A stretch of 63,027 nt of DNA, the filler included, from Hyphochytrium catenoides (taxonomy: Eukaryota > Protista > Hyphochytriomycota): the NCBI GenBank assembly GCA_900088475.1. It is 6 parts of 6 records of this genome, joined end to end, with 100 filler letters (N's around TTAATTAATTAA, not from the genome) between each part and the next. Parts side by side here need not be neighbours in the genome. Positions count along the whole stretch, not along the records: positions 20,251 to 39,801 come from FLMG01002079.1; 5 more parts are not named here. One strand, given 5' to 3'. Positions 1 through 63,027 of the stretch are shown piece after piece. The position numbers and the translations under genes were made by a program. The notes under the pieces were generated by a model. The model was not told where the DNA came from and ran no database searches. It saw only the letters and a program-made list of their open reading frames with translations. The stretch's first letter is position 1. Every line of letters starts with the position of its first letter.

Positions 1-599
1 GAGAGAGAGAGAGAGAGAAAGTAAGTGTGAGAGAGAGGAGACAGACGCACCAGACTAGCGGAAGATATAGTAGGATAGTATGTGGAGACCTCTGCAAGTT
101 GGTAATAGGAGGAAGAAGGGACCTGCTCTCTATTCTTTTATGTCCTCTACTTTCGTTCAATCTGGCGGGTCGTCTACATTCTTGACTTGCTAACCTTAGA
201 ACTACAACGGTCTGTCCCTGCTGCTGTTACCCGGTGAAGGCATCAGAAACCTAGGGACGCTTCGTTTCTGCTTTCAAATCGATGTAATCCCATCATCTTC
301 CTTAATAATTGATGTCGTGCTCTTCCCCTTGATCGTGCGCTGAGGATGCTCTTGGTTTCCTCAGAAGAGCAAACCTATCGTTTCAGCATTCATAGGATAA
401 ACATTCGTAGGAAGGAGGGGCAGAAGAGTGAGGATAAGCCATCATCCAACCAGCAGCACGTCTTAGCGCCAGCAGCAGATGAAGAAGAAGAGGAGGAGCG
501 ATAAACCTGTCATCGGCTCCTCAGCTGTTCCTCTTTTTCTCAGCTATATCCTCTTACAAACCGCCGGCACCACATGAATCTTTACATTGCTTTCTTGAT

Positions 600-1250
600 C
601 CTCATGTTCTAGGCGGAGTATTAGAACGTAGTTACTTTGGCAGATGATGCTCGTTACAATTATTAGACAAGAGGTGGGCAGCATACACAACCTCGTATTT
701 GACCGTATTTAGCAGCATGACGTTAGAAAGAAGACATTCGCAAAGACAATGGGCACCGCAAGTGGGGAAATCCTCGGCCATGTCTCTAACGGCGTAATGA
801 CGAAGGTGATGCGGGAACAAGAAGAAGGAAGAATGTCTCCACCGAAAAGCAGAAGTAAGACGCAAGCTCACGATTGCTTTGGTTCTTGCTGTGCCATCCT
901 CACGCGGCATATTATATAATAATACACCTGTTGTCCTCTTGTAACACGCAACAAACGGTGTCGCTTTTGATCATCTATGCGGGACTCAGCCATCCCTATG
1001 GCTCCAGAGTCTTCGGGAGAAATGACAGATGGTTGCAATCTGAAGTAGTAGTTATCGTACGTCACCAGGTAGGTGCTTTGGCAAGCCTGAAGTACATAAG
1101 GAGAGAGGTTAGTGGCACCTATAGGCAGATACTTGATTGGAAGTAAGTACGCGACCGCACCACCTCTGGACATACATCACACTTATTCTTCGCTGTGGGT
1201 TCTCATGTTTCGTCAGCTTGTCCACATCTCCAAAACAGCACTTTGGACCC
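600..1250 (-). mobile_element. Heavily degenerate piggyBac-like transposase relic (tentative)
   Basis: Minus-strand fragments occur in piggyBac motif order but across frameshifts and stops: RGGAVAYLLPIK...YVLQACQSTYLV, TYDNYY (cf. DNYFTS), GAIGMA, QEDNRCIII (cf. WxDNKxV), KYGQIRGCV (cf. YNxxMGGVD). No TIRs found. Confidence 0.3.
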
Positions 1251-2593
1251 TTCCTCCACCATCACATGTGATGTCCTTCATTGAATATGTTCGCTATTTG
1301 ACTCGTCGTCAGGTTCCTTCCTCATCTTCTCTTCCATCGTCGTCTCTTCTTCTGGACACAGCTCCTTCATCATGGCGCGGCCATATTCACTCCTCCTTGC
1401 CTGTCCAACTTCAGCCATCCTCTTTCTTGTTTCAACTTAGAGCCGCTGCACATCCTAAAGTCTAGAATGATAGGAGCCTGCTGCTTGTCACAGGCTGGCA
1501 GGGTACGACAACACTCAGCATTATACCTTCTACATTGCGAGTTATTATGGGAGAGAACAAGCGTCCTACTACTCTCCTGAAGCCCTCTTCCTCCGATGAC
1601 CCCACGCTCGTTGGCTCGCTGTGCCAGTGTAAGAGGACTCAAGAGTAGCAGCAGCGATGGCTGGTTTCCTTTCGTTCTCTCCTCTCTGACTCAGACAATC
1701 GTTGGCAGAAAGCCGTGTGCATTCCTAATCCGTCTATAAATCTATGGGTTATATTGGAATAAAACTGAGTTATATTCCTAAACCTACGTCCGTTACGGTT
1801 TTTGAACTTGTACCCCCTAAAAATGGTCGGTCACCAGGAGGAGGAAACGACTCACAGAGGAAGAGGCAGACGAAGGGACAGGGAGAAGAAGAAACGGAGA
1901 AGAGGCTAGGAACTAGGAGAAGAGAGGAGAATGACCCTTCCCGACCTAACCCCATCCCTTCTACCTTTTTCTTCTCTTGCCTTTTAGTCGTGTGCACCAC
2001 CACCAGCATCACCGCCATTGATGACCGAAGTAGTGGTTCATCGTTTGTGGCCAACCTGCTACAGGAGGGGAGTGCTGCTACCTTTCTGATGAGACTGTTC
2101 AAACCTTGTCGGTCGGGCCTTCTCTCCCCAAAACTAGAAGAAGAGTCTGCTTCCCCTTGGCTGTTGTGCTTCCTTACGTTTAGAAACAGACCTGTCGGCG
2201 TCTCCGCCGACGCCCTAGTCGAGATGTAGTCCCTTCTCTTACTACTCAGTATCAGACACAAGCGCGGACTTTGGTTCCTCTATTGTCTCATATTGAGGGA
2301 AGAACTCATCCCCCTGTTAGAGCAGCGACACACTGATAGAAGAGTAGACAAGTCGCCCAACGAGTACGATAGACATCAGACCAGCATTTGTTGTTGGTGA
2401 CGAATCTTTTCAAAGATAAGACCGCCAATCTCCAAAAGCTTCCTCGTGTCATCGTGATGCTGGCTGCAATCTCTTTTCGGCCATAGCAGCAGGGATGACC
2501 ATGGCATAGTACAGCTTCATTCACCCATAAGCCTGCAGCAGAGAGGAAGATATCTACGTTGTTCCCCGGTAGAGCTCATCGAGGTTCTAAAGC

Positions 2594-4024
2594 ATGGCAC
2601 CTGTTCCATCTCCTAATGGCTCTCACGCTGTTGACAGCAGCAACGCAGCGCTACTCCTGGCTCAGCCGCTGATAAATTATCTTCGGGGCCAACCTCTTCT
2701 TAATGAAGTGGCGTTGAAGTGCATGGACGATCTTATGGTAGAGCTCAAGTGTGCGCTTACTCGTGCACCCTCTTATTATCCAGCGCAAGTAATCAAAGTC
2801 AGGACCAAAATGGTAAACCCGGAGACAGATGACAGCAGATCTTCGTCTTCGTGCACTGAGGATAGCAGTGAGAAGGATAGTAGCAGCAGTCGGCGAGGGC
2901 GAGTTAGGCCGATGCAGCCCCCATCGTTATCGTCAGTTCCTATCTCATCCACAGGAATCGTCCTGGGCACTTCACAAGCAAGAACAGGCGGCCATCAAGA
3001 CCAGTCACAGAGTGGGCCGTGGCAGAGGCAGCGTCGAAGGAGGATACTGATGGCAGTAGATATCTTTACGGAGTTGGATGATAGGGAAAGCAGGCAATCA
3101 ACGATGGAAAGGTATCTGGGCAAAGACTTTTTGCGGTGGTTCTCCAACAAGCAAAAGAAGGCCAAGTTGCTTTTGCAACTAGTAACAGTGCTATCACGAG
3201 TGCTCTTCCTGCCGTTTTTGACATTGCCTCACGCCGGTATGGTGGGACCACTGCTTGGTGCCTCATGCAGCTTCTTCACCCTGCTGGACACGTTTTGTCA
3301 GAGCGCAATCACAAATCACTTTGTGGCCATCCGATGCCTTCGAACATTTGAGGGCTTAGTCCTGACATCGGAGCTGCTCCTCTTCTGCTCTGCCTTGGCT
3401 GGTGTGCTCTGCTTTACTCCTCCTGCGTTGGCGATGGCTCCAGCTATGTTTATCTCTGTCTGGGCGCCTATAATCTTTCGGGACGCGCATCCTGCCAACG
3501 TCAGGAAGAAGACGCGCTATCTTGCGGTTGGGTGCACTGTGCCTTTCATAGCCATTCTGGCCGTCTTATACTTTCGACTTCCCGCGGCTCAGATGTGTCC
3601 TTATCGGTTCGATTTTGAGGACGGGATGTTTATGGACCAGGTGGATAAGGACGGGCACATTGTGCAAACCAAAAAGAGTCGGTGGAGCATCTCCTTGTTA
3701 GATTTCATGCTGAACCGAGGTATGACAGTTGTGGTCTATATGGTAAAGATGACCTACCTTTCCTTTAGACATCCTGAGGACTGTGTCATCGTCAGGAGCC
3801 GTGTGCGCTTGCTAGAGCTAGTGAATAACGCCCCTGCGGCTCCTCCGTCCAGCGCTTGTCCTGCCCGCATGTCGGCTGCAGATAACATTGAGCAGAAGCA
3901 TGCGTCCTCTCATCCTCGTTGTACGAGTGACCTCGGTACTTCGTCAACTTCTAGCAGAAATGCTGGCGGAAAGCAGGCCGAAGACCTTCCAAGGGAGCTC
4001 TCGGTGACTTCATCGACGAGGTAG
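2594..4024 (+). CDS. Unknown multi-pass membrane protein, paralog A (476 aa, intronless)
   Basis: Long ATG-initiated ORF with several hydrophobic segments. Clearly homologous to 6129..7526, sharing AALLLAQPLI, RRRRILMAVDIFTELDDRES, TFEGLVLT, FRDA and SISLLDFMLNRGMT. Confidence 0.9.
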   Translation: MAPVPSPNGSHAVDSSNAALLLAQPLINYLRGQPLLNEVALKCMDDLMVELKCALTRAPSYYPAQVIKVRTKMVNPETDDSRSSSSCTEDSSEKDSSSSRRGRVRPMQPPSLSSVPISSTGIVLGTSQARTGGHQDQSQSGPWQRQRRRRILMAVDIFTELDDRESRQSTMERYLGKDFLRWFSNKQKKAKLLLQLVTVLSRVLFLPFLTLPHAGMVGPLLGASCSFFTLLDTFCQSAITNHFVAIRCLRTFEGLVLTSELLLFCSALAGVLCFTPPALAMAPAMFISVWAPIIFRDAHPANVRKKTRYLAVGCTVPFIAILAVLYFRLPAAQMCPYRFDFEDGMFMDQVDKDGHIVQTKKSRWSISLLDFMLNRGMTVVVYMVKMTYLSFRHPEDCVIVRSRVRLLELVNNAPAAPPSSACPARMSAADNIEQKHASSHPRCTSDLGTSSTSSRNAGGKQAEDLPRELSVTSSTR

Positions 4025-5466
4025 CTCTCCTCATACCATCACTACCCAGGATATGGGTAATAGGTCCATCATTGCCCTGCTCATTTTTCCCATCCTACCC
4101 CGTCAACTGCTCGTATTGTCCAAACCTCTATACATGGTCTATTATTTGCATGTGTGGCGTCCTAGCCCATGACCGCTCCGAGGATCCATCTCACGTTCTT
4201 CAGGTCGGAATAACCTAATATCTCATTTATCCCGTAACTTCAAATGTCCAGAGCGACCTCTTATGATGAGCTCCTAGTTGCACGGTGCATAGGTGGTCAT
4301 CTTCTGATGGGAAGCAGAGGTTTCAGCAGGATTCAACACTTTCTGTGCTAGGTGGAGAGCAAGGACGGAGGCATTTAGTAGACCGAGATCGGTTTGTCTC
4401 TTCCTCTCTGAGCGTGTTTTTGGCGCACATTTTTACAGCTGTAGGAATAACAAGGGTTAGACCCAAAGCAATGGCAGCTAGCTTGTCAGGGTCACGTGCA
4501 CCAACCCCAGAGAACCGTCTCCATCTCTATTGGACGGTAATGGCTTATTAATGACAGCAGCAGTAGTCTCAGCTTAGCGTCTGTCTCTTCGATGCAACAA
4601 CTGGCTGGCTGGCTTTAGGTCGCTCTTATGTTTCTTGGCTCATCGTTAGCATATTAGTGAGCAAGTCCCCCTCCAGAAAAGTTCAAGGACCGTCACTACA
4701 GCTCTAATATGGAAGAAGCAGGGCGGTAAACTTCTACGCTCTACAGTGATATTGGCTCTGCAGCAGCCAGTTGATAAGCCAAACCATCATCTTAATGATA
4801 GAGCCAGTAGCTTTGCGCTGTTATCGTCATAAGTGCCGCTTGCCTTCCTTCTTCCGATCGAAGAAGCTCGACAAGTAAAAGATGCGCCCACTTTCCTTCT
4901 TTGTTGTCCCATAGTAGCCGCGCATCGTCCGTCCTCATCCATATCCACGCTTGTTCTTGTTGGCACCTCTCCATCCTTGCAAGAGCACGTCCCTCGAACC
5001 TTCTTCTGCTGGTCCCTTCCTCCTCGCATAAATACGTAGTATTAACAAACTCTACTCTGCCGGACCTTCCCACCGCTTGCAGTTCTTCCTCCCACCTAAC
5101 GCATAGCAGCCCACAAAAGTTACGATACCCTTTCCCTCTCCTTCTCGGTCGCCCTCCTGACGTGGCCTGCTCCATGATCCTTCCTTCTTCTCCTCATGAG
5201 TGATGATGAAGGCTCCACTGCCGCCATTGCTTGCCAGTGCGGACCGGACAGGCATTCATAGACATCAAGAGCGACCATGAGTGCACTTTTCCTGCGTGCT
5301 TCCCAGCCCACTGCCAATTCAGACTTCAGCACGCCTTATTTTAAATAGACTTTAGCTACTCCTCCTCGAAATGGCTTTATCCCTGATAACCTGTCCGTTA
5401 CAGCTTGCCCCCCTCCTACTGTACCTTCATGGACCTGATGATACAGCCACAGAGAGAAAGGAGAGA

Positions 5467-5509
<43 letters not shown>

Positions 5510-6128
5510 AAGAGAGAGAAAGAGAGAGAAAGAGAGAGAAGCCAGTGAGCGCCGCCTTTGAAGGAATGACTTTGCTACGGCTCGGCTCGCCTCCCCTCCT
5601 TCGCTCTGCTCTTTCTGCTACTAATAAAAGACAGCTCATGCCGTCCTTGAATCAAAGAGCGGCAAAAGACGGGTAGCAGCAGGTGATTGCCTTCTTTCTA
5701 CTTAGTCATGGCAACCAGGGAACATCTTCTTCTGACGAAAGCTGTGTGCGGTGGGGAATAGGAAGGACACTCTTCTACTTAGGTGGGAGGCTGTGCCAGT
5801 CTAAGCTGTCCTTGTTCGACATGAGTGATGAAGATCTGCTTGCTGCAGTGTGGTTCTTAAGAGTGATTCCAGATGTCGTCGACAGGTAGAAGGAATCTGC
5901 CAAAAATCAAGGAAAGATTGTCCTCCCTCTTCTGGAGACGACTGAGACTGCTTCATCCTACCACTTAGGCGGTAATCCACTTCTCGTTACGTGGCCTGAC
6001 GTAGAGTCTAAGCGCCAACAACAAGTAGGCACTTTCGATCTCTATCTCTATTAGAGAACAGCCCTTGGCAGTCCGCCAAATGGCAGACATCTGAGGAGAG
6101 GTCCAAACATACACAGCCGTCTAGGAGC

Positions 6129-7526
6129 ATGGCACCTCCCGACTCTCAAACACTGCTGGATTGCAGTAAAGCAGCCTTACTGCTAGCTCAGCCACTGATC
6201 AAGTTTCTCCGGGGCCAACCTAGCTTGAATGTAACTGCAGTGAAGTGCTTGGCGGACCTCAGATCTGAGCTTGACACGGCGCTTAGTCGTTCGCCAACTT
6301 ATCCCTCCCACACTGTGAACCTCAGGAGCAAGAAGACTTCGCACGATCTACACGAGGATGACGAGCCTTCCATCACCGAGGGGCACGAGCAGAAAATTAG
6401 CAATGGCGCCGCCACAGTCAGTCCGTTGCCCTCATCGCATTTGCTCTCCACCAGAGCTTTGGTTCAGCCCAAGAGTGACGCCCACCATGACAAGTCAGGC
6501 TGTGAACATCGGCAGAGTAGTCAGCGTCGTCGTCGGATATTGATGGCAGTAGATATCTTCACTGAGCTTGATGATCGGGAAAGCAAGCAAACCTTGATGG
6601 AAAAGTTGTTAGGGAGAAGCTTCTACCGCGGATTTTGCAGCATTAGGAAGCGTATGAAGCTGTTCTTGCAACTGGTGACCATCGTATCGCGAGCTCTCTT
6701 TCTCCCCTCCTTAGTCGTGGCTCAGACTGGCATTCTAGGGCCCACATTCGGAGCTTCCTGTGTCGTTCTCACCTTGTTAGATGCTATCTCCCAAACTGCA
6801 GTCATCAACTATCACGTATCTCTTCGCTGTATCCAGACCTTCGAAGGTCTAGTTCTAACTACAGAGCTCTTCCTCTTCTGCGGTGCCCTGGCGGCATTAC
6901 TCTGCTTCTCTACCTTGTCCTTAGCTATTGCGCCAGCTCTCTTCGTATCGATCTGGATGCCGGTGCTTTTCCGAGACGCTTTTCCCGCTACGGTCCGAAA
7001 GAACACGCGCTATCTAGCCATTGGCTGCACGGTACCTTTCATAGCCACGCTGGCAATCTTCTACTTTCGCCTCTCGAGTTCAAAGATGTGCCCCTACCGC
7101 TTGGATCTGGAAGACGGCATTTTTATGGAGGAGTTGGACGAGAGTGGAAGGGTTCTACCTTCGACAAGGAGTCGGTGGTGGAGTATCTCCTTGTTGGACT
7201 TCATGCTAAACCGCGGCATGACCATATTAGTCTATATGACAAAGATGACCTACCTGGCTTTCCAGCATCCTCAAGACTGCGTCATTGTCAAGAGCCGCGT
7301 TCGCTTCATGGAGATGATGAACAACGCCACGGGTCGTTGCAGCGCCTGTTCGGTCCATTCTGTACAACTGGCGCAGGGAGAGAAGCAACAAATAACTCAT
7401 AGAGAAAGAGAGCGAAAGCCTGCCTCTACTTCGCCTTCACACTACGCGGGTCCCCCGCTTTTCACCCGAGGAACAGAAGTACCATCCATACCAGGAAGTG
7501 CCATGCCGCTTCCTACGCCAAAATAA
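6129..7526 (+). CDS. Unknown multi-pass membrane protein, paralog B (465 aa, intronless)
   Basis: Long ORF and tandem paralog of 2594..4024. Shared peptides show many synonymous differences, which indicates purifying selection. Confidence 0.9.
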   Translation: MAPPDSQTLLDCSKAALLLAQPLIKFLRGQPSLNVTAVKCLADLRSELDTALSRSPTYPSHTVNLRSKKTSHDLHEDDEPSITEGHEQKISNGAATVSPLPSSHLLSTRALVQPKSDAHHDKSGCEHRQSSQRRRRILMAVDIFTELDDRESKQTLMEKLLGRSFYRGFCSIRKRMKLFLQLVTIVSRALFLPSLVVAQTGILGPTFGASCVVLTLLDAISQTAVINYHVSLRCIQTFEGLVLTTELFLFCGALAALLCFSTLSLAIAPALFVSIWMPVLFRDAFPATVRKNTRYLAIGCTVPFIATLAIFYFRLSSSKMCPYRLDLEDGIFMEELDESGRVLPSTRSRWWSISLLDFMLNRGMTILVYMTKMTYLAFQHPQDCVIVKSRVRFMEMMNNATGRCSACSVHSVQLAQGEKQQITHRERERKPASTSPSHYAGPPLFTRGTEVPSIPGSAMPLPTPK

Positions 7527-10500
7527 TAAGCTTTCAATCTTCTTCTTACGTGCGCGAGGAGTGTGGACGCAAATTCACATTCTTGAATAGATGTACCAAG
7601 GTTAAGTTCAGTGTGGCCGCTGCTTTACTTAGACCTCCTTCATAGTTAGCCTAGTTCTGAATCCCACAGCTTGATATGCCCAGGCTATATATATAACACG
7701 CACATAATAGATCTTTGCTTTGTCTTGGCGGATGATTGCCGCTTCTTGCCTGTATCTCTACATAGTCCTTGGGAACTATTGTCAACAACAGCAACAGCAG
7801 CCAGCAGCCAGTCTTCTATTGATATCAAAGCTACAGTACCACGAATAATGCTGATATCCGTGTAATGACTAGCGAAGCAGGAGAGGACAGAGAACAGTTG
7901 CATTATCAGCCTTGTCCAAGGGTCAGCAGCACAGCGTATGTCAGGAAGTCTATCTATTACTTATCAGCCTCACTCTCTCGGCCATTTCCCCCTAGCCCTG
8001 GAATGTATGTCATCATATCAAGTTTCTTTCTTTGATCACTTTCAGTTTACCAGGCTAGACGCTGAAGAGCGCCGAACTGCTACCGTAGTGTAACAGGAGG
8101 AGAAGTCCAAAGAGCAAGAGCGCGATGCACATCCTCCTTGCCCTCCCCAGCAAGGGTAAGATGGACCCTATCAGGGCTTAGAAAGTGGTGGAGAAGAGAC
8201 ACTAGTGCAGACGACAACTAAGATCTCTTCAACGATGATCATAGAGGAAGCACAACACTTCTCTCCAGAGGGTGCCAAAAGAACAGAAGCTTAGAGCTGT
8301 AGGAGAGCTGGTGCACAAGCCAAAGACCGACCCAAGAAGGAGGAGAAGCAGGCACTCCCGTCAGAGAAGAAGACGTCATCATGACAACACTACAGCCAAA
8401 GTAAAGGAGAAATCTTGCTTAGCTTTCCCCTCGGGCACCACTAGGTCACAAATATTCCTAGCTTGAAAGGAGCTCTATTACTGAAAAAATTGGCAAGGGT
8501 AAGAGGGAGGCCCATCGCCGGTGTGGTCAGGGGAAGGAAATCTCTCTCAACCGGATGGCATAGAGGTAGAAGCACGTACAAAGTGGCTCAAGAGCTTTGC
8601 CATCGTAAGAAGATCACGCAGTTTTGGGACCGTCAAGCGGTTTCTAGGGGCTAGCAAGCCAGCCCAGGAGCTCCCCAAGCGCGTGGTTACCTCGTCCAGT
8701 TCGGACTCAAAAAATAGAGGAGCATTAAGCAGGGTAAGGCAGCAGAGGTGTCGGAACATATGTATAAGAGGATGGAGCTGGATATTTGCGCGGGGACCGG
8801 CTGGGATGGCAAGCTCCAGCATGAGGGAGGAACGGTTGTCAAACAAGACGGAGCTGACCTAGCTCCTCTCCCAGCAGGAGAAGAGGATAGTAGACAATGA
8901 GCCGAGAAAGGACGAGCCCGCTGCCCAAGCTGAAAGGGCAAAACTAGAATCCAACTACTCTTCGTAGCCAACGAAATCCCCTAGTAAGGGTCTGATAACT
9001 GAAGCGGAACAGCTAGGTGACGCATAGAACGATAGGACCAGCAATAAATGATAGTCAAGTGACGCCAGCAACAACAAGAAGAAGGGAGAAATCGTTACAT
9101 CAAGGCTCCGCGTACGGAAGCTTCAGGCCCAGCGGGCCCGATTCACGGCACATCAAGTCGCGAGGCTGTCAGCCCTGAGATCTTGCCTATGCGGAAGCTT
9201 GAACGACAGCCCCGCGTCTTCCCTTTCTTGCTTTACCTACCTCTTCTGGACTTCGTTTTCACACTTGGCGTCAGGAGAGTAAGAAGGGGCCTGCTGCTGC
9301 TGTGAAGCTCCTTGCGTCTCTATTGAACCACTCGATTGTTTGTGCTGTTCGTTCACCGGCTCCCTCCTCTATTCTATTTGCCTCCCTCCTGACTAAACCA
9401 CTCTCCTTCGTGGCCAAGGGATGGAAGTTGATCTTTGTGAAACCAGAGCGCGCAGCCGACTTATCTTCCTACACAGTCTTCATTCAAGGGAAGATAAAGC
9501 ACGATCTCCTCATCCGTCAATCACTTGTGGGCCCTCCCATCATGTGACAGACCTTTGCATCATTGACATTTACCTAGACAAGGGAATGTCCGCAGCGCTT
9601 CCTTCTTCTTTCAGATGATGTTCTGACTGGCCTGGGGCAACTATCTGCAGCTCCGATCTTCAGTCCTACTGAGAGCGGCATGTGGCGCATTCTGAAGCTT
9701 TTCTATGAAGATTCTTGCCGCTTCGTCCTCACGGCGCCGCCGCTCCTACGCCGCTCCTACATGTATGGAAGTTGGATTCACCCAGCGTACGACTATGTAC
9801 CATTGAGTCTGTGCGGTGGGTGTATCCCACCTGCTGCCCGCCTCTTGTAACCCTTGCCACACAGGCCGTTTTCACTCGAATCAATAGAACCTCTCTCCTT
9901 GGACCAACCACCATATCCATACGGCATTACAATAAAGTTCGTTTAGACAAGTCATATGGAGTTGAAGCTCTACAAGCTCTGTGCATAGGATGAGAGGGAA
10001 GAAGAAGAAGGAAGAAAAGCTTGTTTGTTTGATGATCGCTTGTTCTTCTTACTTCCTCCTCCTTACTTACTGTTGATGTTCTGGAGCGGTCGATGGCTGT
10101 CTAGCTGGATGGGGAACACTGCCGCTCTTCTAGACTAAAGCCTTTAGATGAGGAGGCAAGAGAAGGTCATCGGAACTTTGTGCGTTGACAGGGCGAAGGC
10201 TGACGATGGGGTTCGTAGAGGGAAGTAGAAGAAGGCAGAAGGATGATCAGATGCACAGCGAAGCAAGGAAGAGTGTTTATTTGTACCGACGAAAGGAGGA
10301 GACTACAGCTGTTTGTGACAGCGGTGCGGTTGCTGTCAGGCGGAGACTATTGAGGAAGCCTTTCAGTCAACAAGCTTTCAAATTGCGAGAACTCTATCTC
10401 AGTGACCCCGCTACTGTAGGCAACCTTACCGTTACGACTGTACCATTAGATCATTGATCTTGTCTTTTGGCTTCCTTGGATCTCAAGCACAATCTTCTTA

Positions 10501-10693
10501 TTTCCCCACTGCATTAAAGAGGAGGGTTTGGAAAAGATTGTAAAGAGAAATTATAGTCTGCTGGCTGCCACATTAAGCCACTGTAGCGTAGTTGCCATTG
10601 GACAGTGGCATTATCATCAGCCAGCATCACAGAGTCCCCTCAACAAAACGTCGGGACGACTGCCTCCCCCATTTAGATTTGCAGATAGCCACC

Positions 10694-11497
10694 ATGGCGA
10701 GTGAGAACAGCTACATGAGGACGGATAGCAGTAACCAAATAGCAATCCAAGCTGCCACCGTAGTACCAGAAGCCGCTGACCAGAACCTTCACAAGGAAGA
10801 AGACACAAGCGCCAAACCACAAGCGGAGGAGGATGAGATGTTCTTCGACCCTGATCAGCCAAAGGGTTATAAGAAAGGTCTCTCCTCACGTCCCAGAAAG
10901 TTCTTACGACGAATTTGCCAGGCAATGGTGGACTTGATGAATACTGGGATACCAAAGATTTCTACGGAAGAGCTGTATGACTTAGTGCATACCCGTAAAG
11001 CTCACATCACGGACCAGAAGCACTATCTGCTGGTTGACGCCCGCCGCGAAGAAGAGTTTGCGGGAGGGCACATTATGGGAGCTGTCAACCACACGCCACC
11101 AAAGAACTTTTTGATGTCCCTCAAGCAGGGACTGTCTCGTATCCCGGAGGAGCAGGAACTCAATAAGTGCAGCCAATGTCCTAAATCCTTGCCCAACAAC
11201 TTTGATGGTATGGCTGAAGCGGTGAACAAAGATTCTATCCTCGTGGTAATATATGACGACATGGGGCTTCGAGGAGGAATTCTAACTAGAAGACTCAGAT
11301 CCCAAGGCTACAAGAGAGCAACTGTTCTGCGAGGGTCCTTCTACAAGTGGGTCGATGAAAACAGGCCACTATGTTCCCGTCCTAACACTGGCGGGCCTGC
11401 AAAGGTCGTTCCTGAGCATGCTCCTGGAGCGACTCTTGTGAGAAGTGAAAAGCGGACGTGGTCCCCGTGGGAGCGTCTAGGGTTGAGAAGAAAATAG
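10694..11497 (+). CDS. Rhodanese-like domain protein (active-site Cys replaced by Asp)
   Basis: ATG lies in a GCCACCATGG context at 10694. Motifs: ISTEEL, LLVDARREEEFAGGHIMGAVN, VVIYDDMGLRG, LRSQGYKRATVLRGSFYKW. Confidence 0.85.
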   Translation: MASENSYMRTDSSNQIAIQAATVVPEAADQNLHKEEDTSAKPQAEEDEMFFDPDQPKGYKKGLSSRPRKFLRRICQAMVDLMNTGIPKISTEELYDLVHTRKAHITDQKHYLLVDARREEEFAGGHIMGAVNHTPPKNFLMSLKQGLSRIPEEQELNKCSQCPKSLPNNFDGMAEAVNKDSILVVIYDDMGLRGGILTRRLRSQGYKRATVLRGSFYKWVDENRPLCSRPNTGGPAKVVPEHAPGATLVRSEKRTWSPWERLGLRRK

Positions 11498-12844
11498 TTA
11501 GTCAAGGACCACCTTTCTCCTCTAGTGTGGATGCAAACCAAACCAATTGCTGTTCCTGCTATCATCGATTCATCCAGTTTCTTCAGGGCCAGGAAAGGAA
11601 ATAATAAGCCCCTGTCTTGCTCCTCATCCCAGCATCGGCGGAGCCAAGAGAGTTCTTTGATGCTTACCATATAAATGACAAACCTAGACTAAGGCAGGAC
11701 AACTATTTTTCTTGCTCTTCTGGGGCTTAGCACTATAACTTATGCTTTATAAAACCATCATCAAACTTCAAACTAGAAGCAGCAAAGGTGCAACACGATG
11801 TATTATTCGTCAAGGCGTAGACGAGATAGGTGCTGCACGAGATACGTTGAACGTGTTGCAGCCGCCACCTGTGCTATGATGGCTACTTTCACGAGATACT
11901 TTACCACCAGCAACAAGTTCTTCTTGTTGCAGAGTAGCTTACCTACATACACACCCACACTCAACAACATTCATCAACGACGAAGCAGCAGCATCATCTT
12001 CTTCCGGATGGAGGACGGCGGCACAACTGGTAGTGTTTCTTCGAGTCTCTCTTCACTTCGTATGTTGCCAGAGTATAGCCTATTACTACTTAATCACCAT
12101 GCCTGATCTTACATATATACTTCAGCATCTTCATCAACATTATCAACAACCGCGAAGGAAGAGCTGGGAACCGTTAGCGGCTTTCTGAAACATTCCGGTA
12201 ATCAGGAACTTATCAATGACCCGCCTACTACTAGTCAGTTGGTCACCAACCAATTGGGCCATTACAAGAGAGAAATCCCTTATGATTACCTCTTGTGGAC
12301 AAGATGAAAGGGCCAGAAGAAGTTCTATGAAGTTCCGTACTACCACCGCCAGGCGGGGCTATTACTACCGCCGCCAACCTTTTCCCCATAGAGTTACTGT
12401 GAGTCTCGCGGCTAATATTATCTATGGCGTAGGGCGGCAATGGGGCTTGGCCGGGCATTTTGTGCCTTTCATCGTCTTATTACTGCAGAAGCAAGCGCTC
12501 TTACTACGACTGCAAGAGCTCCAGGTCTTCAACAGACATTTGAACTGAAGGGCAAATCAAGAGCCATCATCAGCGACATAGCCATCGCCCACCGCCCTCC
12601 TGTCTATTGACGCCCGCGTTGACGCGTCTAAGAAGACCGACAAGAGTTTTAACACTCGGTCTTTTACCAGTGGCCGCTCATCGGCACTGGCCGTGGAGGG
12701 TCAAGCTCTCCTTAGGGTTGCAAGGAGGAAGATCTGCAGACTCTGCAGATCCCGTCATCAGGGAGGCAGCGCTGCTTCAGTCCGTTGCTGAACAAGGAAG
12801 GAACTTTGTATTTGACATTCGACAACCTTATATAATCCGGAAAC

Positions 12845-14617
12845 ATGGATCCTATGTCAGTCGCCGGTGCCGCGGCGATGCTCTCAGCCGCGGCAATGAT
12901 GATGCCCACTCATCAGGGACTGCTGCAAAGTCAGCAGTTTTTAACTCCTGAGCAACACGCAGCTCTGATGGACCCCGAAGGCGCGGCCAAGCAGTTGAAG
13001 CCTAAAAAATGCAAGATTGAGGGCTGCAATAAGTGGCCTCAAAAGGGAGGACTTTGCCTACAGCACGGCTCTAGCCCGAAAAAGGTAAGAGGGCTTTCCC
13101 ACTCTAGGCCTCGCGACCGCTGAAACCTCACCTTGCTCTTTGCAGCAAGAAGAAGAGCTTGACGAACACGGGGTGCTAGCAAAGACCTGTGCCGTTGAAG
13201 GCTGCGGAAAATGGCCTCAGAAGGGAGGTGTGTGTGTCGCACATGGTGCCCAGGTCAAGCGGTGCTCTGCTGAAGGATGCAAGCGATGGGCTCAAAAGGG
13301 TGGCATGTGCATGAGTCATGGTGCCATTCGCAAGCGATGTCAGGTAACAATTCCTTTGCGCTTTTCAGAGCTGTTCTATCGCCTTTCCTGGCAGTGCCCT
13401 GCGTTCTTTGGCATAGTCTCCAATGCATTTTTTCTCGTTTGTTAAGTGCAGTGATACTCTCTCATCACGTTGCAATATATCCTTCATTCCCCTCATGCCA
13501 AGTCCTTTCTTTTCCCTGCTTGCCCTTGTCAAAACGTCCACAGCTGTAGACTGACACGCTCACCTCTGCACGTAGACGCCAGGATGCAAGAAATGGGCTC
13601 AACGTGCTGGGCTTTGCGTCCATCACGGTGCTCCTGCCAACCAGTGTAAGGTGGAAGGCTGTACGAAATGGGCTCAGAAGAAGGGCCTCTGCCTGGCTCA
13701 TGGTGCACAGGTCAAGCGCTGTGAGGTTGAGGGCTGCGGCAAGTATGCGCAACTAGTAGGACTTTGTATGAGGCACGGAGCTGCGGCAGCGCAGTGTAAG
13801 ATGAAGGGATGCAAGAGAAAGGCTCAGAACAATGGTTTCTGTGCGGCACACTTTCACAAGGTGAAGCGATGTAAGGTAGAAGGCTGCCCTAAACAGGCAC
13901 AGCGCCAGGGGGTCTGCGTAGCACACGGCGCCACGGTCAAGCGATGCAAGGTTGAGGACTGTCAGAAGCAGGCACAAAGACAGGGACTCTGTGTCCGTCA
14001 CGGTGCTACAATGAAGCGATGTTCAGTGGAGGGCTGCCAGAAGCAGGCGCAGAAGGCTGGAAAATGTGTAGCGCACGGTGCTAAGCTTAAGGTGGGATAC
14101 CGTCTGAACTTGGGACATTTCTCTCCTCTTTCCCTTAGCAAACCTGACTTCGGAAGTCCTCACTCCTGTTCCGTGCAAGTTCTACTTATACTCATCTGAC
14201 CTCCCAATTTTGTTGTCTCAGAAATGTAAGAAGAAGGGATGTACTCGAAGGCCTCAAGGAGCTGGAGTCTTCTGCGTTGCCCACAAAAAAGCCCGTCGCA
14301 CGCGTGGTGAGCTCAGTGAAGAGGCTGCGGAGGTGATGCAGCTCGCCGCTATGTCAGGCCTTGCCCGGAGTGCTGTGGGCATGGGCATGGGTGGCCATCC
14401 GGGTATGGGAGGAGGCCTAGGCGGTGGTCTTGGAGGAGGACTTGGAGGCGGCCTGGGCGGTGGTATGGGCGGGATGAATGGAGGCATGGGTGGCGGTATT
14501 GGAGGTGGTATGGGTGTGCCAGTGGGAGTTGGCGTGGGTATCCCTGGCGTTCATCATCACCATCACGACCCACATGTTGGCCTTTCCGCTGACGATACCG
14601 GCTTCGGCCATGTGTAG
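12845..14617 (+). CDS. WRKY19-like Cys/His zinc-finger repeat protein with a Gly/His-rich tail; exons 12845-13084, 13146-13343, 13576-14091, 14222-14617 (~449 aa)
   Basis: 11 copies of C-x4-C-x9/10-C-x2-H (e.g. CKVEGCTKWAQKKGLCLAHG). Three phase-0 GT-AG introns join the exons in frame. Confidence 0.9.
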
Positions 14618-15227
14618 GCACTGTCCGTCGTTCAAAGCCCACTCTTTTTGTAAATTACTCTCTTCCTCTTCATCTATAATCTCTTACATCTCCCTATCTA
14701 ATGCTGGGGATAATCCCACTATTATGAGTCGTAGGGCTCGTCAAGCCGACGCACACTGTGTGCTGTGTACAGGGCTTTTGCACAGCAGCGGGGTTGGTCC
14801 TACGTACTCACTAGTAACATAAATGCTATTGCTGTCTCTCCTTTTCTGACCGCTCTCGGTCTCGTTAGAACGTGCAACCTGTGTGATACGTTTCTCTAGA
14901 AGGGAGTATAGTACTGTCTGCCTCGGGATGTTGACGGGACAGTGTGAGCTAGTTGGTCCTGGAGACTTTACCCATGACAGGATGACTCGTAAACAATTCA
15001 CCGACCACATGCATAGGAGAACATATTTTCTCTGATACCTGTAGATTGGCGCTGTCCGCTCCCTACGTTGCGGCAAAGAAGCTCTGAGGTATTTGAGGTT
15101 TATTTGTCTACTAAATGGCGGTTCACAGGCGTAGAGTCCCTGGTCGTTATAATAACAGAGCTGATTCCTGCCTCTCTCGGCTGTTGCCTCTACCCGAACC
15201 ACAGATTTTGAACCTATTGCTGCTCTC

Positions 15228-17129
15228 TCATTGAGTCCCTGCTGCCTCTCTCTGTGCCCTGCGTCTATATTCAGCTACATAGTTAGCTATCTTAGGAACG
15301 GAGGTATCTGCGTCGACTGACTGTGTGAAGAAGTCGACAAATGTCCCATCTGGATCAACAAGGTAAAGGACAATCGAGTGATCGACAAGATAGTCATCTT
15401 CGACATCTTCTTTCACATCCGCCTTCGTGAAGTAGACGCGGTAGGCTCTAGCTGCTTCTTTGATCTGGTCCGGAGTGCCTGTCAACATCAGAATACGCGG
15501 ATGGAAATCTTTTTGGAAGACGTTAGGTTGGAGAGCAGAGATAAGATGTCAAACTTGATAAGAGAAGCAGACCATAAAAAGAGACGATCAATGCAGGAAG
15601 AGAAGAGAGAGAGGCGAGAAGTCCAAGCAGAGTGCGATGCCTCAAGCCATTGAAGTGCCAAAAGCAAAGGATGACCCATTGAGCGCAGACCCTAAGCTGG
15701 CAAGGACATAGCGTACCTTGAACGTAGGCTCTGTTCTGACCCACCGTGTCACGAGAAGGATCAACTGAAATAAAGACTGGCAAAAGCTCAATGCCCTTGG
15801 CGTCTGCAAAGTCGAACATGATTGTGGGCCAGGAAAAGATTAGAACCTGTACTCATCCCTAGAGTCAGCTCATCTTGACTCCCTACTTATTCATTGTCTA
15901 TGTCTCTCCCTCGTGTTCGCGCCTTCTAGAGTTCCATCTTGCTCTGTCCCTTCTCCTGACGGAACACCCCTCGATGTTTGATCCCTACGACTCTCTGTGG
16001 CAGACTGGCTTCTGAGGCTGGTTGCCGGACGCTTGAGGACTTCCACATCTATCGTGAAGACAAAGCCCCGCCTATTATGAAGGCGATTACGGCGCTAATT
16101 CCCTGCCAGTCACCACTAAGTTCTCTCTCCTTAATGACAACCCTTTCTCTGGGTCTTCCTCCCTGATGGAGCTCAAAGCTTTCTGAAGTGCTCACCTAGC
16201 TTATCCACTATCTTCCCAACCTTCACCAATTCGCTGGGACATATGTCAGGACAATGCGTAAAGCCAAAGTATAGTAGGGTCCACTTCCCCTTCAGCTCCA
16301 CATCAGTCCATGGACGGCCATGCTGATCCACCAGCGTCCAGCGTCCTCCTAACAAGGGTTTGCCATACGATACGACCTTCTTCGATACTTTCGGCCAAGG
16401 AGACAGGTTGGGGTTAACGCCAGTACGGCAAGAGAGAAAAGAGAGAGAGAGAGAGAGAGCAGGTCACTAAGTTGGAGCAAACGATCGTATTGAGCGAAAG
16501 ACACAGTGCATAGCAAGGAAGAAGCTAGAAGGTCAGCCGCAGAGAGACACGAGGAATATAAGGGTAGACGTAAACGCGGAAAGATGCCCAACGGCAGGAG
16601 GAGTGAAGTTAGACAGACAGCCTCGAGGACCAAGGACAACAGAGAGAGAGAGTCTGTCTCTCTACCTTGTTCTTGTCGCCGTTCTTTCTCGTAGTTATAG
16701 TACCAGACGATTCCTCCACCGACAGCTACGGCGAGGCCTAGTCCTGCCCAAGTGACAGGCTGACAAAGGAGGGAAACCCATGAAAGTCAGAGAGTTCCAG
16801 CCGGCAGGAGACCATGAAGAAGAGGACAGAGTTGGAGGGCCAAGCCATTGAAAAGAAGAAGAATGAGTAGCTTCCAAAAGAGATAAGGTCATGACAGAGT
16901 CAGATGACGACTTTCCCAAGGGTAGGAGGAGGGAGCTCACCCCTTGCTGCATGTGCCGCTGTCCCTTGGGCGCTGTTGCCAAGGGTCTACGTTGAACAAG
17001 GCGTTCAGACCGAAGGAGAGAGGAAGGAGTCACAGTACGCAGACAGGGAGAGCTTCCCTTTGCACAGCGAACGAGAGAGGGAAGTCTCATGGCTGTTCGG
17101 GCAGCTAAGCTCGGTATCCGCGCACTCAT
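15228..17129 (-). CDS. SCO1: SCO1/SenC copper chaperone for cytochrome c oxidase; exons 17129-16941, 16759-16666, 16387-16196, 15803-15717, 15508-15228 (~280 aa)
   Basis: Arg-rich presequence, TM helix GPVTWAGLGLAVAVGGGIVWYY, YFGFTHCPDICPSEL (CxxxC), FISVDPSRD, YLVDHS. GT-AG intron phases are consistent. Confidence 0.95.
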
Positions 17130-17453
17130 CACCAGCAAAGGAAGAGTGAAGGGCCAGGAATATCAAGAACTTGTGCAAGCTGGACTGCTAAGAGTCAAAG
17201 AGAAAGACCAGAGGCAGGAGAGGGTGCGAGCAGACTTTCTCTCTGAAAATAGAGTTATTATAGAGCTGCTGTCCACGAAGAACTAGGAGAGACAAGGTGA
17301 AAGCGAGAAGAATACAGCGCCAGAGCAAAGCAAGAAAGGGAGAGAAAAGCGAGAGAACGAGCACGAGAAACTTTAACAGAGAGAGCTAGCGAGGAAGAGG
17401 AAGAGAGCGAGAGAGGAACGGAGAGAGAGCGAGAGCGAGGAAAAAGAGACAGA

Positions 17454-17491
<38 letters not shown>

Positions 17492-18261
17492 GAGAGAGCG
17501 AAAGCAAGAGAGCGAGAGAAAGAGCGAGAGAGCGAGCGAGCGAGAGGAAGGGCTACAGAGAGAGTGAGAGTGAGAGAGAGAGGGAGGAAGAGAGAGGAGA
17601 GAGAGAGAGATGCTGATGAACAAGCTGAACTCATCACGAATCATCAGAACCAAATCTCAAACAAATGACGATTAGATAACGGCTATGCTTTTCGTACAAC
17701 GGCTATCACGCTGGCCTTCCCCTACAACCACAATCTCGCTTCTCTCTCTCTCTCTCTCNNNNNNNNNNNNNNNNNNNNNNNNNNNNNNTCTCTCTCTCTT
17801 TTTCTCTCTCTTTCTCCATCTCTCACCATCTCTTCTCTCCATCTCTCTCTCTCTCTCTCTCTTTCTCCATATCTCTCTCCATCTCTTCTCTCCATCTCTC
17901 TCTCTTCTCTCTCTCTCTTCCTCTGTCTCTTTCTGTGTGTGTCTCTCTTTTTTGTTTGGCTCTTCTCTCTCTTTCTCTCTCTCTGCGCACCAATGAAGAG
18001 CTTATGGAGGTTCTATCACGCCAGATAAAGACCTTTAGAAGAACTCAGACAGAGTCTCTGCTGGACGCAGCTTTATTGCCGGCCTTGTCTCTCTCTCTCT
18101 CTCTCGTCCCTGTTGCTGATAGAGAGTCTCTCCTCCCGGTCTTCCAGGGTCTGTGCAGTGATTCTTAAGCTTGAACTGCCAGTGGCACCAAGACTCCTTT
18201 CCCCGTGAGCTCATAACACCAAGACGGTTCTTTGGCAGTAAGGACGCCCACGTAAGGAGAG

Positions 18262-19247
18262 ATGTCGACTCGCTGGCACCGTCACAAGAAGATCCTTGAC
18301 CAGACCAAGGGCTACTATGGACAGGCCAACTCCTGCTTCAGGACGGCCATCCGCAGATGGCAGAAGGCCCAGCAGTATGCCTACCGTGACAGGAGAGCAA
18401 AGAAGAGGGTCAGTCTGGCGCAGTTAGGCAGACGCCTTTGCACTCTTTCACAGCTTTATCCATTTCTATATTGCATTGTTTCTTTGTCTCTCTCCTCTTG
18501 CCTGTCCAGCGGATCCTTGCTTTGTACTTGGCGCGGTCAGCGGGTGGAGGAGTGCTTCCACTGCCATATCTACTCTTTCCTTATTCTCTTTCCTTCGCTG
18601 TCTTTCCCTTCAGCCTTCTAACGCGGCTTGGTGTTCTCTCTGTCTCTCTCCATCGTTGTCCTCACGTACTCTCTCTCTTTCTGACTGTCTCTGGCGCTCG
18701 TGCTTTGTCTTGACTGACCTCTATGGCTTTTTAGGAGATGCGCTCAATGTGGATTGAGAAGTTGAACGCTGCTGTTAAGCAAGAAGGAACGAACTATAGT
18801 CGATTCATTTGGGGCATGAAGAAGTGCAATATCGAGCTCAACCGGAAGGTTCTGGCGGACATTGCGGTCACGGAGCCCTTCAGCTTCAAATCAGTGGTAG
18901 AGGTGGTCAAGACCATGCCAAACTTCATGCGACAGCCAGGAAATGTGAGGCACCGTCTTCCCTCTGTCTCTTCTTTGTCGGTCGTAGTAGCTTGTTTGGC
19001 CTTATGCGCCTCTGCATGTGCATTGCCCTTTTCTTCCTTGTACGGCATAGGTGTTCTTTCGCGCGCTCTCTCTCCCTTTCGCTGTTGGCCCTGGCACTGA
19101 CTCTTGTCTTTCTCGCAGTCCCACCATCTGAAGGTAGACATGAAGGCTATTCAGGAGGGTATGCGCAACAAGGTTCGGGAAAGCCTGAAAGCGAAAGAAG
19201 GGAAAGAGGGCGTGTCCGCAGCAGAGTCTGCGCAGCCTGCTGTCTAG
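18262..19247 (+). CDS. MRPL20: Mitochondrial ribosomal protein bL20; exons 18262-18408, 18735-18944, 19119-19247
   Basis: [55 protein letters not shown]. Two phase-0 GT-AG introns. Confidence 0.93.
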
Positions 19248-19583
19248 TTCTGCTGGGACTGCTTAGTAAGGGCAGGTCGGAGAGTGAGAGTAGAGCACTC
19301 AGAGCTCTGTTCTTTCTCTTTGTCCTCCCTATCGCTTGTAAATATAACTGGGCCGTCTTCTTCTCATCCACCTCTCACACAGTCACCACGCCAATACTTT
19401 TCCTTCTTTCCTTTTATTGTGGAGCCTCCCCTGGTTGATGAAGCCGAACTTTCTTACAGATGGAGCTCTGCTACTCAGCTAGAAAACCTAGAGGAAGCTG
19501 AGTCATTGCCCTTCCCACGTCCTTAGAACCCTATCTGACTCTCTCCTTCTATGCTTCTCTATCGCTCTCTCTCTCTCTGCGCG

Positions 19584-19842
19584 CTAAAGCGGCGTCATGG
19601 CATCAGTGACTAGCTTGCTGATGTCCTTCTCAGTGAAGATTTCAGTACAGCGCTGGGACACTTGCTCCATTCTGACCACGGCAGCCTTAGAAACAGGAGT
19701 GATATGCTCGTCCTTGAGTCCATAGGAGTCTAGCGTAGGTATATCGAGAGATTCTGAGATAGAGTCCACCCAAGAGCGAAGAGAGGAAGCCGGGTTATCC
19801 GAGTCCGAAGGAATGTTGAGAGCTTGGCAAATGGTAGAGAAT
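19584..19842 (-). CDS. Last exon of a probable iron-containing alcohol dehydrogenase-like gene (upstream exons lost at the contig end)
   Basis: Acceptor cag is followed by FSTICQALNI...SLRSWVDSISESLDIPTLDSYGLKDEHITPVSKAA...FTEKDISKLVTDAM, which resembles the Fe-ADH C-terminal helical domain. Confidence 0.55.
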
Positions 19843-20150
19843 CTGACGCAGATTGAAGAACGATACAGCACAGAAGAGAAGCGACGACTGTTAGCTGAGA
19901 ACGATTTGCGCTTTTTTCTAGTCTCACCATCAGTCAATCTCTCTCCATTACATGCATTACGCTACCCGTCCTGCCTCTCTCTACCTGCTTTAGCGCCCAT
20001 TACGTCATCCCGTTCTCTCTCGACTCCTCCATTGTATCGCCATCAACTTTCTCTCCTATGTCATTTGCCGACGTTTCTTAAATCTCTCTCTCTCTTCCTC
20101 TCTCTTTCTCTCTCTTTCTCCCTCTTTCTCTCTCTCTCTCTCTCTCTTTC

Positions 20151-20250
20151 NNNNNNNNNNNNNNNNNNNNNNNNNNNNNNNNNNNNNNNNNNNNTTAATT
20201 AATTAANNNNNNNNNNNNNNNNNNNNNNNNNNNNNNNNNNNNNNNNNNNN
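20151..20250. other. Artificial contig-joining spacer
   Basis: 100 nt of N-run, TTAATTAATTAA (stops in all six frames), N-run. Confidence 0.97.
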
Positions 20251-20257
20251 TCCTGTC

Positions 20258-20298
<41 letters not shown>

Positions 20299-20341
20299 AC
20301 ACACACATTTCTTAAACGAGCTTCCTTTCTCTGTAATGTCT

Positions 20342-20386
<45 letters not shown>

Positions 20387-21769
20387 GCACAAAGGCATCA
20401 GAGAGGAAGAGACAGGATAGAAGGGCCTTATGTTCGTTCATTGCAATGTAACGCCCCACCAGTCCGCCTAAAGATTACTGATGACTGAGGCAGAACTTTG
20501 ATAAATAAGTTATCTAATGGAGCATTCCGATGATTCTTTGCTATTTGGTTATTCATTAGTTACAAGTATCACAAGATCCTAGTTTGCTGCTTGATGATTA
20601 TCAGTTATCAGTACGAAGACTGGTGAAGGGGGGTTTATCTTCAGTGACCGTACAGCTTACAGCTTATCTTGGGCTGGTGTCAAACTAGGAAAGTTAAATT
20701 CGGCAGTGTTATGTAGGTGTTCTGGTGTTCTAGGATGTCCTTCTAGGTTTACCAAAAGTGTCTTGAAACAACAGTTACAGGATTCGGGAGACACTGGCTC
20801 TGAGATAATAGCCTATAGAGAATCACCAAACCCCCATGACGAATTACCATTTCCTGGCGCCCATCTTATTGAAGAAGCCGTTAGCGTCTTCCTTCGAGGC
20901 TAAGATGGTGTTTGGCATTTTGTCATAATAATGTCTCTCTAAATGAGGAAGCTATAGTTTGGTTTCCTATGAGCCGTAATAATAGTGTGAGAGGACATTG
21001 ATCACTCCCTCCCCGCACAGGTGGGACTAAGAGTCCGGTGCGGGCTTAGCGCTGATTGGTCCTCCAACTTGTCTGGGGGGCGATTGATGGACTTACGAGG
21101 TAACACTTGACCAGAGACAGAGTAGTAATATAGATATTGATTGAAGTAGGATGAGATGGACAATATAGTCAGACAGAGAGGATAGCAGCAGAAGGCCAAA
21201 AGAGCACGTTGAAGTGATCAAGAGGACACAGAGGAAGGGCAAAATGAGAGCAGAGGAAGAGAGGGAGAGAGAGAGAGAAAGAGAGAACGGGAAGGAGAGA
21301 GAGAGGAGGAGAGAGAGAGAGAAAGAGAGGGAGAAAGAGAGAGAGGGAAGGAGAGAGAGAGGGGGAGAGAGAGANNNNNNNNNNGAGAGAGAGAGAGAGA
21401 GGAGAAGGGAGGCGGGAAGGAGGGTGGATTTTAGCGGTCTGTTGTTTTTGCTCTTCGATCTGACCACTTGTCCTCCCATGCTTGCCACTCACTCGCGATG
21501 ATGTTTGCTCCTCTTCTCGCTCTCTCCCTCCTCTCTCTCCCTCCATTCATAACAAGCAATATCTCTCTCTTGGACAGGCAATCGGCAGTGCCTGTCTTCC
21601 ACTATCTTGTAAACCTGGCAGTGAGCAACGTTATCAGACATGTCACCCGACGAACTCAGTAAAGAGGCGCAAGAACCAGCTCTTTTTCCCTCTTTTCTTC
21701 TCTCTTCTCCTGTTTCCTCTCTCTCTGCTGGTCGAGGCACCGCCAAGTAAGGCGGACTTCTCTCCCTTA

Positions 21770-21820
<51 letters not shown>

Positions 21821-21919
21821 CCTCCTCTCATTCTTCTTCACCGAGCGCAGTCGTTGCATTCCTTGCAACGGACAGTTACCCCTTTGTTTGGCATGATTCT
21901 ACAGTACTTTGTCTACATC

Positions 21920-21970
<51 letters not shown>

Positions 21971-22274
21971 TTCTATTAGCTCCAAGGATGGCTCATCTAT
22001 CTTCTTCTCTTTCTAAAGTTGTCTCCTTCTTCTAACTTGTGGACTGAGCCTTATGGAGGAATCTCCAAAATTCTTGGGCAACGCTCTATCTCCACCGCAG
22101 AAGGACCATCCCTTCCCTCTCTCTTTCTTTTTTTCTCTCTCTCATTGTTCCCTATGGCTCCGTCTCTCCTCGATGATCTCTCTCGTCCTTTGATCGGCGA
22201 AGGAGCTTTCTTCACTCAAAGAGAAGGTTGCCAACGAAGAAGGAGATAGTATATAAACTTTTTGTTGAACACCC

Positions 22275-22318
<44 letters not shown>

Positions 22319-22539
22319 GGACGGTTGCAAGCCTGTCGCTGTTTCCTTCCGCCCCCGTATCCACTACTCAGCATTCTTTTTTTTCCCTCGCCCTGCCACA
22401 TTAGCCTCATCTTTCTCAATCAGTCAAGCAGATTAGCGAGTGAGAGAGAAAGAGAGACAAATAGAAAGACGAGATGCACGCGAGAAGAGAAGAAAAGAGA
22501 TAAGGCAATGCGTCTCTTCCTCTTCTTCTCTTTCTTAAA

Positions 22540-22920
22540 ATGAGTTCCGCGGAAGAGATATTGGGACAGGTCTTGCCTACGACGGCGAGTATCCTGGAGG
22601 CGGCAACAACGCTAGCGGGAGGAGACGGAGGAGGAGAGACAGCGGCAGGAAGAGAAGAGGAGGGAGAGAATGCAAGCTTTCTCTCCCGTACCATCTCTCT
22701 CCCTAACTATATAGTAGTAGCAGGACAGATAGGCCTTGTCGCCCTTGGGGTCATTCTTCTCATTGTTCTCTTGGTGGCCGCCGTGGTGTTCAAGAAGAGG
22801 AGAAACAGAAGGAGAAAGAAGAAGGCAAGCGGCGTGGTACTGGGGACGCCTCTCGCTACACCGAAAGGCTTTGCTTCTTCCTCGACAAACTATGTCCAGA
22901 GGCCGGAATACATGGTGTGA
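22540..22920 (+). CDS. Putative small single-pass membrane protein (3' structure uncertain)
   Basis: AAAATG start after a CT-rich leader. One strong hydrophobic helix (IGLVALGVILLIVLLVAAVVF) is followed by a polybasic stop-transfer segment KKRRNRRRKKK. Confidence 0.5.
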   Translation: MSSAEEILGQVLPTTASILEAATTLAGGDGGGETAAGREEEGENASFLSRTISLPNYIVVAGQIGLVALGVILLIVLLVAAVVFKKRRNRRRKKKASGVVLGTPLATPKGFASSSTNYVQRPEYMV

Positions 22921-23731
22921 TAGAAGAAACCAGAGAGAGAAAGAGAGAACGACCTGCCTTTCTCTCCTCAACGTTGGCACTCTCTCTCTCTCTTTCGCTC
23001 TCTCTCTCGCTGGATGACGTGTTGCTTTGACGGCAAATGAGGGAGACTCCTTCCAGAAGCCATAGAAGAGAACCTCAGAAGATTAATCTTATTAACGCTG
23101 GGAAGAATCTGCAGGAAAGAGTCAAGTGTGATGCAACGCGTCTGTCTCTCTCTTTCTCTCTTACCTGGGCCAAAGATAGACAGACAGGAAATAGAGGAAA
23201 GAGAAAGGAAGCTCGTGCGATTCTGTGAGCACGAGCCAAACATCCCTTCTGCTCCTGGACAGCAGACTTTGGGAGGACCAACAATATATCTAGAGAAAAG
23301 AGGCAAATGACACTTAAAACTCTCTCTCTCTCCCTCTCTCCCTCTCCTCTACCTCGGAAAGAGGAGTAGGGCATGACGCAAGAAGGAGGAGGAATTAGTC
23401 TAAGCCAGGCAGAACTGAAGGGAGGTGATGAGGAAGAAGAGGAAAGAAAGGAAGACGAGAGAAGAGAGAGAGAGAGAAGGAGAGATCATATTCATTATCT
23501 GCCCTTATCTTCTCTCTTTTCCTCTCTCTGCTCTCTCTTGGGCGAGAGATGGATAATCTTGTTCTATGTCGTTCAATGTTCGTTAGCCCCGTCATTTATT
23601 AGTCAAAATCGTATGACCCTCACAGTCTTCACCGTATCGTAACAGTCAATGACAGTCTTCATAGCTCCGTTACCCTTGCCGGCGCTTCAGTGATGCAGAG
23701 GAAGAATATCAGAGGACAAGCACTTCTCTCT

Positions 23732-23767
<36 letters not shown>

Positions 23768-24196
23768 CCTCTCCTCTCTCTCTCTCTCTACACTTCCGAT
23801 AACTCCTTCTCTTTCCCCAGTAGTGTCTCTATCCAGCTCCATTTCTTCTTCGTTCTCTCCCTCTGTAAAGTCAACAACAGAGAGAAGAGAGGCAATAATA
23901 GAGGCATCAAACAAGAAGAAGACAATAATAGAGGCATCGGGAAGAGGAGAGAGAGAGAGAGAGAGAAGAGAACAAGAAGACAGGAAAGAGGACGCCCAGG
24001 CAAGTACGCCGGTGAGTGAAAGGAGAAATAACAAGACGAGCAGAGGGGAGAGCGAAGAGACCAAAAGAAGAGGGATGGAAGGAGTGGCGGCAGCGGGAAG
24101 AAGAGAAGAAAGATGGGAAGATGGGACTTGCAAACAGTTGAAGAGAGAGAAGCGAATGGAACCCACCCCCTTTATTAGAGGCCAAAGAGCAGCACA

Positions 24197-24544
24197 GAGA
24201 GAAAGCCGCAAAAGCGGACTCGCCATCTCCAAAAGCGACTCGCACTTGTACTCATTCTTCCTCGGTGTCTCTCTCCGCGCTCTTTCTCTTTCTCTCCCTC
24301 TCCCCACCCTCCCTAAAGGTAGCCCCTTTCTCTCTCTTTCGTTTTCTCTCTCTCTTTACTTCCTCCTTTTCCTCGCTCTCTCTCTCTCGCTCTCTTTTCT
24401 CTCTCTCTCTCTCTTGTCCTTTCGTTCTCCCACTTGTTCTCACACAATTTCTTTCTGTTCGTCTCTTTCTCTCTCCTTTCGTCGTCGTCATCTTCTCTCT
24501 CTCTCTCTCTCTTGCTCTGTGATCGTCTTTCCTTTTCCGCTTCT
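24197..24544 (+). repeat. Imperfect direct repeat, copy 1 (copy 2 at 25321-25735)
   Basis: Shared non-microsatellite core GCGGACTC(G/A)CCATCTCCAAAAGCGACTCG...TACTCATTCTTCCTCGGT and shared end CTTGC(T/A)CTGTGAT(C/T)GTCTTT. Confidence 0.85.
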
Positions 24545-24677
24545 AAAGGGTAGGGGCTTAGGGTTAACCCTAATATTAGGTCTGCATTATCTATAACTGA
24601 CCTGATCAGGTTTTATAAATTATCATTGAAGAAGCTCCATCCATTCCAGAGATCTGGTTCTGTCTCTCATAAGAAGA

Positions 24678-24938
24678 GACGGTTGAGCTCCAGTCAATGG
24701 AGTTCAGAGTTATCGCGGCCTCACCTGCTTTTGAGGCGGTGTGGATGTTTAGAGCCATCAGATTCAGAGTATCCCTTGCAGAAGCATCCACAAAGGATAT
24801 CATTGAGACTCATCGCTCTCAAATGGTGAAGCTTCCTGCAAGGGATACTCTGAATGTGATGGCTCTCAACATCCACACCGCCTCAAAAGCAGGTGAGGCC
24901 GCGATAACTCCGAACTCCATTGACTGGACTCAACCGTC
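24678..24938. repeat. Long inverted repeat: arms 24678-24785 and 24831-24938, 45-nt spacer
   Basis: By manual alignment the arms are reverse complements with 3 substitutions and 2 single-base indels. Confidence 0.95.
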
Positions 24939-25302
24939 ATCGGACCCAATGACATAATAAAGACTCGCATAGATCTGGATACGTGCTTAGCAGAGACCAA
25001 TTTGCTGTCTAAGCTTCAGCCACGGATTGGGGCGAGAGTAGTCTTCACCGTCAGAGCTATGGGAAAGTGTGTCGCAGCCGGCCTTCCCCAAGGATATCGC
25101 AATTGGAACCTTCGCAACGGTCACAGGGATTGAGAGAGTTTCCAGGAGGCTGCAGCAGGACACGGTACTCGGTGCAGTTGGGCTGCAGTCTAACATATCT
25201 ACAGAGCAGCGGAATGAGGTTAAAAGATGTACTTCTATTCCTCAAGAAACCAGACAAGAGTGGATCTCTTGCCACGAGCCGTCGGTGCCGGTGATAGGTT
25301 AG
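24831..25302 (+). pseudogene. Frameshifted PIF1-like helicase fragment (possible Helitron-type relic)
   Basis: Correcting two frameshifts gives ARDTLNVMALN...NSIDW-STVIGPNDIIKTRIDLDTCLAETNLLSKLQPRIGARVVFT...DIAIGTFATVTGIE. This resembles the PIF1 2B region (LxLKVGAxVM...GLxNGxxGxVxxI). Confidence 0.55.
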
Positions 25303-25320
25303 ATAAGGAAACTCAGGAGC

Positions 25321-25735
25321 GAGAGAAAGCCGCGTCTTCAACAGCGGACTCACCATCTCCAAAAGCGACTCGTACTTTTTACTCATTCTTCCTCGGTCTC
25401 TCTCTCCGCGCTCTTTCTCTCTCTCTCTCCTCTCTCCACCCTCTACCTAGTAGCACCCCTCTTCTTTCGTTCTCTCTCTCTCTCTCCATTTCTCCCTTTT
25501 CCTCTCTCTCTNNNNNNNNNNNNNNNNNNNNNNNNNNNNNNNNNNNNNNNNNNNNNNNNNNNNNNNNNNNNNNNNNNNNNNNNNNNNNNTCTCCCTCTCT
25601 CTCTCTCTTTTCTCTCTCTCTCGTTCCCTCACAATCTCTTTCTCTTCGTCTCTTTCTTTTTCTCTCTCTCTCTCTCTCTCTCCCTCTCTCCCTCTCTCTC
25701 TCTTGCACTGTGATTGTCTTTTTTGCGCTCTTCTT
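25321..25735 (+). repeat. Imperfect direct repeat, copy 2 (contains an N gap)
   Basis: Matches 24197-24544 at both ends. Confidence 0.85.
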
Positions 25736-25872
25736 GCTCTTCTTGTCGCTGTTGACGCAATGCTAAAGTCCACAACCACCTTATTTGCAGGGCAAACCAC
25801 GCTGAATCCTCCCCGCTAACGGCTAGCTCTGGCTCTCATCCATCGCGATCTTTGGGTTCATTCTCCTCTTCG

Positions 25873-25903
<31 letters not shown>

Positions 25904-26225
25904 CTCTCTCTTTTCCCGCTCTCTCATTATCTCTCTCGGTCTCTCTGTCTGTCTCTCCCTAGCTGGCTCCCTCTCTCTCTGTCTACTCTCGTCTCTCTGG
26001 TGGTTCTGACCGACAGTTCAGCGTCGCGAACTGCTTCCTTCTCCTTCGCTCCCTACGCCGCATCCAAGCCTCACTTCCTCTCTCTCACTTCGTGCTGAAG
26101 CTCATTGTCTAAATAGAGAACAAGACTTATATCAAGCTTCAACGCCCGTGCCCGAGAAGAGACTGCAGACTGTCCGAGTCTCTCTCTCTCTCTTTTCTCT
26201 CTTTCTCTCTCGTCTTCTCCTAAGG

Positions 26226-27920
26226 ATGATCTATTACTCTTCCTCGCGCTTTTTCAAGGTGATCTTCCGTCTTCACGGAAGCGTTATCTTCGGCTCGGTT
26301 CGGCTCTTTCGCCGTGCGCTCATTATGTGCCTCATCTCCATTATTTCGGTATTCTTGGTGCGGAATAGCGCACACTTCCGGGATGTGGTTCAGTCAGAGC
26401 TCATCCAGAGACTTGTCACCGTCTTTAGCCCGCTGATGGGCCTTCTCATCTCTTTTCGCCTTAACTCAGCGTTCAACCAGTGGAGAGCGGGCCTGACGGC
26501 GTGCGATCAGTATACAAAGACAGCGAGAGACTTGGTCTCTGAAGCTTGCTCTTTCTCTGACGCCATGTTCGTGGACGCCGTTGAAAGCAGAGTCAAAGAG
26601 AGACAGAAGAAGGAAAAAGAAGAAGCGGCGTCCTTGGCTCCTGACGATGGAAGTGAGATGGCGAAGGATAAAGATCGAGGTCAGGAAGGAGAGAGATAGC
26701 AGATGAGTTGGCAGGAAGGTGTACAAGCTCGGCAGTGAAGGTAGAAAGAGAAAGAGAGCAAACAAAGGAAGGGATGGAAGAAAGAAGACGATGAAGGGAA
26801 GAGAGAACGTCGGAAGAGGAGAGATACCCTTTGTATCTCCACATAGGGGAGGATGACTCGCTCTAACGTAATGCTCCTCTCGCTATCTCTGACCCTTTCT
26901 CTACCGTCTTTTCTCTTCATCCCTCTCCCTCATTTCCTTCCATTCTCTCTCTCTCCCTCTCTTGTAGACTGCACTCTTCTAGAGGAAGCGTCAGCAGAAG
27001 ACCTCCGGATCCCGCTGGCCCGTACTGCCGCTTTTCTGTTAGAGCTCCGTAGGATGGTTCTTCTGCACATGACGCTTGTTTTCCAGCATCTCCGCAGACT
27101 CCCAGAAGAATTAGAGGCACTGTGTCGCAAGGGACTAATGACAGAGAAAGAGAGAGCGGAACTTCTCTCTTTCCAGGCCCGCCCGTGGCCTTCTACTGCC
27201 GCCACAGCCAAGGGAAGAAAGCACGCGCCTCCTCGCTCTTCCATGGTGACGGTCGAGGCAAACATTAGGCGGCATATCTCTAGGCAGCAGCACGTAGGGG
27301 TCCTCTCCGCTGGGAACGTTGGAGCGCTAAACACCCGTCTCTCCCAGCTCTCCAGCGATCTGCAGCAGCTGCACATCTTGGCACACTATCCCATCCCTTT
27401 CTCCTACGCCCAGTTTGAGAAGCTCTTCCTCTTCGTCTATCTCTTTCTCTACTCAATTGCCAGTGTGGGGAAGAACGCCTATTATACGTCTATCGCTGTC
27501 TTCCTATGGAGTCTGATCCTTCTGTCCAGCGATGAAATTGCCAATGAGATCGAGTGTCCCTTTGGCACGGACGAGAATGACATAGATCTGGACTTTAAGC
27601 TCACGGTCTCAGAGAGAGACATCAACGCTATCTGTCTGCAACAGTTGACGGCGATGGACTATGGGGCGCACCATATCCCAGACATGCAACAAGCAGAAGA
27701 GCACTTCCGGATGCATCTCTTCGATGATGGTGCCTGTCCTCTCTCTCCTTCTTCTTCTCCATTCGGGCTGCAGAGGAGACTCTCTGACATGATGAATGGA
27801 TTATTGACCTGGAGGAAGGGAGAAACGGATGAGAAGAAGGGAGAAAGTGCGGCAGGTGCTGGCATCTCCGTGTCAGAGAGCGCACCGTTGCTTCCTGATC
27901 GCACGCCCTCGAGTGGATAA
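26226..27920 (+). CDS. Bestrophin-family (bacterial/VCCN-type) anion channel; probable exons 26226-26679 and 26968-27920
   Basis: GLLISFRLNSAFNQW, YPIPFSY, EIANEIECPFGTDENDIDL. A phase-1 GT-AG intron joins the two ORFs; the donor position is less certain. Confidence 0.88.
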
Positions 27921-29108
27921 GAGCAGCTTGTGGCCCTTCTCTTTGGTTCTCAGTTCGCTTTTCCTTTCGTATCTATAGCTTTCTCCTCTCTTTCTCTCTC
28001 CCTTCTCTTTTCTCTGTTACCCTCTCCCTCCCTCGTCTCGTGTCGGCTTTGTGTCTCCGTGTTCTTATTTTTCTCTCTCTCTCTCTCTCCCTCTGCTTCT
28101 TGTCCGCGAAGTCCTCGTCTCCTACTCTCCAACAAACGCTTGATAAAAGATGATCAGAACAGATTTAGGAGACACATAGTGCAAAAGGATCATTCGTCGT
28201 TCCGCCAGCTCAACTTCAGGACACAGTTCCAAGTCAGATTGAAGATAGGCCGGTTTTCAAGTAGAGCAGTGCTCTATGAAGCCTCAAACCTAGTAATTTG
28301 ATCGAGCGCGAAGGATGCAGTCATCCCGTTCGATGCAGAGCACCCTGCGGAGAGCTGTCAAAATAGTATGGATTGACGACCAAGGTAGCAGGTTTATGCT
28401 CTCAACGAAGATGAGCTGCAAGGAGCGAGGTCAACAAAGCCCGATGAATGGAACAGGACTTATATGTGGATGAGGAAGTCCAAATGAGATTCTATCGCGT
28501 CTGCTCAACATCACCCTTGTCGGTCTCAACCGCTGCTCAGGCGCAGAACCTCTCTCGTGGCAACTCTTTGGCAAGATCTTACCCCTCCAGGGACAGAGGT
28601 CCAGCTCTACTGATGCCGACTGCTTCCTGAGAAAAGAATCAGAAGACAGGCTTCAGAAGTGATGATTTCTGAAGCTTCAGAATCCGTTTTTCTCTCACAA
28701 ATGCGTCCTTGTGACCTGGGGGTTACCTGAAGGGGTCCTGGGGGACTTCTGTGTGGAGACATTGATAGATTCGCATCCTTCCAAGACAGACTAAGCGAGA
28801 TATATTTGATAGATTCATGAATTGACATAAAAGGCATAGGAATTCACTAGACAGAGCAAAGTCTGGAACAGACAGAAAGGCGATAGGTAGGGCCTGAGAG
28901 ATACCACAAGAACGGCACAGGAAGTTGAACTTCCCCGCTGGTTTTGGTGGCATCATCAGGAGAGAGAGAGAGAAAAGAGAGAGAAAGGGGAGAGAGAGAG
29001 AGAGGAGGAGAGAGAGAGAGAGAGGAGAGAGGAGGCAGAGAGAGAGAGAGAAAGGAAGGAAGAGTGGAGGTAGAGAGAAGAGGAACAAGCGTGAAAGGAA
29101 ACAGAGCG

Positions 29109-29140
<32 letters not shown>

Positions 29141-29456
29141 AAGGAGAAAGAAGGTGGCAGAAAGAGAGCGATTCATGGACAAACTTCAGAAGAGAATCTC
29201 AGCCGTCATAGCTCGCTCTACCCTGCCTCGCGTACCACGCCTTTAGCCTTGACTGTGCCTCGAATCGAGCAGTCATCTGACCGTCCATCGGCCCTCCTGG
29301 GACCGGCATTACTCTCTCGTCAGTGTCTTTTCTTCCGCGTCCTCTCACTCTCTCGGTCTCTCTTTCCATTTATCTCTCTCTCTTTCTCGCGTTACGCTCG
29401 TGGCGTTTCGTTGATTCTTGTCCCCGAGTAGGCACAGCAGTTGGTGATAGTAGTAG

Positions 29457-30896
29457 ATGGCCTGGGGAAGAAAGACAGATCAGCACTCCGACCCTTCTTC
29501 TCTCTCCTCTCCTGCTCCAAGCCATGATGGCAAGCAGACCAAGACTTTATCTCTTCTCTCTCAAGAGGAAGAACTCTCCGAGTGTGCCTCTCTCTTGCGG
29601 AATGCGCCGATGTTTCGCTTCGCAACGGAGAAGAACCTCCGTTCGCTGTGTCGATCTATGTACCCGGTAGAGTACTCTAAGTTTGAGATCATCTGGAGAC
29701 AAGGCGATGCGCAGGAGAAGATGCTTCTTGTTTCTGAGGGAGAGATCGAGAGAACGAGAGAGATAGACGGCCAGCTGCACGTGACAGAGATAAACAAGCG
29801 CGGAGATGCCGTAGGAGTGCTCCATTTGATAGACAGAGAGCCCTGCAACTCCACCGCTATCACCCTCACGCCGGTTCGCGGCTATGCCTGCGAGACAGAG
29901 CCGTTCAATCGCACTCTTTTCCGCGAGCAGAGCTTCCAAAGAGAGGTTATCACGAGCCTTACAAAGGAGATCCGTCACCAGAAGAAGCTCCTGAACACGC
30001 CGCTTCTAGAGCAACATCCAAAGCCCACGCCATACATCGCCATCTCCGTCGCTGCTGCTGCTGAGAGCTTCTATCGAAGTGGGATGAATGCACTGCTTAA
30101 CGCTTCGATTGTCGGAGGGAAACGGGCTGCACTCTTCCCTAACATGCACATACAGATACCAGCCAGAGTGGCGTACATCAATGGGTTTAAGGGTGTTAGG
30201 CATGTGCTAGAGAACAATGTTGATCCGCAGGCATATCCTAATCCTGATGCTATGAGGATGCTTTGTGCCGTGACTCCGGGGCTGCTGATGACGCCTGTCT
30301 CTTCCATCCTAGAGGCGTGCAATGTGGGTCATCTTAATCCTGAGCCTTTGCATCGCCGCTGGGTCCGTGGTGTCGTCCCCCGCGCTGTGCGAGAGATTGT
30401 CTTTGGCGTGGGTCTCAATCAGCTGTCAGACTATGTGGAAGAGAGGCTCCCGCTGCATAGTGGAGCCTTGAACACGGCGCTAGCATCGGTAGTGTCAGGC
30501 GTTATCGCCGGCTACCTCTCTCATGTGCCGCATACGCTGTCTACGTTGAAGCTCAACTATCCGCAGAAGAGCTATTGGAAGCATGCGAGTGAGATGGTAG
30601 AGAACTGCTATAGAAAGATGCCGGCGAGCTGGAATCCGAGGCTGAGGTACACGCTTGGGGTCTTGCAGGCCTTCCTTCTCCCTCCTGGCCTGCACATCCG
30701 CACCTCTCAGATTGTTGGTTCGTTTGTCATCCTCAATGGGACGATTGCGGCATTGAAGGACTGGGATCCCATTCAAATGCTACGACCTTCTCCTCCTCCT
30801 GGGACTACTATCAAGAGAGTGCCAACTCTCTCAAGTATTGCGCTATTGGACAAGCAGCAAATCAGCAGTCCCTCAGGAGACCACCGAGGAAGATAA
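29457..30896 (+). CDS. cNMP-binding-like domain fused to a divergent mitochondrial-carrier-like domain (479 aa, intronless)
   Basis: N-terminal LRNAPMF...IIWRQGDAQEKMLLVSEGEI...GDAVG is a cNMP fold. The C-terminal part has three repeats, including LMTPVSSIL...WVRGVVPRAVREIVFG and IAGYLSHVPHTLST...PGLHIR. Confidence 0.8.
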   Translation: MAWGRKTDQHSDPSSLSSPAPSHDGKQTKTLSLLSQEEELSECASLLRNAPMFRFATEKNLRSLCRSMYPVEYSKFEIIWRQGDAQEKMLLVSEGEIERTREIDGQLHVTEINKRGDAVGVLHLIDREPCNSTAITLTPVRGYACETEPFNRTLFREQSFQREVITSLTKEIRHQKKLLNTPLLEQHPKPTPYIAISVAAAAESFYRSGMNALLNASIVGGKRAALFPNMHIQIPARVAYINGFKGVRHVLENNVDPQAYPNPDAMRMLCAVTPGLLMTPVSSILEACNVGHLNPEPLHRRWVRGVVPRAVREIVFGVGLNQLSDYVEERLPLHSGALNTALASVVSGVIAGYLSHVPHTLSTLKLNYPQKSYWKHASEMVENCYRKMPASWNPRLRYTLGVLQAFLLPPGLHIRTSQIVGSFVILNGTIAALKDWDPIQMLRPSPPPGTTIKRVPTLSSIALLDKQQISSPSGDHRGR

Positions 30897-31860
30897 ACAC
30901 ACAGGCCACGTGCGAGGTACAGAGGCCCGGGAGAGAAGATGAGAGAGAGAGAGAGAGAGAGAGAGTAGGGCATGCTTTTGAGAGGAAGGAGAGACGGGTT
31001 TGCAATGTCATATCCACATCCTCTTTTTGCCTCTGTGAGCCGGCTAACGTCTGTCATCATCCAACCACTTGGCGCTCACTCTTAGTGTTTGAAGGGCTTA
31101 GTTAGAATAGGGGCGTTATGACTCCTACAGCCTAGAGAGGAAGGGAGATGAGTTATCCTTATCAATGTTGACGGCTGCTCTGAGACGCTTTCTGTGTCCT
31201 CTCTTTTCTACTGGGCTGATCATTTCTCTTCTGTCTCTCCCTCTTTTTCCCTCTCCGTTGCGTGTGTCACATCTCCCTCTCTCTCTCTCTGTGCAGTACA
31301 TTTCTTTTTCTCTCTCTCTCTCTCTCCCTGTGCATGCTGACTCCTGACTCCACAGTTCATCCACTCCTGAGAAAAGAGTTACAAGCGTAGCTTGCTGCTT
31401 TACTTTTCTATAAAAGCGAGAGACACAAGGTGTCTCTAGGACTTTCTTCTCTGTCTCGCTTTCTTTGCTCTGAACGAGAGCGGTTATCTCTCATTCCCTG
31501 AGCATACTACTACTTCCTCCTCCTCTGTGTCTCTCGTTTTCTCTCTCTCTCTCTCAATGCTCTCTCCTGATATACCGACCACATTGTAGTGGACATCCAT
31601 ATTAAGGGTAACGGGTCGACATGGTTAGTTAGCCCTCACGGGCGGTAGAACTGCACCGCTTCATCTTCCTCCTTGGCTCTGCTGTCTACCTCGGACGACA
31701 TATAAACGAAAAATAGAGGGAAGAAACCCTTCATCATCTGTGAAACGCCATAATAAATACCTAGCAAAGGAAGAAGCAAGCCCATCCCGTCCTTCTCTCT
31801 CTTTTCTCTTACCAGAAAGAGAAGCAGAGACAACGTGAGAGAGAAAGAGACTTGGCTAGC

Positions 31861-32847
31861 TCAAATTCTTCTTTTTGCCATCAAGGGCTCCGAACTCTTC
31901 TTCAGAAGGTCCATGCGCACCCCAGGACAGATGGGCTGGTTGCTAACCATGCAATAGCCTCGACTCTCTCCTGACTCGGCATCCGTGCTCTGCATGGCCT
32001 CCCAAAGGCTCTCCACAGAGACCCAGAAAGGCGGGTATTTGAACCGCGCGACGTCCAGCACTAAGACAAGGTCTTTCTCTGGATGATAGCCTGCAATGGG
32101 ACTGAAGTGCCCTTGTCCTGTCTGCCCCAGACTGGACCGATTGAAGGCGGTCACAAGCCTCAGGTTGTCAATCTTTGTGGTGGTGATAATGTTACGACGG
32201 AAGCCCTCCAGCGTGGCATCACATGCTCGAAGGTCTACCACGTTCCCTCCGTTGCACTTGGCCAACTGGACAAACTCTGTCAATGTGATCCCCTTCTGTC
32301 CCATCTCTCTCCCTACCAGGAGACAGGAGTTGCAAGTGCCCTTCTGGCAGAGAAGGTTCTCATCGGTAAACCACCGCCAAGAGCCCTTCCAGACCCGTCC
32401 TGGGTCCACTTTGAGGCTGTTCAGCACCATGGAAAGCGTGGCTAAGCCGCAATACGCAGGCTCCGACTGCGTCGTGAACTGCTCCATCAGCATAAAGTAT
32501 GGCGCTCCTAGCCCTCCAAGGCTCATCGCCTCCTGGAACAGCTTCATGCCTTCAGGAGAGGAGAACGCTACCAAGTGCTTCGGTAGTTCTCGCTTGTAAA
32601 AACTGACTATAGGCTTTGTCTCTGCTGAGACGGAGGATAGAGGCTCAATCACCGCCTTTGTCGCGCTCAATGCGCTCTGTCTCGCTTCTCTTCCGAAGAG
32701 TATAACCGCCTGCGAGGCAGCAGAAGCAACATCTGCTGCCTCGCTAGGCTTAGCATCCACAGCTGCAGAGAGAGCGCCAACCGTTTTGGAGGTATGCAGA
32801 CGCCTCCGCGTGCTGCGGGCAAGATTTCTTGCAGCAGATGCAATCAT
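31861..32847 (-). CDS. PCS: Phytochelatin synthase (catalytic domain only) with an N-terminal presequence
   Basis: Triad motifs QSEPAYCG (Cys), GQTGQGHFSP (His) and LVLDVARFKYPPFWV (Asp). Also VDPGRVWKGSWRWF and SRGY. Confidence 0.95.
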   Translation of the reverse strand: MIASAARNLARSTRRRLHTSKTVGALSAAVDAKPSEAADVASAASQAVILFGREARQSALSATKAVIEPLSSVSAETKPIVSFYKRELPKHLVAFSSPEGMKLFQEAMSLGGLGAPYFMLMEQFTTQSEPAYCGLATLSMVLNSLKVDPGRVWKGSWRWFTDENLLCQKGTCNSCLLVGREMGQKGITLTEFVQLAKCNGGNVVDLRACDATLEGFRRNIITTTKIDNLRLVTAFNRSSLGQTGQGHFSPIAGYHPEKDLVLVLDVARFKYPPFWVSVESLWEAMQSTDAESGESRGYCMVSNQPICPGVRMDLLKKSSEPLMAKRRI

Positions 32848-33106
32848 CTGTCCTCCTTCACTCGCTCTTCAAGCTCCAGCTTCAGGTCTCAATGAGGCCG
32901 AGAACGGTGCCTTTCTCTCCTTCCTACAACGGGAACTATTGCCGGGATTTCCCCTGCGACTGCCACTGAAGAAGGAGAAAGGTAATGTCGTCGAAAAGCA
33001 GAAGAGAAAGTCACTGGCTTCTTAAAGGCAGGACGAGCTCACGCCCCTGACTCAGAATAGCAAAAAGGGTACAGATAATGTGCTAAAACAAGGCAGGAGA
33101 AACGCT

Positions 33107-33142
<36 letters not shown>

Positions 33143-33666
33143 AACAGAGGACTGTCTTCCAAGGAGATGTCGTCTTGGGCACACCAGGAGTTCTGCAGAT
33201 CTCTGCTGTTCAGGGACAATGAAGCTTTTGTCTTTGTCTGGAGATAGATGGCGCTAGAAAGGGAAGGAAGAAGAGAGAGAGTAGGCAGCTGTAGAAGTCT
33301 GAGCGGAAGCGAGAGAAACGCTAGGTCAAGAAGTGAATGATAGACGCAGAGAGAGCCAGAAAGAGAGAGAATGAAGGCGCAGAAAAGGTGAAGAAAGAGA
33401 GAACTGAAGGAGAGAGAAAGAGAGGGAAGTCCAAAGCAATGGGACAATGTGAAAGAGAGGAGATCAGCGAGGTGATGGAGAGAAGAGAATGAGGTTCAAG
33501 CTTTTGTGGTTTACCTCATGTAGACCAGTGAAGCTTTTAGCGGAGACAGAGAAAGAGAGTAATAAGGCTGCGCAAGACAGTGAGGAGGAAAGCTAATAAG
33601 AGAAAAAAAGAAGAGAGAACGAGCGAGTGAGAGAGAGAGAGAGAAGAGTGTGAGAGNNNNNNNNNN

Positions 33667-33698
<32 letters not shown>

Positions 33699-35135
33699 AT
33701 GTTCTCTCCTGTTGGGTTGGAAGACGAGAGGCACGTGCCTCACGGTGTGACCAGGATTATTCCTCACTCTTTTCCTTGTCCCTCCAAGCCCTATGAGAAC
33801 CGGCACAATCACACTTGTGTCTGTCTCTGATAGGAGAGCTGTGTTTGCTGACAGCGTGTGTTATCCTAAACGATCTATTTACAATTAGTCATAGTGGGTT
33901 TGTGAGGTGCATGCGTGACCTCTGAAGAAAGGGATAGTGCGTCTGAGGGGCGCTGGGTGTAGAAGGGGCATCTCACAAACAGCAACTGTACAACTACACC
34001 AGTTTCTTACGGTGAACCTTTTCAAATGAAACACACGCATCCTGATTCTAAATGATCATCGTCGTCATCTCCATTACCGGGGTAATCATTGATTTGACCT
34101 CATCTTATTCTAAATGATGTTCCCGCCAGTCCAACATTCCTTACACCATCGCTCAAGAATAACCTTCCGTATATTGGCAATATAGCTAATAAGAACGACA
34201 ACTATTCTGCAGATGCGCTAGGAAGTCCGAATTTCTCACTTCCCTCAGTGCAGCAGCCACACCACCAACGTTCTGATCTACCTCGTGGCACCAGCCAATC
34301 AGTGTGCACCTTTTGATTCCTCTCTGCTTTCATTGGCTGGATGGTCATCGCGTCATCCAATAAGAATGGAGAGATCTTTTCTATCAAGATAGTGCACTCG
34401 GGTAACGGACAGAGCTGGAGCGGCAGAGGGTACATCGCGCTTCCCAAGCCGGCTGGCGCATGATGACAGGTCTCTCCTATAGTCTCTTAGTGGCGCGCGG
34501 TTGGACATGTGAGTGAGCACGGCGAGCAGTCGTTGGAGAACGGCCCAGTTGAAAGAAGGTCGCCGCTGTTCTTTGCTGTCACCCTGGCCTTATGTTGAAG
34601 CGTTGGCCGCCCTGTTCTACCCTCGTTTCCGCTTCTTACCCTTATTATGAGTACACTTCCTAGGGCTAGGAATCTACCCGGTCTAACGCTTGGCAATCAT
34701 CCAGCCCCTGGATTGCAAGAAGACCAACCGTTCCAGGGTTTTGAAGCTCGATCTCGTTTCCTTGAGCGGCCCTTGACTCCCTTGCTTGCGCTCCCATTTG
34801 CTCTTACGATGATCATGGAATACTAGATCACGGGAAACAATGTTTACTTTATGATAAAAGCAATAAATATTGTCCTTGTACAAGGAGAAATAAATATTCT
34901 GCTAGGCATCTCTCCCACGGTATAGGGATGTCTGCAGCAGTAGCGATGGGAGGACATCTATTCCTTGCTCGAAGCGACGGAGAGCTTAGCCCAAATGAAT
35001 GGACGGCCAGGGATGGCGCTCACCCTCTATAAGAATATCGTTCTGGAGACGGAGAAAGTAGAGAGGGCCACCAAAACTCTTTGAAGCTGCGAGTGATTCT
35101 GCATCGTGCGGGACAAAGGCGTTGTTGCTTGTGTC

Positions 35136-38100
35136 TCAGTCTGTACTTAGCTCTCTCATCAGCTTTCTTCTCCACGTCATTGTCTCTTCTCCTCCTAGCT
35201 TCTGCGCTGTCAACCTATCAATGAAAGAGAGAGCTTTCTCTCTTTTCTTGGCGGTCTTCACCAGAAACTCCGTATATTCCTTGTAAGTGTTGAAGTCGGC
35301 AGAAGGGAGTGAGACAAGCACTTCCCACACCCGGGCAGACTCCTCTATGTCCTGGACTTGAATGTTGGATAAATAGCGAAGATAAACACGGAGAGGCTTT
35401 CGGATCTCAAGCGTTCTGAGCCGTAGAATGGAAGAGAATAGCTCCCGAGCTTCGGTGTGAAGACCACTACGTCCTGCGTCCCAGGCGATGTTACTGACCT
35501 AGCCATGCGTACATCAAGCAGATAAGAGTTAGCGTGCGGAAATCTCTCTCACTTTTCTCTCGGCAACCCTTTAACGTCTCCGCTCTCGCTTTCCTTCTCT
35601 GCGGCAAAACCCTTCTTCCGCTTAGGTTCTATCTACTCTTGCCCCTTTTCCCGCTCGGAAAGCATCGCCCACCGTCTATCCTGCAGTTGCTTTCTCTCTC
35701 AGAACATCTACCCCACCATTAATATGCGAATGTCTCTTCTCCATTGTCTTTCCAATGGGGAACCTAGGAACCTCATACTCGTAGTCATCCCTCGGAAGCT
35801 GTCCAACCTGACTTCCGTCCTTATCTCTTACCATCTCAGCCAGGTGATTGCAGGTCTTGTCGACGTTCTTTCCCTCCGTCAGGACAAAGTTCTCTATACT
35901 GCTCTCACGGTTGTACCTCTCCAAGGCCGCGATGGCGTGAAAAGCAATGGGCAAAAGACAAGAAGAGAGGAGGTCCATCGAGTTGCGATGATACTTTCTG
36001 AGAGAAAGTGGCCTCGTACTCTTCTTCTGCTTTAATCCTTCCTCCTTCTCTCCTTGACCTGTACCACTACTCGTCCTACTCAACTGCAGGAGAGGAAAGG
36101 GACCATCGCCTACCGGATCGCCCTAACAAAAAAAGAGTGAGATGTCCATAAACCACAGTGAGAGGTGCTTTAAGAAGAAAGGACCTGCAGAGAGCAAAGA
36201 TCAAGTTACTGAGAGAATAACCTCGTCTATACACAAGAGAGACTAAAGCCGGACCCATAGGGATAAGGAATGAGCATGGCTTTGGCTCTAATCTTCACCT
36301 GCACGAGGCCGTTCTGCATAACAAATTTGAGATGATGGCAGACCGCAAAGACGCTGGTTGGGTCGCTCTCGTATGCCAAACGGTATATGAGGCCCGCGCC
36401 TAGGCGGTCTCCCCGGTCAAAAAGAAGGAGGTGTGCAAACCCGATAAGAGCCTTTGTATGCAGCGGCTCCAGCTATGAAAAGTTTAACCCAGGGAAGAGC
36501 AAAGAGACAAAGCGTCTCCGTGAATTTACATATGGAGCTATCTCAGTCAAGAGACGGAAAGGGAAAGGTCTTCAGTAGAGCAACAGTAACAAGGAGAGAA
36601 AGGTAGAGACGGAAAGAGCAGAGCAGAGAAGTAAGAAGTGTTCCTAGCTAGAAGGGTAGGAAGGATAGACTAGGTTATAAACCAAGAGGCGGGATAGGAG
36701 GCAAAAGTAATGGACGCCAAGAGCTCGCGCTCCCTACCTCAATGGCTCTTCGATAGGCCTTCTCAGCACCATCAATGTCTCGATAATGGAATCTACGGAA
36801 TCCAGCTCAGATTGGCTAACATCCTGCGAAGAGACAGTCTTTCTTTCTCTCCATCTTTCTATGTCTCTCTTACCTAAGGAGATGCGCATAATCTTTTAGC
36901 ACATTTGCGTGATTTGGTGCGCTTTGCAGCGCTCTTTCGTAGAACTGGCGGGCTGAGTCACAGTCTAGCTTGGACTTCTGGAGGAGGATGGCGTAGTAGT
37001 ACAAAGAGCGCACATGTCGCGGATTGACCGTGATCGCCTTCAAATAGAGCTCCTCCGCTAGCTTCAGATCCTGCAAAGAAGAGCCGTACGGACGAGCAAG
37101 AGAGATGGAGGGCGAGAGATGGAAGAGAGAAGTCGGGTTAGAGGCGGAGAGAAGAGAATGAGAGGAAGAAAGAGATTGCGAGAGAGAGACAGCATGTTGA
37201 CCAACTGAGCCAGAGCTGTCTATCTCATAAGAGAGAAAGAGACACGAGGAGAAGGACAGAGGAAGACAAACAAGAAAGATAGCACCACCAGAAAGAAGAT
37301 ATAGTAAGAAAGTGGAGGTGAAGTCTGAAGGCAAAATAACGCAGGGGACTCTCTCTCTCTCTCTCTGGTCGGAATCACGCGCTGTCCCAGGGTTGGAATG
37401 ATGTTCCTACCGCGAAGATGCAATGGCACATGAAGCCATAGTTACAAAGCGTCATATAATCCGAAGAGTTGGACGACAGAGCGAGAAGGAAGTTCTTCTC
37501 CGCCTTTCTGGCCAGACTAAACCTCTCTTCTCCGCTGCGAACCAACGCCCGGAGAAACAGCGCAGTGCCTATGAAAGAACGGTAAGGCATTCCCTCTCGC
37601 ATTACCAGCTTTGGCTCCTCTCTCTTTTCTTTCTTTTGGACTCTCTCTCTCTCTTTGTTTTCTTTCTCTCTCTCTTCCCCCATCCCCGTCCCACTACTCT
37701 CTTTTCTATTTCTCTCTCTGTTTCAGTGTCCCATCTCTCTCCCTTGCTTTCTCTTCGATTCTTTGAAAGTTCTTCGTCAAGCAGCTCAAGTGTGACCCTT
37801 CTCTTTTCTTCTAACTGTTTACCTTCTGCATACTCGAGCAAGGGAATTTGCTTCACCCTCTCCTGTAAGAGAAGAACATCCGTATGCTGAAAAGGCGTCT
37901 CTCTATCAAAGAAGGAGAGAGAGAAAGACGGAGATAGGGTAGCGCCTTTCTCTTCCTCTCTTTCTTTCTTGAGACTTTCCTCACAGTCCGGACTGAGCAG
38001 AATGCCGCAAAGATGCGTCACGCGATCAAGAAGAACGAGAAGAGAAGAAGAGGAAGAGAAAGGAAGATATGGGCGCGACGCATAGCCGTCTCTCTCTTCC

Positions 38101-38910
38101 GGTGTTTTCTCTTCTTCCTTGTAATCTATCTTCCCTCTCTCTCCATTGTCCTCCTGTGTATGTCCCAAAAGAAGCAACTCCGCCCTCGAGAAGAGAGAGA
38201 CAAACTTCGCCTGTATCTGCAAAAAGAGTAAGGGAGAAGAGAGCAGGGGAGAGACACTCTTATATTTCTTTGCTTCTCTCTCTTCGACAGGGTCGGGCTT
38301 ACCTCCTTAACCAGAGTGACTCGACGGAAGAAACTGGACTTTTCTGAGGCACCAAAGATAACGTTGAGCTGCGAGACAGAGAGAGAGAAAATGCTAAGAA
38401 AGTGATGCGGACGGTACCAAGAGATGTCGATCGTGGGAGGGGTGTCCGATAGAAGAGGAAGAGAGAGAGAGAGAGAAAATAGATGGATAGAGAGAGAGAG
38501 AGAGGCCACATCGCGAAGATAAAGATAAAAAGGCAGATCACGATAAAACACCCACCGAGAGAGAGAGACAGAGAGGAAACAATGGAAGAACTAACAAAAG
38601 AATGAACAGATCGAGGAATAAGGAAAGAGAGAGAGATGCTGAGAAAAAATGGTCCTTTTGTGAGTGACTTTAGTAGATAATAAGAGCGAGAGAGAGAGAG
38701 AAGAGACAAAAGAAGATTGAGAGAGAGAGGTGCAAGAGAACCAAAGGGATATAAAAGAGAATACCTTCTCTGTGACCATCAGTCTGTAGGGCTCAGAGGC
38801 GGGCCGCTGCAGAACTTTCATCAAGGTGCGCATCTCACGCTGGAGACTGAGAAAAGCCGAAAGAGATCGGAAGACATCAGACGCAAGAAGAGACGAAAGT
38901 TCTCCTCGCT

Positions 38911-38957
<47 letters not shown>

Positions 38958-39735
38958 CTGTGAGCGATCTGTTTTCTTTGCCGCTGACACGGTCCACTGG
39001 CGCCCCTTTGCCTTCTCTTCTGTTTTTTTCTCTTTGAAGATTTCTCTTCCTCAGTTCTCTCTTCCTTTCTCACCTGCTTCTGATGCACCGCGCAGCAGCT
39101 TCTATGAGAATTGTCTCTCTCTGCTGCGCAGCAGTGGCGGGCAGGATGTCTCTCACACGGCCCAATTGACGCATATTTATGCCACTCTGAAAAAGAAAAG
39201 AGAGAGAGAGCGAGAGAGAGAGCAATGGACAAGTCAGATTGAGAGTAAGAAAACGACATGGATGAGAGCGAAAGGGAAGGCGAGATTGAGTGACAAAGAG
39301 AAGCGGAAGAAGAAAGAAGTAAAGCAAAGCAAAGGGATAGAGCGAAAGAGTGAGAGAGAACAAGAGAGAGAGGGAAGGGACTAGGTAGAGAGAGAAGAGA
39401 AAAGACTAGGTAGAGAGAGGGAAGAGACTAGGTATGAGAGAAGATGAGGGCACATAGTAACAAGAGACAGAAGACGAGAGTGAGAGAGAGACAGAAGACG
39501 AGAGTGAGAGAGAGACAGAAGACGAGAGTGAGAGAAAGAGAGAGAGAGAGAGAGAGGAGAATTGTTAAGCCTAGAAAACGGGACCATTCTGACCTCATGC
39601 ATTCTGTCTCTCAAAGCGTCAGGATTGCAGGGCTGACGGGCCAACTTCTTTGCAAATCTTGGGATCACTTCGGTGAGCAGGCGGTCATGGGCCTTCGTCA
39701 CCTCTTCCTCGTGTTCTTGGCGCTGAGGGTCATAG
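35136..39735 (-). CDS. Clu-domain (eIF3-p135-like) plus TPR protein, 5'-truncated; exons 39735-39594, 39186-39074, 38846-38765, 38368-38303, 38216-37823, 37568-37411, 37070-36874, 36792-36738, 36472-36299, 36083-35832, 35498-35136
   Basis: RMHE|SGINMRQLGRV is the Clu central motif. Further matches: ILIEAAAR, RVKQIP, and TPRs AEELYLKAITVNPRH, ARQFYERALQSAPNH, AEKAYRRAIELEPLH. All ten introns are GT-AG with matching phase. Confidence 0.85.
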
Positions 39736-39801
39736 CTTGGTATAAAGGAAAGGGAAGGGTGCGTGTGTGTGAGAGAGAGAAAGAGAGAAAAAGGAAAAAG
39801 A

Positions 39802-39901
39802 NNNNNNNNNNNNNNNNNNNNNNNNNNNNNNNNNNNNNNNNNNNNTTAATTAATTAANNNNNNNNNNNNNNNNNNNNNNNNNNNNNNNNNNNNNNNNNNN
39901 N
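39802..39901. other. Artificial contig-joining spacer
   Basis: N-run, TTAATTAATTAA, N-run; 100 nt. Confidence 0.97.
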
Positions 39902-40899
39902 GTGGGAGGGCGGGCTTAGGTCAGTTCTTAGTCTTTGAATGCCCACCCACACATCCTCCTATCTCATCAGCCCCACCCGCCTAATCCTCATTGAGACAGA
40001 AACGAAGTCGTTGTAGGAGGGCAGCTGCAGCCCCACCCATCCTTTCCTCCTTTCCTTTTGTCAGTCCTCTTCTGTTTGTGGACCTTGTACCACCTCTGTT
40101 TGTTACGTCGGAGCAACAACTGGCAATGACTATCAAGGATGAGCTAGACTGTATCGGGAATCCGCTACCAAACGTACAGTGACCTACAGTGCCATGGCAG
40201 AAGTTTGGTCTCATATCCTGAATCAGTACACGGGTAACGATTATAAGAAAATATGCAAAAACTCAGGGAGAACAAAAGGTACTACAAGAGAGAGAGACAG
40301 AGAGAGAGAGACAGAGAGAGACAGAGAGATAGAGAGAGTTAGAGACAGAGAGAGGGGAGAGCGAGAGACAGAGTGCCTAGAGAGATAGAGAGAAAGAAAA
40401 AGACAGAGAGAGAAGAAAGGAGAAAGAGGAGGAAGAAAGCTTCCTGATCTCGCTTTTTTGCTGAGGACAAAGGCCGCGCGAGAAGTTCTATTCTTTTACT
40501 CTTCGCTTCTCTCTCTTCTCTCTCCTCTGGGCTCCCACTTCCCTTCTCTCTCTCTCTCTCTCTCTCTCTCNNNNNNNNNNNNNNNNNNTCTCTCTCTCTC
40601 TCTTCTCTCTCTCTCTCTGCGCCTCCACTGTTTTCTTTTTTTTGAGGAGTACTCGTATCTACGACGAGGCGGCGTGCGGTAGATCTCTTCTGTGCACGTT
40701 TTTCTTCATCCCTGCGGCCGCTGGACGCACCCTTGGGCTATGATCATCTTCTTCCCTCCGCTGTTGAAACCTTCTCCTCTTCTTCATGTTCTTCTTCTCT
40801 CTCTTTTTCCTGTCCTCTTTTCTCTTTGACAGCAAGAAGGGGATAGTAGGGTGAGCCGAGGAGAGAGAGGAGGAAACAGAAGTAGAAGAGAAGAGAGAC

Positions 40900-40930
<31 letters not shown>

Positions 40931-40967
40931 AAGAGGGAAACTAGCAAGAAGAAGAAAAGCAGGGACG

Positions 40968-43900
40968 ATGTGGCGAAAAGGCGATAGTAGCGGCGGAGAA
41001 GAAAAGGAAGAACTGATGGAAGACGAGTCACGTGAGAGACTCCTTCTAGGAGAGACACAAGAAGACGAGAGGAAGGAGACGTTGGTCTCTCTCTTCGTCT
41101 CTCTCTTCCCATCTTTTCCCTCTTGTCGGAGGAGAAGTCGAAGAAAGTCACCCTCTCTCTTCTTTTCCCTCATTCTTCTCGCTGTATCCGCCTCTCTTAT
41201 GCTGCTCTTTTTCTCTTTGTCCGGTCCTAATACGTTGGTCGAGAGAGAAGCCAAGGTTGCGGCAGAGGCAGCACCAGTAGAAGAGAGAGTAAGGGAGAGA
41301 GAAGAAGAGAGAGATGACATTCTCTTTTCCTCTTCTCCTTCCTCTCCTCAAACCAAAGAAGCGAGAGGAGAGCTTCGATTTGCTAATGTCTTTGGCTCTC
41401 ATATGGTCCTGCAGAAAGCTCCCAGCGCCATAGTTCTCTGGGGTTACTACGTGCCTCCTGCTGCTGCCCAACAAGGAGAAGGAAAGAGAGAGAGAGAGAC
41501 GGAAAGAGAGAGAGAGAAAGTGTTGGTCATCGTTACAAGTTCTGCGTTTCCTAAAGAAAAGTTTAGGGCAAACCTCACGGCCAGAGCTGGCTCTTCTCCT
41601 CCTTCCTGGCGCTGGGAGGCTCGTCTCCCTCCTCTCTCTCCTTCCAACACGTCCTACACCTTCACAGTCCTTCTGGAGGAAGAGGAAGAGAGAGACGACG
41701 TGGAGGAAGAGGAGAAGATACAAAGAAGAGAAGAGAGAAGAAGAGAGAAACAGGAAGAAGAAGAAGAAGAGAGAGACACGAAGAAAGACTCTTCTTCTCT
41801 TTCTCTTCAGGATCAGCTCGAGGATGTGCTCATAGGGGATGTCTGGGTGTGCTCTGGCCAGTCAAATATGCAGTACAATCTCTTCCAAGCCTTTGGAGGA
41901 CCTGAGGCCGTGAAAGACGGAGAGAGATTCTCTCTCATCCGCGTCATGTCTCTCTCTCCTCTCTCCAGCCCACATCCCTTAGAAGAAGCGCTAGCAGTGC
42001 AGCTGCCTTGGTCATTGCCCTCCCCCACCAGGTGAGAGAAAAAAGAAAGAGAAGAAGAAGGGAGAGCGAAGAAAGAGAGAGAGAGAGTAAAGGGTATCTT
42101 GAGAAAAGCATAGAGAAAAAGAAGGGCCACAGAGAGAGAGAGACAGAGAGAGAGAAAGAGAGTTCACTAGAGAATGAGAAGAGAGAGAAGAAGAGAGAGA
42201 AGGAGGAAGGACCTAGAGGAAACTGTGTCGTACGATCACTTTTATCTCTTTGGTTATCCGTACCGGCTCTGTCTCTCTCTCTAACCGATCGTTCTCGTTG
42301 CCTTTTTATCTCCCTCCTTTTTTTTTTTCTCAACAAAATGTTTCTTCCATTCCCCCTCCGTTTCGCTCTTTACTTGTTGGCTCTTTGTCTCTTTTCCACA
42401 TCTCTGTCTTCTCTCTTCTCTCTCTCTCTCTCTCTCCTCTCTCTTCTCTCTTTCTCTACTTCTCTCTTTCTCTCCTTCTCTCCTCTCTCTCTTTCTCTCT
42501 CTTTTCTCTCTCTCTCCCTCTTTTCTCTCTCTCTCCAGCCTGCGCTCTACTGATGACTGGGGCTACTTCAGCGCGATGTGCTGGTTCTATGGCCTTCGTC
42601 TGTATAAAGAGCTGGGTTATCCCTTGGGACTCATCCAATCCGCAGTGGGAGGGACGCCCATCCGCTCATGGTCCTCTCCTGAAGCACTAGCACAGTGCGC
42701 AGGACCCTCTTCTCTCTCTCCCTCTCTTTTTGCTGGAGAAGAAGAGAGAAGAGAGCATTCTCTCTCTCTTGCTCTCTTTGAAAGAGAAGAACAGAGGAAG
42801 AGAGAGATCAGGGGAGGAGAGCTGTCCGTACTTTGGAACTCAATGATTCTTCCTTTGACCACGAAGCCTATCTTTGGACTCATCTGGTAGGGAGAGAGAG
42901 GCGGCTTACTTTCCTCCTTTCTCTCTCTTCTATAATTTGCGCTNNNNNNNNNNNNNNNNNNNNNNNNNNNNNNNNNNNNNNNNNNCGTGCTGATGCCTCT
43001 CCTCCTCACTCATTTTCTGTCTGCTTTGTCTCTCCGCCCGTTCTTTCCGTAGATGTGTCCTATGTTGTCTCCACTACTGATCACTTTGTTCTTCTGCCTC
43101 TCCCTTCTTCTCCTACAATGTATCTGTCTCTCTCTCGTTCGCTCTATTCTTCTCTTCTGGTTTTCCTTTTGCCATGACCTGTTTCTTTCTCTATTATTTT
43201 GTTGTTCCCTCCTCAACATTGTCAATCCTTTCCTTGCTTTCGCTCTCTTCTCTGACTCCTCTCCGTCGTCGGTCCCTGTTCTTCAATTCTCTCATCATCC
43301 TTTACACTCTCACACTCCCTGCTCTTCTTTCTTTTCTCTCTCTCTCTCTCTCCCTCTCTCTCTCTCTCTNNNNNNNNNNNNNNNNNNNNNNNNNNNNNNN
43401 NNNNNNNNGGATTCGTCCAATTATCGACGTGGGACGATCACGATAATAGCACGTGCGGAACGAGCCATGCCCGAAAAAAAGGCTGTGGGACAGCACTGGT
43501 GCGATGGGGCCAGACGGGGGGGATGGGCTATGTACCGAATATAAAGATGCCCCGGACGTTTATGGCGGTCGCGATGGATTATGGCGATCCCATTGGCGTC
43601 TCAGGAGACATTCACCCGCGATATAAAGCGCCCGTGGCCGAGAGACTGGCTTTAGGGGCGCTAACGGTCGGGTACGGACGGAAAGGCTTACATTGGTCCG
43701 GTCCTCGGCCAACTTCAGCCGCCTTTGATCCCAAAAATCACTGGATTGTGATCACGTTTGATAATCTTTGGGGCGGACTCGAGGTGCGGACGCGGACGGG
43801 CTTTCAGCTGAAGATCCAGGATGTTTGGGAAGATGCGGAGGTTGAGGGGCTGAGTGAAGACGCTTCTGCTGTCTTTGTCAGGAGACAGAAGAGTAATAAA

Positions 43901-44128
43901 GCAACAGACGGGGAGAGAGAAGAAGAGAAAATGATGATGAGCGAGAGAAAAGAAGGAGGAGAGAGGAGAGAGAGCAGCAGCAGCTGGTGGACAGAGGAGC
44001 CCACGGCGGTGCGCTATAACTGGTACCGCGCGCCCTGCGCCCCACTCACGGGAACTCTTCTCTGTGCGCTGTACTCTAAACACGGCGATCAGCCTGTTGG
44101 GCCCTTTGTTATGGATGTGAAGCAGTAG
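40968..44128 (+). CDS. SIAE: Sialate O-acetylesterase (SGNH/SASA family) with an N-terminal membrane anchor; exons ~40968-42031, 42539-42886, missing exon(s) in N gaps, and ~43409-44128
   Basis: FANVFGSHMVLQ, LIGDVWVCSGQSNM, YFSAMCWFYG, PLGLIQSAVGGTPIRSW, LWNSMILP, GFVQLS, DIHPRYK, PTAVRYNW. The expected YQGE segment falls in the gapped region. The start codon is uncertain. Confidence 0.9.
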
Positions 44129-45590
44129 AAACATGGCCGTGCAGCGGCAGGTAAGAGAGAAAAGAAGAGACAGCAACTTTTTTTGGGCAGACCACGGGGG
44201 TTTGCTTTCGTTATTATTTCCTCTATTAAATATCCAGCATCCAAGGACCATCCTTGTCTCTCTTCTTTCTTTAACCGCAATAGCTGCGAGTTAGTGCTTT
44301 GCGGCAGCTCTTTCTGTCTCCTCCTCTCTCCTACCTCTTGCCTGCTGGCCCTTTCCATCATTCGCTTCTCTCTCTCCTGTCTCTTCCTTATCTTCTCTTT
44401 CCCTCTCTCTCCCTCTTCATTTCCGCTCTTTTCTTTCCCTGTGTCTTCGTACTCTCTGTCTCCCTTTTCTTTTCTCTCTCTCTTTTCTTCTCTCTTTCTC
44501 TCTCAGTTCCTTTCCTGCCTCCTGTAACTCTTATTCAGTGATAAGCGGACAAAACGGTAGTGAAGGGTGGGTGGGATAGGACGTTGGTATTATTCTTAGG
44601 GTTAGGCTTAGGGACCCACCCACCCCCTTTGGTCTCTCCCGTGAAAAACGTCTGCCCTCTAAGGTCCTAATTTGGCCCATCCATCCCCGTTATGTTTAGG
44701 GTGGAAGGCAGGTGGGTGGGGAGCGGAAACGGAAGAGAGAGAGAGAGAGAAAGAGAGGGGAGAAGAGAGAGAGAGAAAGAGAGAGAGAAATGGGTGGAGG
44801 GAAGTGGATAAAGGGAGAGACTGGAGGGAGAGAGAGAGAAAAGGAGAGAGAGAGTGAGAGAGAGAGAGGGAAGGAGAGTGAGGAGAGAGAGTGAAAGCGT
44901 GAGAGGAGACACGAGAGAAAGAGCATGTAACGGGAGAAAGGCAGCCGGAGAGTCTGTTCACAGGACGAAAGAAGGGAAGAGAGAAGGAGAGATAGAAAGC
45001 AGTTGGAGCTTTCTCCCTCTCTTGTCTCCTCTGCTGTCAACTCGCTCTGTTTGTATCATAGTGCCACTTAAGATGTATCCTCTACCCCTTCTCTCTCTCC
45101 CTTTTCTTTCTCTCTCTTTCTTCAGCGTCAGCCTTTCCTGCGTCAATCTCCTCATACAGGTCCTTTATTTCAAATGAGAGCGAAGAGACATAGGCTGTTC
45201 AAAATCTGTCCTTTAGTTTAGAAATAAAGAAGTTTATAGGTCAACAAGACAAGAGAGAACCTGATTAAGAGAGAGAGAGAGAGAGGGAGAGAGAGAGAGA
45301 GAGACGGGTAGTGAGAGAGAGAGTGGCACAAACGAGAGAGAGACAATCACAAAGAGAGCGAAAGCGAGAGAGAGAGGGAGAGTGAAACTGACAAAGCCAT
45401 CAACGGAGATAAGTAGGTGAAAGACAAAAAAGGGAACTAACGACAGAGCTGAATGTAAAACGAGAGGAGACGCCTTTCTCTTCTTGTCTTTCTCGCACCA
45501 GCCATTTTAAGACTGAAGAAAGAAAAGAGAGAGAGAGAGAGAGAAAAAGAAGACAGAGAGGAATAGGAAGCATCATCTCCCCTTCTCCCT

Positions 45591-46117
45591 CTAGCGTGAT
45601 CTGGAAGACTGTCGAAGAAGAGTGCGCTTCTCTCTCTCTTTCAGCTGCTCCACCGCCCGCGGTTTCTTGGGTACAACAGAAGACGACGACGCAGAAGAGA
45701 GAACAGGAACTAACATTGCATTCTGTTCCTCTCTCTCTCTCCTCAACTCTCTCTCTCTCTCTTCTCCTCTCTCTCCCACATGAGAGATATGGAGAAGAAT
45801 AGGGAAGAGAAAGAAGAAGCAGGTCGGGATGAGCTGAAGAAGAAATGTCTTTCCATAGTCTCCGTGATAATAATTCTGCGTGAGATCACTGAAGAAATAG
45901 TTGAGCCAACCGAGAGAGAAAGCAAAGGAAGTGGTGATGGCCTCCATCATCCCGTACAATTGGTACGGAAACTCTATGGCTAGAGAGAGAGAGAGAAGGA
46001 GAGAGAGAAAGACAGAGAGAGATGGCGTTAGTTACATTGGCCAAACAGAGAGAGAGATAAGAGAAGAAGGAGGAAGAAAAGACGGGGAGAAACAGAGAGA
46101 GAGACATACACACACAG

Positions 46118-46151
<34 letters not shown>

Positions 46152-46405
46152 AAAGAGAGAGAGAGAATGAGAGAGAGAGAAGAAACGAGAGAGAGAGAAG
46201 AAAAGAGAGAGAGAGAGGGGGAAGAGAGAGAGGTGTACCTATGTATGAGAACTGCAGGGTATAGAGAAGAGCTTGCTGGAGGTTGAAGAGAAGAATGGGG
46301 ATGATCTGGAGCTGGAGAGAGTGGAAGAGAGTCGTGAGCAGCATCAGCTGAGTCGTCAACGTCAGCAGGACAAAGGGAAGCCAGAATCCGTGCGCGTCCA
46401 CCAGC

Positions 46406-46439
<34 letters not shown>

Positions 46440-47050
46440 GTTGAAGATAGCATTGACAAAGAGTTCTCCTTGCGACAAGAGAAAGCAATGAGCGATAGGA
46501 ATGCGGAAGAGGAGGAGAGAGAGGGAGACAGACAGAAAGAGACATTGTCAACGCCATTGCAAAATAAGCGATGACCTTGATAGAGGAGAAAAGAGGGAGA
46601 GAAAGAAGGAGAGACAGAGAAAAGCAAAGGCTAAACTTTAAAGTACAAAAAGTCCTATCTTCCTTTCTCTCTCTCTCTCTCTCCTTCTTACCATGCCAAC
46701 CAAGGGAGAGAGAAGAAACGTCGCGTTCCCAAGGAGAGGAAAGAGATAGTTCGTATAGAGAGAGAGAGTCTCTCTCTCATCACTTCTCGCCTTCTGTTCC
46801 AGGAGAGAAGGGAGAGAAGAGGCGAAGAAGCCGTCGAGGAGAACAGTCCAAGAGAAAATAATGACAAACATCCAAAATTTCCAGGTGCGAAGTTGACTTT
46901 CTAGAGAAGGAATCAGCTCGATCGAGGCCGAACGGGGCATTGCCTGGAGAGAGAGAGAGAGAGAAAGAGCGAGAGAGAGAGAGAGAAGGAGAGACAAACA
47001 GAGTGGGAGAAGAGAGAGAGAGTAAGAGGGAGAAAAGACAGCGAGAGAGA

Positions 47051-47085
<35 letters not shown>

Positions 47086-47317
47086 CAGACAGAGTGAGAG
47101 AAGAGAGAGAGAGTAAGAGGGAGAACAGACAGAGAGAGAGAACATAGAACATTAGGTAAAGGGGGAGAGAGGAAAGAGATAAACTAAAAGTGAAGGGGAG
47201 GACCTGTGATAAAAGAAAAGAGAGAGAAAAGACGGAGATCTACAGACGGAGAAGAGGAAAACTGCAAAAGGTTTGCAGAGGACAACACCCAGAATGAGCG
47301 AACGGCAACAGAGAGAG

Positions 47318-47354
<37 letters not shown>

Positions 47355-48499
47355 AAGGACACAAAGAGATCCAGAGGAGATAGATGAGAGAAGAGTAGAA
47401 ACGTAGAAAGAGAGAAAGAGACGACACTCACTTCGACCAGAAGATGCTCCGTCTCTCTCTTTCGTCTCCTTGCGCTATTTTCTCTCTCTCTTCTCTCTCC
47501 TTGCAAGCTAAAGATCTTCGCTCGGTCTCCCGCAATAAAGGCGCGCGGCGGATAAAGAAGCAAAACTATCACCAGCGCCACAAGGAAGACAAGACTGCAG
47601 AAGAAGATCAAGAGAAAGAGAGAGAGGATTGAGTAGAGCAGAGAGAGAGAGAGAGAGGGAGAGAGAGGGGTGAGTGGAGCAGAGGGAAAGAGAGGTATAA
47701 AGCAGAGAGAGAGAGAGAGAGAGAGGAGTGGGAAGAGCACAGAGAGAGAGAGGGAGAGAGAGAGAGGGGGAGATGAGTAAAGCAGTAAGAGAGAGAGAGA
47801 GAGAGGGAGAGGGAGTAGCGTAGAGCAGAGGGAGAGTGAAAAAGAGAGAAAGACAGGGAGAGAGAGACGTGGAGAAAACTGGTAGAGAGACTACTGAGAT
47901 AAAGAGAGAAACAGGGGGAAGCCAACAAATCGAGGCGGAGAGAAATATGAAAGGAGGGAGAGGAAGTGGCCGAAGAAGAAAGACTGAGCAGTGGGAGAGA
48001 GAAATAATAAGAGAGAGAGAGAGAAGCGCAAACCGAGAACTCTCTTGCGAAAGAGAGAGAGAGAAACTGGGAGAGGAAGCACGAAAAAAGCAGAGAGAGA
48101 CGAAAGTCACCTGTAGAGAGAAAAGAATCTTCTTCTCGTTATTCCAGGGACATTGAAGAGCATGAAAATGTAGCCTGGGGACAAGTGAAGAGAGAGAGAG
48201 AGAGTTACGAAAGAAAGAGAGAAACAGAGAGAGACCCTGCGAGAGAGACAGAGAGAAAGATAAAGATAAGGGTTCTTCTGGCTGACGAAAGATAGGGAAT
48301 GCAATACAGGAAGAAACGAAAGAGGAGAGACGAGAGAAGAAGGGAAAAGATGGGAGAGCAATAGGATAAGATAGAGACAGTGCGAGAGAGGTCACAAGGA
48401 AGAGAGAGACAGAGCGACGGGATGGAAAGGCAAACAGAGAGACAGCGAGCGAAAGGACTGAACACTAGCTCCCGGGTGCGAGAATAAGGAACAGAGAGA

Positions 48500-48544
<45 letters not shown>

Positions 48545-48621
48545 AGAGAAACAGAAAGTTCTCCCGAGGGATACAGACAGAACAAAGAGACAGAGCGAGA
48601 GGGCGGGAGAGGGATCAGGAC

Positions 48622-48670
<49 letters not shown>

Positions 48671-48989
48671 GAGAACCACCTGAGGCATTAAAGAGACTGG
48701 ATATGCCGCCGATGGCCAGCGCTCTTCCTTGGAAGAGATTGGCAAACTGGAAGGTGGAGAGATAGACGCCCATCCCTCCCGCGCCTAAGAGAGCGTAACC
48801 TAGAGGGAGACTTAAGCCTCCGAGAGAGAGAGAATCCGTGCAAGAGAGAAGAAGATTTCCTAACAAAGCCGTCTGCGGAGAAAGGAGAGAGAGAGAGAGG
48901 GAAAGTGAGGAAATGAATATGCTTAGGGAGAGATGGAAGCACGCCACGGGATTGAAGGATTTGACGACGCTCTCAAGTTACAGACCGGT

Positions 48990-49023
<34 letters not shown>

Positions 49024-49266
49024 CTTATTCTTTGACACTATCAGACAAGCCTCCTGTACTTATTCCTCTCTCCTCCCGTCTCTCTCGTATCCATTTTCTC
49101 TCTTTTGGGTCGGTCCCGGATTCTCATAGCGCTTTTCCGCTCCTTTCTCTCTCTCTCTCTGTCTCTCTCTCTCCTTTCTCTCTCTCCTTCATCACATTTC
49201 CAACCCCAAATGTGGGCCCTTTCTCTCTTCCTGTCCTTCCCTCCCGCTGATTACTCTCAACCGCAC

Positions 49267-49309
<43 letters not shown>

Positions 49310-49595
49310 CTTACCATGAGCCCAAGCGCCGCGGTGCCCCGGGGCCCGAGAGAGTCCAGAAGTAAGCCAAAGATAACATTTCCGGCGGAGAGCGCGTTGA
49401 AGCCGGTAACGTAAACATACTGAAGATGCTGCTCCTGCGCAGTGCAGACGGGGAGAGAGAGAGAGAGAGAAGAGAGAGACTCTTCCCGACAGAGCTCGTG
49501 ATACTCGCCTTCCCGCACGAGAGAGGAATAGAGAGGACCCCAGCTGGAGGGAGAGAGAGAAGAGAGAGAGCCAGAGAGAAAAATTCAAGAAAGAA

Positions 49596-49633
<38 letters not shown>

Positions 49634-50332
49634 GAGACAAAGGGAGGGAGAGAGGAAAAAAACGGAGAAGTAAGATCATGAGCGTGCGGAGAAAGAGAGA
49701 AAAAAGGAAGAGAAAGAAAACGGAAGATGAAGGAGGTAAAAGAGATTAACTGAAAGGAAAGAGGCAGGTGGACAAAAGGGAAGAGAGAAAAAAGAGGAAG
49801 GACAGAAAAGGGAGAGAGTTAGAAGCGGATGGGGGAGGAGAAGAGAGAGAGAGCGAGAGAGAGAAAGAGACAGAGAGAAAGGGAGAGAGAGATAAGAGAG
49901 AGAGAGAGAGACCGTGGACTTACCCTAGAAGAAGTCCTCCGGAGCAAAAGAGGACGACGACACAGCCCGCAACGTAAAGAACAACGGCAAGAATCTTTCT
50001 CTCTCTTCCTTCTTCTTCTCTCTCTTCTCTCTCCTGATCGTCCTCCAATCCCAACGACGTCTCTCCTTCCTTTCTCTCTCTCTCTCTCTCTCCTCCCACT
50101 ATCGTCTGCAGTAGGACAGGAGGAGCACTCTGTCTCGAGAGAGAGAGAGACCGCGTTCCAAGAAGAGGACTTCTCTCTCCTCGGAGAGAGTCAATCGAAG
50201 CTGCTCTCTTGGGGTTATACAAAGGGAATTCGAAGCGAGTAGAGAGAGAAGGTTTGCGAGAGAAGCGAGAGAGAGTCTCCAGACTCTCATAAGACTTGCG
50301 CGGCTTTGGAGAAGGACCGTTATCTCGCGCCA

Positions 50333-50333
<1 letters not shown>
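45591..50333 (-). CDS. MFS transporter, SLC43 (LAT3/4)/FMP42-like; exons 50333-49924, 49543-49315, 48872-48680, 48174-48111, 47594-47432, 46943-46692, 46404-46239, 45979-45591
   Basis: SGGLLLGWGPL...EGEYHELC...CTAQEQHL, GLLLDSLGPR, FQFANLF, SSLFNASG, GMLVDAHG, EFPYQLYG. GT-AG introns have consistent phases. Confidence 0.88.
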
Positions 50334-50374
<41 letters not shown>

Positions 50375-50777
50375 GAGAGAGGATGAGGGAGAAAGGTTGA
50401 AGCAACACAGGAGATATATATAGAGAAAGGCGCAAGAAGTAAAAGAGAGAGAGAGAGGAGACGCTTGCAAAATAGGCGAAAGGCTTAGGGCTCGGGGTCG
50501 GAGAGCCAAAAGAGTTAATCTGAAGACTGACGAAGAGTAATTTTGTGAAAGGGAAGAGACAGGGAAGAGGAAAGGCAGAGAGACGGAGAGAAAGAGAGAG
50601 AAAGAAAGGAAAAGAGAGAGACTGACAGTTACTTTGCCTTTCGTCTGTTCCCTTGCTCCGTGAAAAGACGTGAACGCTGATCTGATCCTCACCGCAGAAA
50701 AATGAAGCTTTTGAATGGAGCTGCTTCAGCACTTTTCTCTCTCGTCTCCCGCTCTTCCCTCTCTTTCTTCACCCCCT

Positions 50778-50817
<40 letters not shown>

Positions 50818-50946
50818 TCTCTCTCTTTTCCTCTCTCTCTCCCTCTTCCCCGGTGCCTCTCTTTCCTCTGTCTCTGTCTCTCTGTCCTTTTGCCACTGTC
50901 TCTGTCTCTCTGTCACGGACTCTCTGCCTCTCTCCCTCCCTCGCTT

Positions 50947-50993
<47 letters not shown>

Positions 50994-52230
50994 GTCTCTC
51001 TCTCTCTGTTTTGTGTCGTTTGGTGTATGGAACTTCCTTCCACTAGTAACAAAGCCAAAAGAAATCCAGAAGCAGCATGACGGTTATTCCAAACTTTCGG
51101 TATAGACGTCGTTCTATTCCTGAATAAAGACACTACCAATTGTCCAGATCTTCCCCTGGACCTAGAAATTCATCCGATTGTTGATGAGGCAGGAGAAGAA
51201 TGCACCTGCACTCCTCCCACCGGACAGGCGATGGCAAGAGAAGAGAGAGAAAGGGAAAGAGTGACAGGGGAGAGAGAGAGAGAGAGAGANNNNNNNNNNN
51301 NNNNNNNNNNNNNNNNNNNNNNNNNNNNNNNNNNGCTCGACAGATGAAGAGCGGAACAGAGAAGAAATCAAGAGAGAGGCCGGAGAGAGAACGCACCGGA
51401 CATTAAGGGAACAGCGTCGACCAAAAGGAAGAAAGATGGCAGAACACTCTCCTGTTTTCTAAGGACCAGTCAATGGCGAGCGAGCTGGGAGACAGAGACA
51501 AGAGAAGAGCCAAATGGAGAGAGAGAACGAGCAATACGAGAAGACAAGACATGTCTTGACTCGTGTAGGATGAAAGCGAGAGAAAGACAGACAGGAGATC
51601 AAAGCAACTCAGAGAGAGCGTGTGCTCAAGAACGAAGAGAACAGACAGGCTTATGAGTTGTCTAGAAGCCAGCAGGGTCCGGAGAGACACAGGAAGAAAG
51701 AGAGAGACACACCAAGATGAAGAGAGGAGCTTGCGGACATACAACGAAGAGGAGAGGAGAGAGAAAGAGATGTCGAAAGAGAGGGAGACAGGAACTAAAA
51801 TAGTTCACATCGTCGTGAGCGCTGACTCTTCCTTAGCTTCTCTTAGTATCTTACAACCTTACGTTGTCTCATTCCAGGCCAGACAGAGAGAGAAAGAGAG
51901 AGAACGAGAGGACAGAGAGAAAGAGAGACTGAGGGAGAGAGAAGGGAGGAGAAGAGAAACGCAGATGAATATACAGATACTGGGCTTGGACATTGTGGAC
52001 GGAGGAAAAAAGGAAAGGAGCCGCCAGAGAAGAGGTCAGAAGGTGAGAGGAAAGCAGGAAGAAAAAGATAACAAAGGACAGCCAAAGAAAAAGAAAGGCA
52101 AAAGAGCAAAGAGAGAGCAAAGAGCGAAGAGGAGCAAGGAAGACAAAGCGAGAGAGACACAGAGAAAAGGAGAGAGAGGAGAAGTGACAAGAGGAGGGTG
52201 AGACACTAAGATGGAAGGAAGAAGAAGAGT

Positions 52231-52490
52231 CTACGGCCCTCTTGTCTCCACGTCTCTCTCTTTTCTCCCGCCTCTTCCCTGAAAGGCCTCCAAGTACTTT
52301 ATCCCAGCGCCAGTGTTGAACAGCACAATCCGGTCCGAGGGAGAGACCTCTCCTCTCCTTTGCAGCTCTTTCAGCGCCGCGAGACACGCGCCGCCCTCAG
52401 GAGCCGCAAAAATTCCCTCTTTCTCTCCCATTTCCCTGTTTGCCGCCAACATTTCTTCGTCTGTCACTGCGATGGCGGTTCCTCCGCTCT
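52231..52490 (-). CDS. thrC: C-terminal fragment of a bacterial-type threonine synthase (fold-type II PLP enzyme), truncated at the contig end
   Basis: [16 protein letters not shown]...[16 protein letters not shown]...[13 protein letters not shown]. Confidence 0.8.
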
Positions 52491-52590
52491 NNNNNNNNNN
52501 NNNNNNNNNNNNNNNNNNNNNNNNNNNNNNNNNNTTAATTAATTAANNNNNNNNNNNNNNNNNNNNNNNNNNNNNNNNNNNNNNNNNNNN
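52491..52590. other. Artificial contig-joining spacer
   Basis: N-run, TTAATTAATTAA, N-run; 100 nt. Confidence 0.97.
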
Positions 52591-53500
52591 TGCACTTGTG
52601 TCTTGTGAGAAAAAGCTTTACTGAATGAGTTATGATAGATCCTACAGAACACAAGAAGAAGGAAAGCAAGGACAATAGTATGGGAAAACAAGTACTAAAG
52701 AAATGTATGGAGAAAGACAAAAGTCTGTTGTAATGATGATAGGATGAGGAAAGATAGTGACTGTTCAATGATGAAAGACTCTTGAGGATAAGCAAGGGGA
52801 CTCTTGAACTCAATGAGTCGACACAAAGGCAGTGACGTAAGTGCAAAAGCAAACCGTCACGCCAACAGGAAGAAGAAACGGAACCCTTTGAAGTTGGAGA
52901 TCCAGAGAGACAACCAGCTCCTAACGGACGTTACCGGCTATCAGGCTCCAGGCTAACCTTTGGCTTGGTAATGATGATAACAGGGAAAAAAAGGAAGGAG
53001 GCGGCCAGCTCCTGGGCCTTGCTTCTTCTCCTTTCTTAGAGACACTTTCTTCTTCTTGATCCAGCAGCACTTCATCATCGCCATCATTAGACCAGTGAGT
53101 TGCTCGATCGTGGTGCTTGCCAGCCTGACCCTTGCGCTCACCTCGCTCCTCCTCCTCATAGAGCATTGAAGATTGATGATAGTCGCAGAAGAGTTTGCCG
53201 CTTTATTATTATTATGGTCAAACAGCAGATAGTAGAGGAGGAGGACGCAGCGACGGGCAAGCAATGTAGGGTTCCTTCTTCCTGTCTGCCTTTTGTTGCT
53301 ACTTTTGATTCGTTCTTCATGCCACTCATGTCCTCCTTGCCGCCGCCTCCTCCTCTTGAGCTAGTAACTGATCACGGCAGCAACCAGAGGAACAATAATA
53401 AAATTGGAGAAACTGTGTCTGTCTTGTCTTCGTTCTATCCCTAGTAGCGGACGAGGTGCGGCGAGCGGGCGGGTGTTCCTCTTGAAGGGACGCCTACTGC

Positions 53501-53564
53501 TTGACCCCTTGATAGTCAAGGTTTATGGATGATAATAGAATCGTATAGCCTATCAAGGGGTCAA
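53501..53564. repeat. 64-bp element with perfect 15-bp terminal inverted repeats
   Basis: TTGACCCCTTGATAG at 53501-53515 and CTATCAAGGGGTCAA at 53550-53564. Confidence 0.85.
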
Positions 53565-55371
53565 CACACATGGGAGAGCCACTAGTAGGAAGTGCGTACT
53601 TCTTATCCTACCAGCTCAAACTAAATAGACGCTACTGCCGCCGGCTTCTCCTGATTCGGGCCAGTGCTCTCTCAGCCCTCAGCACGCTACTCATCGATGA
53701 CCACGACGTTTCAGCGTGCAGCAAAGGATGATAAGGTAGCGGCGGGCGGACTTCTTCTCTGGACCTAGATGTGGTCTGGGACCCCTTCTTCTCTAAGCTC
53801 TCTAGTTACTACTCAGTTGTCTTCTGTTCTCTCTCTAGCGTTTTGATCTTTATTCCTCTTCTTCATCATAATATTGTAGCCCCTACTACTGGGTTTCTAA
53901 CGTAGGAGAGGCCACTGAACGAGGCGGGAACTGTACACAATTGTGAATGGAGCGGCGACAGGACGTCTAGCAACGACGTGGACAAGCTAACAATAGAATA
54001 TGGAGGGGAGTCGAGGCCTGGTTGTCGCCTAAAAAAGTTAGGGCCGATGGAGGAGGGCGAGGAGGAGAAAGCTGTTGCATATATTTCATTCTGCCGCTAG
54101 CCCGCTCCTTCAACGGCCAGATCATCACGTCTCCTACGTACCCCCACAATAATTGCTGCTAGGAAGGGGAGATGATGATGAGGCTGGCCTGCTGACCACA
54201 ACAGTAGTTCTGCTTCTTCCCACTCCTTCTCTTTCTGACACCTGCGCGTATTCTGATTAGTGCAAGTGCTAGGTTAGCTGGCTTTTGCCTCCCCTCCTTC
54301 TTCTTCCTGCATGATGGCCGTTAGGAGGAGATCAACGCTGCGGGTGTTTGATGAAGAAGTATTGGCTTCTTCTACTACTAGGAGAATAGCGCAGTAACTA
54401 AAGCAACGTGTTTGGCGGGCGGTGACGTAACAACCTCCCACTTGCTGCTGCTTCATCGCCTCATTTAGGGAAAGAACAGATGGCAACAACAGCACCGCAT
54501 AGTTTTACTACTACGGAGGAGTATCAAGTACGCCCGGATGGCAAGAGGCGGACGACGGTAACCTTTCGATTTGCTTTCTAAACAGCGGTGCCAAGAACTG
54601 ACTGACGTACTCTTTCTTCCTTCACCGCCTCACCGCCATTCCTCCTTGCTCAGCACTCGCGACCGTTCGGTGGTGTGGAATGTCAACGGCGCGAGAGTGC
54701 AAACCAAAGCTATCTAGGAAGTAGTTCTAGTAGGAAAAATTAGGGGCCAGGAGGGCTCACTGCCATTGCACCCATAATATTGACCTGAAAATGGACCATA
54801 AGAAAGGAACTACCACTAGTTTACAATGCACTGCAGTGCGGTTGTTCCAATCCTTCACCTCAATGGACTGGAGTCTTTGAGTGCCTGCTGCCCTTCCTCT
54901 GGCAACTAGCTAGGACGTGCTTCCTTTCCTCTGGTTAACCTCTCTCCTTCCTACCATCTTTCCCTTCGTCCAAAGCAGTAGAATGACTCCGTCTACCTAG
55001 GGGATGCCCTTATGACCGCTGACCACGTCTGACGCTCGAACAGCAACATCTGCCTCTCCTCCAGCTGACGCGGCCCCAGCGGCTTATGTGCTGCTGTTGG
55101 ACAGGCGCGCTACAGAGGCCAACACACAGTAGGGAAACCAGGGAGGCGTGGGATATATGAGTGCGGGGTAAAAGGTCAGAGGACTTTCGAGGGAGAGTGG
55201 GGCAAGGGGAGGGTATCAGGGTGGTAGATACCGGTTAGCGACGAATGAGAACACACGGGAAGGAAAGAAATTTAAGACTGAAAGATACAGAGATGACTAT
55301 CAACAAGGAGATAGCATTGGGTGAAATATTTCCTTTCATTACAAACCGAAGCCAAGAGAGGTCAATCTCCC

Positions 55372-55471
55372 NNNNNNNNNNNNNNNNNNNNNNNNNNNNN
55401 NNNNNNNNNNNNNNNTTAATTAATTAANNNNNNNNNNNNNNNNNNNNNNNNNNNNNNNNNNNNNNNNNNNN
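55372..55471. other. Artificial contig-joining spacer
   Basis: N-run, TTAATTAATTAA, N-run; 100 nt. Confidence 0.97.
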
Positions 55472-55553
55472 CCAGAAGTTTAGGAGAAGAAGAGATATGC
55501 CACGTAGAGGCATAGAAAAATGGAGCAAGAGAGACAGAAAGAGGCATAGAACG

Positions 55554-55590
<37 letters not shown>

Positions 55591-55641
55591 GACAGAGAGA
55601 GAGAGAGAGACAGAGAGAGAGAGAAAGAGAGAGAGACATAC

Positions 55642-55942
55642 AACAGTCCGATCACATTGATGATCCACCAGAAGCAATCTGTGATGATTGACAACCGCCA
55701 CAACGAGCGCTTCTGCTTAATGCTTCCTGCAGGCGGCGAGTGCACGACGAGGAAGAACGCAACCAGAAGAGGAAGTCAGAGTTGGAGAAGAGACTTGTCA
55801 ACGGCAAAGAGGCAGAGAGAGAGAGAGAGAGAGAAAGAAGAAGAGACAGCATGGGACAGACGGACAAGCTTAGCAAGGAAGACTGGCATTCTCTCATCAG
55901 TCGAAGCTCTATCAACGCACCATCGCCAGCGATGTAGACCAT
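55642..55942 (-). CDS. SELENOK: Selenoprotein K/G-like protein, first two exons (55942-55921, 55726-55642); 3' part lost at the contig end
   Basis: The spliced product MVYIAGDGSIKQKRSLWRLSIITDCFWWIINVIGL matches the SelK N-terminus (MVYIS.G.V...RSPWRLS.ITDFFWGI). The intron is GT-AG, phase 1. Confidence 0.85.
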
Positions 55943-56276
55943 CCTTCGCCTCTTCCCTGCCTCAGCAATAAATTGAAGCCGCTGATGCTTTTCTCTTTGT
56001 CCTCTTGCTACTTTGCCTCTTGGGGCAGAGCTCAGCCAGAGCTCGTAGACTGCCGGAGACGCCGCTGCGGCGCCGATAGAGACTCAGATGCCGCGCCAAG
56101 CTCTAGAATGTGCCGGCGGAAGTGTCTGGGAAGGCCCAGGTCTGCGATGAGGAAAGAGGAAGAAGAAACGTGGCAGCGCTTGAAGGTGACATTGAAGAGA
56201 GATCGTGATAAGAGGGAGAGTGTGAGACAGACAGACAGACAGGCATAGGGACAGAGAGAGAGACGAGAGAAAGAGA

Positions 56277-56333
<57 letters not shown>

Positions 56334-56768
56334 CGGAGGGAGAGAGACTGGGAGAGACAGAGAGAGACACAGAAAGTGAGGGAGAAAGAGAGGAGAGAGA
56401 GCGAGAGAGAGAGCAAGAGAGAGAGAGCTGGACAAACACAACGTATGCTCAAAGAGAAACAACCACGGAAACCTTCCACCATTTTGCGGAAAGAAACATT
56501 CCCTCACCGTCTCTGACTTTTAACTAAAGCTTTTGAAATGTTTCGCTAACGGAAACTCTCGAGAAAGTTAAGAGAAAGGAAGGAACAGAGAGAGAGAGAC
56601 AAAGAGAGACAGAGAGCAAGCAAGCTGGGAGGAAGAGAGAGGCACAGACTGGCTAAAAGACAGGTAGAAGTGAGGAAGAGAGATAGAGGAAGAGACATAG
56701 ATATGTAGAATGTAAAAGTGTGAGAGAGAGAGAGAGAGACAGAGTGAGAGAAAGGAACAGTGAAAGAG

Positions 56769-56803
<35 letters not shown>

Positions 56804-57082
56804 NNNNNNNNNNNNNNNNNNNNNNNNNNNNNNNNNNNNNAGAGAGAGAGAGCGAGAGAGAGAGAGAGAGAGAGAGTGCTAGCACTAAATCTGCACGATT
56901 AGAATCCCCTGCCAGCCCGAGGCCAATACTGCGGCTGCGGGAAGGCGATAACAGTCTTCGCCGCTGACTGACAGACTCACCTCCCCGTCTGCTGGTCAAT
57001 AAAGGACTCGAAGGGAAGAGGCGAGAAATAATGTGAGACGAAGCCTCTTTCTCCTCCTCTCGTTTCTCTCTCTCTCTCTCTC

Positions 57083-57182
57083 NNNNNNNNNNNNNNNNNN
57101 NNNNNNNNNNNNNNNNNNNNNNNNNNTTAATTAATTAANNNNNNNNNNNNNNNNNNNNNNNNNNNNNNNNNNNNNNNNNNNN
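57083..57182. other. Artificial contig-joining spacer
   Basis: N-run, TTAATTAATTAA, N-run; 100 nt. Confidence 0.97.
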
Positions 57183-57442
57183 TGGGAGTGATGGAAGCAG
57201 ATTCGAGTAACTCGCTCACTGTATCCTACCCATGGTCGTGAGAAGAGTGACACGAGCTGTCAGTCAGACTAAGGATCCACTCCATGCTTTCCGAGGTAAA
57301 AAGAAATGTGACAACAACTTAGCTGTAGCGAAGACAGAAAGTCGAGCAACGTTCGGGAGTGCTTACTCAAACTAGAAGAAATCCAATCGTCACGAACTCA
57401 ACCCTGTAGGGCAATTTAGACTAATAATAACCCGTGGAAGGT

Positions 57443-58835
57443 ATGGAGACCACGTATGCAGTACCGCTGGGAGGAGGAACGGCAACAGTCCAGAGAGGCA
57501 ACGAAGAAGAAGTCTTTTGTCTCAAAATCACCTGCACCCGTACTCAGGACAAGAATGTGATAAACATTGAAATCCCTACTACTACCACCAGGACTCTGCC
57601 TTCTTGCCTAGCCGTGCATACAGAAAAGAGGGGAGAGGCGGCTCAGAACTCCCCACGAGTGGATGAGCCTGCTAATGTGATGGCCATCGGGAAGGAGCAG
57701 GACCCAGAGGTCCAGCAGATGGAGAGATTGTTGGACGAGGTGTGCTTTGGCTACCAGCTTTCTAGCCGTGATGGTCCGGATATTAAGTATGACAAGGACC
57801 TGATACAAGTATCGAATAGATTCATAGCCAATGACGGGCACTTGCACAGACAGTATGGAGTGGTAACGGCGCACTATGACGAGTTGCCACTGAGGAGCAA
57901 AGGCCCGCGGGAAGCTGATGGAGGAGAAGGATTGGCAAAGAGTGCTGTATCAATGGGAAGCGAGGTAGGAGTGATGCAGCAAGCATCTCTTACAAACGAC
58001 ATCACCAGTGTCAGAGATGCAAGGAACGCCGGGTTAGGTGGTCAAAGCACCTCAAGGTGAAACCCAAGCAGATAATCCTTTATACGAATCCAGAGAGTCC
58101 AGACTGGAAACTAAAGCATTGATTACAGCTACAATGAAAGCGGAGCCAAGTTTACATCGTGAAAACTTCGTTGACTGGGCCCCTTGCAGGATAAATGAAG
58201 GGATGCAGACTCTCCAGTGCCAGATCCCAGTAACAGAAAGTTCTAGTGACAGTGTGGACTGCCATAGGACTAAGCTTCCACAGCTTAAGGGGGCTGTTAG
58301 TCCGAAGCAACCGATGCCAAAGGGTGGTCGCCACAGGATATTGCTAGCAAGCTGCCTCCTGTGTGAGAAAGAACTGCGGCCAGCTCCTACTGCTTCAATC
58401 AAGCGTCTGCATGCCCATAGTGAGACCAAGTGGCACAAGCGACATCTCACATCACTCATTACTGGATATCCCTACGAAATTTCCGCCTCCTTGGCAAGCA
58501 TTTATAAGAGCCAACTGGAAGCTGAGGAAGAGCTAGATCAGCATGTAGCTATCTACCGTCGGTGTAAACAGTCCGTGAAGCAAAAGAGTCTTACGTTCGG
58601 CTTTCAGAAGCCGGGGAAGAAAGAAGACCAGTCGTCAAGACTAGAAGACATGCCGCGCCCCAAGAGAATGGATATGTATGGCGCTGCGCAGGTGATCCTT
58701 AGCTTCCTCCGTTTTGCCAAGGCTCGGAAGCGGGTCATCCCTGGGTGTAAACTGCAGCGTGCCCTTTGGTGTCAAAGTCTACGGAAGCTGTGTGTCCATT
58801 GCCGTCCGTATCAGCCATGTAAAGATCACCAGTAG
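57443..58835 (+). CDS. Hypothetical protein with a single C2H2 (U1/matrin-like) zinc finger and an IQ-like helix; possible intron 57965-58037
   Basis: Two long non-repetitive overlapping ORFs can be joined by a phase-0 GT..AG intron with a weak pyrimidine tract. Motifs: CLLCEKEL...HAHSETKWH and AAQVILSFLRFAKARKR. Confidence 0.5.
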
Positions 58836-59240
58836 TAAACCCGTAATAGATCTTGAATTCAGTTATCGTAACTCGNNNNNNNNNNNNNNNNNNNNNNNNN
58901 NNGCAGCAGAGAGAAAGTTTACAGAGGGAAGAGCGCAATCAGCGAGGAGGAGAAGAGGAGTGGACGGAGGACAGATAGGAGACGGAAGCAAGGAAGAGAG
59001 AAAGAGAGAGCGAGGGAGAAGACAAATAAAGGAGAGGAGGAAGAATAGAGGGAAGAGCAAGAAGAAGGAGAAGTCACAGCTGTCACAAAAGAGCTCAGAA
59101 CAGCATATGGCCTTTCATGCAGTTCTTCTCTTAAGGCACCATAAGCAGAAATTACAGCTAATTCTTCTTCTTCCAGTCAATAAATTCAGAAGGTAGCACC
59201 ATGAGCAGGTAAACCTGTACAAGCTCTGAGCCTAAGTAGT

Positions 59241-62200
59241 ATGGCCAGCGTTCGTCCATTAAGCGGTCCTTGGCTTGGCCTACCAGGCTCACCTACAGAT
59301 CTCAAGAAGCAACCACTGTCTGAGAATGCATCGCCATCGCCGACTGTGCCTGCACCGGAGAGACTCAATATGAAAACAGCTCTTTCTCCAATGCCGCCCG
59401 CACCTCCACAGAAAGACGTGGAGACCACGATAGATCAGGAACTAGAAAATCTTGACCATGCGCAAGTTTTAAGCACTACTCAAGCTGCATACGACCTCAT
59501 TTACCTCCGCTCAGGCGGGCCATACGATATCCCGGAGCTTAACACTGAAGGTCTGGAGGTGAAACACCGGCCCGAGCCCAAGGACCTTAACACACTTCTC
59601 AGCCGAGTAGAGCAGGTGCAGCAAAGCTTTACAAATCTTGTGAACAAGCTGAGAGAGGCAACATCAAGTCATGGCTGTGTCCAATGCTGGGTGGCTCCTA
59701 CTAAGGTGAAGGAGCAAATTCTTCGAAAGGCAGTTCACAAGTATGGCGGACGTTTATCTTGTGTCAAGGACGTACTCAGAGCCTCAGCTATATTTGAGGA
59801 TCTGGGGAGCTTATTAAGGGGCCTGGGTACCTTGAAGGGTCTCGCTAGAGAAATGGAGGCTTGTTCAATACTGAGGGTAAAGAGCTCCTTCTCCGGCTGC
59901 TCTTTGTACGGAGGCTATCGTGATGTGAAGGTTAACCTCTCGTTCTCTGGCATCGTTTGTGAGCTGCAACTCCACCTGCAACCCTTGTGGAACCTTCAGA
60001 AAGAAAGCGGCTACGAGGCCTACCAATTGGCTCGAAAACTACGGGTTAGCCATTTGTTTGATCCATTGGAGGCTGTGGAGAACCTGCAGCCCTCTGTTAT
60101 TAGTGGGATGTTAGCCAGAGCAATGAATGTGAAAGATAATTGGAAGTGCGGCCGCCTCCACGAGGCGCAGGGAGAGTATCAAATGGCCTACCAGGATTAC
60201 GTAGCAGCGGAGAAAGGGAAGCTTGCAACCTCAGGACAAGATCACCCTTCTTGTGTAGAGCACAGGGTTATCCTGGGCCAGCTACAGAGGGCTCTGGGGA
60301 TGAAGCAGCAAGCCCTTGAAACTTTATCCGGTGCCATGCCGGGCTCTCAGAAGCTCTTGGGGCTCTCCCATCCGCTGGCAATAATCGTTGCCGCGAGCGT
60401 TTTGAAGCTCCAAAAGGAGCTGGGTAAAAGGAGTGACTATGAACATACCATGCAGAAGCTCCTTCGGTCAAGATCTCCGTCATCATCTTCCACTCTGCCC
60501 TCGGAGTCGGATAGTAGGTGGTTGCTGGATGGATATCGTGACAGGGGACGGTATGCAGACATAAGCGAAGGTGTTAGAGCCCTTCTGGATATCAAGCAAA
60601 TTGGAAGAGAGCACTGGAAGGTAATGATTTAGGAAGTGGAAGCCATTCAGGAGTCTATTATCAGTACCCTGCCCTTCATTTCATTGGCTTTGTCAGTATC
60701 ACTCTAATAGTACGTCCAGGTCGAAGAGCTGGTCAAAGTTCTATATGAGACTTCTTGTGAGGTCAATGGGACTCACCACACGAGAAGCTTAGAGCTACTA
60801 CACGCTATGGCAATTCTACTTTATTCCAAAGGAAGAGCTAATGACTCCGCTAACTACTTACAGGTCGTGGTGGCTGGGAAAAGAGAGGTGCGTGGCTCAA
60901 GATCCTAATAGTGTAAAAGGCGAGTGTCAATGACATTCTAGGAAGAAGATTGATGAGAGGGAAGAGCATGGTACACAGAACTACTATCAGGAAGGTGGTC
61001 AACCACCGTGGAGATGGCTGCATTTAACCTTCTGATCTGCTAGGCTCTTGGACCTGCTCATCCCTCGACCGTCTACTCCCTTCGGTCTCTCTGTCTTGCT
61101 CTGGAAGAGAGGAAGGAGTATGGCGAAGCAGAAAGTTTATACAAAAGGGCATTGGAAGAGCAGGATCAAAGTTCTCAGCCTGATGTCTGTATCAAGGCTT
61201 GTATCCTACACTGGGTGGGATCAGTCGCACGACGACAGGAGCGATACAATGAGACGGAGCAGTATTATCGCCAGTCGCTAGAGTTACTGATAACTGTTGA
61301 CGGAGAGGGTAAGTGGCCAGAATTGGCTCTTGAGATTCATCTTTGAGCCAACAGAGTGGGTCATCCGTTTGGTGCCTGGCCCTCAACTTGCTTCTGTCTC
61401 CTGTGGTGTTGTCCCGTGATCCCGCGACCAGAGGCAGCTTCTACTTTCTCCTCCTCTTTTCGTGATATCTACCCTTTTTTTACCTGCTGTCTCTTATCAC
61501 CTACCGTGTCACGGTCTTATCCACAGGGAGCTTAAGTGTACAAAGCCTAAGAAACAGCCTTGCCGGTGTTCTGCAGTCCCAAGGCAAAACCGAAGAGGCC
61601 GTTGAACTCTACCGTGTCATTTTGGCACGAAGAATGTCAATTCTTGGAGAAAAGCACCCTTCCGTCCTTAGTACCATGAACAACCTAGCACAAGCCTTGC
61701 GAGTTAAGGGAGGTGAGGATCCCAATCCCGCCCTTGCCCATCTTCACCATCATATCTCCTTCTCCTGACCATTGTCGGGTTAATCTCGTTGAGTTTGCTT
61801 CTTCGTCAGCTCTTCATACACTGATGGTGAAGACGCTGCTAACTCACCTTGGCAGTCCTTCTGATACAGTCTCTTTTTGTCGCCCTTGACACCCTTTCCA
61901 GGCTCACAGTCCATACAAGAGGCAGAGACTCTGCTGCTTCGCACACTTTCTCTAGCAGACGTGACTTTGGGTCCTCAGCATGCGGACCGCTTTATTTATG
62001 TAAGGAATCTGGCGGCTTTGTACGAGAAGATGAACAGATTGCAAGAAGCTGCACACTGGACCGAGAGAGCGATTGAAGGGCGGTCGGTAGGGACCCAGAA
62101 TGGGAGTGGACCTAGAACAGGTTGCGATGCAAAGACAGTCCATCATCTGGGGAGACTGTACCAGAAGCTAGGGAAGCTTACTGAGGCGGAAAAGTACCTG

Positions 62201-63027
62201 AGACTGGCCGTCGAGGTTGTCAAAATTCAGCTCTATCCTTTACTATAAATGCTGTCCGTTCAGTGCCTTTTAGTTGATAGGTCCGTGCGTGTGGCGCCCT
62301 TGTATGGAACATCCTTTTGTTGCTGTCGCCCCTCCATCAACCGATGACCCTTGAAAGACAAGTCCCTGCCTGCTTGGTAGCTCTAACATATACATGGCTT
62401 GCAGGAACGCAGCCGGTCTCTAGGGGAGAGCCACCCGGACACCGTGACGACACAGCTAAATCTAGCGCAGGTGCTAGAGGGCCAGGATAAGAGTGACGAG
62501 GCAATAACGCTCTATCAGCTTGTTCTCTCGGAAAGAGAAGGCACCCTTGGGCCTGAACACCCGAAGACGCTTAACAGCTTAGAAGCGCTAGCACTTGCCT
62601 TCTTCAGGGCAAAAAAGTTAGTGCGAATGACCTCTCCTCTAGTCTCTCTTGTTTGTAACCCACTATAAGATCTATACTTCTTCAGGGCGTGCCAGCAAAG
62701 CATAGATGTTACTGCGCCTCTTCCGTCTCTCCGCAGTCGCCCTCTTTCTACTCCTACGTGGCCTCCTCCCGTTCCGCAAGTGTGCCTCCTTATTCTTTCT
62801 CTGGTCCATCACCATTGCGTAAACATAGGACGGTTCTTCGCTCGGACGTGTTTTTCATAACTGCGGTATCCTCGTTTTTGCTCCTCCTTTCATTTGAAGG
62901 CTGCATTGTCTTCGTCGTGGTTCATTACATGCGTTCAACATCAAGTCTCTCTTAGAGTCAACTCCACTTGCTAATGCCTCCTTTTGCGCCCTCAGCTACT
63001 CGCAGGCGGACAAGCACCTAGAACGTC
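59241..63027 (+). CDS. RelA/SpoT-like nucleotidyltransferase domain fused to a kinesin-light-chain-type TPR array; exons 59241-60620, 60720-60887, 61044-61308, 61527-61712, 61902-62215, 62405-62616, 62996->63027 (runs off the window)
   Basis: APTKVKEQILRKAVHKYGG, VKDVLRAS, LRVKSSF, GGYRDVKVN, CELQLH. These are followed by repeats such as LGEKHPSVLSTMNNLA, LGESHPDTVTTQLNLA and LGPEHPKTLNSLEALA. Six GT-AG introns are in frame. Confidence 0.88.

Follow-up and report, generated by a model that had tools for sequence, protein, structure and literature searches.

What kind of protein is encoded at positions 29457–30896 of the window, by which we mean the whole 63,027-nucleotide stretch of Hyphochytrium catenoides DNA analyzed here (assembly GCA_900088475.1)? 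An initial annotation, made from the sequence alone, had read the locus as a fusion of a cNMP-type domain with a mitochondrial-carrier-like domain in which both signature motifs are degenerate. The open reading frame lies within the part derived from FLMG01002079.1 (window positions 20,251–39,801) and is complete, with 479 codons plus a stop codon in a single exon on the + strand, as are all features given below. An in-frame TAG (29454–29456) lies immediately 5' of its ATG. We conclude that it is an intact gene for a membrane protein that combines a CNB-type sensor with a six-helix carrier fold. What the initial annotation observed is thereby confirmed at the coordinates it gave, and its interpretation is supported in part. 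As to function, we favor with middling confidence a ligand-regulated solute transporter or binder of the carrier fold, in which a CNB sensor sits on a highly derived SLC25 barrel.

The C-terminal carrier-fold domain

Residues 193–433 (30033–30755) form six helices in the AF2 model: H1 (residues 193–219, 30033–30113), H2 (230–254, 30144–30218), H3 (263–289, 30243–30323), H4 (306–330, 30372–30446), H5 (336–367, 30462–30557) and H6 (412–433, 30690–30755). This matches the six carrier-like helices that the initial annotation had placed at about 30030–30760. Modeled by itself, the domain reached a pLDDT of 93.6 and a pTM of 0.88. The initial annotation had proposed a structural comparison, with a C-terminus of some other fold as the outcome that would speak against it; Foldseek returned SLC25 entries only, led by 8b6h_DV (E 4e-4) and UCP1 (8hbv, E 9e-4) and followed by AAC entries. 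A wide VIA search gave Z-scores of 16.9, 16.8, 11.3 and 11.3 before falling to 6.5, the matches at 16.9 and 16.8 being Tetrahymena complex-IV carriers and UCP1 with 229–238 residues aligned. On rescoring the Foldseek list, 11 SLC25 entries reached Z 10.6–16.8 and the next fold 4.9. In the ESM Atlas, the domain aligned with a Mito_carr cluster at TM 0.66/0.73. That a carrier forming part of Tetrahymena complex IV heads the structural matches counts against a regulated transporter.

The three carrier-like repeats described earlier are thus present in the fold. They do not extend to the sequence, as hhalign of the three repeat sub-alignments gave nothing significant (E 0.066, 0.34 and 0.076, with 1–16 columns aligned). 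In the models repeat 1 lacks its matrix helix, and that of repeat 3 is enlarged. Helix columns that vary are hydrophobic, and those that do not are polar (rho 0.43, p 2e-8), with mean KD values of +1.74 and −1.67, respectively, while the soluble sensor, used as a control, showed the opposite sign. On this pattern we reject a soluble helical bundle. The helical conservation moment, calculated to locate the cavity face, is weak and significant for H1 and H2 only (observed value equaled or exceeded in 72 and 89 of 2000 shuffles), since conservation takes in over half of every helix, and we place no weight on it. About 45 mostly polar helix residues are invariant across supergroups.

The SLC25 signature Px[DE]xx[KR], which forms the matrix salt-bridge network, was not found on H1, H3 or H5. 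On H3 its place is taken by the kink motif PVSSILE (30294–30314), which retains the proline and has S282 and L285 at the charged-pair positions; all 148 ungapped sequences have P280, S282, L285 and E286. Similarly, HVPHTLSTLK on H5 (30522–30551) stands in for Px[DE]xx[KR]x[KR], with T360 and T363 at the charged-pair positions and K365 retained at +7. Here H356 and H359 occur in all 149 sequences and K365 in 147, while P358 occurs in 118, with valine or isoleucine in the rest. Position 360 is asparagine in 144 of 149 sequences and threonine in the H. catenoides protein. H1 has no proline, and by helix-end register A212 and N215 are found there. For the cytoplasmic network [FY][DE]xx[KR], whose register was taken from motifs and not from a superposition, an acidic residue stands in the expected register on H4 only (D325, then E328-E329-R330), and no such motif was seen on H2 or H6.

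The best-preserved carrier remnant is EPLHRRWVRGVVPRAVRE (30342–30395), which contains W-x-R-G, a proline at +3 and R312-E313 at +7/+8. G305, R309, R312 and E313 are found in 149 of 149 sequences, and R-[ED] at the R312-E313 position is also retained in divergent forms that have no sensor. By motif register with AAC, as opposed to residue-level superposition, we infer that R312-E313 occupies the register of contact point II, where an R[DE] pattern is the class rule for amino-acid carriers (PMC6769469). Across 149 homologs the near-invariant replacement set comprises ESFYR, PxSSxLE, WxRGxxPRxxRE, HxPHNLSxxK and RTxQ, and the residues at the H3 and H5 signature positions are conserved in 139–148 of 149 sequences. 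The strings PVSSIL (residues 280–285) and VPHTLS (357–362) are where the initial annotation had read them, and it was right that the signature motifs are non-canonical. Its description of them as degenerate or eroded is wrong because the substitutions are near-invariant across several eukaryotic supergroups. Judged by this conservation, the replacement motifs are a conserved alternative set, not decay in the H. catenoides gene.

The domain stands apart from canonical carriers in sequence. Mito_carr (PF00153) matched 0 of 60 family members at E up to 1. A family profile searched against PDB sequences for solved carriers retrieved no SLC25 chain, only chance matches to thiolase and HMG-CoA reductase. 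That these searches failed to connect the domain with canonical carriers by sequence counts against a regulated transporter. PF18405 (SLC25_like) gave collinear sub-threshold matches in 13 of 60 members, aligning profile positions ~145–275 with H4–H6 and beginning in the EPLHRRWVRGVVPRAVRE region; against a cutoff of 34.5 bits the best member scored 25.7 and the H. catenoides protein 11.4. The carrier-like domain itself has just 387 matches among 1.84 billion representative proteins (E up to 1e-3).

The main rival to a regulated transporter is a carrier-fold protein that does not transport, such as an MTCH1/2-like insertase or scramblase, an SLC25A46/Ugo1-like protein of membrane dynamics or a complex-IV-carrier-like protein. 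The CNB-like domain would then be a regulatory or protein-interaction/dimerization module and not a gate for solute flux. We take this rival seriously but regard it as rather unlikely, in both its view of the barrel and its view of the sensor. MTCH1/2 and SLC25A46 have lost the network charges and retained the prolines (PMC7611774), and the loss of matrix and, apparently, cytoplasmic network charges with prolines kept follows this pattern. The complex-IV-associated carriers among the top structural matches, the undetected internal sequence repeat, the irregular matrix helices of repeats 1 and 3 and a long CRP-like C-helix that could serve dimerization also favor it. However, the ~45 invariant polar or charged helix residues, including the R-E pair, are easier to reconcile with a specific site for a small molecule than with a groove facing lipid, and UCP1 equals the complex-IV carriers as a structural match (Z 16.8). 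Both gate networks of SLC25 alternating access appear to be absent, as they are in MTCH1/2 and SLC25A46, which do not transport (PMC7611774), and this counts against a regulated transporter.

The N-terminal sensor and its proposed coupling to the barrel

An N-terminal cNMP-type β-barrel had been proposed for this locus, and it is there. In the AF2 model (pLDDT 88), residues 37–178 (29565–29990) form a CNB-fold sensor, a β-barrel with helices including a long C-helix. Pfam cNMP_binding (PF00027) matches residues 71–154 with E 6.5e-11 and 42.5 bits (cutoff 27.5), and all 60 family members scanned match it as well. VIA comparison with CNB structures gave Z 15–18, with 2pqq at 18.3 and PKG at 17.0, and the family profile matched PKG, PKA-R and CRP in the PDB with E down to 1e-33. 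An NCBIfam scan returned partial matches that were CNB-related only. When 60 members were scanned at E up to 1, no EF-hand family appeared among the 25 families listed. In two family members the sensor contains an ACT-like small-molecule-binding insert, seen as a sub-threshold match (E 1e-5), which counts for a regulated transporter.

The phosphate-binding cassette is non-canonical. It reads GVLHLIDREPCNSTA (residues 120–134, 29814–29858), as the initial annotation had it, and in the HMM alignment the family pattern G-s-l-H...d-P-a-y-A-T-a faces G-E-x-A...P-R-S/T-A-T/S of PKG. In the H. catenoides protein the equivalent of the glutamate is V121 and that of the arginine C130, and the conserved basic residue is H123. 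The ribose-binding glutamate at position 121 was found in 0 of 149 sequences (S/A/T/M/V/G/L instead), and so was the phosphate-binding arginine at position 130 (A/S/V/T/C/G/I instead), which bears out the earlier reading of a cassette lacking the canonical cNMP contacts. Position 123, canonically alanine, is basic in 141 of 144 sequences (120 histidine, 16 arginine, 5 lysine), and G120, P129, A132 and T133 are largely retained.

The sensor ligand is therefore probably not cAMP or cGMP bound in the canonical way. A true cAMP/cGMP-gated carrier, in which H/R/K123 together with H108 would stand in for the canonical arginine and glutamate contacts, is improbable in our view. It draws on the above-cutoff cNMP_binding score, on PKA-R and PKG domains as the nearest solved relatives, on the basic residue that 141 of 144 sequences carry on the cassette helix and on the largely retained G120, P129, A132 and T133. 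Against it, both the phosphate-binding arginine and the ribose-binding glutamate are missing in 149 of 149 sequences, and CNB folds changed at the same two cassette positions are known with other ligands. For example, PDB titles describe a trypanosome PKA-R as 'cAMP-independent', one entry contains inosine, and it took an E311A/T318R/V319A mutant to obtain the cAMP complex.

Between the sensor C-helix and carrier helix 1 lies a linker (29991–30032) with a nearly invariant TPLLEQ (29997–30014), of which T181 is conserved in 58, P182 in 59, L183 in 58 and Q186 in 55 of 60 sequences. TPLLEQ is missing in versions of the protein that lack the sensor. With a pTM of 0.70 for the full-length AF2 model, the inter-domain geometry is uncertain.

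For the regulated transporter or binder that we favor, these parts suggest the following mechanism. The short TPLLEQ linker would tie the CNB-fold sensor to helix 1 of an SLC25-type barrel in the membrane of an organelle, with the mitochondrial inner membrane as the likeliest site. The sensor would face the cytosol or intermembrane space, as the N-terminal domain does in APC and AGC. The conserved polar interior may bind one particular solute, small and polar or charged, and R312-E313, placed by register at contact point II, would fit the R[DE] rule for amino-acid carriers. The sensor would be filled by a small ligand other than canonically bound cAMP or cGMP. Once filled, it may displace its C-helix together with the linker, opening or blocking the barrel at its cytoplasmic mouth by a gating like that of the Ca2+ 'locking pin' in ATP-Mg/Pi carriers. 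Transport, if any, probably departs from the standard strict-exchange cycle because the salt-bridge gates are replaced.

A bolder version, which we hold to be doubtful, is that the family represents an ancient class of the carrier fold, possibly as old as LECA, in which a CNB sensor of a non-cNMP ligand replaces the salt-bridge gates as an external gate. In this version the ligand-binding sensor, whose ligand may be an amino acid or nucleoside, would plug or open the gate-less barrel via the invariant TPLLEQ linker. If this version holds, SLC25-fold proteins can act as ligand-gated uniporters or channels, not exchangers.

Gene integrity, distribution and significance of the family

The protein begins with a low-complexity extension (residues 1–36, 29457–29564; pLDDT mostly below 50 over residues 1–25), which is organism-specific and missing in most homologs of the alignment. 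It ends with an unconserved tail (residues 447–479, 30795–30893; pLDDT 39–60) for which most homologs have no counterpart. Between them it matches 47 of 47 invariant columns of the 60-sequence alignment and retains 84 of the 90 positions conserved at ≥90% in the other 59 aligned homologs. Contigs from two sequencing runs span the open reading frame with 0 indels and differ by substitutions only, and a soil metagenome has a near-identical contig. A decaying pseudogene, a chance open reading frame or an assembly chimera of two unrelated domains is effectively refuted by these conserved positions, by the frame that stays open without indels in both runs, by the near-identical soil contig and by hundreds of homologs with the same two-domain architecture, even though the H. 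catenoides protein has a long branch (length 1.23, median 0.36) and low-complexity tails of its own and no RNA run holding the locus was found.

Searches recovered 348–543 homolog matches, giving a CNB-carrier family of more than 500 members. They occur in oomycetes, brown algae, diatoms, labyrinthulids, cryptophytes, red algae, Rhodelphis, colponemids and Euglena, and the H. catenoides protein is placed as sister to the oomycete clade (support 98/90). Databases name family members as 'cyclic nucleotide-binding protein' only; the C-terminal domain has no Pfam annotation, and its versions without a sensor are wholly unannotated. Our literature search found no description of the CNB-carrier fusion and no paper on the family, and a 2025 review of SLC25 mentions neither cAMP nor cyclic nucleotides. 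This is apparently an unstudied protist family, large and strongly conserved, and it appears to be absent from the usual model organisms.

Known regulated mitochondrial carriers respond to Ca2+ via EF-hands; the initial annotation had stated that characterized regulated carriers use EF-hands, and a review agrees (PMC7611774). Control of a carrier fold by a CNB sensor, if true, would be a second, independent coupling of organellar transport to signaling or metabolite levels. The family is common in protists of ecological and agricultural importance, namely oomycete pathogens, diatoms and brown algae. Its C-terminal domain is recognized here as an SLC25 fold, and hundreds of 'hypothetical' or 'cNMP-binding' proteins therefore gain a testable function. 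The replacement motifs, with their strict conservation, amount to a natural experiment that could separate the SLC25 features needed for the fold from those needed for alternating access.

Comparison with known systems

N-terminal regulatory domains on carriers have precedents in APC and AGC (PMC7611774). Like APC/SCaMC (SLC25A23-25) and AGC (SLC25A12/13), the family studied here has a soluble N-terminal regulatory domain joined by a short link to a six-helix barrel. Those carriers are regulated from the cytosolic or intermembrane-space side (PMC7611774), and the same may apply here. In contrast to them, the sensor has a CNB fold instead of EF-hands, and the barrel lacks the charges of Px[DE]xx[KR] and shows neither a Mito_carr match nor a threefold repeat that can be detected in the sequence.

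MTCH1, MTCH2 and SLC25A46 likewise have carrier topology with signature prolines kept and salt-bridge charges lost, and their matrix helices are irregular, as here. They are animal outer-membrane proteins without a sensor domain, whereas this family occurs in protists and its polar helix interior is far more strictly conserved.

For the sensor, the trypanosomatid PKA regulatory subunit (6flo, 6hyi, 6h4g) and the KCNH CNBHD also have a CNB fold in which the cassette arginine is replaced and a functional side chain occupies the canonical alanine position. According to the PDB titles, the ligand of the trypanosomatid PKA-R is not cAMP. Here, by contrast, the alanine position holds histidine, arginine or lysine and not glutamate, the ribose-binding glutamate is lost too, and the sensor is joined to a membrane barrel and not to a kinase partner.

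Among cataloged families, Pfam PF18405 ('Mitochondrial SLC25 homolog') is collinear with H4–H6, yet every score is below its curated cutoff. An ESM Atlas cluster named 'Cyclic nucleotide-binding/Mitochondrial carrier protein domain-containing' also combines cNMP_binding and a carrier domain in one protein. Its green-algal fusions of Mito_carr and cNMP_binding resemble the H. catenoides protein by a feature score of 0.86 alone, which makes them a lead. They differ in that canonical PF00153 is present in 100% of the members of this mostly chlorophyte cluster and the proteins are longer (~621 amino acids).

Fold of the C-terminal domain

The ORF at 29457-30896 (+), with an in-frame TAG directly 5' of its ATG, encodes a two-domain protein of 479 aa, and the coordinates and motif strings of the initial annotation were all correct on re-checking. 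In predicted models residues 193-433 form six long helices (H1-H6), which reached a pLDDT of 93.6 and a pTM of 0.88 when modelled separately. Structure prediction followed by Foldseek, the check which that annotation had proposed, returned SLC25 carriers as the only high-probability matches (TM ~0.5), among them Tetrahymena complex-IV carriers, human UCP1 and ADP/ATP carriers; non-carrier matches scored TM 0.15-0.24. The re-examined Foldseek list held 11 carrier entries at Z 10.6-16.8, the next fold being at Z 4.9. An exhaustive VIA search placed carriers at Z 16.9, 16.8, 11.3 and 11.3, followed by a match at 6.5, and an ESM Atlas shape search gave TM 0.66/0.73 to a Mito_carr cluster. Overall, the four fold searches concur in showing that the C-terminal domain, as modelled, has the SLC25 carrier fold, and the proposal of such a fold stands against a non-carrier one.

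By sequence comparison the domain is isolated. With E values up to 1 allowed, no family member matched Pfam Mito_carr, the family profile found no carrier among PDB sequences and the three repeats showed no detectable mutual similarity. Of 1.84 billion representatives searched exhaustively with HMMER, just 387 proteins scored E up to 1e-3, and 149 of these E up to 1e-30. A bridge in sequence is offered only by PF18405 ('SLC25_like'), which 13 of 60 members match collinearly over H4-H6, always below threshold (best score 25.7 bits, cutoff 34.5). Repeat 2 retains recognizable carrier features (E296...W302-x-R304-G305-x-x-P308-x-x-x-R312-E313...F316...D325). In the bovine AAC register, we take contact point II to be the residue 7-8 positions past that glycine, on H4. 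An R[DE] pair at contact point II is typical of amino-acid carriers (PMC6769469). Provided the motif register holds, the invariant R312-E313 may correspond to this pair.

Locus and neighbouring genes

In two sequencing runs on the source organism, contigs span the ORF with a few substitutions and no indels. GA/CT microsatellites lie on both sides (28960-29138 and 30931-30965) and give rise to spurious low-complexity ORFs on both strands. Upstream, an intron of ~165 bp with GT...AG ends (GAG|GTCAGG ... CACATAG|GGG) divides a bestrophin-family gene between two ORFs (26148-26696 and 26853-27920, +), which shows the genome to be that of an intron-bearing eukaryote. Convergent with the ORF is a single-exon phytochelatin synthase gene of 328 aa (31861-32847, -; Pfam PF05023, E 1.7e-79), and a TPR-repeat exon follows at 36873-37334 (-).

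Family distribution and variants

Searches with the whole protein gave 348 homologues and those with the C-terminal profile 543, at identities of 39-53%. Their hosts are oomycetes, brown and other ochrophyte algae, diatoms, labyrinthulids, cryptophytes, one red alga, Rhodelphis, one colponemid and Euglena. Judging by the matches listed, our impression is that animals, fungi and land plants lack the family. Maximum-likelihood analysis placed the window protein, with a long branch, as sister to a clade containing oomycetes (support 98/90). Over 30488-30928, at the 3' end of the gene, a contig from a soil-metagenome run (X4) matches with just two differences, indicating that the source organism, or a strain very close to it, dwells in soil; this habitat fits the tree position beside oomycetes. 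Some contigs of the source-organism runs X1 and X2 match just the short conserved stretch at 30393-30425 and diverge on either side, reading M-R-G-V-V-P-R-S-I-R before it and S-D-Y-W-E-E-R-T-S-F after it. These different flanks point to a second family paralogue in the source organism.

Several representatives (P0201, P0204, P0208, P0210, P0211 and contig L001:1764-2537) consist of the carrier-like domain only. They start with Met, measure 257-295 aa, retain ESFYR, RGxxPRxxR[ED], HxPHN and RxxQ, and have no Pfam match whatever. One such gene lies within a compact 6.6-kb contig, 56 bp downstream of another gene, which makes it a real short form and not a truncated model. Two members carry an ACT-like small-molecule-binding module within the sensor barrel, ahead of the phosphate-binding cassette (P0175, residues ~160-300; P0178, residues ~100-190; Pfam ACT E 1.1e-5 and 2e-3, below cutoff). 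The ESM Atlas also holds a separate cluster, 'Cyclic nucleotide-binding/Mitochondrial carrier protein domain-containing', of 123 mostly Chlorophyta members (~621 aa) that combine canonical PF00153 with PF00027. They make up a second CNB-carrier architecture, canonical in appearance, on which we found no literature; the cluster's Atlas score of 0.86 to the window protein serves as a lead only.

Our literature search found no paper on the family or on any CNB-carrier fusion, and a 2025 review on the peculiarities of SLC25 proteins makes no mention of cAMP or cyclic nucleotides. Database labels call the members cyclic nucleotide-binding proteins only. The window gene is an unexceptional member of a family that has gone unstudied, rather than a one-off.

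Gates, sensor and possible working

We give about an even chance to a ligand-regulated carrier-fold protein, an organellar barrel that would bind a polar solute and be gated through its linker by a small ligand, probably not a conventionally bound cyclic nucleotide. The charged pair of Px[DE]xx[KR] is replaced by S282/L285 in H3 and by N360/T363 in H5 (residue 360 is T in the window protein), the proline being retained in both, and H1 is without proline. The replacements are essentially invariant across 149 homologues, as are E203, Y206, R207, N211, Q233, R237, Y240, K245, R248, E286, R304, G305, R309, R312, E313, D325, E328, R330, Y353, H356, H359, K365, R415, Q418 and N427. Motifs that had been read as eroded are therefore derived rather than decayed, and the alignment shows the charged pairs of the barrel's matrix gate to be lost family-wide. 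MTCH1/2 and SLC25A46 likewise retain prolines and lose network charges (PMC7611774). The main rival, which we consider less likely, is a non-transport role like theirs; it takes in a role like that of the carriers forming part of Tetrahymena complex IV, themselves among the top structural matches. Variable columns within H1-H6 are hydrophobic (Kyte-Doolittle mean +1.74, 81% hydrophobic) and near-invariant ones polar (-1.67, 72% polar; Spearman rho 0.43, p 2e-8), with the opposite sign (-0.19) in the soluble sensor used as control. A barrel embedded in lipid, its polar interior conserved, would be expected to show this pattern.

In the full-length AlphaFold model, built from a 60-sequence alignment (pLDDT 88.2, pTM 0.70), residues 37-178 form a beta-barrel flanked by helices and align at Z 15-18 to CNB domains of the CRP family, PKG, PKA-R and channels. 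Residues 71-154 match Pfam cNMP_binding (E 6.5e-11, 42.5 bits, cutoff 27.5). HMM alignment sets G-E-x-A...P-R-S/T-A-T/S of PKG opposite G-s-l-H...d-P-a-y-A-T-a of the family. None of 149 sequences has Glu or Arg at the respective canonical positions; the canonical Ala position holds His in 120, Arg in 16 and Lys in 5, and a second His, H108, is near-invariant. As far as the sequences go, canonical cNMP contacts are shown to be lost across the whole family. Genuine gating by cAMP or cGMP, by way of a relocated basic residue, appears improbable.

All 47 columns invariant in the 60-sequence alignment are also present in the window protein. It departs at 6 of the 90 positions that are at least 90% conserved in the other 59 sequences, conservatively in all except the sensor change G76F. 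This marks the gene as functional and strongly constrained. Readings as an artefact or a pseudogene are effectively excluded.

For the ligand-regulated carrier-fold protein, the barrel would span a membrane of an organelle; the inner mitochondrial membrane is the likeliest site, and the sensor would face the cytosol/intermembrane space. The barrel would bind a specific polar solute, possibly amino-acid-like. The sensor's small ligand would be something other than cAMP/cGMP bound in the canonical way and, by acting on the C-helix and linker, may open the barrel or block it; the linker motif between C-helix and H1, TPLLEQ, is invariant. The EF-hand 'locking pin' of the ATP-Mg/Pi carriers (PMC7611774) offers an analogue for such sensor gating.
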